NCBI GenBank assembly: GCA_038087875.1
Contig: JAXLNO010003952.1
Location: forward strand, 62,001-126,000
Reading direction: 5' to 3'
Source of the DNA: Malacoraja senta
Lineage: Eukaryota
Length of the DNA stretch: 64,000 nucleotides
Made by a program: the position numbers and the translations under genes. Shown piece by piece: positions 1-64,000 of this stretch (positions are counted from its first letter, which is position 1; each line of letters begins with the position of its first letter). The notes below the pieces were generated by a model. It did not search any database, was not told where the DNA came from, and saw nothing but the letters and a program-made list of their open reading frames with translations.

Positions 1-544
1 AAAGAGAAGTGGCAAAATAACTAGGAACGAACTGCAGATGCAGGTTTAACCCGAAGATAGGCTCAAAAAGCTGGAGTGACTCAGCGGGTCAAACAGCATT
101 TCTGGAGTCTGAACAAGGGTCTCATCCCGAAATGTCACCTATGCCTTGTATCCAGAGATGCTGACTGACCCGGTGAGTTTCTCCAACTTTTTGTGTCTAT
201 CTCTGGCAAGGTATGTATATGATGTTTGAGAGGCTTTTAGATCGACAAACTGATCTGCAGGAAATAGAGGGATATGGATCATGTTGCAGTTGGATGGGAT
301 CAGTTTAGCATCTCATCATGTTCACCACAGACATTGTGGGCCAAAGGGCCTCTTCCTGAGATGAACATTTTTATGTTTTATATAAAATAAGATTAGTAAT
401 CAGCTGTAAGCCCCCTTGAACAGACTGCATCATTCAATAACATTATGTCCAATCTGATTTTGATCAGTTTACTGCATAATTCCTGCAATTTTTGATTCAT
501 TTCTGATCTAAAATTCTCTATATCTCAACCTAGAAAATATTCAT

Positions 545-595
545 TCACCTTGTCTTCACAGCTGGAATAGAAAGTTCAGGCAAATCATACACCTC
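545..595 (-). CDS. MHC class I-like putative last coding exon, cytoplasmic tail EVYDLPELSIPAVKTR*
   Basis: Pyrimidine-rich acceptor ttattttccag|GAG, phase 0 matches the exon 5 donor, TGA at 545-547. Confidence 0.6.
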   Translation of the reverse strand, partial: EVYDLPELSIPAVKTR

Positions 596-1574
596 CTGGA
601 AAATAAATCTTCTTCGTAACTATTTTAAAGAGGGACCCAACATGGGAGGACTGCCGAGAACAAAGATAACAAAGAGGGTCCCGGGGTTGGGGGGGGAGGG
701 GGCGCGGATAACACAGGTGAACCCAACATGGAGGGGCTGCCGAGAACAAAGAGGGACCATTGGGGACTGTAATGATTACTTTGTAACTGTGTCGACACCC
801 TATACATGGTGACTTGTGTATGTATACCTTGTGTATGTTATGCAAAGCAAAGAATTTCACTGTGACATGTCACATGTGATAATAAAGTATCAATCAATCA
901 AATAGGCGACCTTTTATTCCAAAATGTGGCGCAATGTATGACTTTGGAATCACAGGGTAACTGCAGTGAAGACAGCATTTGAAAAATTAATGGCTGAATG
1001 TAAAGTCATCAGTCAGCATTGATACAATAAAGAGCATAGAACAGTACAGCACAAGAACAGGCCCTTTGACCCACAATGTTTGTGCCGAACATGATGCCAA
1101 GACCAATTGTTATCTGCTTGCACATAATCCATATCCATCCATTCCCTGCATATACATGTGCCTATCTAAAAGTCTCTTAAATGCCACTATCATATCTGCT
1201 TCCACCACCACCTCCAGCAGCACATTCCAGTCACTCACCACCCTTGGCGTAAAACACTTGTCCTGCACATCTTTTTTTAACTTTGCCACTCATTGTAAAG
1301 CAATACCTGCTCTTATTTGATATTTCCTTCCTGGGTAAAAAGTCTGATGGTCTACCCTATCTCTACTCCTCCCAGTTTGATATATTACTGTCAGGTCTCC
1401 CTCAATCCCCGACATTCCAGAGAAAACAATCCAACTGTCCAGTCTGTCCAACTTCTCCCTGTGGCTAATACCCCACTAATCCAGGCATCATTCCGGTAGA
1501 CCTCCTCTGCATCCCAAAGGAAGCTGATTGTGCTTCATGGTCCTCTCCTGGTCTCTGCTGTTGTCAGCTGGTAC

Positions 1575-1708
1575 CTGTTCATTGAAAGGTTTTCTCTTTT
1601 TCCTCTTCTTCCAGCAACCAATTCCAAGGATGATCCCCAGGAGAATGAGAGGAACAATTACAGCTCCAGTCACGATCCTAATCTTCATATCTTCTTTCAC
1701 TGCCCTCT
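1575..1708 (-). CDS. MHC class I-like exon 5, connecting peptide, transmembrane helix and basic stop-transfer
   Basis: ccaacag|AG AGG GCA...GAA CAG|GTACCA; ERAVKEDMKIRIVTGAVIVPLILLGIILGIGCWKKRKKRKPFNEQ; phase 1 start matches the end of alpha3. Confidence 0.85.
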
Positions 1709-2025
1709 CTGTTGGCATATACAGTGGCTTGCAAAAGTATTCATACCCCTTGAACTTTTCCACATTTTGTCACGTTACAACCACAAGCGTAAATGTATTT
1801 TATTGGGATTTTATGTGATAGACCAACATAAAGTGGCACATAATTGTGAAGTGGAAGGAAAATTATACATGGTTTTCAAATTTTTTTACAAATAAAAAAC
1901 TGAAAAGTGTCGCGTGCGAAAATATTCAGCCCCCTTTACTCTGATACCCCTAAATAAAATCCAGTGCAACCAATTGCCTTCAGAAGTCACCTTATTAGTA
2001 AATAGAGTCCACTTGTGTGTAATCT

Positions 2026-2381
2026 CGGGACGACAGATGGCGCAATGGGCTAAGTGTTCGGCTGGCAACCGGAAGGTAGCCGGTTCGAATCCCGCTTGGA
2101 GTGCATACTGTCGTTGTGTCCTTGGGCAAGACACTTCACCCACCTTTGCCTGCGTGTGAATGTGTGTGAATGTGTGTGAGTGACTGGTGGTGGTCGGAGG
2201 GGCCGTAGGCACAGATTAGCAGCCATGCTTCCGTCAGTCTGCCCCAGGGCAGCTGTGGCTACAGAAGTAGCTCACCACCACCGAGTGTGACTGAGGAGTG
2301 AATGAATAATGCGATGTAAAGCGCCGAGTATTAGAAAGGCGCTATATAAATCCCATCCATTATTATTATTATTATTATTAT
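2026..2381 (+). mobile_element. tRNA-derived CORE-type SINE with L2-like 3' tail, nested in the Tc1
   Basis: A box TGGCGCAATGG, B box GGTTCGAATCCC, CORE-like TGTGTCCTTGGGCAAGACACTT, tail TGTAAAGCG...AGAAAGGCGCTATATAAAT(TTA)n, 6-7 bp TSD TAATCT(C). Confidence 0.88.
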
Positions 2382-2462
2382 TAATCTAATCTCAGTATAA
2401 ATACAGCTGTTCTGTGAAGGCCTCAGAGGTTTGTTAGAGAACATTAGTGAACAAACAACATC

Positions 2463-3484
2463 ATGAAGCCAAAGGAACACACCAGACAGGTCAGGGATAA
2501 AGTTGTGGAGAAGTTTAAAACAGGGTTAGGTTATAAATAAATATCCCAAGCTTTGAACATCTCACGGAGCACTGTTCAATCCATCATCCGAAAATGGAAA
2601 GAGTATGGCACAACTGCAAACCTACCAAGACATGGCCGTCCACCTAAACTGACAGGCCGGGCAAGGAGAGCATTGATCAGAGAAGCAGCCAAGAGGCCCA
2701 TGGTAACTCTGGAGGAGCTGCAGAGATCCACAGCTCAGGTGGGAGAATCTGTCCACAGGAAAACTATTAGTCGTGCACTCCACAAATCGGGCCTTTATGG
2801 AAGAGTGGCAAGAAGAAAGCCATTGTTGAAAAAAGCCCATAAGAAGTCCCGTTTGCAGTTTGCCACAAGCCATGTGGGGGACACAGCAAACATGTGGAGG
2901 AAGGTGCTCTGGTCAGATGAGACCAAAATTGAAGTTTTTGGCCTAAATGCAAAACGCTATGTGTGGCGGAAACCTAACACTGCACATCACCCTGAACACA
3001 CCATCCCCACTGTGAAACATGGTGGTGGCAGCATTATGCTGTGGGGATGCTTTTCTTCAGCAGGGACAGGGAAGCTGGTCAGAGTTGATGGGGGAAGATG
3101 GATGGAGCCAAATACAGGGCAATCTTGGAAGAAAACCTGTTAGAGTCTGCAAAAGACTTGAGACCGGGGCGGAAGTTCACCTTCCAGCAGGACAACGACC
3201 CTAAACATACAGCCAGAGCTACAATGGAATGGTTTAGATCAAAGCGTATTCATGTGTTAGAATGGCCCAGTCAAAGTCCAGACCTAAATCCAATTGAGAA
3301 TCTCTGGCAAGACTTGAAAATTGCTGTTCACAGATGCTCTCCATCCAATCTGACTGAGCTTGAGCTATTTTGCAAAGAAGAATGGGCAAAAATTTCAGTC
3401 TCTAGATGTGCAAAGCTGGTAGAGATATACCCCAAAAGACTTGCAGCTGTAATTGCAGCGAAAGGTGGTTCTACAAAGTATTGA
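2463..3484 (+). pseudogene. Tc1 transposase (paired-like HTH + DD34E), disrupted
   Basis: MKPKEHTRQVRDKVV... with TAA at 2538-2540 and a frameshift near 3092-3098; motifs [29 protein letters not shown]; 34 residues between the second D and E. Confidence 0.95.
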
Positions 3485-4840
3485 CTCAGGGGGGCTGAAT
3501 ACTTTTGCACGCAACACTTTTCAGTTTTTTATTTGTAACAAAATTTGAAAACCATGTATCATTTTCCTTCCACTTCACAATTATGCACCACTTTGTGTTG
3601 GTCTATCACATAAAATCCCAATAAAATACATTTACGTTTGTGGTTGTAACGTGACAAAATGTGGAAAAGTTCAAGGGGTATGAAAACTTTTGCAAGCCAC
3701 TGTATAGTGCATTTTAAACATTTAGTGATCAATAACAACATTGTAATGATTTTATTATCTAAATTAAAGTAGCACTGTTCATATCTAATTAAAAAGTAAT
3801 AACGTTTTAGATTTAAGTATTTATACAGAGGATGGATGTGCTTAAAATGATCAATGAAAAATCATTAAGTTCATATTAGCATTGAGGTATTGAGATTTTA
3901 TCTGCAGCATTTAATTAAGAATTTAAAGAATCAAGTACGTCAGAAATAGATGACTATTTACAGTGTAGAGGTCAACAAGGCCATTTTCTTATGTTGATTG
4001 TTATTATAGCAAATAAAAGTGAACCCATTTATAGTTGATAAAACTTCAAAGGTTTTAATCTTTGCTGATATTTCAATGATATCTGAGTTTAATTTTCTCA
4101 CATACACATGCTCTCTCTTTCTCTCTCTCTCCCCCTCACTGTCTCACACACATGAGCCCACACACACATAGGCACACACAGACATTAACACTACTGTCTA
4201 TTTGTACTGACCAGCAATCTTAACCATGTCAGCTTGGCCCTGGTGTGAAGATCTTTGCAGAGGTCTTGTCTGGAACAAATAAGTCAGCTACAGAACAGGT
4301 GCTGCTACTTCAGCCTGATAATATGGCACCACTATTGGTCTTTTGTGTAACTAGCTACTATCAGAAAATTAGCTAGATGCCCAAGGAAGAAGATAAGAGA
4401 CCTTGTCCAGGATCAGCCTATCTTGCTTCCACTGTTCCTACATTTGGATGGGTGAGTTAAGGGTGACATAAGAATAATTTTGACCATAAGATATTGGAGC
4501 GGAATTATGCCTTTCAAGTCCATTGAGTCTACTCCACCATTCAGTCATAGCAGATCTATTTTTTACCGCTAAATCCCATTCTCTAGCCTTCTCCCTGTAA
4601 CCTTTGTCACCCGTACTCATCAAGAACCTATCAATCTCTGCTTGAAAAATATGCAATGACTTGACCCACACAGCTGTTTGTATCAATGAATTCCACAGAT
4701 TCACCACCCTGTGACTAAAGAGATTCCTCCTCATCTCCATATTGAAGGTAGGTATTTTTATTGTGAGGCTGTGCTAGACTTTCCCATTACTGAAAACTTC
4801 CTTTCCCATCAACTAACCAGGCATTTCATTATCTGGTAGG

Positions 4841-6635
4841 CAGGGCCGGATTTACATATAAGATGGACAAGCTTCAGTTTAGGGCCTGGAGATCTAGGAG
4901 GGGCTCGCAGAGCCGGATTTACCACTAGGCTTCATAGGCTGAAGCCTGGGGCCCTGAAATATAGGGGGCCTCCGGCCAAGGCAGGACACCAGCCGTTCAA
5001 CTCTGGGCGGGGCGGCCCCCCTCTCTATCTCTATCTCCGTCTGTCACTCTCCGTGTCCGGGTCTCCGTTCTCCGCTCGCTCCTCATCCGCCAGCACGGCC
5101 GGCCGCCTTGCACATGCACACTGCTACGGCCAGCACATCCTCCCCTGCACATGCGCACAACCACAGCCCGCACGTCATCGGCCGCCCTGCGCATGCGCAC
5201 TGCCACGGCAACTGGTCGGCGCTGGACACTTTCTCCCTCGCTTTGAATTGTGGGAGATTTGGCCGCCATTGCTGCCTCGCCGCAACCGCTGAAAACTAAC
5301 ACAGAATCACTCCCTGACCCTGGATCAGGAGTATCTCCCTGGAGTAACTCTCGCTTCTGGTTTCCTGATCCTCCATAAATATTCTAAAAGGAATTTAAAC
5401 TGGAGGTGGTAGAGGGCTGAACAATAACAGCCTATTGCATTTTATCTGTTTATTTATTGTGTATATATATGGTCTATGGTATATAAACACACTGAACTTT
5501 TATCTCCTGTTCTGTATTATGTTCACATATTATGTTGTGCTGCAGCAAGCAAGAATTTCATTGTCCTATCTGGGACACATGACAATAAAACTCTCTTGAC
5601 TCTTGACTTGGACTTAAGCAAAAAAGGGTTCTTGGGGAAAAAAGAGGTACCTTAAATTTAGTTGCGTCTGGTTGGGTAACTATGGTAGGGTGAAGACTAT
5701 TCCATGCTTTAATTGTGCGGGGGAACTCCATGGAGCAGCCAGCAACTCAGGATAGAAGAAATTGGGTGACGTTTCGGGTAGAAACACTTCTTTAGACTCC
5801 CTCTGGTTTTAGTGTCTTTAGCTTAATTTGAAGATACAGCGTGGAAACAGGCCCTTCAGCCCTCCGAGTCCACGCCGACTATTGATCACCCGTACACTAG
5901 TTCTTTCCCACACATTAGCGAAGTAAGTCAAGAGTCAAGAGTTTATTCTCTCACGTCCCAGTTAGAACAATGAAATCCTTACTTGCAGCAGCACAACAGA
6001 ATATGTAAACATAGTACTCTGTAAACAATGTTATAAACGAGAAAACAAAACGGTGTATATTTATAGCTGTGGTGGAGACAATCGCTGCTGCTACCCGACC
6101 CCCGGAGATTCGGAGGCTACAACCGCGGGTCTGGCGGACGGCAACACCGGAAGCCCGTGGGTCCCCTGGTGGGACACCGCTTTTCGGGGCATCCGCAGCG
6201 GCGACTTCTCCCGCCCGAGTTGCGGGGTTGAAGAGCACCTGGAGGGGGGCTTTACATCACCGCCCCGCGCGGCTTGGAATGGCCGCCGGACTTTGCGAGC
6301 GCGCGCCGGGGCTCTAACACCAAGACGCGGTGCGCGACCCTGCATTAACCGGCGTGGCTTTAATGGCCGCGGGATAATCACCATCGCCCGCCGGGGGCTT
6401 TGACTTTGACTCTGACATCGGGGGGGTGGGGGGGGGGGGGAGTGCAGTGGAGAGATACGTTTTTTTGCCTTCCATCACAGCGCTGTGATGGATGTATGTG
6501 TAAATTGTGTTGTGTCTCGGGTCTTCTTCGTTTTGTAATGTATGGCTGCAGAAACGACATTTCGTTTGGACCTCAACGGGGTCCAAATGACAAATTTGTC
6601 CAAAAGACAAATAAAATTGTATTGTAATTGTATTG

Positions 6636-6667
<32 letters not shown>

Positions 6668-8362
6668 CATAGTATATATACCCACACGCACACACACACA
6701 ATTTCCCTCCTGGGATTAATAAAGTTCTATCGTATAGTATCGTGTGTGTAGGAAGGAACTGCAGATGCTGGTTTAAACTGAAGATAGACACACAAAGCTG
6801 GAGTAACTCAACAGGTCAGACAGAATCTCTGGACAAAAGGGAAATATTACGTTTAGGGTTGGTTCTGAAATAGGTTCCTGCACACCTTTGGAATGTGGAA
6901 GGAAACAAGAGCACCCGAAGAAAACCCATGCGATCAAAGTGAAAAGGAGCAAACTCCAAACAGACAACACCCATATTCAGGATCAATTCCAGGTCTCTGG
7001 CACTTTTAGGCAGCAACCTTATGGCCAATGTACAGCCCCATTGTCTTGAACTTAATTAAAACGCCAAGTGTAGCATTTCCTGCAGTTGCAATGGAAAGTG
7101 CCAGGAGAGGGGGTGGTTTGGGTGGGAAGGGACGAATTGACCAGGGAGTTACGGAGGGAGCGGTCTCTATGGAAAGCCAACAGGGGAGGAGATGGGAAGA
7201 TGTGGCCAGTTGTGGGATCCCATTGGTAGACAAAAAAGCTGTAGAAAATCAGCGGGTGAGGCAGCACCTGTGGAGCGAAGGAATAGACGATGTTTCGGGT
7301 CGAGACCCTTCTTCAGATTGATGTCGGGGGGGGGGGGGAATGACATGAAACATAAAGGAAGAGACGGAGACTAGGCTGTGGGAGAGCTGGGAATGGGAGG
7401 GGAAGGAGGGAGAAAGCAAGGACTACCTGAAATTAGAGAAGCCTATGTGCATAGCGCTGGGGTGTAAACTACCCAAGCAAATATGAGGTGCTGCCCCTCC
7501 AATATGCGGTGGGCCTCACTCTGGCCATGGAGGAGGCCCAGGACAGAAAGGTCAGATTCGGAATGGGAGGGGGAGTTGAAGTGCTGAGCCACCGGGAGAT
7601 CAGGTTGGTTATTGCGAACTGAGTGGAGGTGTTGTGCGAAGCAATCGCCAAGCCTGCACTTGGTCTCACCGAGGTTGATCATACGCTGAATAATCCAACC
7701 ACATTTTTTTTTGGAAGTGGAAAGAAATAATAGAAATTGCATTCATTGCAACGTGTAAAAAGAGTTAAGATACAGTATTATAATTGTGCTGCATGTCATT
7801 GTGGTATATATCATGTCCTGATTGGTGAATATGTTTAGTTTGTGGCTTTATTTGAAGCAGAAATAATATGTGAATGCTTCATTGAGCATAATTCTGACTG
7901 GTCGTCCGAGCACATTATCGCACGTGTCATGCAAGCCATCTTAAATAACCACCTAAACTGTCATTTGGCAACTTAAAAAGCTACCAAGGTTGCCCGGCTG
8001 ACAACAGAGAAAAAAAATTAAGTGAGAGCCCTGCAAGGTGTATAATATTTTTGACACTGTCATAGGCCTTTCTTACATATGCTGTCACAACGCACTGTAG
8101 TCTCTAAACAACACTTCAGTAATTTTCCTTGCCCTCCATTTCAGAATAATAGTGTTTTAAGCCAATAACTCGACACTAGCAGTGGCAATAAATAAATAAA
8201 TAAAGCCCAGCTTTCCAGCCCCTTATCTCATTGGCCACGCTCGGCTGCAAATCGGTGTCAATCTGGTGGACCATCTTCCTCTGGTCGTGGGGGTGGGGGA
8301 TTGGGGGGGGGGCCTCACAAGTGGAACAGCTTAGGGCCTCTCTTCATCTAAATCCGGCCCTG
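4841..8362. mobile_element. Non-autonomous hAT element (3.5 kb) containing nested SINE, Penelope and LINE-tail pieces
   Basis: 14-bp TIR CAGGGCCGGATTTA / TAAATCCGGCCCTG; 8-bp TSD CTGGTAGG at 4833-4840 and 8363-8370; removing it restores a CR1 reading (...LIETYQIM...). Confidence 0.9.
7240..7680 (-). mobile_element. Penelope-like element fragment (GIY-YIG endonuclease C-terminus plus terminal repeat)
   Basis: GETKCRLGDCFAQHLHSVRNNQPDLPVAQHFNSPSHSESDLSVLGLLH matches the PLE endonuclease. Confidence 0.85.
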
Positions 8363-8825
8363 CTGGTAGGTTTCAATGAGATTCCCACCTCATCCTTCTA
8401 AATCCCATGAGCACAGGCACAGAGACTTCAAACACTCCTCATACGTTAAATCAATCATCCCCAGGACATACATCCTCTCGACCCTCTCCAAAGCCAGCAC
8501 ATCCTTTCTAATATGGAGCCCAAAACTGCTCACAATATTCCAAATGTGTCTTCACCAGTGCCCGATAAATCCTCAGCATTATATTATTGTTTTTATATTC
8601 TACGCCCCCCGAAATGAATGCTGGCATTGCATTTGCCTTACTTACCACTGACTCAATCTGCAAATGAACTATTTGGGAATCCTGCACTAGTACTCCCACT
8701 TTGTAGCTCAGGTTTCTCAATTCTCTCCCCATTTAGAAAATAGTCTATGTCTTTATTCCGACTGCCAAAATGTAAAACCAGACACTTGCTACACTGTATT
8801 CCATTTGGCTCTGCTTTGCCCACTC

Positions 8826-9110
8826 GGTGGAACTGCTGCCTTATAGCGCCAGAGACCCGGTTCAATTCTGACTACGGGTCCCGTCTGTACAGAGTTTTGT
8901 ACCTTCTCCCCGGGACTTGCGTGGGTTTTGCCTGGATCTCCGGTTTCCTCACTCAGTCCAAAGACATACAGGTTTGTAGGTTAATTGGCTTGGTATAATT
9001 GTAAATTGTCCCCTAATAAGTAAGATAATGTAAGTGTGCAGGGATCGCTGGTTGACGCAGACTCGGTGGGCTGAAGGGCCGGTTTCTGCGCTGTATCTCT
9101 TAAACTAAAA
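8826..9110 (+). mobile_element. HE1/HER1-like elasmobranch V-SINE
   Basis: tRNA-like head (ccgggttcaattctgac), V-domain gcgtgggtttt...ggtttcct, CR1-type tail ggccgaagggcc...tgtatctctaaactaaa. Confidence 0.85.
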
Positions 9111-9167
9111 CCACATTCCATTGACTATCAATAATTATGAGCAATTAGATAACCACAAATTAATAAT

Positions 9168-9463
9168 GGGTGGCACAGTGGCGTAGCGGTAGAGCTGCTG
9201 CCTTACTGCACCAGAGACCTGGGTTTGATCCTGACTACAGGTGCTGTCTGCAAGGACATTGTATGTTCTCCCTGTGACTGCGTGGGTTTCCTCCCACACT
9301 ACAAAGACATACAGGTTTGTAGGTTACTTGGCTTAGGTAAAATTGTAAATTGTCCGTACTGTGTAGGTTAGTGTAAATGTATGGGTTGATCACTATTCAG
9401 CGAGGACTCAGTGAGCTGAGGGGCCTGTATCTGCAGCATATCTCTAAAGCCTAAAGTCTAAAT
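9168..9463 (+). mobile_element. HE1/HER1-like V-SINE, full length
   Basis: gggtggcacagtggcgtagcggtagagctgctgcc head, V-domain, CR1 tail; ends about 95 nt from the alpha3 donor. Confidence 0.88.
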
Positions 9464-9556
9464 CCACAGCTTAGTTAAGAGTGTGAGTTGAGACTGTTAT
9501 CTCAGTCCAGGAGGTTTATGGTCTCAAGTGATCAGCCTCATTGACTTGCCACTTAC

Positions 9557-9829
9557 CCTGTGGAACATTGACTCCCTGCAGCAGAGTTGCATGTTCGATG
9601 TAACAGGAGAATTTTGCCACATCTTCTCTATTCAGTTGAATTGTATTCTTCAGCTGGTAAGTCCCATCCCAATTGGGCAACAGATCACTGGATTCAGACT
9701 CATGGACCCCCTCACCATCTCTCAGCCACGTTACATCGATGGCCCGTGGCTAGAAGCCTGTGACAAGGCAGGAGAGTCTCAGTGATTGCGACCCATCACG
9801 TTTAATCCCAATAAACACCTCAGGGGTTT
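9557..9829 (-). pseudogene. MHC class I-like exon 4, alpha3 Ig C1 domain with in-frame TAG at 9750-9752
   Basis: 273 nt, ttgcag|AA...CAG G|GTAAGT; ETPEVFIGIKRDGSQSLRLSCLVTGF*PRAIDVTWLRDGEGVHESESSDLLPNWDGTYQLKNTIQLNREDVAKFSCYIEHATLLQGVNVPQ. Missed by the ORF track because of the stop. Confidence 0.93.
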
Positions 9830-10643
9830 CTGCAAGTGTAAGAAGAGTCAGAATCAGTGAAGACATGAACAAAAGCCTTCAATTGTAAGATCACTGCAAC
9901 TCACCACTTTCCCAATCAGAGTTTTTTCTCTGGCTGAACTAAGTTTTCAGCCTAGACCCAAAATGCTGGAATAACTCAGCAGGTCAGGCAGCATTCTGGA
10001 GAGAAGGAATGCCCAGAGATGCTATCTGACCCACTGAGTTACACCAACATCTTCTATCTTCAGTGTAAACCATCATCTGCAGTTCTATCTTGCACAAAGT
10101 TTACAGCCTTTTCTCTTTTCATTTTGCATTTCTGGCAAAACAACAAAACATTTAGCTTTAATATCACTGACATGCTCCTTATCTTAGCTCCAGACTTTAA
10201 CTGACAGCACAGATGAAAGGGGAATGCAGGCCCAATGGAGGAGTATAACTCACCATTGGGATTGATACTGTAGACATGATTGCTTCTACCTGTTCATGAA
10301 TCTCTGCTGAATAATAACACTAAATATTCCAAGAGGGAATGGGAGGAAGAAGTTCTTCAAATAGAGAACTGTTGGAAATTGAATGTCACCATCCCAAGGA
10401 GTAATAGAGGCAAATAGAGAATCTGATTGGGTTTCTGATCAGTTCAGCAACAGACCCTTCAGGCCACAAGGTCGGTGCTAAACATAAGACCAAGATACAT
10501 ATTCCTCCATTTCCTGAATATCTATATGACTGTGGATAAAGGACACTGGTACAATATTTATCTTTCACTTGCACTTCCTACCCACTGGTTCCATCTAAGA
10601 GGCACGTTGCCAGACAATTTACTGATACCCATGTTGTAGAACA

Positions 10644-10935
10644 GGGTGGCGAAGCGGTCGAGCTACTGCCTTACAGCGCCAGAGACCTGGGTTTGTTACT
10701 AACTACGGGTGCTTGTCTTTACAGAGTTTGTACGTTCTCCCTGTGACCTGCATGGGTTTTATCCGAGATCTTCGGTTTCCCCTCACACTCGAAAGACGTA
10801 CAAATTTGTAGGTTAATTGGATTGGTATAAATGCAAATTGTCCCTAGTGTGTGTAGGATAGTGTTAGTGTGCGGGCATGGCTGCTCGGTGCGGTCTCGGT
10901 GGGTTTCCGCGCTGTATCTCTAAACTAAACTAAAT
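10644..10935 (+). mobile_element. HE1/HER1-like V-SINE
   Basis: Same consensus as 9168-9463, (CTAAA)n tail. Confidence 0.88.
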
Positions 10936-11033
10936 AATTACTCAAGTGACAGCCTGAAGTGCATGATATTTCCCACCTGATCTATCCAGAGGATATCCTC
11001 TGGCCCATCAGTCAGAGTGCCTACGTCGTGTAC

Positions 11034-11309
11034 CTCTCCTCTGTAGTGCTTCTTGTCCACACTCCAGATATATCCGCAGCCACTTCACACAGTCCTTCTC
11101 CAGGAGATCTTTAAAATACTTGTTCATGAAGGTGTTGACGTTCCACCGATCTGCTAGCATCTGGAAATCTGGACGTAGTGCAATCCAGTGCATTCTGTCC
11201 TTGTCAAAAGCACAGGCATCCTCCCCATCATAACCCAGTCTGACAAACCCATCAGTGGAATTGTCACTGTCCACTTCACAGCCGCAGAAACCCTGCACAA
11301 AGCAAACAG
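11034..11309 (-). CDS. MHC class I-like exon 3, alpha2 domain
   Basis: 276 nt, ccccag|CT...AGA G|GTACAC; VCFVQGFCGCEVDSDNSTDGFVRLGYDGEDACAFDKDRMHWIAL...RW...LEKDCVKWLRIYLECGQEALQRR; canonical C101/C164, W133, W147, W167, Y171. Confidence 0.95.
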
Positions 11310-12377
11310 CTGGGGCTGAGGTAGGGGTGGAGGATTTGTGTTGGGGAGAGTGGATGGAAGGGAGAGGCAATTTACAAATCAGTTCTCAGCATGGTACAAA
11401 CAGGCATAACAGAACACAACATGGAGCTGTACAGCACAGGAGCAGGTTTAGCTCAGAGATACAGCGCGGAAACAGGCCCTTCGGCCCACCGAGTCCGCAC
11501 CGACCAGTGGTCCCCGCATATTAACACTATCCTACACAGACTACTTTTCTTTTCCAGCTTTCTCCACTCTACCCCATCACTCTAAATGGTCCTGGTCTCA
11601 TATGTTTTCTGTCCATTTTTCCACAGCATGCTGCCTGACTCGTTGAGTTCCTCCTGTTTGTTTTAAATTCAGATTGGCAGCATCTGCAGTTTGCTGTGAC
11701 TCCATCTTAGCACAATGGATGATCAATGTGGATTCAGTGAGCAGAAGGGCCGGTTTCCATGATGTGTGACTCAATGACCCATGGTCTATATACTGAGGGC
11801 ATGGACTAACCTCAAGTGTTATGGGGGGGGAGCTTTACTGTTGCGGATGTAACACTAAAGGAGTTCTGCTGTGTCAGAAGGGTGGAACTCAGATTCTGCA
11901 CTGTCGTACATAAAGAACAGAGGAAGAAGTGCATTGTCAGATGGGCAATGCTACAGAGCCAACAGGTCAGTCTGAAGGTTAAGGCAATGCAGATGGGAAG
12001 TACATCAAGGCTGTTGCACTGTGTGGGATTGCTACACCCTCTGAGGATTGTTGCCAATATTGAGGGGATGCTGGATTAACACAATATTATTACTGAGGGA
12101 ATACCTCATAGTCACCATCAACCAGCTTAAATCAAGATCCCATCTCTAGATGATCAGGCTATAAATAAACTAATGGTTTCTCCCTCATTCCAGCCCAACA
12201 AAACAGATGATCCAATCCATCCACTTATTACTGGTGTTGAATATCAAATGCTTAACCCATAAAGAGACTATCACCAGCCAACTGTTATGACTGTGTGTTC
12301 AGCAGTTAGGACACATTAAATATAGACGATGGGCCGTGTCTCTATCAAAATGTTATGGAGTAAATGTCTGAAACAGC

Positions 12378-13000
12378 ATCAATGGTGCTGAAGTGAAAAA
12401 GGTTGAGAGTTTCTGGTTCCCCTACTGCCTCAGGAGACTAAGGAAATGCGGCATCTCCAATGACTCTTACAAACTTCTACAAATGTGCCATAGAAAGCAT
12501 ACTGACAGGTTGCATCACAACTTAGTTTGGAAAGAGTTCTGCCCAAGACCGCTGGAAATTGCAGAGAGGTGGAGATGTAGCACAATCGATCACACAAACA
12601 TGATTCCCCACCAGTGAATCCATCTGTATTTCAACTGGTTCAGGAAAGCAGACAACATAATCAAAGATTTGTCCCGTTCTGGTCACTCCTTCTTCCTGCA
12701 GAAGGTACGTAAGCATTAAAGCGTGCACCACCAGACTCAGTAACTGTTTCCTCCCCTATGTTATCAGGTTTCTGAACAGTCCTCCCTTATGCTAGGGTTC
12801 ACCTCAACCCCATTGTAGACACTGGACTTTGTCTCTGGCACTGGTACATTACAATGCTGAGAACTACATTCTGCACTCTTTGCTCTACCTATTGTACGAG
12901 TTTGGTTTGATTGTATTTATGAATAGTTTTCTTTGATGTGATTGACTAATGCAAAAAAAGTGTATCAGAGAATCATGTGTCAACAATAAAAGTAAAACAA
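12378..13000 (+). mobile_element. Rex1/Babar LINE 3' fragment
   Basis: Degenerate LRRLRK.G...L..FY.C.IES.LT.CIT...G motif set and ...gtgtcaacaataaa tail. Confidence 0.8.
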
Positions 13001-13054
13001 AATCCATCTGTGTCATCACTGAGTGTCTACCCCAGGTCCGCTCACGACACTTAC

Positions 13055-13315
13055 TCGAGATACCATGTTGCTGTTGGTAGACTATCTCAGCATTTCCTCT
13101 GACAATCCCACGAAAACCTGCAACTGTGATGGCCATTGAATCCCAGTGATCCTGCGGGAAAGACTGGGCCATCCATCGCTGTCTGGGAACAGCCCGCTCT
13201 AGTGTGCTGTCAAAATATGCTATCTGGACGTCATCCAGCATTGCTACCATACTGTACTCAGGCAGCTCATTCAATCCATGGTTCAACAGGTAGTAAAATG
13301 CAAGATGGTGTAAAT
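13055..13315 (-). CDS. MHC class I-like exon 2, alpha1 domain
   Basis: 261 nt, tgcag|AT...TCG A|GTAAGT; DLHHLAFYYLLNHGLNELPEYSMVAMLDDVQIAYFDSTLERAVPRQRWMAQSFPQDHWDSMAITVAGFRGIVRGNAEIVYQQQHGIS, open frame. Confidence 0.93.
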
Positions 13316-13506
13316 CTGCAATGCATAAACAAAAATAAGTATGATTGTATCATTCACTGAAAATAACTAAGTTATTAATGCTAAAACTGATAACAATACA
13401 ATAACTTTGAATAAGGGAGTCACAAGGACCTGCAGATGCAAGTGCTGGATGAACTCAGTGGGGCAGGCAGCATCAATAATCAGGTGACAATTTGGGTCAG
13501 GAGCCT

Positions 13507-13812
13507 TTAGTTTAGTTTTTAGCTTAGAGATACAGCATGGAAACAGGCCCTTCGTGCGAGTCCACACTGACCAGCAACCCCCACACAATAACACTATCCT
13601 ACACACACTAGGGACAATTTACATTCTAGACCAAGCCAATTAACCTACAAACCTATACGTCTTTCGAATGTGGGAAGAATCCGAACATCTCGGGAAAAAC
13701 CCACACGGTAATGGGGAGAATGGACAAACTCCGTACAGACAGCATCCGTAATCAGGATCCAACCTGGGTCTATGGTGCTGTAATCGAGTAAGTCTACCGC
13801 TGCACCACTGAG
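13507..13812 (-). mobile_element. HE1/HER1-like V-SINE
   Basis: Reverse-complement copy of the same consensus. Confidence 0.85.
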
Positions 13813-16800
13813 CCTTCTTCAAGAGTTGGCATGATGGGCTCTGATACCTACTCCACCAATTATGGTCGAGGTATTGAATGATCCTACTGGATTGTTTCCC
13901 ATCTTCAAAGATCTATTATTGTCTATCATGTCGATAGGTTCTACTAGTTACAATATTCCAAAATTTGAAGAATATTTTATTATATTAAGAAACTGGACAA
14001 TGTCAAGGAGACTTTATAGAATCATAGAGAGGTAAAGTCAAAGAGTCATACAGCAGGGAATCAGGGCCTATGGCTCAACTTGCCACACCAACCAACATGC
14101 CTCATCTACACTGCCTGTATTTCATCAGTACATAAGTTCTAGGAGAATAATTAGGCCATTCAGCCCATCGGCCATTCAATCATGGCTGAGCTATCTCTCC
14201 CTATCAACCTCATTCTCCTGCCTGCACCCCATAACCCTTGAAACCCATACTGATCAAGAATCTGTTAATCTCCACCTGAGAAATATCCATTGATGTGGGC
14301 TCTACAGCTGACTGAGGCCCATATCCTTATAAGCCTATCCTATCCATGTACCTGATTAAATGATTCTTAAATGTCGTGATAGTACGCGCCTGAACTACCT
14401 TCTCCGGCAGTTCATTCAGTACACCCACCACCCTTTGTGTAACAATGCTATGCCTCAGGTTCCTATTAAATCATTCCCCCCTCATCTTAAACTTATGTCC
14501 ACTGGGTACAGCACATAAAAGGCCCTTTAGCCCACCAAGTTCGTGGTGACCATCAAACACCTATTTATACCTGTGGTACGCTAACCCTTTTAATATTTGC
14601 CAATCTCCCATTAACACCTCCCTCATCCCCTCCACCAATTCTAATACATATGCATGACCAATTCACACTGGCCAATTTACCTTTCAGCCCGGCATTTTGG
14701 GGACGTGCGGGGAAACTGGAATAACCATAGCAAACACACGTTTGCAGGGGGGAAAAAAAGCCAGGTTGTAAGAGATCAGGATTGAGTCCAGGTCCTCATA
14801 GGCAGCTGCAACACAGCTCATAGAGATGGGGGGGGGGGGGGGGGGTGGTGGAGACTGAGATAAACAGGGCCTAAATTGAAACTCGACACAAAATACTGGA
14901 GTAACTCAGTGGGTCAGGCAGCATCTCCGGAGAAAAGGAAAAGGTGACGTTCCGTGTCGAGACCCTTCTTCAGAATGAGAGTCAGGGGACAGAGAACCGA
15001 GAGATATGACAAAGTACAATGAAATATATGCACCCCCGACTCTGTCTGATGCAGTGTCTTGACCTGAAACTCCACCTATTCCTTTTCTCCAGCGATGCTG
15101 CCTGACTTGCTGAGTTACTCCAGCCTTTTGTATCTATCTTCGGTGTAAACCAGCATCTGCATCAGCAGTCAGAAGAAGGGTCTCGACCCGAAACGTCACC
15201 CATACCTTCTCTCTAGGGATGCTGCCTGTGCCGCTGAGTTACTCCAGCTTTATTGTCTATCTTCGGTTTAAATCAGCTTCTGCAGTTCCTTCTTACACAT
15301 CTGCACTTCCTTCCTACACTTGTGTCAACTGAAACATCACCTAACCATGTTCTCCAGACATACTGCCTGACCTGCTGAATTACTCCAGTATTTTATGTGT
15401 ATTAACCAGCATGTGCAGTTTCTTGTTTCCACATGCATAAGCAGTATTTGTTCTGTGATAAAGATTACATGCAGCACACCAGACAGTGTCAAAGTTCATG
15501 TGTTTAAGTGAAGTGAGAAGGGGCCCCGAGGGCAGAGTTAGAAGTGTCTGTTTCAGTGTTACCAGGAGAAACATAAGACGGCTAAGAGTGGAATACAGTA
15601 ACGATAAAATCCATGTGGCTTCGCAAAACACTCCACAGCCAAGGATTTTTGTTTTATATGTTATTATTTCAACATGGCCATCACCATTATATGGTTTCGG
15701 CCCGAAACGTTGCCTATTTCCTTCGCTCCATAGATGCTGCTGCACCCGCTGAGTTTCTCCAGCATTTTTGTGTACCTTCGATTTTCCAGCATCTGCAGTT
15801 CCTTCTTTAACACCATTATATTTACTTTCATTTGATAACAATGGATTAAACTTTCAGGACGAGTAGGTTTGTAATCTCCAAGCCTTGACGAATGTCAGAA
15901 TAGTTAGAAAGGTACCATTGTGTGGGAAGAAATTGCTCATCAGATTCCCATTAAATCTTTTCCCCCTCAATTTAAACCTATGTCCTCTGGTTCTCGATTC
16001 TGTAATCTGTTGAATATGTTGCCCACTTGAAAATTTCCAGATTGAGATTGATAGATTTTTGTTCATTAAGGGTGTAATGGGCTGGAGTTCGGCCACAATG
16101 TCTGTGCCGAACATGATGTCAAGTTCAACTAAACTCTTCATGCTTGTAGATGATTCATATCCCTCAATTCCTGCATATCTACGTGCCTATCCTCAAGCTT
16201 CTTAAATCTCATTATCGTCTTCTGGGGAAGTGGTGATGGGGTAATGGATAGGGTCTGCAGGACAGGAAGCATGCAACAAACAACAAGATGGCAACAACAT
16301 TAACACAACATTGATTGGTCATTTAATGCAGGCTGAATTTTACCATCATGTGGGTGTCTAACACCAGCTGAGGAAATCTTGGAGAGGTGGAACACCTACT
16401 AATGCAGAAGTCACTTCTTTATTGAAAGTGCACATCACCTGAATTCTGTCTGAGGCATTAGTGCAAGGACAGATTGGACAAACATGGATTGTTTTCTCTT
16501 GTATACTGGAGGTTGAAGGGAGACCTGATGAAAGTGCACAACATGGTGAGAGGCACAGACAGAGTGGACAGCCAGAACCTTTTTCCCAGGGTGGAAATGT
16601 TGAAGACCAGAGAACATCACTTTAAGGTTGGAGAAGCAATGTTCAAAGGAGATGAGCGGAGCAAGTTGTTTTATGTGGAGGGTGGTGGACATCTGTAACG
16701 CGCTGCCAGTGGTGGTTGTGGGTGATGGTGGCAGATATAACAGTTACATTTCAGAGGCTTTTAGATAGGTACATAGATAGGCAGGGAATGGCCGGATACA

Positions 16801-17253
16801 GATCACATACAGGTAGAGGAGATTAGTTTAGTTTGTTCGGCACAGACATTGTGGGCCGAAGGTAGACAAAATGCTGAGGTAACAGCGGGTCAGGCAGCAT
16901 CTCTGGAGAAAAGGAACGGGTGACGTTTCGGGTCGAGACCCTTCTTCAGACTGAAGGACTGAAGGACCTGCTCCTGTGCTGTATTGTACTATGTTCTATG
17001 TTCATTATTTACATGTATTCAGTTCTTCTGTTCAATGGATTGCCAAGGTAACCATAGTATATATAACTTCCCACAGGAGCCTTTACAACTAAGGAAAGAC
17101 CGTTACCCAAAATTATTAATACATTCAATTCAATCATTCAATTAATACATCCAAGACAATGAACCCAGGGCAAAACACAGGCACTGTGCAACAGTAAATA
17201 TAATCAGTTTTGTTGTTTCCTCAAAGTTCACAGGTTGAAGCAGTATTGCTTAC

Positions 17254-17305
17254 CAGAGGAGACAGTGGCCACACCGTAAGTGTTCAGTAAGGTAAAAAGA
17301 AGCAT
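17254..17305 (-). CDS. MHC class I-like exon 1, signal peptide (MLLFTLLNTYGVATVSS)
   Basis: ATG at 17303-17305, 52 nt, hydrophobic peptide, phase-1 donor G|GTAAGC; joins alpha1 in frame as SS-D-LHHL; sits just downstream of an SXY-like module. Confidence 0.85.
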
Positions 17306-17408
17306 GTTTAACAGCCGCCCACAGCACTATTTAACCAGCAGAGTAAATGCAGCAACAGTAACATAATCTCTTGTACGTTTTTAACAGAACTCTGGTGTGA
17401 AGGTAATT

Positions 17409-17510
17409 ATTGGTCCATGTATACACAAACCTGATAACCAGATCCAATGGGAATGAGACCACTTGTTCTCGTCACTAATTACCAGTGAATACAGTTTACG
17501 GATTGGGTTT
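17409..17510 (-). promoter_or_regulatory. S-X1-X2-Y (enhanceosome) module plus CCAAT box of an MHC-type promoter
   Basis: On minus: AAACCC (S-like, 17505-17510), 17 nt, CACTGGTAAT (X1-like, 17478-17487), TGACG (X2/CRE, 17470-17474), 21 nt, ATTGG (Y, 17444-17448), then CCAAT (17409-17413); 100-200 nt upstream of the ATG. Confidence 0.65.
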
Positions 17511-19019
17511 TATGGTAGGGATTATATTGGTGTTTTAAGGACAACAATTACAAAATCATATTTCACATAGCATCTTACAGCCGAATAGATGTTTCTCAAA
17601 GTATAATGATTTTACAATTCAGAATGCAGTCAATTCCACAAACTGCAGTGTTAGATAAACCAGACAGTCTACTTTACTGTGTAGGAAGGAACTGCAGATG
17701 CTTGTTTTACTGTAGGCAGATGCAAAAAGCTGGAGTAACTCAGCGGGTCAGGCAGCATTTCTGGGGGAAGGGAATAGGTGACATTTCGGGAAGGGTCTCA
17801 ACACAAATCGTCACCTTTTCCTTTTTCCCAGAAGTGCTGCCTGACCTGCTGAGTTACTCCATCTTTTTATAAGCATAGAAAATAGGTGCATGAGGAGGCC
17901 CTTCGGCCCTTCGAGCCAGCACTGCCATTCATGGTGATCATGGCTGATCGTCCCCAATCAATGCCTGCCTTCTCCCCGTATCCCTTGATTCCACCAGCCT
18001 CTAGAGCTCTATCTAACATTTTTGTGTCTGTCTTTAGTCCACTTTACTGTTATTGCTTAAGTAATAAAAATTGGACAATGCATGTGTAATAATTTCCCAG
18101 CCCTTATTTGAGGTAATACCATGCGTCTTTTTTTTCAGCTGGGAGGAGAGACATGAGCTCAGTTTAAAGTTGTGTCTAGGTGTAAATGTGCAGCCCAGTC
18201 TCAACATCAGTGCAGAAATCTCTCATTGAGCCTTCTGTTAATACATGGCCCTTTACACCATGTCCCACTCACCTGAAAACTATGCTCTCCATTACTTTAT
18301 ATTTACACCCTGTGGAAAAGATTCTGACTCTCTATCCCATCTATGCCTCTCATAGTTTTATATACTTTTATCAACCTCCAGCATTCTAGCGATTACAATC
18401 TAAGTCTGTCCAACCTCTCCTTCCAGCTAATATCTAATCTGTGCATCATTCTGGCAAACCACCTCTGCACAAATTCCATGCTTCCAAATTCATCCTGCAT
18501 TGGGGCAACCAGAAATGCCGATAATATTCTAAAAGTGGCCTATCTGAAGTTCTATTCTCCGACCAGTCTGACTGTCCCCCTGATTAAAAATTATCTATGT
18601 ATGCTTCGTTCACACCTACTCCTGGCTAATAATGATCTATTCTACATTTTCCTTGAACTACATCTCATTTGATGTCATTCTTTCATACCTTACACTTCCT
18701 TATCTCCATGTCTCCCTTTCCTCTTCAGCCTGAAGGGACTCAACCAGAAATGTCAGCCATTCCTTCTATCCAGAGATGCTGCCTGTCCCACTGAGTTACT
18801 CCAGCATTTTGTGTCTATCTTTGAAGTTCCATAAAGCAGCATATGACTTCCTGACTCTTATACTCAATGCTATGAATAGTGTCTTTACCACTCTGGCTTT
18901 CAATTGATTGAAGGCGGAAAGGAGCCAAAGAATTATATAGCAAAAAATCTCTGTGGTGGGACTGGAACAGAATGGTTTTTTTTAAAGCAAAAAAATCAAG
19001 GATATTGTTCAATAAAAAA

Positions 19020-19480
19020 GTAAAATATTTCTTTTCCCGGTATGGCGGGACTAACATATGATGAAAGAATGGACTGACTGGGCTTATATTCACTGGAATT
19101 TAGGATGAGATGGGATCTTATAGACGCATATAAAATTCTTAAGGGATTGGACAGTTAGATGCAGGAAAAATGTTCCCGATATTGGGGGGAGTCCAGAACC
19201 AGGAGTCACAGTTTACGAGTAAAGGGTAGGCCATTTAGGAATGAGATGAAGAAAAACGCTTTCACCCAGATAGTTGTGAATCTGTGGAATTCTCTGCCAC
19301 AGAAGGCAGTGGAGGCCAATTCACTCGATGTCTTCAAGAGAGAGTTAGATCTTAGGGCTACAGAATCAAGGGATATGGGGAGAAAGCAGGAACAGGGTAT
19401 TGATTCTGGATGCTCAGCCATGATCATATTGAATGACGGTGCTGGCTTGAAGGCCATAATTTTCTACTCCTGCACCTGCT
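19020..19480 (+). mobile_element. CR1 LINE 3' end
   Basis: GLTYDERMD.LGLYSLEFR...; VVNLWNSLPQKAVEA; CR1 3' UTR cagccatgatcatattgaatgacggtgctggc. Confidence 0.85.
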
Positions 19481-20315
19481 TTCTCTGTTTCTATATTGCT
19501 GCAGATGGATTGTTAAACGTCCATTCTTTTAAAAGTTCTGCCCCAGTGACTAAAATGCAACAGGTTGTTCATGCCGAGGAATTTGAAGTTCTTCACCATT
19601 CCCACTTCAGCACTCGCACTTCTACAGTATTGATTCTGACTTCAATGTTTCAATGATTCTTTATTGTCACTTATGCACTGCACAGTGAAATTCTTGCTCC
19701 CGTCGCCGTAATTTGGCAGTATTTACAAAAGAAAAAGAAAAAGTCCAATGTCCGGTCCGTATGTTGGATTTACTGGAGCGCCCCCGATCCACGTAAGCTC
19801 AGTTAAACCCCAGGCTATTGCCAGGGGGGCCTCCTCCGTCACCCTCGACCAGCTCGGCCAGCCAACAGACGTCCCTCTCCTCGCCCAACTGGCTCTGTGT
19901 CCCGGGAGGCAACTCCTCTCCTGGAGGTAATACCTCAGTCCCTCTCTTAGCGGCCCATTCCTTGCGTCCGTCGGCGGCAGCGGCTCCCTCCTCCACGACT
20001 CTCCGGGTTTCGGGGCCAAGCTCAGCAGCTTCCACCGGGTTGCTCTTCACACCGGTGAACCAAACCTGCCGCCACATATGGCTGCAGGCGACCGGCCGAG
20101 TCCATCTTCGTTCTCGGCGGCCGCCTGGTCGATTCGTGTTGGGTTCCGTGGGGCGATCCGTGGTCATTTGCTTCTGCCGCTGCGGTGCATCCCAGAAGCT
20201 TATGGCTTGTACACCATCTTCCTTCCAGCAGTCGATAACTAGCTCCTTCAAATTCACCTTGCTGACATTGAGGGAGAGATTGGAGATTCTGCAATAGAAT
20301 AGTGAACATATTTAG

Positions 20316-20625
20316 GGGTGGCACAATGGCGCAGCGGTGGAGCTGCTGTCTTACAGCGCCAGAGACCCGGGTTCGATCCTGACAACGGGTGCTGTCAGTA
20401 AGGTGTTTGTACGTTCTCCCCGTGATCACATGGGATTTCTCCGGGAGCTCTGATTTCCTCCCACACTCCAAAGACATACAGGTTTGTAAGTTATTGTCCT
20501 TCGGTAAAAACAATGGTAAATTGTCTCACCTGTGTCGGATGGTGCTGGTTTATGGGGATCGCTGGTCGGCGCGGACTCAGTAGGATGAAGGGACTATTTC
20601 AGCGCTGTATCTCTAAAACTAAACA
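20316..20625 (+). mobile_element. HE1/HER1-like V-SINE
   Basis: ggggtggcacaatggcgcagcggtgg...ccgggttcgatcctgac...tgtatctctaaaactaaa. Confidence 0.88.
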
Positions 20626-21439
20626 AAATGGTCTGATTTTCTTTTTTGTGTTTTTGGAAGGAATTCTGTCCCTGATTTGTGTATTGGCCTTTATAACTTA
20701 TTTTTTAAATTCTGATTATATGTTAACCATAAATCTCTGTAAGGTGTCCTTGAGACCTCGGTATAAGGCGCCCATAAATAAAATTCATTATTATTCCCCG
20801 CACTTCCATGTGCCTATCTGAAAGTCTCTTAAATCCTACTATCATATCTGCACTACCACCACCCATACAGTGCGTTCCACCCCCCCCCCCCCCCGCCCGC
20901 CCACTGTATAAAGAAACATGCCCTCTACTTCTCCATTAAACCTTCCCCTTTTCACTTTCTAGCTCTGGCCTCTAAAGTTGAGCATTTCCATACTGGTGAA
21001 ATGGTTCTGACTGTCTACGCCTCTCATAATCTGGAGCAACAAACAAACTGCTGGAGCCTAGGGGAACTCAGCGGTCGAGCAGCATCTATGGGGAGGGAGG
21101 AAATTATTGACATTCCGGGATGAGACTCAGCATCAATTTTGTTGTTCCAAATTTGTAATAAAATATCTGTGGACAGCAACCGCCAGATTACTGTAACTTT
21201 GACCACAAGAGGGCACCAGATGCTACAGGGGCAGTGACAACATTGTTATGCACCTCCAGAACAAAGGAGATATTTTACAAAAAGTTTTGCTTCCTGTCAG
21301 TTACGCATCAATTGTCGACATTGTTTAATCCCACTGCAGCATTCACATAATATTTATTAACCACCCTTTTGCAAGCTATAGCTTACACTGAAGATAGACA
21401 CAAAAAGCTGGAGTAACTCACCTGGTCAGATAGCATCTC

Positions 21440-21900
21440 TGGAGAAAAGGTGACATTTCGGTTTGAGACCCTTCTTCAGACTGCGGAAAGGGAAGGGAGA
21501 TATAGACGGTGATGTAGAGAGCTATAGATCAAATCAATGAAAGATTTGCACAAAAGTAATGATGATAAAGAAAACAGGCCATTGTTAGCTGTTTGTTAGG
21601 TGAGAAGGGACTTTGAAGCTGGTACGACTTGGGTGGGGGAGGGATGGAGAGAGAGGGAATGCAGGGATTACGAAGTCAGAGAACTCAATATTCATACCAC
21701 TGGTTGTAAGCTGCCCAAGTGAAATATGAGATGCTGTTCCTCTAATTTGCGTTTGGCCTCACTCTGACAAAAGAGGAGGCCCAGGACTGAAAGGTCAGTG
21801 TGGGAATGGGAAGGGGAAGTAAAGTGTTTGGGAACCGGGAGATCAGGTAGGTCCAGGCGGAATGAGTGAAGGTGTTCAGTGAAACAATCGGCCAGGCTTA
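21440..21900 (-). mobile_element. Penelope-like element fragment
   Basis: Same endonuclease 3' end and terminal repeat as 7240-7680 (gaggaacagcatctcatatttcacttgggcagcttacaacc on minus). Confidence 0.8.
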
Positions 21901-22844
21901 TATCAAGGGCTTATTCAAGTTTTCGTTTTTGGACGGCAGCTTTCTTTTCCAGCTTTCTTCCCCCATACTACAATCAGTGTGAAGAATAGTCCCAACTAAA
22001 AATGTTGTCTGTCCATTCCCTCCACAGATGCTGCCTGACCTCTTGAGTTTCTCCAGCATTCTCTGTTATGCAGTGATAGATCTGTCCCTATCAGTACACA
22101 CTGCTGTGCCAGGACTAAACTGTACTCATCAGTACCATCTCCCAGTGCTACACAGTGGCTGATGACCTGTAAAGCACCAACATGCCTTCCTAACTCAGTC
22201 CCGTACGAAGCTTTTCAAAAAGGGGGGTGGCATGACAGGATCACAAAAAGATTGTAATGTGAAATAATGTGCGCGCTGTGCATGATTGTAATGTGAAATA
22301 ATGTGCGCGCTGTGCACATCACGAGCGTGAAGTGTGAAGTCCCTCGATGCCAGGGTCCAGGGGTTTTAGATGCTCTCTGATGCATTCTGAGCCTTATTTT
22401 GGAGCATTTTTGCATCAAATTCATGACCAATATTTCAGAAATTAACAGGAATCTGAGAGGTAGCTTTTTCACACAAAGGGTGGTGGGTATATGGAACAAG
22501 CTGCCATAGGAGGTAGTTAAGGCTGGGACTATCCTAATGTTTAAGAGACATTTGGACACGTACATGGATAGGAGAGGTTTACATGGATATGGGCCAGATG
22601 CGTGTGAGTGGGACTAGTTTAGATGGGACATGTTGGTCGGTGTGGGCAAGTTGGGCTGAAGGGCCTGTTTCCACACTGCATCATTCTATGACTAAAAAGT
22701 TAAGAAGAAAAATGCATGTAGATAAGTAGAGCAGATTTGAAAGAGGAGTGAAATGTAAAGGTAGAGATAGGTTTATGGGTGGAAAGGAACATAGGAAAGG
22801 AGAGGGGAGAGTGGGCTTGGGCACATGGCTGAAGGGAAAATAGA

Positions 22845-23090
22845 CACAAAGTGCTGGAGTAACTCAGTGGGTCAGGCAGCAACTGTGGAGAACATGGATA
22901 GGTGACATGTCACAGAGTGCTGGAGTAACTCAGTGGGTCAGGCAGCATCTCTGGAGAACATGGATAGGTGACATGTCACAGAGCGCTGGAGTAACTCAGT
23001 GAGTCAGGCAGCATCTGCGGAGAACATGGATAGGTGACATTTCACAGAGTGCTGGAGCAAATCACTGGGTCAGGCAGCATCTCTGGAGAA
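22845..23090 (+). repeat. Tandem x4 array (66-bp period) of the Penelope-associated short repeat
   Basis: Units start at 22845, 22911, 22977, 23043 (cacagagtgctggagtaactcagtgggtcaggcagcatctctggagaacatggataggtgacatgt). Confidence 0.9.
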
Positions 23091-25279
23091 AAGGTATAGA
23101 TTATATTTCGGGTCAAGACCCTTCTTCAGTTATATTCATGATGTGACATGCATAGACATTCCTGAATGTTACCCAAACCATCGTGAGCTACTTTGTGACG
23201 GTGCTTGCCCTCTCCTATAACGTCTCTGCTGCCTGGGTGAAGCAGGACAGGACACAAGCTTTGGGACACGGTGTGAAGCTGTTGCCGTCTGTCCCAGCCT
23301 GGTAAAAACCTGGATGGAGTGGATGTGGAGAGGATGTTTCCACTAGTGGGAGAGTCTAGGACCAGTGGCCACAGCCTCAGAATTAAAATACATTCCTTTA
23401 GGAAGAAGATGAGCAGGAATTTCTTAAGTCAGAAGGTGGTGAACTGTGGAATTCATTGCCACAGACAGCTGTGGAGGTCAAGTCAATGGACACTTTTCAG
23501 GAGGAGATTGATAGATTCTTGATTGATACAGGTGTCAGAGGTAATGGGGAGAAGGCAGGAGAATGGGTTTGAGAGGGAAAGATAGATAGTCATAGAGAGA
23601 TACAGTGTGGAAACAGGCCCTTCGGCACAGCATGTCCCATCTACACTAGTCCCTCCTGTCCACATTTGATCCATATCTCTCCGAACATGTCCTATCCATA
23701 TACCTGTTTAAGTGTTTCTTAAATTTTGCGATAGTCCCTGTCTGTACCTCCTCTGGCAGCTTGTTCCATACACCTACCACCCTTTGTATGAAAAATATAC
23801 CTGTCAGATTCCTATTAAAGCTTTAGCCCTTCACCTTGAACTTATGTCCTCTGCTCCCCGATTCACCTACTCTGCGCAAAAGACTCAACCATATCTATTC
23901 AAATCATGATTTTATACACCTCTATTAGATCATCCCTCATCCTCCTGTGCTCCATGAAATAGAGTACCAGCCTACTCAACCTCTCCCTATAGCTTGGCCC
24001 TCTAGTCCTGAGGCAACATCCTCGTAAATCTTCACTGTACCCTTTCCAGTTTAATGACATCTTTCCTATTACATGGTGCCCAGAACTGAATACAATACTC
24101 TAAATGCGGCCTCATCAACTTCTTATACAACTGCAACATGACCTCCCAACTTCTGTACTCAGCCTGACCTCGCAATATTACTCCAGCACTCAGTTACTCC
24201 AGCACTCTGTGAAACGTCACAGAACAGGGCAAGATTAGCAAGTTTGCTGATGATACAGAAGTGAGTGGATTTGCAAATAGTGAAAATGGTTGTGAAAGAT
24301 TGCAGCAGGATCTCGATCAATTAGCCAGGTGGGCAGAGGAATGGTTGATGGTTGCATGGTTCCTTGAAGGTTGAGTCGCTGGTATATTAGGTGGTCAAAA
24401 AATATTTTGGCACTTTGTCCTTCATCAGTCAGAGTATTGAGTAAAGAAGCTTAAAGATGTTAAGGGAAAAAGAGTAGCAAAGTCAAATGTGGGTCCCTTG
24501 AAGGCAGACACGGGTGAAATTATTATGGGCAACAAGGAAATGGCAGAAGAGTTGAATAGGTACTTCGGATCTGTCTTCACTAAGGAAGACACAAACAATC
24601 TCCCAGCTGTACTGGAGGACAGAGGATCTAAGGGGGTAGAGGAACTGAAAGAAATTTTCATTAGGCGAGAAATAGTATTGGGTAGGCTAATGGGACTGAA
24701 GGATGATAAATCCCCTGGACCTGATGGTCTGCATCCCAGGGTCCTCAGGGAGGTGGCTCTAGAAATAGTGGATGCATTGGTGATCATTTTCCAATGTTCA
24801 ATAGATTCAGGATCAGTTCCTGTGGATTGGAGGATAGCTAATGTTATCCCACTTTTCAAGAAAGGAGCGAGAGAGAAAACAGGGAATTACAGACCAGTTA
24901 GCCTGACTTCGGTGGTGGGAAAGATGCTGGAGTCAATTATTAAAGAGGTAATAATGGGGCATTTGGATAGCAGTAAAAGGATTAGTCCGTCAACATGGAT
25001 TTATGAAAGGGAAATCATGCTTGACTAATCTTCTGGAATTTTTTGAGGATGTGACAAGTAAAATGGATGAAGGGGTGCCAGTGGATGTAGTGTACCTGGA
25101 CTTTCAGAAAGCAGTTGATAAGGTCCCGCACGGGACACTGGTGGCTAAAATTAGAGCTCATGGTATTGGGGGTAAGGTGTTGACATGGATAGAAAATTGG
25201 TTGGCAGACCGGAAGCAAAGAGTAGGAGTGAACGGGTCCTTTTCAGAATGGCAGTAAGTGGCGAGTGGAGTGCCGCAAG

Positions 25280-28200
25280 CAGTGGCGGACTGGGTCTAAA
25301 AATATTGGTTGCCAGGAGACAAAGGGGGCCCACCCACAACTACAATGCTATCATTTAATTTTCATAACGAATAAATAATATTTTCAAAAAATACATATGG
25401 AAAAAAGGGTACAATTTAAAATTTTTGTGAAAAAAATGGTTCTTAGTAATTACAGTGTACATGTACTGTACATATTACTGGCAGTAGATACCGAATGTAA
25501 ATACAGAATGTTATAATTTTTTTTTTTTTTAATTTTAAGTAATTGGTTGATATTTTAAAATAATTTACTGCACAATTTACACATTAACAGATAGTTGAAA
25601 AGCACAATAGAGCATTGCATGCAGTCCACTATATTAAGAGCAATCGTTTGTGTTCGCTAGATGATTGTGCGAATCTGCCAATAATTGCTTCTGCATCCAA
25701 TTCATCTAACAATTCCTTTTCAATGGTTAGCAACATGTATGATTCCAAATTCTCCTCAGACAGCGAATTTCTTAACCTTGTCTTTATGATCTTTAGCTTT
25801 GAAAATGTCCTCTCACATTGGACTTGAGTAACTGATAGTGTGCAGATGACTTTATAAAGTTGATAAAGGTTATCATATGCCTTGTCATGAAGTCTGTTGG
25901 ATGCCAGAATGTTTAGTACACTCGATGGGCAAGTGCTGCACATTTTACAATTGTTGCAACTGGAATCCATATTCTCACCAGCATTAAGCAACTTTAATAC
26001 ATCAAAGTTTGAAGCAAAAGAAAACAATTCCAATATTACTTGATCTTTGCTGATTTGTGGAAACAGCTTAATAATACCTTCCAATGCTTCATCTTCAAGG
26101 CCCTTCTCTGCAATAGTTTTAAACTTTGCTGGGTCCAAGCAGGACAAATCTTTATACAACTGTTTGTGTTGTACAAAGCGTGATTCTAGTGACTGGACAA
26201 TGCGATCCATTATTGGGTTAAACACATTTACTCAAAAATCAGCTAGAGAATCTGAGGAATTTCTTTTATCATCAATAAGCTCATCTGCCATTATTTTCTT
26301 CTTCCTCTGCCTCTTAACTGGCAATGCTGTTTCCAACGCAATAATTTCCAATGTTTGATTTTCATCCATATTCATCTGTGAAATCCTGTCATTACATTTC
26401 TTTACAAATTCCAAAGCCTTGCTGTGAACGTTATTAAATGTTCTTGTCTGTTCCTTCAACTTTGTTGTAGCTGAATCTACCAAACTCCATGCAGTAAACA
26501 TATCTAACCCACTTGTCTGTCGATAACTTGATAACGGGGTTGTAGTTTCAAATATATACAAGTAAAGAAATGCTGTCAATATGGTTTCAAACTTTAGAAG
26601 ACTTTGAAGTAAAACATTTGCTACATGTTTTGTTTTTGCATCAAACTTTTCTGAATCTTGTATCATTGATAATCATGTCAATAGATTTACGAAAGTACTG
26701 GCAGCGGCATCATCAAAACTTCCAAATATAGTTGTTGCTGCATTGGATTTTCCTGACCATCTGGTCTCACCAATTAGCTTTAATCGTTTCATTTTTTTCT
26801 TATCCTAGATGTTTTCCAACAACTTCTATCCATACAGCCATTCTCTTGTATGATGCTTTCACAAAAGTTGCTCTATTCTGGAGCAAATTGAAAAAAGAAA
26901 CTGCAGGCTCACAACATTTGTTGTTTCAGTTATCACCAAATTCAAGACATGGGCATAGCACCATTTCACTTGCACTTTATGTGCAATGTGACGAATAAAA
27001 CCGTATTGTATTGTATTGTATATGAACATGTTGATCAGCCACATCAGCAATTTTACTTTGTAAACCATTATACTGGCCATAGTAGCTTGCAGCGCCATCT
27101 GTGCTATCAGATAAACATTTTTTTTTTTGTGATATAAATTTTTATTAGAAGCAAACATATTACAATGTAGAGTAACATATTATAATAGAAGAAAAAACTT
27201 TTCATATACATCAATCACTCATACATTATTAAATTTGTCAATTGTCAGTTATTTCTGCTTCTAGTGTTTTTTTTTTATATAGATAGAAAAAGAAAAATAG
27301 AGAGAAAGAAGAAAGAAAAGAGAGAAAGAAGAATTACAATATCAAAAAAGAAAAAGAGGTGGAATGAATAACTTATAATACGTCATAGGAGATAAGTTCG
27401 TAGGTTATGAAATATAATTACATCTAATCCTGAGTTCAAGCTTCAGTCGGGCTTTCGCGCTGGGCCACTCTATCCCTTCAAATAGGCAATGAATGGAGCC
27501 CATATTTTAACAAAAAGTTCTTGCTTGTCCATTAAGACAAGTCTAATTCTTTCTAGATGTAGGGTCTCCGACATTTCCACAATCCACATTTTAATTGTGG
27601 GGGTTGTAGGGCCTTTCCAGAATTTTAATATTAATTTTTTCCCAGTTATTATACTGTAGTCAAGGAAGTTTCTTTGGCTTGTTGTGAGTGTTAAACTTTG
27701 TTCTGATATCCCAAGTATTATTAATTTTGAGTCTGGAGCCAATTTGGTATTAACAACTTCAGAGATTATTTGAAAAATATCAGTCCAGTAATTTTTAATT
27801 TTTATACAATTTGCAAAGGTATGTGTTAAATTGGCCTCTAGGTGCAGGCATTTATCACATATAGGAGAAATATGTGGGAAAATTCTATTTAGTTTTATTT
27901 TGGAATAATGTAATCTGTGTAAGACTTTAAATTGTATTAAAGCATGTCTGGCATTTAACGAACATTGATGTATATGTTGTAAACTTTCGTCCCAAATATC
28001 TTTCGTAATAGGATAACCTAACTCATTTTCCCATTTATGTATATATAGTTCCATCGGTGGTTCCTCATTATTTAGGAGAATGTTATAAATATAAGCTATT
28101 AATTTTTCAGTGTTAGGATGCGTATTCAAACATTCATCAAGAATTTCTGGTTCCCTAGTCCTATAAACTTGTGTATTGGATTTAACATAATCTCTAATTT

Positions 28201-30343
28201 GTAAATATCTGAAAACGTTATTTGAGTGTAGTCCATGATTCTGTTGTAACTCTTGAAATGACAGAAAGATGCCTTCCCTATAAAGATGTCCAATCCTTTT
28301 AATTCCCTGATTTTTCCATTGTATAAAACCTCTATCCAATATTGATGGCTTGAATAGAGGATTATTTACAATGGGAAGGCATAGTGGTATATTATTCAGT
28401 TTTAAAGCCTTTTTTAATTGTTTCCAAATTCGTATTCCACTATGTATTATAGGGTTTTCCTTATAGGTTTTTTTATGCAATTTTGTGGTAGCAAATATAA
28501 TCGAACCAATTTCAAAAGGTAAACAGTCTTCCTTTTCCATCCTTAACCATTCTGGTTGTTGGTCCATTTCTTCCAGCCAGAAATTCATGTTTTTAATATG
28601 GACTGCCCAAAAATAAAATAAGAAATTTGGCAAGGCCAAACCTCCGTTGCTCTTTGACTTCCATAAATGTTTTTTACTTATTCTATGATTCTTATAATCC
28701 CAAATAAAGCTTGAAACAATGGAGTCGACTTTTTTGAAAACGTTTTTTGGAATATATATCGGAATTAATTGAAATAAATATAGTAGTTGCGGTAAGAAAA
28801 TCATTTTTATAGCATTAATTCTACCAAGCATTGAAATAGGAAGTGTTTTCCAGTACTGAATATGTTTGTGTAATTTATTAAGTAAGGATGGAAAATTTTG
28901 TTTAAATAAAGAGGTATATGTCTTAGTTACATAGATTCCTAAATATTTAAGTTTATCTTTAACTATTTTAAAAGGGGATTGTTGTATTGTATTTAATTTG
29001 AATTTTGTTATTGGCATAATTTCACTTTTATTCCAATTAATCCTATATCCTGAGAACTGACCAAATTGTGTTATTAGATTTAATAGATTTGGAATACTAG
29101 TTTCTAACTTTGTAATATAGTTAAACATAATACAGATAAACATTTTTGGGGGTCAATTTTAAGATGCTGTAATGTTTCAATCAATAGATCAAAAAGTCCC
29201 TGTCCTGTACCATCATTACTTGGCACAACTGAAAGTAGTCGCTCACAGATAATACCTTTAAGCACATACCGAATAATAATTGTGGACGTTTTATACATTT
29301 AGCATCAATGAGTCCTGCTGCTGCATCGCTGATGACACATATTTTATATCCGGTTTATATTTGTTAACCTTGAGAGATATGCAAGCACTACTAGTTTCAT
29401 CTGTAAGGCTATTACTTTTACGATACTTAATGTTCATCACTGAGAACAATGATTCACAAGAATATATACATGAAAAAATCCTGAATATTGATAATACCTC
29501 TCACATAGCTTTAACAATAACTTATGTTTAAGCACATATGCTGAAGAACAGGCTTCATTAACTTTTCATATAATATTTTCAATGCAGTCACTGATAACCA
29601 GATAATTACTATGGATAACTGGAGCCTACCCTGGTGTAACAATTACGTTTTTCTAATATCTAAATTTGAACTCACATGTAGCTGAATTTGGATATTGTTT
29701 ACCGATAATTTTTTTTTACGATCCTTGAAAAACTATATAAAAAGAATGGTAAAGGAGCCACGCCACGTCTGGCCGCCTGGTGAATGATGCAACAAGAAGT
29801 TATATGCAACAATGATCTTTTATACATATACAAAAACTAAAAATTAAAAACATCTCTTCAATAAGGGGGGGGGGGGGGGCAGGCTGAGGCTTTTCAAGTG
29901 TGTGTGACAAAAATACGGACAAATCTTTGATACAAAATTTTCTCACTTGCCAACCGAAATTTTTTGGGAGTATATTATTATTTGGTGTCATTTAAGTATT
30001 GGGAGAACCTTTTCAAAGAATTAAAAATCACACTGGAGCGGTAAAATCAGAGAATATTGTAAGTAATTATTATAAGATAAGTCCTGTGAGATTGAATGAA
30101 TGTAAATTTTTGTGACTAATTTTAACTCAAAAGTAGTTCATCCCTGTTGATACTGTGGATATTTTTTAAAATTAAACTTTCAGTGTAATTCTAGCTGCCA
30201 GATACATCTTATTCCTTTTTATTACTAAAACAGTTATCTGTGTTTGTTTGTTTATTGCATTTTTATTTGATATAGGGGGGGGGCACTTCATCAGGGGCCC
30301 ACTTGCCATCGGGCAAGCTGATACCCTGGCCAGTCCGCCACTG
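25280..30343 (-). mobile_element. hAT transposon (ZMYM1-like/Tip100-type transposase relic), internally deleted
   Basis: 14-bp TIR CAGTGGCGGACTGG / CCAGTCCGCCACTG; 8-bp TSD GCCGCAAG at 25272-25279 and 30344-30351; minus-strand pieces DSTDGAAS, WCYAHVLNLVI, TQVQCERTFSKLKIIKTRLRNSL (hAT dimerisation domain) with stops and frameshifts. Confidence 0.93.
27122..29132 (-). mobile_element. 5'-truncated L1-type LINE inserted in the hAT transposase
   Basis: 557-aa open ORF2 C-terminal part (KYLGIYV, LGRINAIKM, GGLALPNF, CDKC...H...C knuckle), AATAAA and poly(A), about 14-15-bp TSD CAGATAAACATTTT(T) at about 27108 and about 29133. Confidence 0.93.
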
Positions 30344-31355
30344 GCCGCAAGGCTCGGTGTTGGGGCCGCAATTGTTTACCATATATATTAATGATTTGGA
30401 AGAGGGAATTAGGAGCAACACTAGCAGGTTTGCGGATGACACATAGCTGGGTGGCAGTGTGAACTGTGAAGAGGATGTTAGGAGGTTGCAGGGTGACCTG
30501 GACAGGTTGAGTGAGTGGGCAGATGCGTGGCAGATGCAGTATAATATAGATAAATGTGAGGTTATCCACTTTGGCAGCAAAAACAAGGGGGCAGATTATT
30601 ATCTCAATGGGGTTGGGTTAGGTAAGGGGGAGGTGCAGCGAGACCTGGGCGTCCTTGTACACCGGTCACTGAAAGTTGGCGTGCAGGTACAGCAGGCAGT
30701 GAAGAAAACTAATGGAATGTTGGTCTTCATAACAAGAGGATTTCAGTATAGGAGTAGAGAGGTTCTTCTGCAGTTGTATAGGGGTCTGGTGAGACCACAT
30801 CTGGAGTATTGTGTACTGTTTTGGTCTCCTAATTTGAGGAAGGACATCCTTGTGATTGAGGCAGTACAGCGTAGGTTCAAGAGATTGATCCTTGGGATGG
30901 TGGGATTGTCATATGAGGAAAGATTGAAAAGACTAGGCTTGTATTCACTAGAGTTTAGAAGGATGAGGGGGAATCTTATAGAAACATATAAAATTATAAA
31001 AAGACTGGACAAGCAAGATGCAGGAAAAATATTCCCAATGTTGGGCGAGTCCAGAAACAGGGGCCACAGTCTTAGAATAAAGGGGAGGTCATTTAAGACT
31101 GAGGTGAGAAAAAAGTTTTCACCCAGAGAGTTGTGAATTTATGTAATTCCCTGCCACAGAGGGCAGTGGAGGCCAAGTCACTAGATGGATTTAAGAGAGA
31201 GTTAGATAGAGCTCTAGGGGCTAGTGGAGTCAAGGGATATGGGGAGAAGGCAGGCATGGGTTATTGATAGGGGACATGATCATAATGAATGGCGGTGCTG
31301 GCTCGAAGGGCCGAATGACCTCCTCCTGTACCTATTTTCTATGTTTCTATGTTTC

Positions 31356-32275
31356 TAACATTAGCAAATTTGCAGATGACACAAAGATGGGTGGCAGTGT
31401 GAACTGTGATAGGATGCTATGAGAATGCAGGGTGACTTGGACAGGTTGGGGGAGTGGGCAGATGCATGGCAGATGAAGTTTAATGTGGATAAATGTGAGG
31501 TTACCCACTTTGGTAGCAAAAACAGGAACGCAGATTACTATCTAAATGGCGTCAAGTTGGGAAAAGGAAGTACAACGGGATCTGGGGGTCCTTGTACATC
31601 AGTCTATGAAAGTATGTATGCAGGTACAGCAGGCAGTGAAGAAAGCGAATGGCATGTTGGCCTTTATAACAAGAGGAATCGAATATAGGAGCAAAGAGGT
31701 CCTTCTGCAGTTGTACACAGCCCTAGTGAGACCACACCTGGAGTATTGTGTGCAGTTTTGGTTCCCTAATTTGAGGAAGGACATTCTTGCTATTGAGGCA
31801 GTGCAGCGTTGGTTTACAAGGTTAATTCCTGGGATGGCGGGACTGTCATATGCTGAGAGAATGGAGCAGCTGGGCTTGTACACTCTGGAGTTTAGAAGGA
31901 TGAGAGGGGATCTCATTGAAACATATAAGATTGTTAAGGGCTTGGACATGCTAGAGGCAGGAAACATGTTCCCGATGTTGGGGGAGTCCAGAAGCCACAG
32001 TTTAAGAATAAGGAGTTAGCCATTTGAACGGAGACGAGGAAACACTATTTCTCACAGAGTGGTGAGCCTGTGGAATTCTCTGACTCAGAGGGCGGTGGAG
32101 GCAGTTTCTCTGGATGCTTTCAAGAGAGAGCTAGATAGGGCTCTTAAAAATAGCGGCGTCAAGGGATATGGGGAGAAGGCAGGAACGGGGTACTGATTGG
32201 GGATGATCAGCCATGATCACATTGAATGGCGGTGCTGGCTCGAAGGGCCAAATGGCCTATTGTCTCTTGTCTATT
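31356..32275 (+). mobile_element. Second CR1 3' fragment in tandem
   Basis: SKFADDTK...QGDLDRLGEWADAWQMKFNVDKCEV; RPHLEYCVQFW; CR1 3' UTR. Confidence 0.9.
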
Positions 32276-32359
32276 GTCTATTGTCTAAAGGCAGCTTTAG
32301 CGTTTTGAAACCAAAGGCAGCTTTAGCGGTTTGAAACCAAAGGCAGCTTTAGTGGGGTT

Positions 32360-32960
32360 TTTTATTTTTGAATTTCTTTTATTAGAAGCGATTGTACAAG
32401 GATAAGGCAATCGACATAACACTTATACAATTATTGTACAGCTTCATTTTTAACGTTAGAACCTAAATCGAAAAAAAAGAGAGAAAAAAGAAAAGAATGA
32501 CGAAAGAGAAGTAAAATAAGAACAAGCTAGAAAATAGACCCTAAGGTTCCAAAGAAGTGCAAGAGAAAAGAAAAGAAATAAGAAAAAAAAAGATGGAAAT
32601 ATACCTTCCCCCCTCACCTATCCCTGGCATCAGGTTTAAATTTGTGTTTAACCATTCTGTTGTTGCAGAAATTCAGTAAAAGGGAACCATGTCTTAAGAA
32701 ATTGATCTGCTTTTCCCGCCAAGACAAGCCCAATATTTTCCAAATGTAGTGTATCGGACTCATCAGTAATCCACATCTTCACTGTAGGGACTGTTATCTG
32801 TTTCCAGAATTTGAGTATTAATTTTTTCCCCGTTATGAGGCCATAGTTGAGGAAACGTCTTTGGAATATCGTTAATTTAGAGCAGGCATCTGACATACCT
32901 AAAGTGATCCGTTTTATATCTGGTTCCAATTTAATGTTAAGTATTTTGGAGAAGATAGCC
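32360..32960 (-). mobile_element. L1-type LINE 3' fragment
   Basis: ITGKKLILKFWK..TVPTVKMWIT..SDTLHLE homologous to the 27470 ORF; tail ttttattagaag on plus. Confidence 0.85.
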
Positions 32961-33558
32961 ATTGGAGAGGTCACAGAGGGAGGAGCTACACCCGAGCGGT
33001 AGGACTTAAAAAGGAGCGCGGGGCTTGTTGCTTACAGAGGCCCGAGAGCTGTTGGAGAGGTCGCAGAGGGAGGAGCTACACCCGAGCGGTAGGACTTAAA
33101 AAGGAGCGCGGGGCTTGTTGCTTACAGAGGCCCGAGAGCCGTTGGAGAGGTCGCAGAGGGAGGAGCTACACCCGAGCGGTAGGACTTAAAAAGGAGCGCG
33201 GGGCTTGTTCCTTACAGAGGCCCAAAGAGCCGTTGGAGAGGTCGCAGAGGGAGGAGCTACACACGAGCGGTAGGACTTAAAAAGGAGCGCGGGGCTTGTT
33301 GCTTACAGAGGCCCGAGAGCCGTTGGAGAGGTCGCAGAGGGAGGAGCTACACACGACCGGTAGGACTTAAAAAGGAGCGCGGGGCTTGTTCCTTACAGAG
33401 GCCCAAAGAGCCGTTGGAGAGGTCGCAGAGGGAGGAGCTACACACGACCGGTAGGAGATAAAAAGGAGCGCGGGGCTTGTTCCTTACAGAGGCCCAAAGA
33501 GCCGTTGGAGAGATCGCAGAGGGAGGAGCTACACCCGAGCGGTAGGAGTTAAAAAGGA
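32958..33558 (+). repeat. Tandem array of about 6.6 near-identical 90-91-bp units upstream of CR1 ORF1
   Basis: Unit starts 32961, 33051, 33141, 33232, 33322, 33413, 33504 (gttggagaggtcgcagagggaggagctacacccgagcggtaggacttaaaaaggagcgcggggcttgttgcttacagaggcccgagagcc). Confidence 0.95.
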
Positions 33559-33559
33559 A

Positions 33560-34254
33560 CCGAAATCTGTAACGTTCCAAGTTCCACTTCAAAAACAAGT
33601 GGGTTTGAGGAAGCCGCTGATTGGCGGAAGCAGACAAGAGGGAGCAGCTGATTGGGAGTCAGATCCCTGCTGATTGTACTGTATTGTAGCAGTTTGTTAT
33701 ATATTGTATCCAGGGTAAGGGGAGTATGAGGGACAGGGCAGTTTGTTGTTCTGGATGTCAGATGTATTATATCCAGGGTAAGGGGAGTATGAGGGCCAGG
33801 GCAGTTTGTTGTTCTGGATGTCAGATGTATTGTATCCAGGGTAAGGGGAGTATGAGGGCCAGGGCAGTTTACTGTTCTGGATGTCAGATGTATTGTATCC
33901 AGGGTAAGGGGATTATGAGGGCCAGGGCAGTTTACTGTTCTGGATGTCAGATGTGGGAACTCATGGAGTCTGATAGCCCTCCAGACGTCCACATCTGCGC
34001 CAGGTGTATCGAGATGGGGCTCCTAATGGACCGTATTAGGAACCTGGAGCAGCAGCTCGATGACCTCCGTCTGGTCAGGGAGAGCGAGGAAGTCATTGAG
34101 AGGAGTTACAGGGATGTGGTCACTCCAACACCACAGGAGGCAGGCAAGTGGATCACGGTTGGGAGAGGCAAGGGGCACAGGCAGGGACTAGAGAGTACCC
34201 CGGTGGCTGTACACCTTGACAATAAGTACTCCTGTTTGAGCACTGTTGGGGTGG
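33560..34254 (+). mobile_element. CR1 5' UTR and ORF1 N-terminus with four in-frame 63-bp repeats of the start region
   Basis: CTGATTGG boxes; MRARAV.CSGCQM...HICARC...RNLEQQLDDL...KWITV...VHLDNKYSCL is the CR1 ORF1 zinc finger/leucine zipper; 63-bp units at 33705, 33768, 33831, 33894. Confidence 0.85.
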
Positions 34255-34685
34255 CATGATTGATTATTCTCGTTCCGAGTCAATCAATGCAGTGAGAAGC
34301 CGGGATTGATCTACGGCATGTAATCACAAAGCTTTAAAATCTTCACGTAGTCACTCACATGACTCCGAAGTAAAATAGTAAGATTAAACGAGAACTTACC
34401 TAAGTTTGAAGTTTGATCTTTATTTCATGAGGAATTATGTAGGTGATTACGTGCACACCACGGCCCTACCCTCTATCATAAAGGTCAGATGGAAGTTCTT
34501 GTATTACTCATTTTATTATGAGACTATATTACTTCGGTTGTTGTTTTTTGTGATTTCACATCGCTGCTTTGAAGATTGACGCGCAGGCGCACTGGCGGGG
34601 TTCTTCACGTAATCACCTACGTAACTCCTAATAAAATAAAGATCAAACTTCAAACTTAGGTAAGTTCTCGTTTAATCTTACTATT
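34255..34685 (+). mobile_element. DIRS1-like retrotransposon 3' end (ICR + right ITR)
   Basis: About 80-bp inverted repeat 34374-34453 / 34606-34685, preceded by 34341-34376, which is complementary to the 5' terminus of the element at 59195; this is the ICR/ITR layout of DIRS1. Confidence 0.75.
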
Positions 34686-35060
34686 CTCTGCCACAGAAGG
34701 TAGTTGAGGCCAGTTCATTGGCTATATTTAAGAGGGGAGTTAGATGTGGCCCTTGTGGCTAAAGGGATCAGGGGGTATGGAGAAGGCAGGTACAGGATAC
34801 TGAGTTGGATGATCAGCCATGATCATATTGAATGGCGGTGCAGGCTCGAAGGGCCGAATGGCCTACTCCTGCACCTATTTTCTATGTTTCTGTTTCTACG
34901 AGAGAGACCTAGATAGAGCTCTTAAAGATAGTGGACTCAGGGGATATGGGGAGAAGGCAGGAACGGGGTACTGGTTGTGGATGATCAGCCATGATCTCAT
35001 TGAATGGCGGTGCTAGATCGAAGGTCCGAATGGCCTCTACTCCTGCACCGATTGTCTATT
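34686..35060 (+). mobile_element. CR1 3' UTR fragments (two in tandem)
   Basis: ctctgccacagaaggtagttgaggcc...gatcagccatgatcatattgaatggcggtgcaggctcgaagggccgaatggcctactcctgc repeated. Confidence 0.85.
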
Positions 35061-35465
35061 GAGCTTCCCTGTGGGAGGAGCGCGTGGATTAGGTCCCAGC
35101 ATGGTCAGACCACGTGGTGTGAGAGTCTGCAGCGTGGAGACTCCAGGCCCGGTAGGACTCTGGTAAGGTGACGGCTGCAGCCCACTGGTGGGCGGTGGAG
35201 TGGCCAGGGCTGGTCGAGGCCCACGGGGAGTGGAATGGCACGCGGGCGAAGTGCCGGTCAGCGGATGAACGGGAAGGCAGCGAGGGGCGGCGGTGTCGAT
35301 GAGTCGGTGAAGGTCGGCGGCAACGGCCACGGGTGAGGCCGCGCGGGGAGGTCGACGACAGCGGCATCCTTGGTGGTCCAGGACCGAGATCGGTCAGGGA
35401 GGCGGTGAGTGTTAATGCTGCTCCTCGTGGCAGCAATGTTGTCGCGGGGCTGTTAGTTCCGCCTG

Positions 35466-35830
35466 TCCCTTACTCCCCCAAGCTGGCTACCTCCCATCCC
35501 TTACTCCCCCAAGCTGGCTACCTCCCCATCCCCTTACTACCCCAAGCTGACTACCTCCCATCCATCCCCCTTACTCCCCCAAGTTGGCTACCTCCCATCC
35601 CCTTACTCCCCCAAGCTGGCTACCTCCCATTCCCATTATTCCCCCAAGCTGGCTACCTCCCATTCACCTTACTCCCCCTAGCTGGCTACCTCCCATTCCC
35701 CTTACTCCCCGAACCTGGCAACTTCCCATCCCCCTTACTCCCCAAGCTGGCCTGGCTCCCATTCCCCTTGCTCCCCCAAGCTGGCTACCTCTCCCATCCA
35801 CCTTACTCCCCCAAGCTGGCCTGGCTCCCA
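35466..35830. repeat. C-rich minisatellite, about 32-bp unit (cccttactcccccaagctggctacctcccatc), about 11 copies
   Basis: Visible tandem periodicity. Confidence 0.9.
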
Positions 35831-36030
35831 CCGCACTGTCACGGGCTGTGGGCCGGCAGCGCACATACACACACACACACGGAGCGGGGCCGCGGCTTCG
35901 GGCAGCGGACACACGGGGCCATAAACCCGGCAACATCCCCGTCAGCTGCAGCAGAGTTGGGGACAGACTGGTCCCTGCACCCACCCAGCGTCACTGACCA
36001 TGCTGCACCGGCACCACGACCTCCCTACCA

Positions 36031-36905
36031 GGGTGATTCACCCCCCCGACCCACGCACCGGGGTGATTCACCCCCCCCCCAGCCCCATATGGGGTGATTC
36101 ACCCCCCCCCCCCGACCCACACACTGGAGTGATTCACCCCCGACCCGACCCACACACCGTGGTGATTCACCCTTCCCGGACCCCCACATGGGGTGATTCA
36201 CCCCCCGGACCCCCATAATGGGGTAATTCACCCCCCCAACCTCACACAGCGGTGATTCACCCCCCCCCGACCCACACAATGGAGTGATTCAACCCCCCCC
36301 CGACCCACACATTGGAGTGATTCAACCCCCCCCCACCGACCCACACACTGGAGTGATTCATCCCCCTCCCCGACCCACACACTGGAGTGATTCACCCCCC
36401 CCGACCCCGACACCATGGGGATTCACACCCCCCGAACCTTAGACAGTGCTTATTCACCCCTCCCCCGACCCACACACTGGAGTGATTCACCCCCGACCCG
36501 ACCCACACACCATGGTGATTCACCCCCCCCCCCCGATCCTCACACAGTGGTGATTCACCCCCCCCCCCCGACCCACACACTGGAGTGATTCACCCCCCCC
36601 CGAACCCCACACCATGGCGATTCACCCTCCCCCCGAACCTCACACAGTGCTGATTCACCCCCCCCCCCCGACCCACACACTGGAGTGATTCACCCCCGAC
36701 CCGACCCACACACCGTGGTGATTCACCCTTCCCGGACCCCCACATGGGGTGATTCACCCCCCCCACCCCCTGGACCCCCATAATGGGGTGATTCACTCCC
36801 CCCACCGGACCCCCACATGGGGTGATTCACCCCCACACCCCCCGGACACCCACAATGGGGTGCTTCACCCCCCCCCCACCCCCCGGACCCCCACAATGGG
36901 GTGAT
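36031..36905. repeat. C-rich minisatellite, about 33-36-bp unit (gggtgattcaccccccc-gacccacacactgg), roughly 25 copies
   Basis: Visible tandem periodicity with a conserved GGTGATTCACC core. Confidence 0.92.
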
Positions 36906-37749
36906 TTACCAGGGTGCCGGGCTGCCTGTCGCCCTGCTGCCGCCAAACACCAAACGATATTGCCAAGTGCAGGAACTATCTTTGAAGTAGTGGGGAGGTG
37001 TCCGACTGCCCTATGGCGACAAATATGCATGGAGGCGAGAATAATTTCTTGTCATTTCTGGAGATGGTTGGCATTTTCTTTCATTATTGATAGTGCAACA
37101 TTAATTCTGAAGAATTCCAAAGAGCACAGTTGTCAAAGTTCGTCTCTTAAAGAAAGCAGACAGCAACAAAATTGTTAAGGGTAAACCAAAGCAATATTTT
37201 AATAAATTTGCCAGGGGGGAGTTGCGAGATCTATAAAGAGCACACACGTTGCTCAGTGCTTCTTGGGCTCCACTCAAAGAACAAAGGAAAGTTAATTATA
37301 CATTTTCTTATCAAAAAAACACACCTAAATCTGAGTGAAAGATCCGTAGCCCAAGGGAAACAAGGGAGGCTGGACCCATATAGTTGCAATGTCAGCCTTA
37401 TTCTCAAATCTAGGCACAGCTTCAGTACAGCTGCCCATTCCGGAAGGACAACTAACTCCATTTTGTTTTCAAATGACTTCCATCTTGGTTCCAGAATGGG
37501 CATCCGTCTGTGAACTAAAACAAGCTTGTAAGACTTGGATGAAAGCCACTACCTTGTCCTTAGCTGGGACAGGCAGTTCAGACACATATCTAATATGGTG
37601 CTGTGCCCAGACAATACATCTCTATGTTAATACATTGTCAATACATTGTTTCAATGATTAGTAGAAACCAAGCTTCTAAGATTTCCATAACTTTATTCTA
37701 CTGGGAAAATTCTCTTTTAAATTTGACTGCTTTCTGTTTTTCAGCAAAT

Positions 37750-39252
37750 TTAAAAGTAACGGTGTGCAAGCAGGCTGGAGGAGCGGGCAAAGGCATTGCC
37801 ACAGAGCGGGTAGGTGAAGGGGTGCTGACCGGTGTGGACTCGCCGGTGCTCCAGCAGGTGGTCAAGTCGGGTGAAGCCCTTTCCACAGGACGGGCAGGGG
37901 AAGGGACGCTCACCGCTGTGGGTACGCCGGTGCTGCCACAGGCTGGACCTGCTGGTGAAACCCTTGCCACACTCAGCGCACACATAGGGTGTCTCTCCGG
38001 TGTGTATCCGCTGGTGCTCCCGCAGCCCCCGTGCTCTCTTGTTACAGTGGGAGCAGCTGCTCGCCGGCGTGGGTCCGCTGGTGCTGCCGCAACCCCCGCG
38101 AGCTGTCAAACTCCTCACCGCAGTACGGGCAGTCGTAGGGCTGGCCACTTTTGTGCACGCGCTGGTAAGACAGGGGGTGGGAGGCCATGGCAAAGCGCTC
38201 TCCACGCACCGGGCTGGGGATGGGACCGTCGCCGGCGTGCACCCGCTGGTGGGACAGATGATAGGTGGAGCGGGTGAAGCCCTTGCCGCACTGGGTGCAG
38301 GTGTAGGGGCGCTCACCAGTGTGGGTGCGCTGATGGAACAGCAGGTGACCGGACTGGGTGAAGCCCTTGCCGCACTGGGCGCAGGTGTAGGGGCGCTCGC
38401 CGGTGTGGGTGCACTGGTGGGACAGCAGGGTGCAGGAGCGGGTGAAGCCCTTGCCGCACTGGGTACAGGTGTAGGGGCGCTCGCCGGTGTGGGTGCGCTG
38501 GTGGGACAGCAGGTTGCCAGACTGGATGAAGCCCTTGCCGCACTGGGTACAGGTTTAGGGGGCGCTCGCCGGTGTGGGTGCGCTGGTGCACCTGCAGGCT
38601 TCTGGAGTGAGTGAAGCCCTTGCCACACTGGGCGCAGGTGTAGGGACGCTCGCCGGTGTGGGTGCGTTGGTGCACCAGCAGGATGCTGGAGTGGGTGAAG
38701 CCTTTGCCGCACTGGGTGCAGGTGTAGGGGCGCTCGCCTGTGTGGGAGCGCTGGTGGGACAGCAGGTTGCTGGAGGAGTTGAAGCCCTTACCGCACTGGG
38801 CGCAGGTATAGGGGTGCTCGCCAGTGTGGGAGCGCTGGTGGGACAGCAGCTTGCTGGAGCGGGTGAAGCCCTTGCCGCAGTCGCTGCAGGTGTAGGGGCG
38901 CTCGCCAGTGTAGGTGCGCTGGTGGGACAGCAGGTTGCTGGAGCGGGTGAAGACCTTGCCGCAGTCGCTGCAGGTGTAGGGTCGTTCCCCGGTGTGCAGG
39001 CGCCTGTGCATCTTCAGTTCCGGCGGCGACTTGAAGCTCTTGCCGCAGTCGGAGCAGTCGAAGGGGCGTTCTCCCGTGTGAACCCGCCGGTGGATCTCCA
39101 GCCGGCTCGGGTACTGCCAGGCCTTGCCACACACGTCGCACTCATAACGCTTCTCCTTGTTGTGCCCCCTCATGTGGTCCTCCATCAAAGCGCAGCCCCT
39201 CGAAGCTCAGCCCGCACACCGAGCAGATGGGGGGTGGGGGGGAGGGGCTCAT
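37750..39252 (-). pseudogene. KRAB-less tandem C2H2 zinc-finger gene (about 17-18 finger units, several degenerate), frameshifted
   Basis: Acceptor cctgcag| near 39324; ATG 39250-39252 MSPSPPPPICSVCGLSF then a +1 shift at 39186-39200; seven TGERPY-linked fingers in ORF 38313-39188; +1 C and TAC>TAA near 38554; further fingers to LLPL* (38042) and relic fingers to 37750; AATAAA on minus at 37692-37697. Confidence 0.9.
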
Positions 39253-39423
39253 CTGCACCCTGGCCGCCCTCAATGGCCGCTCACGTCCCCGTCTCTCCGT
39301 CCACAGCAACGGCTCCTAAACCCTGCAGGAGGGGAACACAGAGGGTCAACAAGCTGGCAAACAGGACATTACTAGGACATATTGGGTGCATTTATGGCGG
39401 AGGAAACCGTTATATAATTCTGC

Positions 39424-39738
39424 GCGGCACAGTGGCGCAGCGGTACAGTTGCTGCCTCACTGCCAGAGGACGGGCTCGATCCTGACTACGGGTGCTGTCT
39501 GTGCGGAGTTTGTACGTTCTCCCCTTGACCTGCGTGGGTTTTTACTCCGGGTGCTTCAGTTTCCTCCAACATTTCAAAGACGTTCATGGTTGTAGATTAA
39601 TCGGCCTCCGCAAAATTGTTAAATTGTCCCTAATGTGCGTAGGATAGTGCTAGTGTACGGGGTGATCGCTGGTCGGCGCAGAGTCCGTGGGCCGAAAGAC
39701 CTGTTTCCGCGCTGCATCTCTAAACTAAACTAAACCAA
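39424..39738 (+). mobile_element. HE1/HER1-like V-SINE
   Basis: Same consensus, full length. Confidence 0.88.
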
Positions 39739-39814
39739 AGAAGGGTCTCGACCGAAAATGTCACCATTCCTTCTCTCCACAGATGCTGCCTGACCCGCTG
39801 AGTTACTCCAGCAC

Positions 39815-39942
39815 TCTCTCTCTGTCTCTCTCTCTCTCTTTTTCTGTCTCTCTCTCTTTCTCTTTGTCTGTCTCTCCCTCTCTCTGTCCCTCTCGTCTCT
39901 CTCTCTCTCTCTGTAACTGTCTTTCTCCCTCTCTCTATCTCA

Positions 39943-39977
<35 letters not shown>

Positions 39978-40013
39978 TCTGTCTCTCTCTCTCTCTCACT
40001 GTCTCTCTGCCGC
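39815..40013. repeat. (CT)n / (CTCTGT)n microsatellite abutting an assembly gap
   Basis: Direct reading. Confidence 0.95.
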
Positions 40014-40218
40014 NNNNNNNNNNNNNNNNNNNNNNNNNNNNNNNNNNNNNNNNNNNNNNNNNNNNNNNNNNNNNNNNNNNNNNNNNNNNNNNNNNNNNNN
40101 NNNNNNNNNNNNNNNNNNNNNNNNNNNNNNNNNNNNNNNNNNNNNNNNNNNNNNNNNNNNNNNNNNNNNNNNNNNNNNNNNNNNNNNNNNNNNNNNNNNN
40201 NNNNNNNNNNNNNNNNNN
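40014..40218. other. Assembly gap (205 N)
   Basis: N run; contiguity between the two halves of the window is not proven. Confidence 1.
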
Positions 40219-40219
40219 T

Positions 40220-41170
40220 CAATTTCAATTAAAAAACTTTATTGGCATGATAAAAAAAAATACATTGTTATATTGCCAAAGTATAAAACATGACATACAT
40301 ATTTCAAATGCATAAGTATAAATACAAGTATAGTGCATGGATAGATATGTCCCTGTACATAAACTCGCAATAGGCCTATAGCCCTTTATTGATTGCTACA
40401 CATTCTTGCTGCTGTAAGCAGTACAACAGGATAGCAAGTTTAGCAATTCAATATTAATTTCTTAGTGTCAGTTAGTCAATTAATGTGTGCGACATATGTG
40501 CATATTGGTCATTCACCGTCTCTCAGGTTATGGCATGCTGTTACGTATTGTGCACCAAGATGTGCCGTACTTCCTTCACCAAGGATTATTCTTAGTTTTG
40601 ATGTATCAACTAGTTCTTTGAAATCAGTGGTTGCCAGACTGAGTTTGTCAAAGTATGTTTTCCTTGTTTTATCAATTTTTTTGCATTTTAGGAGGAAGTG
40701 CACCTCTGTTTGAACCTCATCTGTCAAACAGTGGCCGCATATTCTGCTTTCTCTTGGTTGCCAGAATCTCTTCTGTTTTCCTTTTTCAACTGCCAAATAG
40801 TGGTCACTTAGCCTGTATTTGGTGAGGGTCTGTCTCTGCTTTATGTCTCTAACAGTTGAGAGATAGTCTGCCAATTTATAATCTCTTTTTGGGGCACGGT
40901 AACATTCTAATCTGCTTAGGCTTTTGGTTTCTTTATCCCCATGTTCCAAATACGTTTCTTTACATTGTTTGATAATTTGGTTCACTCTAACTGGTGATAG
41001 GGGATCAGTATTGATCTGAGGCTGGTCAGGATTTAACTGGATAGAGTTTAACTGAATAGGGGTAGTTAATCTCAGTACCAACTGACACAGGGAACTCTTT
41101 TCTGGGCTCCCCTCTTGTGTTTTAAGATTCAGGAGAGTTAAGCAGGAACCCTTAAACGATTTTATCATTT
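40220..41170 (-). mobile_element. Non-LTR retrotransposon 3' end, RTEX-like
   Basis: 219-aa open frame with TKYRLSDH.LAVEKG...PRESRICGHC...VQTEVHFLLKC (CCHC); tail ...catgccaataaag...(TTGAA)n. Clade assignment is from motif memory. Confidence 0.7.
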
Positions 41171-41454
41171 AAAAATAGATTGGATGGGTATATGGAGAGA
41201 GATGGAAGATTCAGTGGAGACAATCCTTTGCGGAAACTACATTTTGAAGTTAGCTGGGAGATGAATGCATAGCTATCATGTCATGAGTGTTCCAGTTAGC
41301 TCATGACTTCTGAACTTGTCTTGTTCATCAAGCTCCCTTTTCCTCAGAGTGCCAATTGTTGCACTTGTACATTGAAAGTATCAGCTCCCTTCAGAATTGG
41401 CTCCCAAAACATGGGCCTTACCCCATGTTCTCTCGGGTCAAGGAGCAGACTTTC

Positions 41455-42435
41455 TTTGATAATAATAATAATAATAATAATAATAATCCATTTTATTTAC
41501 TGGCGCCTTTCTAAAACCAAAGGACACCTTACAAGGCATATAATCACAAAAATACAAAACACATAATCGGAGTAAATTAAATATAAAAACACCACAGTAC
41601 ACAAATCAAGGACAGAATTCAAGTACAAAAGCACAAAAAGAAAATAAGAAACACAATTTGAGGAGAGAGCAGCGGCAGCCAATTCGCGCCAGCGTCCACT
41701 CTCCCCTCCGACCGCCATCTTGCACACAGACTAACAGGCACAGCACACAAAAATCATCCCCCCACAATGACCACCACTGTGGGGGAAGGCACAATGTCCA
41801 GTCCCCAACCCAGTTCTCCCCAGAGTCAGGCCCATCGAGGCCGCCACAGTTGCCTCTACGGAGGCCCGATGTTCCCGGCCGTCGGGAGAGTCCTCGCAGT
41901 GGCTGGAACGGCCGGTTTCACAGCGGAGTCCATGGCACCTGAAGCCGACAGGGCCGCGCCGATTTGGAGCCACGAGGCTCCCGATGTAAAAGTCGGCGCC
42001 GCCGCCCGCGGCTGGTCGCTCCGCAGACCCGCAGCCCGGAGGTGTTGATGTCGGCGGTCACCAGGCGGCTCCAGCGCGTCGACCCAGCGCGGCGACCCAG
42101 GCAAGGCATCGCCCGCTACGCTCCACGATAGCGCTCCAGCGCTGTGCCGCCGACCGAAGCTGAAGGTGCTGGGCGGTCCCCGCCAGGAAACGGCGCTCCA
42201 TGCCCACTGGTAGGCCACGAGGATGGGTCGACGAGGCAGCCTGGAGAAAAAGCTGCCTCACCGACCAGGTAGGGACCCAGAAATAGTTTCCCCCTTACCC
42301 CCCCACATTAAAAGTCAACATTCCCCAAACAAACAAAGAAATAAAAAAAGCTAAAACTAAAGAAAAAGTGAATTTGACGGACGGCTGCTGTTTAGCAGCC
42401 GTTCCTCCAAGATGGCGGCTCCTCCTCTGATGGAG
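41455..42435 (-). mobile_element. Non-autonomous GC-rich element with L2-type 3' tail and (TTA)n
   Basis: Minus-strand end tgtaaggtgtcctttggttttagaaaggcgccagtaaataaaatggattattatt; no coding homology recognised in the body. Confidence 0.6.
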
Positions 42436-43821
42436 GGTGGCATTGTACAATGTAGCCAGGATAATGAAGGACCTCGGTTTTGCAGATGCTCAGCATGGTC
42501 CATTCCTTCATTTACATTCAAAACAAGTCGATGATGACATGGAACTCAGCCTTTAAACGTACACTTATGTAAATGTCAAGTGCATTCGGTAGCCTGAATA
42601 CAGAGGTTGGCCCATCTTGGCTCTTGAGTAGATTGCCATTTGTCCGGTACTCAGTTCCACTCGAGTGGAAACTTGTTGGAATTGAGGTGCAACCTAGTGG
42701 TGAGAATATTGTGAAAAGCGTAGAAGTGATGACATACTCTTGAATTGCATCTAATTCTAACCTGTTAATTGGGATCACAGCCTGCAAGACATTAGGTGCC
42801 AAATACAAAATGAAAACAAGTTGCGAGGGTAGTCATACTTGAGGAGAACGCTTCACGCATTTTTTTATACAGCTTGAAAACAGGCCCCTGTAGATGGCTC
42901 GATTATAATCATGTCTTGTCTTTCCGCTGACTGGATAGCACACGACATGTGTCAGCCACCGAGTCCATGCCGAACATCAAACACCTGTTCACATTAGTTC
43001 TATGTTATCCCAGTTTCACATCCACTCCCTACACACATGGGGTCATTTATAGAGACAATTTAACCTGCAAACCCGCACATCTTTGGGATGTGGGAGGAAA
43101 CCTGAGCACCCGGAGGGTATCCACTGGGTCACAGGGAGAATGTGCAAATGCCTACCAGCTGTGTCACTGTGCCGTCTTATTGATGGAGTCAAAGGTATTA
43201 GTCAGTAACGCACAGTGTTTGACCTTGCCCTCTGCATTTTACAGTTAGTTGGCAGGTGAATGCTTAGGCCTGAAGCCACAATTAAAAAAGAGCGGGATCA
43301 ATGCTCGTTCTCTAAACCAGCAATCAGAAAAGCAAATATATAGCTTAATCTCCTGTATTTAGGGTTGTCTATGCACATGGCAAAAGAAACTGCACTTCAG
43401 ACAAAGAAGAGTAGGGATGGGAATGCAGAAGAAAGGAAATGAGACTTGAAGAAATACAGCACCGTGAGGATGATGTTAAAGTCCTCAAATTGTAATTGTC
43501 TGCATCAGTCCACGTTCTGCAGTAAACTACTTCACAGTTGAAGGATGGGAATTCTCATCTTCAGTATTTTCTCCATTGAGAAAACCTTCAACTTTCAAAG
43601 CTTTATTGAATATTCAACACAAAAGGAAAATATCTCTGCACGTTGGCACCTCACTGTTAGCAACCTGCAAACAAGGCCAGGCAAATATTGTAAAACTGGG
43701 GGGATTTTGTTTTGGTATTCATCATAAAAGATTTAAAACGCCTCACAGTTATAAATAATGTAAGAGGCATGAGACATAGATTTTGTGAGATATCACCGAG
43801 AAACAGTTGCAAAGGACAACA

Positions 43822-44282
43822 CAGTGGCAGAGTTGCTAGAGATGTTTCCTCACAGTGCCAGAGACCCGGGTTCGATCCTGACCTTGGGCTCTGTCTGTGT
43901 GGAGTTTGCACGATCTACCTGTTTCCACCAGTTTCCTCAGTTGAGAATTTCCCCAAATTTTTTAGTTTAGTTTAGTTGAGAGATACAACGCAGAAACAGG
44001 CCCTTCGGCCCACTAAGTCCACACCAACCAGCGATCCCCGCACATTAACACTGCCCCACACACACTGTGGACAATTTACCCTTATACCAAGCCAATTTAG
44101 CTACAAACCTGTACGTCTTTGGAGTGTGGGGGGGAATCAAAGATCTCGGAGAAAACCCATGCGATCACGGGGAGAACATACAAACTCCGTACAGACAGCA
44201 CCCTTAGTCTTGTTCGAAACCGGGTGTCCTGCGCTTCAAGCACTGTAAGGAAGCAACTCTACCACTGCGCCACCGTGCCGCA
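43822..44282. mobile_element. Two HE1-like SINEs tail-to-tail (about 43822-43940 plus, partial; about 43962-44282 minus)
   Basis: Consensus head on plus, then (TTTAG)n and a reverse-complement full copy. Confidence 0.8.
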
Positions 44283-47239
44283 GGAAGTGGATGAGAAAGT
44301 GGGTTAACTTAGAACTAGTGTTAATGGGCGGTCGTTGGGCAATCGGCACAGATTCGGGGGCCAAAGGACCTGATCCATGATGTATCTCTAAACTAAACAA
44401 AAACCACCAATGTTAAAACAAAATTACTTTTACATCCTTCTGTAACAGTTTAAGAATAAGGGTTAGGCCATTTAGAACTGAGATGAGGAAAAACCTTTTC
44501 ACGCAGAGAGTTGTGAATTCGTGGAATTCTCTGCCTCAGAAGGCAGTGGAGGCCGATTCACTGGATGCATTCAAAAGAAAGTTAGATAGAGCTCTTAGGG
44601 CTAGCGGAATCAAGAGATATGGGGAGAAGGCAGGAACGGGGTACTGATTGTGGATGATCAGCCATGATCACATTGAATGGTAGTGCTGGCTCAAAGGGCC
44701 GGATGGCCTACTCCTGCACCTATTTTCTATGTTTCTATACCGGCTTGTGCATCGTGTGACTCCATTGGTTTTCTCCGAGTGCCCCAGTTTCCTCCCACAC
44801 TCCAAAGATGTAGAGGTTTGTAGGTTAATTGGCTTCTGTAAATTGTAAATGGTCCCTAATGTGTAGGATAGTGCTAATGTATGGGGTGAGGGCTGCCCGG
44901 CACGGACTCGGTAGGCCGAAAGGCCTGTTCCCATGCTAAAGTCTAAACACGAGTATGAAGAGACTTAGTGCATTGCCAGCAGAATCAATTCACAATTGTT
45001 TAATTGTTATATGTACCAACAAGAGAATGATGATTTTTTACTTGCAGCAGTTTAACGGCCTGTAAATGATTTTTAAAAAATCAATGACTTAATAACTATA
45101 ATGCTAGTGCAAAAAAAAAATCAGCTACCGAGGTAAGCTTTAATCCATTTGATGATTGCTCTGTTTCCTATGAAGCATCACAGTACATCATAAGCAGCTG
45201 AGCACATCATCTTAACAATGATTTCAGGACCACAGGATAATCTATCCTTGTCTGGAACTAAAGACAACAGTGGGCTTTCCGTCAAAAACAAGAAGTGCCT
45301 CTAAAGGTGATCAATTTTGATACATGTTAATGTTAAACCGACAACTTGTGTAAAATATTACTATCTATATTGCCAAAGCCAGCAGTCTTTTGAAATTCAT
45401 TTGTACCGCCTACTCATTACTATTCTCTCTCCTCCCTCAGTTAATGGCAGATTTTTTCTGTGTTAAACACCATACGGAAATAGCATTGAGAACAGCAAGG
45501 CCATGTATTGTGGAGAGGTTAGAAGGGTCACGACTTGAAACGTCAGCTATCCATGTTCCAGCAATTGGTGTCCTGGAGGCACTTCAAATCCATTTTCAAA
45601 AATGCTCTGCTTACACCACTATTGGTCGAACATTCAAGGGCATCAGACCAAGCCTGTGACAGGTGTTAAGACAGTCAAAAAGGGGGAATATTCGACTTTT
45701 TGATCTTGGATGCAGATGCAAATGTCAACATGTGAAATGAAAGAGGTGTCATTGCACCATCTTTCTGCAGGCAAATTCCCAAATTTAAATTGAAAACACA
45801 TCTTCATCGTGTTTGAAGCATGATTTTCAAACCTGCAAATGTATCCCGGGACCCGCACTGTAGGCCGGGGACCGGATACTTGCCTGGTAGGCCCAGCCCG
45901 CCCGCCCGCCGCAGACCAGGGATCTCCCTGGTCGGCCCAGCCTGCCCGCCACAGACCAGGGACCTGCCCGGTAGGCCCAGCCCATCCCCCGGGGACCGGG
46001 GTCTTGCCCACCAATGACGGAGGACCTGTGCCATGGATCAAGGACCCACAGGAACCCACCTGGACGGTCGGTAAGCAGACCGCAGGAGGAGGGAGTCACC
46101 GTCTCAATGGTGGAGTGGGCCGCTGGAGGCCCTGCAGCAGCCTGGGGCACGGCTGGGCAGGGCGCCGCTCGAAAAGGTCGAGCACGTGTACCGGACGCCG
46201 TCAACAGCAGTGGAGCAGAGGCAGAGGAAATCAACAGCTACACTTGGCCAGGACAACAGACCTTCATGGTCAGATCAAGATCCCTGCACTTACAAAGGCT
46301 GGGACTTGAAAATGGTGCCAAACTGGCGACTCTGTATACCGTCTCTGTGTTCTACTGCATAACATTTGTAATGTATCTGAGATGCTTATCTGATGTATAG
46401 TGATACGTACTGAACTGTATACAAAAATGAATTTCACTGTACCTCAGTACATGTACCTCATTAAAGTACCGTACATTGTAATGAGGGCAGATTCAAATTA
46501 GGTCTATCAGCTCCATGGGACACCAGCAAAGCAGGACAGATTTCCATCATCTACTATAAATTGAAACTTACCAAATACTGAATGGCCTTAAGTGAGTGGA
46601 TACGGAGAGGATGTTTCCATTAGTGGGAGTGTCTAGGGCCAGATGGCATAGCTTCAGAATAAAATAATGTATCTCTAGAAAGGAGATGAAGAGGAATTTA
46701 TTTAGTCAGAAGATGGAGAATCTGTGGAATTCATTGCCACAGATTAGGTAATTTTAAGGTGGAGATTGACATATGTTTCACCAGTAAGGATGTCAAGGGT
46801 TATTGGAGAAGGCAGGAGAATGGGGTTGAGAGGGAAAGATATATCAGCCATAATTGAATAGCGGAGTAGACTCGATGGGCCAAATGGCCTGATTCTGCTC
46901 CGATGACTTATGAACTGATGAACAAGTCTGCTCATCTTTGGAATGTGGGAGAAAATCCCCGTGGTCACAGCATGAACGAACAAACTCAGTATAGACAGCA
47001 TCCATAGTTCGGATTGAACCCGAGTCTCTGGTGCTGTAAGGCAGCAACCCTACTGATGAACCACTGTCTATTCACTTTCTCAAGTTGAACTTCATTGGAA
47101 CAGAAATCTGAGGGACAAGACAAAGCTCTAAGTCACCCTTGCAGGCAAACTTGTAAATATATCACCATTTCTGACGAGTCAAAATCCTGGGCGTAATGAC
47201 ACATCAACAGTTTGGGAGTACATCATCTTGAGGACAACT

Positions 47240-47650
47240 GAGGTCCCAGCGCAAATTGGAGGAACAGCACCTCATATTTCGCTTGGGCAGCTTACACCCC
47301 AGCGGTATAAACATGAACTTCTCTAACTTCAAGTAACCCTTGCTTTCCCTCACTTTCCATCCTTCCCCCTTCCCAGTTCTCCGACCAGTCTGACTGTCTC
47401 TGACTACATTTTATCTCTGTTTGCTTTGTTGTTACCTTCTCCCAGTTAACAATGATCTATTCTACATTTTCCTTGAGCCACATCCCCTTTGTCCTGTTTT
47501 CACACCTTACTCTTCCTTATCTATGTATCTCCCTCTCCCTTGACATCAGTCTGAAGAAGGGTCTCGACCCGAAACGTCACCCATTCCTTCCGTCCGGAGA
47601 TGCTACCTGTCCTGCTGAGTTACTCCAGCATTTTGTGTCCATCTTCAAGG
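47240..47650 (+). mobile_element. Penelope-like element 3' fragment
   Basis: ...QRKLEEQHLIFRLGSLHPSGINMNFSNFK* followed by the pyrimidine-rich UTR and the gaagaagggtctcgacccgaaacgtcacc repeat. Confidence 0.85.
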
Positions 47651-48019
47651 AGGCATGATAGTTCTGAATTAATCAGGAATGGGTTTCAAATGACACCAAG
47701 TGAGCAGGTTACAAAACCACGCATGGAAAGCTGTCCACTGCAAACCTGAACTAATAAAAAAAACTCAGGATTTGTAGAATTACGTTGTGAGACAAGATTT
47801 GAAATATTTTCATCAAGCAATGCAGGTTAAGGGCTAGGGCTAAAATTAAACTGTCCTACGAAACTGCATTCATACTCCTGTCCAGTATTTCTAATAAGCC
47901 TAAGACAAGCAGCTAGAGCCACATGGATTAATCCCTTCTGCAGATTGTCAATCTGTTTAATAAAAGGAAATAGAGTGATTTGGCTCAATGTACAATATAA
48001 TGTACAATGTACATTTGGC

Positions 48020-49570
48020 TCAATGTACTTAAGGAAGTAGCCCCAGAAATAGTGGATGCATTTGTGATAATTTTTCAAAACTTTAGATTGTGGAGTAGTT
48101 CCTGAGGATTGGAGGGTAGCTAATGTAACCCCACTTTTTAAAAAGGGAGGGAGAGAGAAAACGGTGAATTACAGACCAGTTAGTCTAACGTCGGTAGTGG
48201 GGAAACTGCTAGAATCAGTTATTAAAGATGGGATAGCAGCACATTTGGAAAGTGGTGAAATCATTGGACAAAGTCAGCATGGATTTATGAAAGGTAAATC
48301 ATGTCTGACGAATCTTATAGAATTTTTCGAGGATGTAACTAGTAGAGTGGATAAGGGAGAACCAGTGGATGTGTTATATCTGGACTTTCAGAAGGCTTTC
48401 GACAAGGTCCCATATAAGAGATTAGTATACAAACTTAAAGCACACGGCATTGGGGGTTCAGTATTGATGTGGATAGAGAACTGGCTGGCAGACAGGAAGC
48501 AAAGAGTAGGAATAAACGGGTCCTTTTCACAATGGCAGGCAGTGACTAGTGGGGTACCGCAAGTCTCAGTGCTGGGACCCCAGCTATTTACGATATATAT
48601 TAATGATTTGGACGAGGGAATTGAATGCAACATCTCCAAGTTTGCAGATGACACGAAGCTGGGGGGCAGTGTTAGCTGTGAGGAGGATGCTCGGAGGCTG
48701 CAAGGTGACTTGGATAGGCTGGGTGAGTGGGCAAATGCATGGCAGATGCAGTATAATGTGGATGTGAGGTTATCCACTTTGGTGGCAAAAACAGGAAAGT
48801 CGACTATTATCTGAATGGTGGCCGATTAGGAAAAGGGGAGTGCAATGAGACCTGGGTGTCATGGTACACCAGTCATTAAAAGTAGGCATGCAGGTGCAGC
48901 AGGCAGTGAAGAAGGCGAATGGTATGTTAGCATTCATAGCAAAAGGAATTGAGTATAGGAGCAGGGAGGTTCTACTGCAGTTGTGCAGGGTCTTGGTGAG
49001 ACCACACCTGGAGTATTGCGTACAGTTTTGGTCTCCTAATCTGAGGAAAGACATTCTTGCCATAGAGGGAGTACAGAGATGGTTCACCAGCCTGATTCCT
49101 GGGATGTCAGGACTTTCATATGAAGAAAGACTGGATAGACTCGGTTTGTACTCGCTAGAATTTAGAAGATTGAGGGGGGATCTTATAGAAACGTACAAAA
49201 TTCTTAAGGGGTTGGACAGGCTAGATTCAGGAAGATTGTTCCCGATGTTGGGGAAGTCCAGAACAAGGGGTCACAGTTAAAGGATAAGGGAGAAATCTTT
49301 TAGGACGGAGATGAGGAAATCATTTTTCACACAGAGAGTGGTGAATCTCTGGAATTCTCTGCCACAGAAGGTAGTTGAGGCCAGTTCATTGGCTATATTC
49401 AAGAGGGAGTTAGATGTGGCCCTTGTGGCTAAAGGGATCAGGGGGTATGGAGAGAAAGCAGGTACAGGATACTGAGTTGGATGATCAGCCATGACCATAT
49501 TGAATGGCGGTGCAGGCTCGAAGGGCCGAATGGCCTACTCCTGCACCTGTTTTCTATGTTTCTATTTTTC
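48020..49570 (+). mobile_element. CR1 LINE ORF2 (RT) and 3' UTR, 5' truncated
   Basis: NYRPVSLTSVVGKLLE, SQHGFMKGKSCLTNL, YLDFQKAFDKVP, SGVPQVSVLGP, ISKFADDTKL, RPHLEYCVQFWSP; frameshifts near 48770 and 48840. Confidence 0.95.
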
Positions 49571-50263
49571 TATAAGTAGATAGACAAAAAAAAAGTATAT
49601 ATCTTTAGTGCATTTTCTGAAATTAAAGTAACAGCAGGTGTTGCACTTGAATTTATTCCACAAGTTTCATCCTGTAGCTTTGGGAGCATTGATGGCACGG
49701 TGGCGCAGCGGTAGAGTTGCTGCTTAGCAGCGTCAGAAACCTCGGTTCAATCCTGGCTACGGGTGCTGTCTGTACGCAGTTTGTACATTCTCGCCATGAC
49801 CTACGTGGGTTTTCTCCTGGGTCTCTGGTTTCCTCCCACACTTCAAAACTGAGACCAAAACTCCAAGTGTGGTCTCACCAGGACGCTGTACAACTGCAGA
49901 AGGACCTCTTTGCTCTTATACTCAAATCCTCTTGTTATGATGGCCAACTTGCCATTAGATTTCTTCACTGCCTGCTGTACCTGCATGCTTACTTTCAGTG
50001 ACTGATGAACCAGGACCCCAGACCTCGTTGTACTTCCCCTTTTCCCAACTTGACACCATTCAGATCTCTTACATAGATATTGTGACTAACAGTTTAATAC
50101 TATTACTGCTCATCAGAAGGGAAGGGAAGGGAAGGGAAAACCCAGCCGTATAAAATATACACAGTCAAAGCATTTGGAAATTATTGGGCAGTATTTGTTT
50201 AGTGTCTCATTTTTTATTCTCTGCGACACTCCAACTGGAGAAGTGAAGCATTCAATGCCCTAA

Positions 50264-50593
50264 AAGCCCTGTCCCACGGTACGAGTTCATTCCAAAAGCT
50301 CTCCCGAGTTTAAAAAAAATCAAACTCGTGGTAAGCACGGAGAATGAACGTAGCGGGTACGTCGGAGCTCGGGGACGTCTCTTAGGGGCTCGTAACGCTT
50401 ACGGCAGGTACTCGGGAAGACTCGCTAACGGCAGGTAAGCATGGGAAGACTCGTTAAGATTTTTCAACATGTTGAAAAATGTCCACGAGAGCCCCGAGTA
50501 CCGACGAGCGGCCATTACCGTAAATCTCCGAGTTCGAATCAGGGCAAACTCGGGAGAGCTCTTGGAATGAACTCGTACCATGGGACAGGGCTT
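50264..50593. mobile_element. PIF/Harbinger-type MITE (330 bp)
   Basis: About 30-bp TIR AAGCCCTGTCCCACGGTACGAGTTCATTCCAA / TTGGAATGAACTCGTACCATGGGACAGGGCTT; 3-bp TSD TAA at 50261-50263 and 50594-50596. Confidence 0.9.
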
Positions 50594-51409
50594 TAAGACA
50601 GTAGTTATTTACCCTTATTCTTTATGACAACTATGCTACTAATTTGCCATAATAAATGCAGCTATCATTACTTCTTGGATAGCACTACATTTAAAAACTG
50701 GGAAATAATGGGCATAACTGAGTGCACCGGAAAATGATAGTATGGCCATTTAAATGGTAGTAAAATAGGGAAATCAGGAGAGCCTGGATTTTACAACAGA
50801 GCAACCTATTGTTTTTGAGAAAAAGCTCAACATCAAATAGTGATGAAAAGGGGTACAGTGAACTTAGAGATATAGAGTTATTTCCAGCAGCTTAATTAAA
50901 AGTTTCTTTTTTTTAAAACTTTTCCCTCTTAACGTTTTGTTGAAACATATTAGCTATCTGATATAGCTTAAAATGATATATAAATGTTAACCAGAGAATA
51001 TGACATTTGATACAACATGGGACTGCTGAGATGATTAATACATTGCATTAAAAGAGAATCTAGACAAACAAGATGATCTTGATAAGCTATGTTGGCAAGA
51101 GATCACGAGGAGCACAGGGATGATTGCAGCAAAGGACCTACTCCTGTGGTCATTCCTCAATTATGCATCCACAAGAACAATCATCAATTACAGTTTGCTG
51201 CACAAAGAGAACTGAGGCAAGAATATGTGGATTTTTAATCATGTCTGACCAACTGTGGTATAAAATAGCTGTGCTTCATAACTAGCTGTGCTTCAAGTAA
51301 GTCTCTTTCAATGAGCTGGAAAATTACTACCCTATGGAAAATGTGGAAAACTGGTCAGACATACCCTGTTCACAGAAAAGCCACTTACACTACCACCCAA
51401 TCATGTGAT

Positions 51410-51770
51410 GCAAACTCCATCTTCAAGTTCATTGTTGCACGAATTGCAGATGGTGATGAGTCAGAGTATAGAAGGGAGATCGACCGACTGACCATATGGT
51501 GCCAACACAGCAACCTTGCCCTCAATGTCAGTCAGAGCGAGGAACTGATTGTGGACTTTGGAAAAGGAAGGATGAGAACCCACAAACTGTCTTATACAAA
51601 TGGGATGATGGTGGAGAGAGTCAAACGCTTCAAATTCCTGAGCGTGCATATCTCTGAAGATCTTTCCTGGACCCAGCACACTGATGCGATTATAAAGAAA
51701 CCCCATTAATGCCTCTACTTCCTGAAAAGATTGTGGAGATTTGGTATGTCAGAGACGACTCTCTTGAAAT
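51410..51770 (+). mobile_element. Rex1/Babar LINE RT fragment
   Basis: DGDESEYRREIDRLTIWCQHSNLALNVSQSEELIVDFGK...VERVKRFKFLSVHISEDLSW. Confidence 0.85.
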
Positions 51771-53454
51771 GAGAGAAATCAATATTCATACCGCATGCTT
51801 GTAAGCTGCCCAAGCGACGGATGGAATATTTTACACTTGCCTGGAGGAGTGAGGCAATAACAAAATTCAAGTAGATCAACACCAACAAAGACAAAGCAAG
51901 CCACCTCATTGCCATTGCATTATCCACAGTAAATATGCATTCATTCCCTCCACCTCCAAGCACAGTGGCTGCAGTGTGCACCATCTGAAACTATGCACCA
52001 ATTACTTGCCCAGGTTACTCTGGAAACATCTTCCAAACCCGTAATCTCTACCAACAAGATGGACAAGGGGAGCAAGTCCATGGCTACAATACTACCTGAA
52101 GGTTCTGTTCCAAGTAATGTACTATGTTCATCTGAAAATATATAGCTTGTTCTTCATCAGAAGGTTGATCATCACTGTTCTTCATCAGTGGTTCAAGAAG
52201 GTGGTTTACACCATCTTCCCAAAGTAAATTATGGGTGAAGAATTGATACTGACATTGCTGGCAATACCCAGATCCAAAAATGAAAAATGAAGAAACAAAG
52301 TTCAAGACAAAATGACTGGATAGAGAGAGGAAACATCCAAGGCAGGGATTCTATTTTTATATAATGTTCATTATACAGAAGTAACTTCAATAGTTTGTTG
52401 GACTAAACTGAATTAATAAATAATCATAAAATTGAATACAATTGGTGAAAAGTAGAGCAAAATAAGATTAGTTTCAGTTTGCTCAGGAAAGATATAGGGA
52501 AAATTCCAGTTACTAATGACTGTACTACAAATCAATATTAAATATATTGGCGAATATATTGGGGAAGAATACAACTTAAATTTATTCTAATGCAAGAATA
52601 AAAAGCAGAAAAAGTAACACATACCAGCATTTTAATTCCTTTTCTATGCATTTGTACTCCTTGCATGACAGAGGTGATTACCAATGCATTTATTATCAGG
52701 CTCTTTTGGAATTGAAAACAACTGCAGGAGATCACAGTGTTGAATAATTCGTTTTTTAGTTTGGGGCTACAAAGTCTCTGGCACTCCCTGTTTCAAATGA
52801 TGAGGTCCAATGATCCTGATTGCTTTGTGCATTTCACCAGCGTGTGCCACTGATTACATACGCTGCTGCTGAGGGAACTGGATATATGGGAGATGGAATG
52901 CAAAAGGAAAAACTAGATGTATCTGTACACTTGCTACCTTCAGCCATTAAAGCTAAGAGCCAGTACTTTTTATAAAGACAACAAAAGTCATGCAAAGACT
53001 TTAGGATAACTTAGATTTTCTTGTTTTGCATGGAAAGATTATACATAGTTTGTGTAGGAAGGAACTGCAGATGCCGGTTTACATCGGAGATAGACACAAA
53101 ATACTGGAGTAACTCAGGCAGCATCTCTGGATAGAAGGAATGGGTGACGTTTTGTGTTGAGACCCTTCTTCAGACCCAGACTCATAGGTTGTACATTGTT
53201 TGGAAGAGTCACAGTCTGAATATTAACCAATGTTTCCCTTTCAGATGTTCACCAAGCTGCTCCTATATGCAGCACCTTTGCCGATTGCTACAATACTCAC
53301 CAGTACATACCAGAAAATCAGACTGCAACACCTGAACTGTGTACCTGTATAATTTAGTGTGGAAATCCAGAAGTTGTTCTTGTATTTCCTGCTCCAAGTG
53401 GTGGGCTGTTTTGCAATGTTCTCCAATTAAATCAGTGAACTTGTAAGAACAGGG

Positions 53455-53755
53455 CAACATAGTGGCACAGCAGCAGAGTTGCTGCCTTGCAGTGCCAGAG
53501 ACCTGGATTCAATCCTGACTATGGGCGCAATCTGTACGGAGTTTGTACGTTCTCCCTGTGACCGCGTGGGTTTTCTCTGGGTGCTCCAGTTTCTCCCTGC
53601 ACTCCGAGGACATGTGGGTTTGTAAGTTAATTGGCTTTGGTAAGTTGTAAAATTGGCTCTGGTGTGTGTAGGTGTGTAGGTTAGTGTGCAGGGTGATCGT
53701 TGGTCAGCAATGGCGTGGTGGGCCAAAGGGCCATTTTCCGCACTGTACCTCTAGA
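53455..53755 (+). mobile_element. HE1/HER1-like V-SINE
   Basis: Same consensus. Confidence 0.85.
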
Positions 53756-56700
53756 TTCCAAATTTTAAGAAAGAATGAATTCATATTGTATAACTACCTT
53801 CCACTGTCTAAGGACATTTTAAAGCATTTCACAGATAATAAAGTACTCCAAATTAGCATAACTGGTGCACAAGAGAGGAATAAAGGCTTCCCAATCCTCT
53901 GGCTTCCCAGTAATCTTTGTAATGTTATATGCCTTTTCATTTATGCTGTATTTGACTTCTCTTGTCAGTCACATGCACCTCATTCTCCCTTTAGAATCTT
54001 TCTTCCTCTTTGGAATGAACAAATACTGTGACTTTTGAATTATTCCCAGAAATTCCTGCCATTACTCTTCCACCGTTGTTCTTCCTAGGGTCCCTTTCCA
54101 ATCAACTTTAGCCAGCTCCTCCTTCATGCCTCTGTAGTCACCTTTGCTCAGCTGTAAAACCGACACATCCAATGTCATCTTCTCCCTATCAAATTCCAGG
54201 TTGAATTTTTATCAAATTATGGTCACTGCCTCCTATACAGGTACACACACGCATTTAAGGAAGGCAAGTGAATTTGAGTCCGTCTGAATAAGGGGCCAGA
54301 CCCAAAACAACACCTGTCCATTTCCTCCACAGATGTTGTCTGACCCGTTGAGTTCCTCCAGCACTTTGTGTTTTACTCAAGATGACAACCTGCAGTTTCT
54401 TGTGTCTCCAAGAGGATTCAAGTACTGTAGTTGAGAAGTCTGCCTCAAGTTAGACACGGTCCTGCTGAGAACACACTTAGAATATTGGTGTACAGGCCTG
54501 GTCTCTCCATTTAAGGAAGGGTATGTTTGAAATGCAATGAGGACTGATCATATTAATTACTGGCATGGGAGGGTTGCTCTGCAAGATGAAATAAAGCATA
54601 CTGGTCCTATGCCCACGAGGGCTCAGAAGAATGAGAAGTAAATGTACAACATTTTCACATGGATTGATAAGGTAAATGCGGAGATATATTTCCATAGCTC
54701 GAGGTCATTCTAAAATGAAATTGTCCATTCAGGATTGAGAAGAAATTTCTTCAGAGGACGGTGAATTTTTAGAAATCTCTGTGTAAAAGGCTCGTGAATG
54801 ATTCATCACAGAATGCAATCCAGAAATACATCAAGACATTTTTTGGATGTTAACAAATCAAGGGGTGTGGGGTTGTTGCAGAAAAATGGCTGAGGTAAAA
54901 GATCAGCCATGATCTGAGTGAATGGCAGTCAGGCACTTATGATAGAATGGCGGGTTCATGCTAATACCTTATACAATAATGAATGAAGGAGTTGATATTG
55001 TGCTCAATTTAATATTTTAATGTAAACAATATGTTGCCAATTTCAAACTCCATCTGACTCACTGGTTCACCAACAACTGGCAGAAATTGTGAATACTGTA
55101 ACAATGTCTTCATTTCATTAAAAATATGAAGAATGAATGCAAGCAAGATTTCTATTGTATCCATACTTGTACATAAGACAATAAAGTTGAATGGATAGGA
55201 GGAAGATGTTGTCATGAACAATCTGCGATGATGCATGTGATAAAACAGAGAAACTGGTCCAATTATAATCAGTGTTTGTTGTAAAAAAAACACATTTTTA
55301 AAGACTATAATAACTTATGGAAGAGCTACCACACAGTACCTCTTTATAGTGCAGCATTAAATCCCAAATTAGTGAATTTTCTGGAGATACACACAAAAAG
55401 CTGGAGTAACTCAGCGGGTCAGACAGCATCTCTGGAGTAAAGGAAAAGGTGGCGTTTCGGGTTGAGACCCTTCTTCAGTCTTGACCCAAAACATCATCTA
55501 TTCCTTTTCTCCCGAGATGCTGTCTGAACTGCTGAGTTACTCCAACTTTTTGTGTCTATCTTCGGTTTAAACCAGCATCTGTAGTTCCTTCCTACACATA
55601 GTGAATTTTCTGGAGGACCTTAGAAATAATAATAAAGACTCAAACAGCAGCAGCCCTTCACAAACTGGAAATTCTGCCGGACAAGATCAAACTAACCTAC
55701 TTATGTAGAGATCACACAGAAAATTAGATAACTCTCTCAGTCCTCCATTTTATACTTAACTTATGGAAACACGGAACCTCCCTTTCCCACTTGGACCCTC
55801 AGGCACAAGAACTATTGGAAGTCACTGTGATAGTCAGGTGAGGAAGATGGAAAAAAAATGCTATTCTTTTACATAGCCAAATATCAAACCTCAAACTCCA
55901 ACGCCACACCAGGAAGAAACTAAAACAATCTCCACAAAAAAAACCCAGGGGGGCATTTCACTGAGCATGAATTATTTACCATTAAGTTTGAAAATAAAAG
56001 TGAGGGCAGATAAATTAAAATGGGAGGCACTCTCAAGATGACAGGCTCATCATTATTTCTACTGTCAAAAACATGGTCATTAGTTCCAATTTCACTCTTA
56101 AACAAAGATCCCTGGATCAGAAATAAATAACAGATAATTTTGGAAGTTGGTGGTTGGTTGCCAATTAAATATGTGCAATCTGCTCATCTTACCAGCAAAA
56201 ATAAACAACAACAAAAGCAAGGAATTTAGTCACGATATATAATATTTTCATATTTCATGGGGTTGAAGAAGATTTGGTATTTTAATACATGAAGTTAGCC
56301 ATCATGCCAACTCATATCTCTTTTCCTGATGTGGACTGCTTGACATTAACACACTTGCAGATCAAGGAAGTGTTAGTGTGAACAGTCACTGTGAACATGC
56401 CCTGTGCTATTTGCAGTACCATTTGGGAATTGCCACTTGTGTAAGACAAATCCGATACATGAGGACAACAGTCCCGGCTGGTGCATTATTCTTTTTGATC
56501 TTTCAATACCAGGCCATTTCCTAAAGATTTGGTCTCCATTTATCGACTTATTACAAATATAGGGTGCAACAAAATGTTGATAATAAATGGTTTCAGGACC
56601 TGGTGAGGGGTGAGTAAAGATATGAATTAGGTACATCCCTTTTATATTGTCTTATCTTATTTTACTTTTTTTTCTTGTTCCTTCTTTTGTTTTTTTAACT

Positions 56701-56884
56701 CTTTCTTGTGGTTTAGGTCCCTATGGGTTTCCCTGGACCACTCTTTCACTCACTCACTTACTCTCTCTGCTAACTCTTTCTATCCTTTTTAAAGTTTAAA
56801 ATAAGAAGTGGTACAAGAAATGTATAATTTTATGTTTGTTTGAGATCACTGCACTGTACAATACTTCCAATAAAAATTTAAAAA

Positions 56885-57255
56885 GAAATATAAGATTGTT
56901 AAGGGCTTGGGCACGCTAGAGGCAGGAAACATGTTCCCGATGTTGGGGGAGTCCAGAACCAGGGGCCACAGTTTAAGAATAAGGAGGAAGCCATTTAGAA
57001 CGGAGACGAGGAAACACTTTTTCTCACAGAGAGTGGTGAGTCTGTGGAATTCTCTGCCTCAGAGGGCGGTGGAAGCCGGTTCTCTGGATGCTTTCAAGAG
57101 AGAGCTAGATAGGGCTCTTAAAAATAGCAGAGTCAGGGGATATGGGGAGAAGGCAGGAACGGGTTACTGATTGGGGATGATCAGCCATGATCACATTGAA
57201 TGGCGGTGCTGGTTCAAAGGGTCAAATGGCCTGCTCCTGCATCTATTTCTATTGT
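56885..57255 (+). mobile_element. CR1 3' end
   Basis: GNMFPMLGESRTRGHSLRI...RVVSLWNSLPQRAVEA; CR1 3' UTR. Confidence 0.9.
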
Positions 57256-58409
57256 GAAGCTTGATAGGTGGGACATTTAGACAGGCACACAGATAGGAAA
57301 GATTTAGAGGTATATGGACCAAACCCAGCCAAATAGGACCAGATCAAATAGACAACTTGGTCGGCATGAATGAGTAGAACTAAAGAGCTTGTTTCACGCT
57401 ATATCTCTATGACCTTATTTTGTAAATTTTCAACATCTGTCTGATCAAGTTCAACATCTTGAGATGATTATGGAAGTGTCTGCATGTGGATGGCCCCAGA
57501 GATTTTGTCACAAAAGTAATAGGATTACCAACCCATATCACCAAACTAAGAGAAAGATAAAGCATGTACATCCATTTATAGTGAATACATGTTAAATGGT
57601 ATTCTCCAAGGAAATGGACCAGCTTTTCATTGTGAATGCCAATATTTTGTATTAAACTTTCATAACTACACGTCTCAGAATGAAAACATATGTTTGATAA
57701 AATTAGAGAATCTGTTATCACCATTCCGACAGTATATTCCAGACCTTCACAGCTCTTCCCTAAATGTAATTATCCCCTATATTACATTGATTTGTTTTGC
57801 TTGTATCAGTACCATGTGATTTTAATCCTCCTGCAGTAAGCAACAGATTTTCCTTACTTGCTCTACAAATCATCTGGATTTTGAACACCTGTTAAATCTC
57901 ATGCAAACTTTCTTCTTAGTAAAATAAAGTAATCCCAGTTTCTCTGGTTTCCCTCTCATCACATTGGCCCCCATTCCCATTAATGATATTTGAATATTTT
58001 CCAACATCTTGAACTTCCCTAAAATGTCATACCCAGAATTGGCAATAATACTCTTTCAGATACTACCAATTTTGAATAAAGCTCTGGCACATCTTTTGTA
58101 ACTGATGCAATTTATAACATATTTTATAAAATCAAAGATCAGTTTGTATTGACAGCCTCCTCATATTTCTCCCAGAAAACTTGTACACAACCCAAACTCC
58201 CAATGTCTTTGCTCCTGTACCTTCCTGAAAATGGTGTCATCTAGCCTTTGCCTCTTCTCAATTTTTATAACGGGTTATTTTCCCCACAGCTCTCTTGGTT
58301 AAATATCATCATTCTATTCATTTTACAGTCTATTTCCTACCAGAAGCTATTGCTAATATCACTATTTACAATCAAAAATACAGTTTTTGTATTTAAAAAA
58401 TACAACACT

Positions 58410-58660
58410 GTGGGTGGCACAGTTGGTAGAGCTGCTGCCTCAATGCCAAAACCCCAGGTTTGATCTTGTGGTGTCTGTGTGGAGTTTGCACATTCTCACT
58501 GTGATCACATGGCTTCGCTGGGTGCACCAGTTTCTTCCCACATCCCAAAGATCTGTTCATTTGTAGCTTAATTGCATCTGTAAATAAGATAACAGAACTT
58601 GTGTGAACAATGGTTGGTGACAAAGGGCCTTTTTCCATGCTTTATCTCTAAACTAAACAA
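58410..58660 (+). mobile_element. HE1/HER1-like V-SINE, diverged
   Basis: gggtggcacagttggtagagctgctgcc head and tail tgctttatctctaaactaaa. Confidence 0.75.
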
Positions 58661-59194
58661 TTCTGTGAAAAAACTCAAATGAAATTTAAATTCATCAACC
58701 AAAGACTAAATATCCCTGATAACATCTTTTTTGGTACCATCAAGCAACGAAGACTAGAGATGCAAGGAACTGCAGATGCCGGTTTACCAAACGAAAAACA
58801 AGAGTGCTGGACTAACTCAGCAGTTCTGAAGAAAGGCTCTGATCCAAAGCATCACCTATCCATGTCCTCCAGAGATGCTGCCTGACCTGCTGAGTTTCTC
58901 CAGTACTGTGTGGGTTTTTTTAAACAACGATTAATTAACAAACCAGTCCAATACTCCCATTCACATGGTGTAAAAAGTTAATCCATTATACCTGCATCAC
59001 TCCCAAATTATTCTGTATTCAGACTAGAGGGGATACTCTACTCAACTGAAAGATAGACAATGATAACGACAATAAAAACAACAATAATATTCCTTTCATC
59101 CATTTTCAATCAGAAGTACCCCCCCACCCCATGTTCAACTAAAATAAATGAACGTAAATATCGAATCGACACATTTAAGCAATGGCAAAATTCA

Positions 59195-62100
59195 ATTTTA
59201 CTTCGGAGTCCCGTGAGTGACTACGTGAAGAAGAGCCCGTCCAGCCGCACACGCCTCATATCATCAGACGCAAAGCGAAGTGCCGATGTTTGGAGCGAGC
59301 AGAGCTCCTCCAAACCGGTAAGTAAAAAGCAAACCAAAAGTAAAAAACCTGAAGGTAAGTTTTTACTTACGGTTTTCAGGCGATTTAAAAGACTTGTAGT
59401 AATAAAATACGTCATAATAAAGGAAATTGTGGAGGTATACCGCAGAGTGCTCAGACAGACAGACCGCGGGGCTGTGAGTAGTGGGCGCAAATCTATTTTT
59501 TTTAATTTTTAAACGGCTGCCATTTAGCGCTATTAGATCGCATAGATAAGAGGTTGCGGTTAAAGAAGTCAGACCGGAGATCCCCGTTTCAGGTAACTAG
59601 TTGGTTATATTTAAAACCTAGTTACAAGGCAATGCAGGGAATGCCTGAGTCAGGTAACTGGTTTATTATATTTTTAAAAACCTAGTTGCAGGGCAATGCA
59701 GGGAATGTCCAGGTTAACTATTTGGTCTAGATTAGAGCCAGCATATGAAGTGCCTAGGGAAGGTCCAGGCTTTGTGTTGGGCTAGAGAAGGCCAGTGTAT
59801 GAAGTGCCTGGGGAAGGTCTGTTTTAACATGGTCCCTACAGGGCCAGTGCAGGGGTACCTGGTGGAGGTCCAGGTTTAGCGTTGGCCCAGAGTAGAGCCA
59901 GCGCGTGGAGTGCTTTATAAGGTCCGGCTCAATGTTGGCCTAAAGGGAGAGCCAGCATAGGAAATATTTGGGGGAAAAAAATAATCCGGTTCAGCGCTGG
60001 CCTACAGGTGAGCCAGTGTGAGCACATGGTTGGTTAATGTACGTTGGTCTACAGGAGAGCCAGCGCCAACTATATCTGGGAGTTAGCGTTGGCCTACAGG
60101 TGAGCCAGCGCCAGCAGCACCTGAAAGAGGGCTGCCTATGATGGGCCTACAGGAGAGCCCGCATGGAGAGCAATTGGAAGGGTTGTTATGCGTAGGCCTA
60201 TGGGGGAGAGCCAGCGCTAGAGATACCTGAAGTAGGATGTAAATTCGGCCCTCCATGAGGAGGTTTAGTTTATACAAAGATTCAAGTAAACAGATTATAT
60301 GAGGCCTAGAGCCCAATACAGAGCCAAAGGACCAGAGTTGGCACAATATATTAAAGTTGTGGTTCCAAAAAGATGAGGGACCCATTGGGAGATAAATAAA
60401 CTATGTCAATAAAATACTTACTCTCCCAGCAGCTCCAGGTTCTAACCAGGTATGAGCTGTCGACATAAATAAACCCGCAGTATTGAGCATGATATGCAAG
60501 TCTCAGCGGGGGAGAGGGTGTTGAAATTACTGGTCAGGCGTTAAGGCTTTTTTGACCAAAGGTGGATGGAGAGCATGTGTTGATATCACAACAAGGTTGA
60601 ATTAGCACTCATGTAGTAAAGCGCACTTTCAAATAACTGTTTTATAAAAATGCTATAAAACCTAATATATACCCTAAGTTTGGGGGGGTTCTGTACACCA
60701 TCTAATATTTAAATTGTCTATTAATCTGTTTTTAGAAAGATCTAGCCAAAAAAAAAAGTATGATCCTGTGTGATTAACAGATAAAATTAACGCAGTTTTC
60801 CCTACCAATATGTGGTGACTGGGGATAGTAAAGTATCAATTCTGTCGTTCCCATATGTGCGTTATAGGCGCACTCCTGAGTTATGTGGACGTTATAATAT
60901 TCCACTAAGATCAGGGGATAACGATTGCCATGAGCAAACCCTGAGGAGGAGGAGGTCTGGTTCTGTAAGAAACATATTAAATGTTTTACACTTACAAGTT
61001 GGGGAAGATTACATTGCTTACTATAAAATGGCAAATTGATATTATACGGTACAGTATTGTGGGGTTTAGAATGTAGTTCTACCCATATTTGGTTTCTCTT
61101 ACTAAGGTATTTGAAACCAGACACATATTTTCTCAAAATAAGAGAATATGTAGATTCAGACAAAACATGAAATATTGTGGGAAAGAGATGATTAAGAGGT
61201 CATTTCACCATTACCATCAATTAATGCCAAATATGTTATGAGAGCAAATAAGGATGGTGGGTGTAGATTTATTCTAGATCTGACAATTTTTTACTCTATT
61301 TTGTACAGTATAAAAGTGGATAACATTTGTTAATGTTATGCAGCCAATTTTACAAAAAATGTATTTTACTATGTGACTGTGTATGGTATAATATATTTTA
61401 TTTTATCTGGATAAGCCAATGATGGCAATTTAAAGCATTGTATTATGTTTAGTCTCAGCCTTGACACTATTTGACAGGTAGTTGGATTTAATATTAGCTT
61501 TACTAAGGACTCAGGTCCATTTGGTAATGGTCTTTTGCCATATTCTGATTGTAGGAAACATTCGGACTACAACAGAACCATGAGTGTTAGAATAAAGCTC
61601 ATTTTGGAGATTTGTTAACCATCGAGATAAATCTAAAAGTTTCCAAACAGTTATTGATTATTTGGGAAATGAGAACACATGGTCATGATTCGATTGCAGA
61701 TTAAGGCTGCATTTAAGTGGAAGTTGTACGTAACTCATTATAGAGCATCAACCATTGAATAAAGGTCAATATAGAGCACTAATCCTTAATTAGGCATTTA
61801 ATTGGAAGTGGTATTAAACTCTACCAACCTTCAATTAGACAGGAAACAAGCCTATGTTACACATTTTGCTTATTTTCAGCTGTAGAATTTAGATTGCGGC
61901 ATTATCAAAGTTTATAGTAAGCATGGATAATACAATTTATGTTAAGTTTGCCAGGCCATGTATTTGCCAGTTACAGTTATTACTGGAATATTAATGAATC
62001 AGGAGTCTCAAATGCTTCCAGAGAGATTATGGCTAAACACCTTCCATTATGCTACACACTAATGGTAGTGCTCTAAGTTGAGGTCATACTTATAAGTATT

Positions 62101-62475
62101 TTCAGCTGTGGAGGTACATGGAATATGGAGAAAGTACCGTTTGATCAAATAACAAGGGATCATTATGTAAGTTTTAGGAACATTTATGACCTAAAGCTTA
62201 TTTGCTCTTATATGCAAAGTTGCATGTTTGGACATAGTTTGAGACTACGGAATAGAACGTATGTCAATCATTTGAGTGGTTTAAGTCAGTATCTTGTAAT
62301 AGACTGGCTAATGTGATCTGGATCTGGTATTTACCAGAAATATTTGATTGGCAATCAACCTATGAGGTAGATTCAATATAGTTGAAGACTCAAAAGTCAT
62401 GTAAATCAATGATAATATAGAATGTATGTTGAATCGTGAGAAATTTAACAATATTATAGCACGATTGATGACTTA
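59195..62475 (+). mobile_element. Decayed DIRS1-like (tyrosine-recombinase) retrotransposon: left ITR, leader/ORF1 region, RT-RNaseH-MT relic
   Basis: 5' terminus ATTTTACTTCGGAGTCCCGTGAGTGACTACGTGAAG complementary to the ICR at 34341; frameshifted motifs KDGGCRFILDLT (61250-61285), WQFKAL (61423-61440), ILALLRTQ.HLVM...ILIVG (61491-61556), FVNHRDKSK...IDYLG (61605-61667), LHT..SAL..G and SCGGTWN (62052-62124), YVNH..G.KSVSCNRLANVIW (about 62260-62325), GRFNIV.D...NDNIECMLN (62367-62440). Confidence 0.82.
59719..60217 (+). repeat. Array of about 10 stem-loop units (consensus GCGTTGGC-CTACAGGWGA-GCCAGCGC), period 45-62 nt, inside the DIRS relic
   Basis: Stems start at about 59719, 59773, 59828, 59879, 59932, 59994, 60041, 60086, 60138, 60190; spacers related to each other but more diverged than the cores. 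Confidence 0.85.
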
Positions 62476-62484
62476 TTTGTATAC

Positions 62485-62542
62485 ATAATTTTTTTTATTT
62501 TTTTTATTAGAAGTACAATTGTATACAATCATATTTTCATAA
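62485..62542 (-). mobile_element. Short L1-type 3' stub interrupting the DIRS relic
   Basis: ttttttattagaagtacaattgtatac...gtacagcttc matches the L1 tails at about 27140 and about 32378. Confidence 0.65.
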
Positions 62543-64000
62543 TACATTTTATGTACAGCTTCTTTGGAGAGCTTGTTGATGGATCTTTGAAGGTAGTGGG
62601 ACAGTCATCTTGGAACTGTGAAAAACGTTAGCTGAGCCATACCTGTAACATTGTGTGGATTCTGGTTGCCTCCCTACAGGATTGATGGGAGTTCACTAGA
62701 GAGGCACAAGAAAGGTTTACGACAGTGGCAGGACTGCAGAAGAAAGGTTGCAAGGAGAGAGTCGTCAGGAACTGCAGCAGGTAGATTGTTTGAGTGGTTA
62801 TAATATTATAGAAAAAAAGACAAAATACTGGAGTAACTCAGCGGGACAGGCAGCATCTCTGGAGAGAAAGAATGGATCATGTTTCGGATTGAGACCCTTC
62901 TTCAGATGTCTCAACCCGAAATGTCATCCATCCCCCCCTCCCGCAGAGATGCTGCCTGTCTCGCTGATGTCTATCTGTGGTGTAATCTGTGGCAGTTCCT
63001 TCCTACACATAAGGTTATGATATTCTGACTGGTTCAATCAGAGTAAACAAGGTAACCATCTTTCCTACACAAAGTTGGAAATGTAATTCAATTAGCATAA
63101 GGGTTTGATGCAATTAGTACAGTGGGCCAAGGGTTCACTGCCTGAATGGTTGTTGGAAGCAGAACTCACATTTACTGGGCACCTGGACCAGCAGTAGAAG
63201 AGGCTGTGAGTGAGATTCACCTGGCCTCCCAGCATGTAAAACAGAAGGTGGGAACTATAGGTCAATTGACAGGTACATGGATAGGACAGGTTTGGAGGGA
63301 TATGGACCAAACGCAGGCAGGTGGGACTAGTGTAGCTGGGACATGTTGGTGGGTGTGGGCGAGTTGGGCCGAAGGGTCTGTTTCCACACTGTATCACTCT
63401 ATGATTCTAATTCATCCAGCACTCATAGTTCACAAGAGGAAATAACTAATCATTTGGTAAGCTGCATCTAATCAAATGTAGCCGACATGGTTTAATGAAA
63501 ATCATGTGTGACAAAACTTGACAGGATGTGATAGGGAGTTGATAAGGGAAACCTGTAAATGTAGTTGGAAGGAACTGCAAATGCTGGTTTAAACCAAAGA
63601 TAGACACAATAAGCTGGAGTAACTTAGCGGCTCAGATAGCATCTCTGGGGAAAAGGAATTTTCTATTTGTTTTCTCCAGAGATGCTGTCTGACCCGCTGA
63701 GTTACTGCAGCTTTTTGTGTCTATCTCCTGTAAATGTAGTGTGTATTTAGATCTCCAAAAGGCATTTGCCACATATGAGGGCAAATGTGCTAACATGGAC
63801 TGAAAGGTGGCAGTCATATAGAAAAACAAGTTAGAATAAATGCATGAAAACTGCAGATGGGATAAATCTGAAAAACAAAATGCTGGGAGCACTCGGGTCA
63901 GGCTGCATCTGTAGCCAGAGAAACAGAATTCATGTTTCAAGTCAAAGACCCTTCGTCAGAACTGGGGAGGTGACAAAAGAAACTTGTAAAGCTGCACAGG

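What the first reader, a model, noticed from the sequence alone, without database searches (positions are those of the whole stretch)
9557..13315. Non-classical class I with a hydrophobic, CD1-like predicted groove
Seen (manual HLA numbering): peptide-terminus anchors are largely lost (Y7F, Y59H, Y/R84Q, Y123A, T143L, K146R, Y159L; only W147 and Y171 kept). Groove-facing positions are apolar: M24, M63, V67, F70, I73, V74, I80, V81, V95, C99, V114, L116, M152, F156. The N86 glycan site is absent and a new sequon NST lies at about 107. The beta2m contacts Q96, D119, G120 and D122 remain. Established: cartilaginous fishes have several non-classical class I lineages (UBA-UFA), one described as CD1-like. 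Inference: a lipid or hydrophobic-ligand presenter; lineage not assignable by eye.
Basis: partly seen in the sequence, partly recalled or inferred. Interest (0 to 1): 0.7.

Follow-up and report, generated by a model that had tools for sequence, protein, structure and literature searches.

The report
Dead skate copy, UGA-sister class I
This is a real skate gene for an MHC class I-like molecule with an unusually greasy, peptide-anchor-free groove, from an old shark-and-ray lineage next to the lipid-binding UGA gene, but this copy is disabled by a stop codon and a transposon.

Summary
The gene lies on the minus strand and is larger than the stretch given: five exons from 17305 to 1488, all with AG/GT splice sites.

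Seven of the nine peptide-terminus anchors are replaced. 25 of 35 groove positions are apolar. The N86 sequon is gone and an NST sequon sits in the alpha2 loop.

These features are not decay. They are invariant in orthologues from 12 shark and ray species, which form a clade (support 100/100). That clade is sister (95/88) to the lineage of PDB 9ch4, titled "shark nonclassical MHC class I, UGA". It is far from UFA (8gm8) and is not a CD1 or MR1 orthologue.

Between skate and sawfish Ka/Ks is 0.22, and alpha1-alpha2 is more conserved than alpha3. The sawfish orthologue lies in the published MHC-Ib cluster.

This copy is most likely dead. TAG replaces the Tyr of GFYP in alpha3, and contigs of two runs show the same TAG. 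A Tc1-like transposon sits 11 bases before the last exon.

A hydrophobic or lipid ligand for the lineage is inferred, not shown.

The scan has already reported the same dead gene on several other pieces of this genome, and one intact copy. I found no published name for the lineage.

The parts
17254..17305 (-). Leader exon: ATG plus 17 codons and one split base (MLLFTLLNTYGVATVSS), followed by a GTAAGC donor.
   Evidence: Read directly. The same exon is present in the little skate locus L001 at 100-151. It resembles the shark leaders of P0166 and P0168. Splice context.
13055..13315 (-). Alpha1 exon (261 nt), with AG acceptor and GTAAGT donor.
   Evidence: Pfam MHC_I. Against 9ch4_A E=2.1e-21. 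93% amino-acid identity to P0001.
11034..11315 (-). Alpha2 exon (282 nt). Both cysteines of the disulfide are present (HLA positions 101 and 164). It ends ...EALQRR before a GT donor, with no frameshift.
   Evidence: Pfam MHC_I E=1.7e-16. PDB matches.
11254..11262 (-). NST sequon in the alpha2 loop. It is the only N-glycosylation sequon of the protein and is conserved in the lineage (NST in 12 rows, NTT in P0172).
9557..9829 (-). Alpha3 exon (273 nt, Ig C1-set), with AG acceptor and GTAAGT donor.
   Evidence: Pfam C1-set E=6.9e-09. Against 9ch4_A E=6.9e-15.
9750..9752 (-). In-frame TAG (codon 225) replacing the Tyr of the GFYP motif. It lies 193 nt upstream of the last exon-exon junction.
   Evidence: Tyr stands here in P0001 and in the other relatives that cover the motif. 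Contigs of runs X1 and X2 cover the site with no difference. A related species' contig reads TAC.
1722..3702 (+). Tc1-like transposon (about 1.98 kb) with terminal inverted repeats and a TA duplication, and its transposase split into two ORFs. It is inserted in the last intron, 11 nt upstream of the acceptor of the final exon, and is absent from the little skate copy.
   Evidence: Pfam HTH_Tnp_Tc3_2 (E=6.1e-26) and DDE_3 (E=1.9e-11).
1488..1708 (-). Connecting peptide, transmembrane and cytoplasmic exon, ending in TGA. The tail has no Y-x-x-hydrophobic motif. It is 9 nt shorter than the little skate copy.
   Evidence: tblastn with P0001. Splice and frame. Indel. Tail motifs.

Best explanation
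The stretch is the core of a five-exon, 15.8-kb MHC class I heavy-chain gene of a skate. It belongs to an ancient, conserved, MHC-linked non-classical lineage of sharks and rays. That lineage is the sister paralogue of UGA (the lineage of PDB 9ch4) and is distinct from UFA, CD1 and MR1.

In this lineage seven of the nine peptide-terminus anchors are replaced and the groove floor and walls are almost wholly apolar. Alpha1-alpha2 is kept more strictly than alpha3. The intact protein most likely pairs with beta2-microglobulin at the cell surface and holds one invariant hydrophobic (lipid-like) ligand, or a narrow set of them, for a conserved receptor. This step is inferred.

The copy in this window is most likely a pseudogene. 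A TAG in alpha3 would end the chain after alpha1-alpha2 and 27 residues of alpha3. It lies 193 nt before the last exon junction, so the transcript should undergo nonsense-mediated decay. A Tc1-like transposon has also landed in the branch-point region of the last intron.
For: Gene structure and lesions:
- Exons and splice sites.
- TAG at 9752-9750. It is seen unchanged in contigs of two runs.
- Transposon at 1722-3702, 11 nt from the acceptor and absent in the little skate locus.

Lineage:
- The closest protein is P0001 (Leucoraja erinacea XP_055486430.1, GFYP intact), 91% identical. The window is collinear with its locus at 86-92% nucleotide identity through the introns.
- Orthologues in 11 further species are 54-72% identical to P0001. 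All other class I proteins are at or below 36%.
- Careful tree: lineage 100/100; window with P0001 100/100; rays together 98/95; lineage plus the UGA lineage 95/88.
- P0010, of the UGA lineage, matches 9ch4_A at 466 bits without gaps. PDB titles name 9ch4 as UGA and 8gm8 as UFA.
- Both lineages occur in the same species. They lie 42 kb apart on one little skate scaffold.
- The sawfish orthologue is LOC127585976, marked MHC-Ib in the supplement of PMC10751288.

Constraint:
- Ka/Ks between skate and sawfish is 0.22-0.23, and 0.16-0.17 in alpha1-alpha2.
- Window to shark orthologues: alpha1-alpha2 68-73% identical, alpha3 52-61%.

Groove:
- The anchor pattern F-H-Q-A-L-R-W-L-Y is invariant in the lineage, apart from W147L in three sharks.
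- 25 of 35 groove positions are apolar. Mean hydropathy is 1.49, against 0.52 for UGA, 0.70 for UFA and -0.14 for classical-type rows. This is the highest of the 121-sequence set.
- Groove positions are somewhat more conserved than the rest of alpha1-alpha2 (0.88 against 0.82, permutation p=0.04).

Expression of the lineage: contigs of a probable RNA run from a related species stop exactly at the alpha3 and alpha1 exon borders and read TAC (Tyr) at the stop site.

UGA and UFA are reported to bind lipids (PMC12562908, citing a personal communication).
Against: - No ligand, cavity shape or beta2-microglobulin pairing was tested. The model coordinates could not be analysed.
- The backbone model matches peptide-binding class I, MR1 and YF1 about as well as UGA (Z 26-28).
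- Lipid binding by UGA rests on a review's citation of a personal communication, not a primary paper.
- Apart from the stop and the transposon, this copy looks no more decayed than the annotated little skate copy. Changes polarised with sawfish are 9 non-synonymous and 5 synonymous here, against 10 and 5 there. So the stop is recent, or both copies are relaxed.
- Runs X1 and X2 may come from the individual that was assembled, so a segregating null allele is not excluded.
- No RNA data for this organism were found.
Confidence: 0.8

Rival explanations
1. The gene is alive. The TAG would then be an assembly error or a null allele segregating in the population, and this locus makes a normal heavy chain in other individuals.
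For: All five exons, all splice sites, both disulfide pairs and every lineage-specific groove residue are intact. There is only one nonsense codon. This copy has diverged no more than the annotated little skate copy.
Against: Contigs of two runs (two sample records) cover 9521-9901 and 9703-9893 with zero differences and show no alternative letter at 9750. A Tc1-like element has also displaced the branch-point region of the last intron. Earlier scan notes report the same kind of stop on several other pieces of this genome (not checked here).
Confidence: 0.08
2. The lineage's groove does not hold a lipid. It might hold hydrophobic peptides or lipopeptides (as chicken YF1*7.1 and some macaque class I do) or a small apolar metabolite. 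Or it might be collapsed, so that the molecule is only a ligand for a receptor, as in MIC, HFE or TL.
For: The model's backbone is of ordinary class I type. Chicken YF1*7.1 carrying acylated glycine (Z 26.9), TL (26.4) and MR1 (26.3) score almost as high as UGA (28.3). W147 and Y171 are kept. There is no endosomal sorting motif of the kind CD1b-d use to sample lipids. Alpha2 alone is most similar to MR1 (64.6 bits).
Against: Only two charged residues remain among 35 groove positions, and the residues that hold peptide termini are gone. The MR1 Schiff-base lysine K43 is alanine here, and A/T/I/C across the lineage. The sister lineage UGA is reported as lipid-binding (PMC12562908). High conservation of groove positions argues against an unused groove.
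Confidence: 0.3
3. It is an orthologue of UFA or of tetrapod CD1, that is, the known 'CD1-like' shark lineage the reader recalled.
For: Apolar groove. Pfam MHC_I_3 gives a weak match to alpha2 (E=7.3e-05, below the cut-off). MHC-Ib linkage, as published for UFA (PMC10751288).
Against: UFA is 8gm8. Its lineage (P0023, 305 bits to 8gm8) is a separate clade, 25% identical to the window in alpha1-alpha2. The one CD1b-like protein in the set is a long unplaced branch. No CD1 chain appears among the best 50 structural matches.
Confidence: 0.03

Closest known systems
Shark non-classical MHC class I UGA (PDB 9ch4; skate and sawshark relatives P0154/P0156 and P0010)
   Same: Sister clade (95/88) and best match in the PDB for alpha1 and alpha3 and for the whole model. 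Shares Q/R84, A123, L159, W147, Y171, an apolar 143 and an apolar groove. The two genes are neighbours on a little skate scaffold.
   Different: Only about 40% identical in alpha1-alpha2, against 68-81% between the window and its orthologues in other species. UGA keeps Y7, Y59 and K146, keeps the N86-type sequon, and in skates has a YQNI tail. This lineage has F7, H57 (HLA position 59) and R146, an NST sequon in the alpha2 loop instead, no tyrosine motif, and a clearly more apolar groove (1.49 against 0.52). Both lineages occur in the same species, so they are paralogues.
Shark non-classical MHC class I UFA (PDB 8gm8), described as CD1-like
   Same: An elasmobranch MHC-Ib with lost peptide anchors and an apolar groove. 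Both UFA and this lineage are reported or mapped in the MHC-Ib cluster (PMC10751288).
   Different: A separate clade with a strongly remodelled alpha2. 25% identity in alpha1-alpha2.
Tetrapod CD1
   Same: A class I-like heavy chain whose groove-lining positions are mostly apolar. By inference, a hydrophobic ligand.
   Different: No specific sequence or structural affinity. No Y-x-x-hydrophobic endosomal motif. The backbone is modelled as ordinary class I. Orthology could not be supported.
[quoted passage not shown]
   Same: Alpha2 alone scores best against MR1 (64.6 bits). Alpha1-alpha2 is more conserved than alpha3, the MR1-like pattern of a monomorphic presenter.
   Different: The ligand-anchoring lysine K43 of MR1 is alanine here. 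The polar and aromatic cradle is replaced by aliphatic residues. No MR1 sequence was in the tree.
Chicken YF1*7.1 (PDB 3p73, 9eb2-9eb6)
   Same: Class I-type backbone with a narrow apolar groove that holds acylated ligands. High structural score (Z 26.9). A good functional analogy.
   Different: A bird lineage with no special sequence relationship (28-29% identity).

Membership tests
MHC class I heavy chain (fold and gene structure) | Alpha1 and alpha2 (Pfam MHC_I) plus a C1-set alpha3, each on its own phase-1 exon, with a leader and a TM exon. | tested here: met
   Pfam. Exons and splice sites. AlphaFold model of the 91%-identical P0001: pLDDT 89 with class I topology.
Classical peptide-presenting class I (UAA type) | Conserved peptide-terminus anchors Y7, Y59, R/Y84, F/Y123, T143, K146, W147, Y159, Y171. 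| tested here: not met
   The window reads F, H, Q, A, L, R, W, L, Y. Classical-type rows read Y, Y, R, F, T, K, W, Y, Y in the same columns.
UGA-sister lineage (annotated 'MR1-like' in NCBI; no published name found) | Falls inside the clade of P0001 and P0164-P0174. | tested here: met
   100/100 support for the clade and for window+P0001.
UGA-sister lineage (annotated 'MR1-like' in NCBI; no published name found) | Lineage signature: F7, H59, Q84, A123, L143, R146, L159, Y171; an NST sequon in the alpha2 loop; no N86 sequon. | tested here: met
UGA-sister lineage (annotated 'MR1-like' in NCBI; no published name found) | Open reading frame able to give a full heavy chain. | tested here: not met
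   TAG at codon 225, confirmed in contigs of two runs.
UGA (PDB 9ch4) | Orthology with 9ch4 and its relatives. | tested here: not met
   A sister clade, not inside it. About 40% identity. Both lineages are present in little skate and in sawshark.
UFA (PDB 8gm8) | Orthology with 8gm8 and its relatives. | tested here: not met
   A separate clade. 25% identity in alpha1-alpha2. PDB title.
CD1 | Groups with CD1 by sequence or structure. | tested here: inconclusive
   Only one CD1b-like sequence was available, and it is a long unplaced branch. No CD1 chain appears in the best 50 Foldseek or VIA matches.
CD1 | Tyrosine-based endosomal sorting motif in the tail (present in CD1b, c and d). | tested here: not met
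   No Y-x-x-hydrophobic motif in any tail of the lineage.
CD1 | Binds lipid in a deep apolar groove. | not testable with these tools
   There is only a sequence proxy: 25 of 35 aligned groove positions are apolar.
MR1 | Lysine 43, which forms the Schiff base with the ligand. | tested here: not met
   Alanine aligns with MR1 K43 (alignment). That column is A/T/I/C across the lineage.
MHC-linked class Ib cluster of elasmobranchs | Maps in the MHC-Ib cluster. | tested here: inconclusive
   Shown for the sawfish orthologue and, through linkage to a UGA-type gene, for the little skate copy. The window itself holds no other MHC gene.

The most novel reading that the evidence does not exclude
The lineage, though not this dead copy, may be a so far unnamed non-classical class I family of sharks and rays. 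It would be the sister of UGA, older than the shark-ray split, single- or low-copy outside skates, and would have the most apolar and most conserved groove of all elasmobranch class I molecules. Its likely role would be to present one invariant lipid-like ligand to an innate-like lymphocyte population. In skates it would have been duplicated, with most copies decaying.
Probability: 0.35. Interest if true: 0.55.

Novelty: new member of a known kind. Interest (0 to 1): 0.3.

Why it matters
Sharks and rays are the oldest living vertebrates with an MHC. When lipid- or metabolite-presenting class I molecules arose is an open question.

This lineage shows a second UGA-type paralogue with an even greasier groove that has been kept for the whole history of sharks and rays. 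It is therefore a good candidate for ligand and structure work, best done on an intact orthologue.

The copy in this window adds little. It documents that skates have duplicated the gene and that copies are being lost through a nonsense mutation and a transposon insertion.

Tried and rejected
- Suspected frameshift at the end of alpha2. Another frame reads VDKKHYRGE, but the frame continues to ...EALQRR followed by a GT donor, as in all relatives. Rejected.
- Hydropathy scan for a TM exon found only a repeat-like (probably SINE-derived) stretch. The true exon came from tblastn with P0001.
- Automatic leader scan missed the leader because of its threshold. It was then read directly.
- Paper searches for 9CH4 and 8GM8, for a primary UFA/UGA paper and for a name such as UHA found nothing relevant. 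The supplement of PMC10751288 carries no UFA/UGA labels, only 'MHC-Ib'.
- P0178, the best non-lineage hit, is not UGA: it has no PDB match at E below 1e-60.
- Structure comparison does not separate functions. UGA, classical, YF1, TL and MR1 chains all score Z 26-28.
- MR1, PROCR and a proper CD1 set could not be put in the tree, because no such sequences were available to put in it.
- The look-up of sequencing runs was unreachable twice. When it answered, no run on record as RNA held the stretch.
Full report
**What is in the sequence**

The finding lies on the minus strand. Three-frame translation and motif mapping give three phase-1 exons, each with an AG acceptor and a GT donor:
- alpha1, 13315-13055
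- alpha2, 11315-11034
- alpha3, 9829-9557

They match Pfam MHC_I (alpha2 E=1.7e-16) and C1-set (E=6.9e-09). They also match solved class I chains. This is far beyond chance.

The gene is larger than the stretch given. A leader exon (ATG at 17305, 17 codons, GTAAGC donor) was read directly. It is shared with the little skate locus. One exon for the connecting peptide, transmembrane segment and tail lies at 1708-1488.

The spliced reading frame is 1089 nt. It holds one internal stop: TAG at 9752-9750, codon 225, in place of the Tyr of the GFYP motif. I first suspected a frameshift at the end of alpha2. It is not real: the frame runs to ...EALQRR and then a GT donor.

Rows of classical type read Y-Y-R-F-T-K-W-Y-Y at the columns for HLA positions 7, 59, 84, 123, 143, 146, 147, 159 and 171. 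This validates the columns.

The beta2-microglobulin contact residues Q96, D119, G120 and D122 are present. The N86 sequon is absent. The only sequon is NST in the alpha2 loop.

**Which gene it is**

A search of 1.8 billion representative proteins with alpha1 found one close hit, P0001 (E=4e-47). [quoted passage not shown] Its GFYP motif is intact.

The window from 17402 down to 5 is collinear with that locus at 86-92% nucleotide identity, introns included. Exons are 95% identical. So the window holds a recent paralogue, or the orthologue of a very close species. The tools code the organism's name.

A search with P0001 found one protein or a few in each of 11 further species:
- Rays: sawfish, manta, stingray.
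- Sharks: sawshark, sevengill, catshark, zebra shark, epaulette shark, bamboo shark, smooth-hound, basking shark.

These are 54-72% identical to P0001. There is then a sharp drop to 36% or less for all other class I proteins.

In a careful maximum-likelihood tree (53 rows, 270 columns):
- These proteins and the window gene form one clade (100/100).
- The window gene pairs with P0001 (100/100).
- The rays group together (98/95).
- The whole clade is sister (95/88) to a second clade (100/99) that holds P0010 and the skate proteins P0011, P0154 and P0157.

P0010 matches PDB chain 9ch4_A at 466 bits without a gap. The PDB title of 9ch4 is 'Crystal structure of shark nonclassical MHC CLASS I, UGA'.

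The other solved shark class Ib, 8gm8, is titled UFA. Its lineage (P0023, 305 bits to 8gm8) is a separate clade. It is only 25% identical to the window gene in alpha1-alpha2.

The window gene is therefore neither UFA nor UGA. It belongs to the sister paralogue of UGA. Both lineages occur in the same species (sawshark and skates). In the little skate they lie 42 kb apart, on the same strand of one scaffold.

The sawfish orthologue occupies exactly the coordinates of LOC127585976. The supplement of Verissimo et al. 2023 (PMC10751288) marks that gene as MHC-Ib within the MHC.

I found no published name for this lineage. Two sources bear on its neighbours:
- Verissimo et al. 2023 (PMC10751288) describes UFA as CD1-like.
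- A 2025 review (PMC12562908) names both UFA and UGA as CD1-like and lipid-binding, citing a personal communication.

**The odd groove is a conserved property, not decay**

- The nine-position anchor pattern is invariant in all members. The one exception is W147L in three orectolobiform sharks.
- At 35 positions that line the pockets of HLA class I, the lineage has 24-25 apolar residues and two charged ones. Mean Kyte-Doolittle hydropathy is 1.49.
- The same measure is 0.52 for the UGA lineage, 0.70 for UFA, 0.88 for one CD1b-like protein and -0.14 for classical-type rows. No sequence outside the lineage reaches its value.
- Groove positions are slightly more conserved than the rest of alpha1-alpha2 (0.88 against 0.82, permutation p=0.04).
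- Alpha1-alpha2 is more conserved than alpha3 (68-81% against 52-73% between the window and its orthologues in other species). This is the reverse of classical class I. It is typical of a monomorphic presenter such as MR1.
- Ka/Ks between skate and sawfish is 0.22-0.23 for alpha1-alpha3 and 0.16-0.17 for alpha1-alpha2.

**How the intact protein probably works (inferred)**

An AlphaFold model of P0001 residues 1-283, built with a 49-sequence alignment, has mean pLDDT 89 and canonical class I topology.

Its best structural match is UGA: Z 28.3, rmsd 1.9 A over 267 residues. Chicken classical class I (27.5), lipid-binding chicken YF1*7.1 (26.9), TL (26.4) and MR1 (26.3) are practically tied. No CD1 chain is among the best 50 matches. 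The backbone is therefore class I-like rather than CD1-like, and fold comparison cannot decide the ligand.

The MR1 Schiff-base lysine K43 aligns with alanine. The tails of the lineage contain no Y-x-x-hydrophobic motif, whereas skate UGA tails carry YQNI.

My reading is a beta2-microglobulin-associated surface molecule that holds an invariant hydrophobic, probably lipid-like, ligand. Its trafficking would be surface or early-recycling rather than late-endosomal. About 0.5 of my belief goes to lipid. About 0.3 goes to other apolar ligands or a groove that is not used.

**Why this copy is most likely dead**

- The TAG would truncate the chain after alpha1-alpha2 and 27 residues of alpha3. The second Ig cysteine and the membrane anchor would be missing.
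- The TAG lies 193 nt upstream of the last exon junction. By the usual 50-55 nt rule, the transcript should undergo nonsense-mediated decay (established knowledge).
- Contigs of two runs of the same organism cover 9521-9901 and 9703-9893 without a single difference. No alternative letter is seen at 9750. The stop is therefore not an assembly slip, although both runs may come from the assembled animal.
- A 1.98-kb Tc1-like element lies at 1722-3702. It has terminal inverted repeats and a TA duplication. Its split transposase matches HTH_Tnp_Tc3_2 and DDE_3.
- The element is inserted 11 nt upstream of the acceptor of the last exon, where the little skate copy has uninterrupted intron. It displaces the branch-point region and may impair splicing (inferred).

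Ka/Ks between the window copy and the little skate copy is 0.57, against 0.22 over the long term. Changes polarised with sawfish are symmetrical: 9 non-synonymous and 5 synonymous on the window branch, 10 and 5 on the other. Constraint therefore seems relaxed in both skate copies, and the stop is recent.

A third, degenerate little skate copy also exists (P0177).

**Expression of the lineage**

No run on record as RNA holds the stretch. One run guessed to be RNA, from a related species, gives two contigs:
- The first ends exactly at both alpha3 exon borders (9557-9830).
- The second ends at the alpha1 acceptor (13315).
- Each carries further letters that do not lie on the window's introns.
- The alpha3 contig is 94-95% identical to the window. 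It is distinct from the little skate copy and reads TAC (Tyr) at the stop site.

This looks like spliced mRNA of an intact relative. It is suggestive, not proof.

**Relation to earlier work of this scan**

Earlier notes on other pieces of the same genome describe the same gene. They call it the 'UGA-sister' lineage, with a greasy groove and a stop codon in the third domain, in one case also with a transposon. They also report one intact copy.

I reached the lineage placement independently. I verified the UGA and UFA names from PDB titles. I did not check the other pieces themselves. The scan has thus found this before on other DNA, and the present window adds one more dead copy.

**Verdict**

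The lineage is of moderate interest as an apparently unnamed, very conserved relative of UGA. The copy itself is an ordinary young pseudogene.

Noticed in passing
window 1722-3702: A Tc1-like DNA transposon with 28-nt terminal inverted repeats and a TA target duplication. Its transposase is split into two overlapping ORFs (2553-3143 and 3098-3484), so the element is itself defective.
   Followed up: yes
window 37750-39188 (minus strand): Long ORFs encoding tandem C2H2 zinc fingers (Pfam zf-C2H2 and zf-H2C2_2, E down to 4e-56). Long ORFs also overlap them on the opposite strand, probably because of the repetitive GC-rich finger array.
   Followed up: partly
window 9893-10154, 10548-10940 and 11334-11595 (introns): Short interspersed repeats in the introns have word depths hundreds to thousands of times those of the flanking DNA in all three runs laid. 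Similar copies occur throughout the window.
   Followed up: partly
window 48164-48814 (+) and 25629-26225 (-); also 24489-25028 (+), 27470-29143 (-), 30459-31136 (+): Remnants of other mobile elements. The ORF at 48164-48814 matches reverse transcriptase (RVT_1, E=5.6e-26). The one at 25629-26225 matches a hAT dimerisation domain. The ORFs at 27470-29143 (557 aa) and 30459-31136 have no Pfam match; the one at 24489-25028 was not scanned.
   Followed up: partly
window 40014-40218: An assembly gap or masked run of 205 N, flanked by a simple CT-rich repeat.
   Followed up: no
L003 and L001 (little skate scaffold JAMYXN010000384.1): A UGA-type gene model (P0157) spans 55 kb (3053-57869). It lies 42 kb from the lineage copy P0001 (99976-112152) on the same strand, which suggests the two lineages arose as neighbours.
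   Followed up: partly
window 9557-9830 and 13085-13315, run X25: Contigs of a small 2018 run of a related species end exactly at exon borders and carry an intact Tyr codon. This looks like spliced mRNA of an intact relative of this gene.
   Followed up: partly
proteins P0195, P0204 and P0210 (Callorhinchus milii): Chimaera class I-like proteins share L143 and Y171 with the lineage (and L147 with three of its sharks) and also match Pfam MHC_I_3. They form their own long-branched clade, placed near the UGA, UFA and sister lineages with weak support. They could be a holocephalan counterpart.
   Followed up: no
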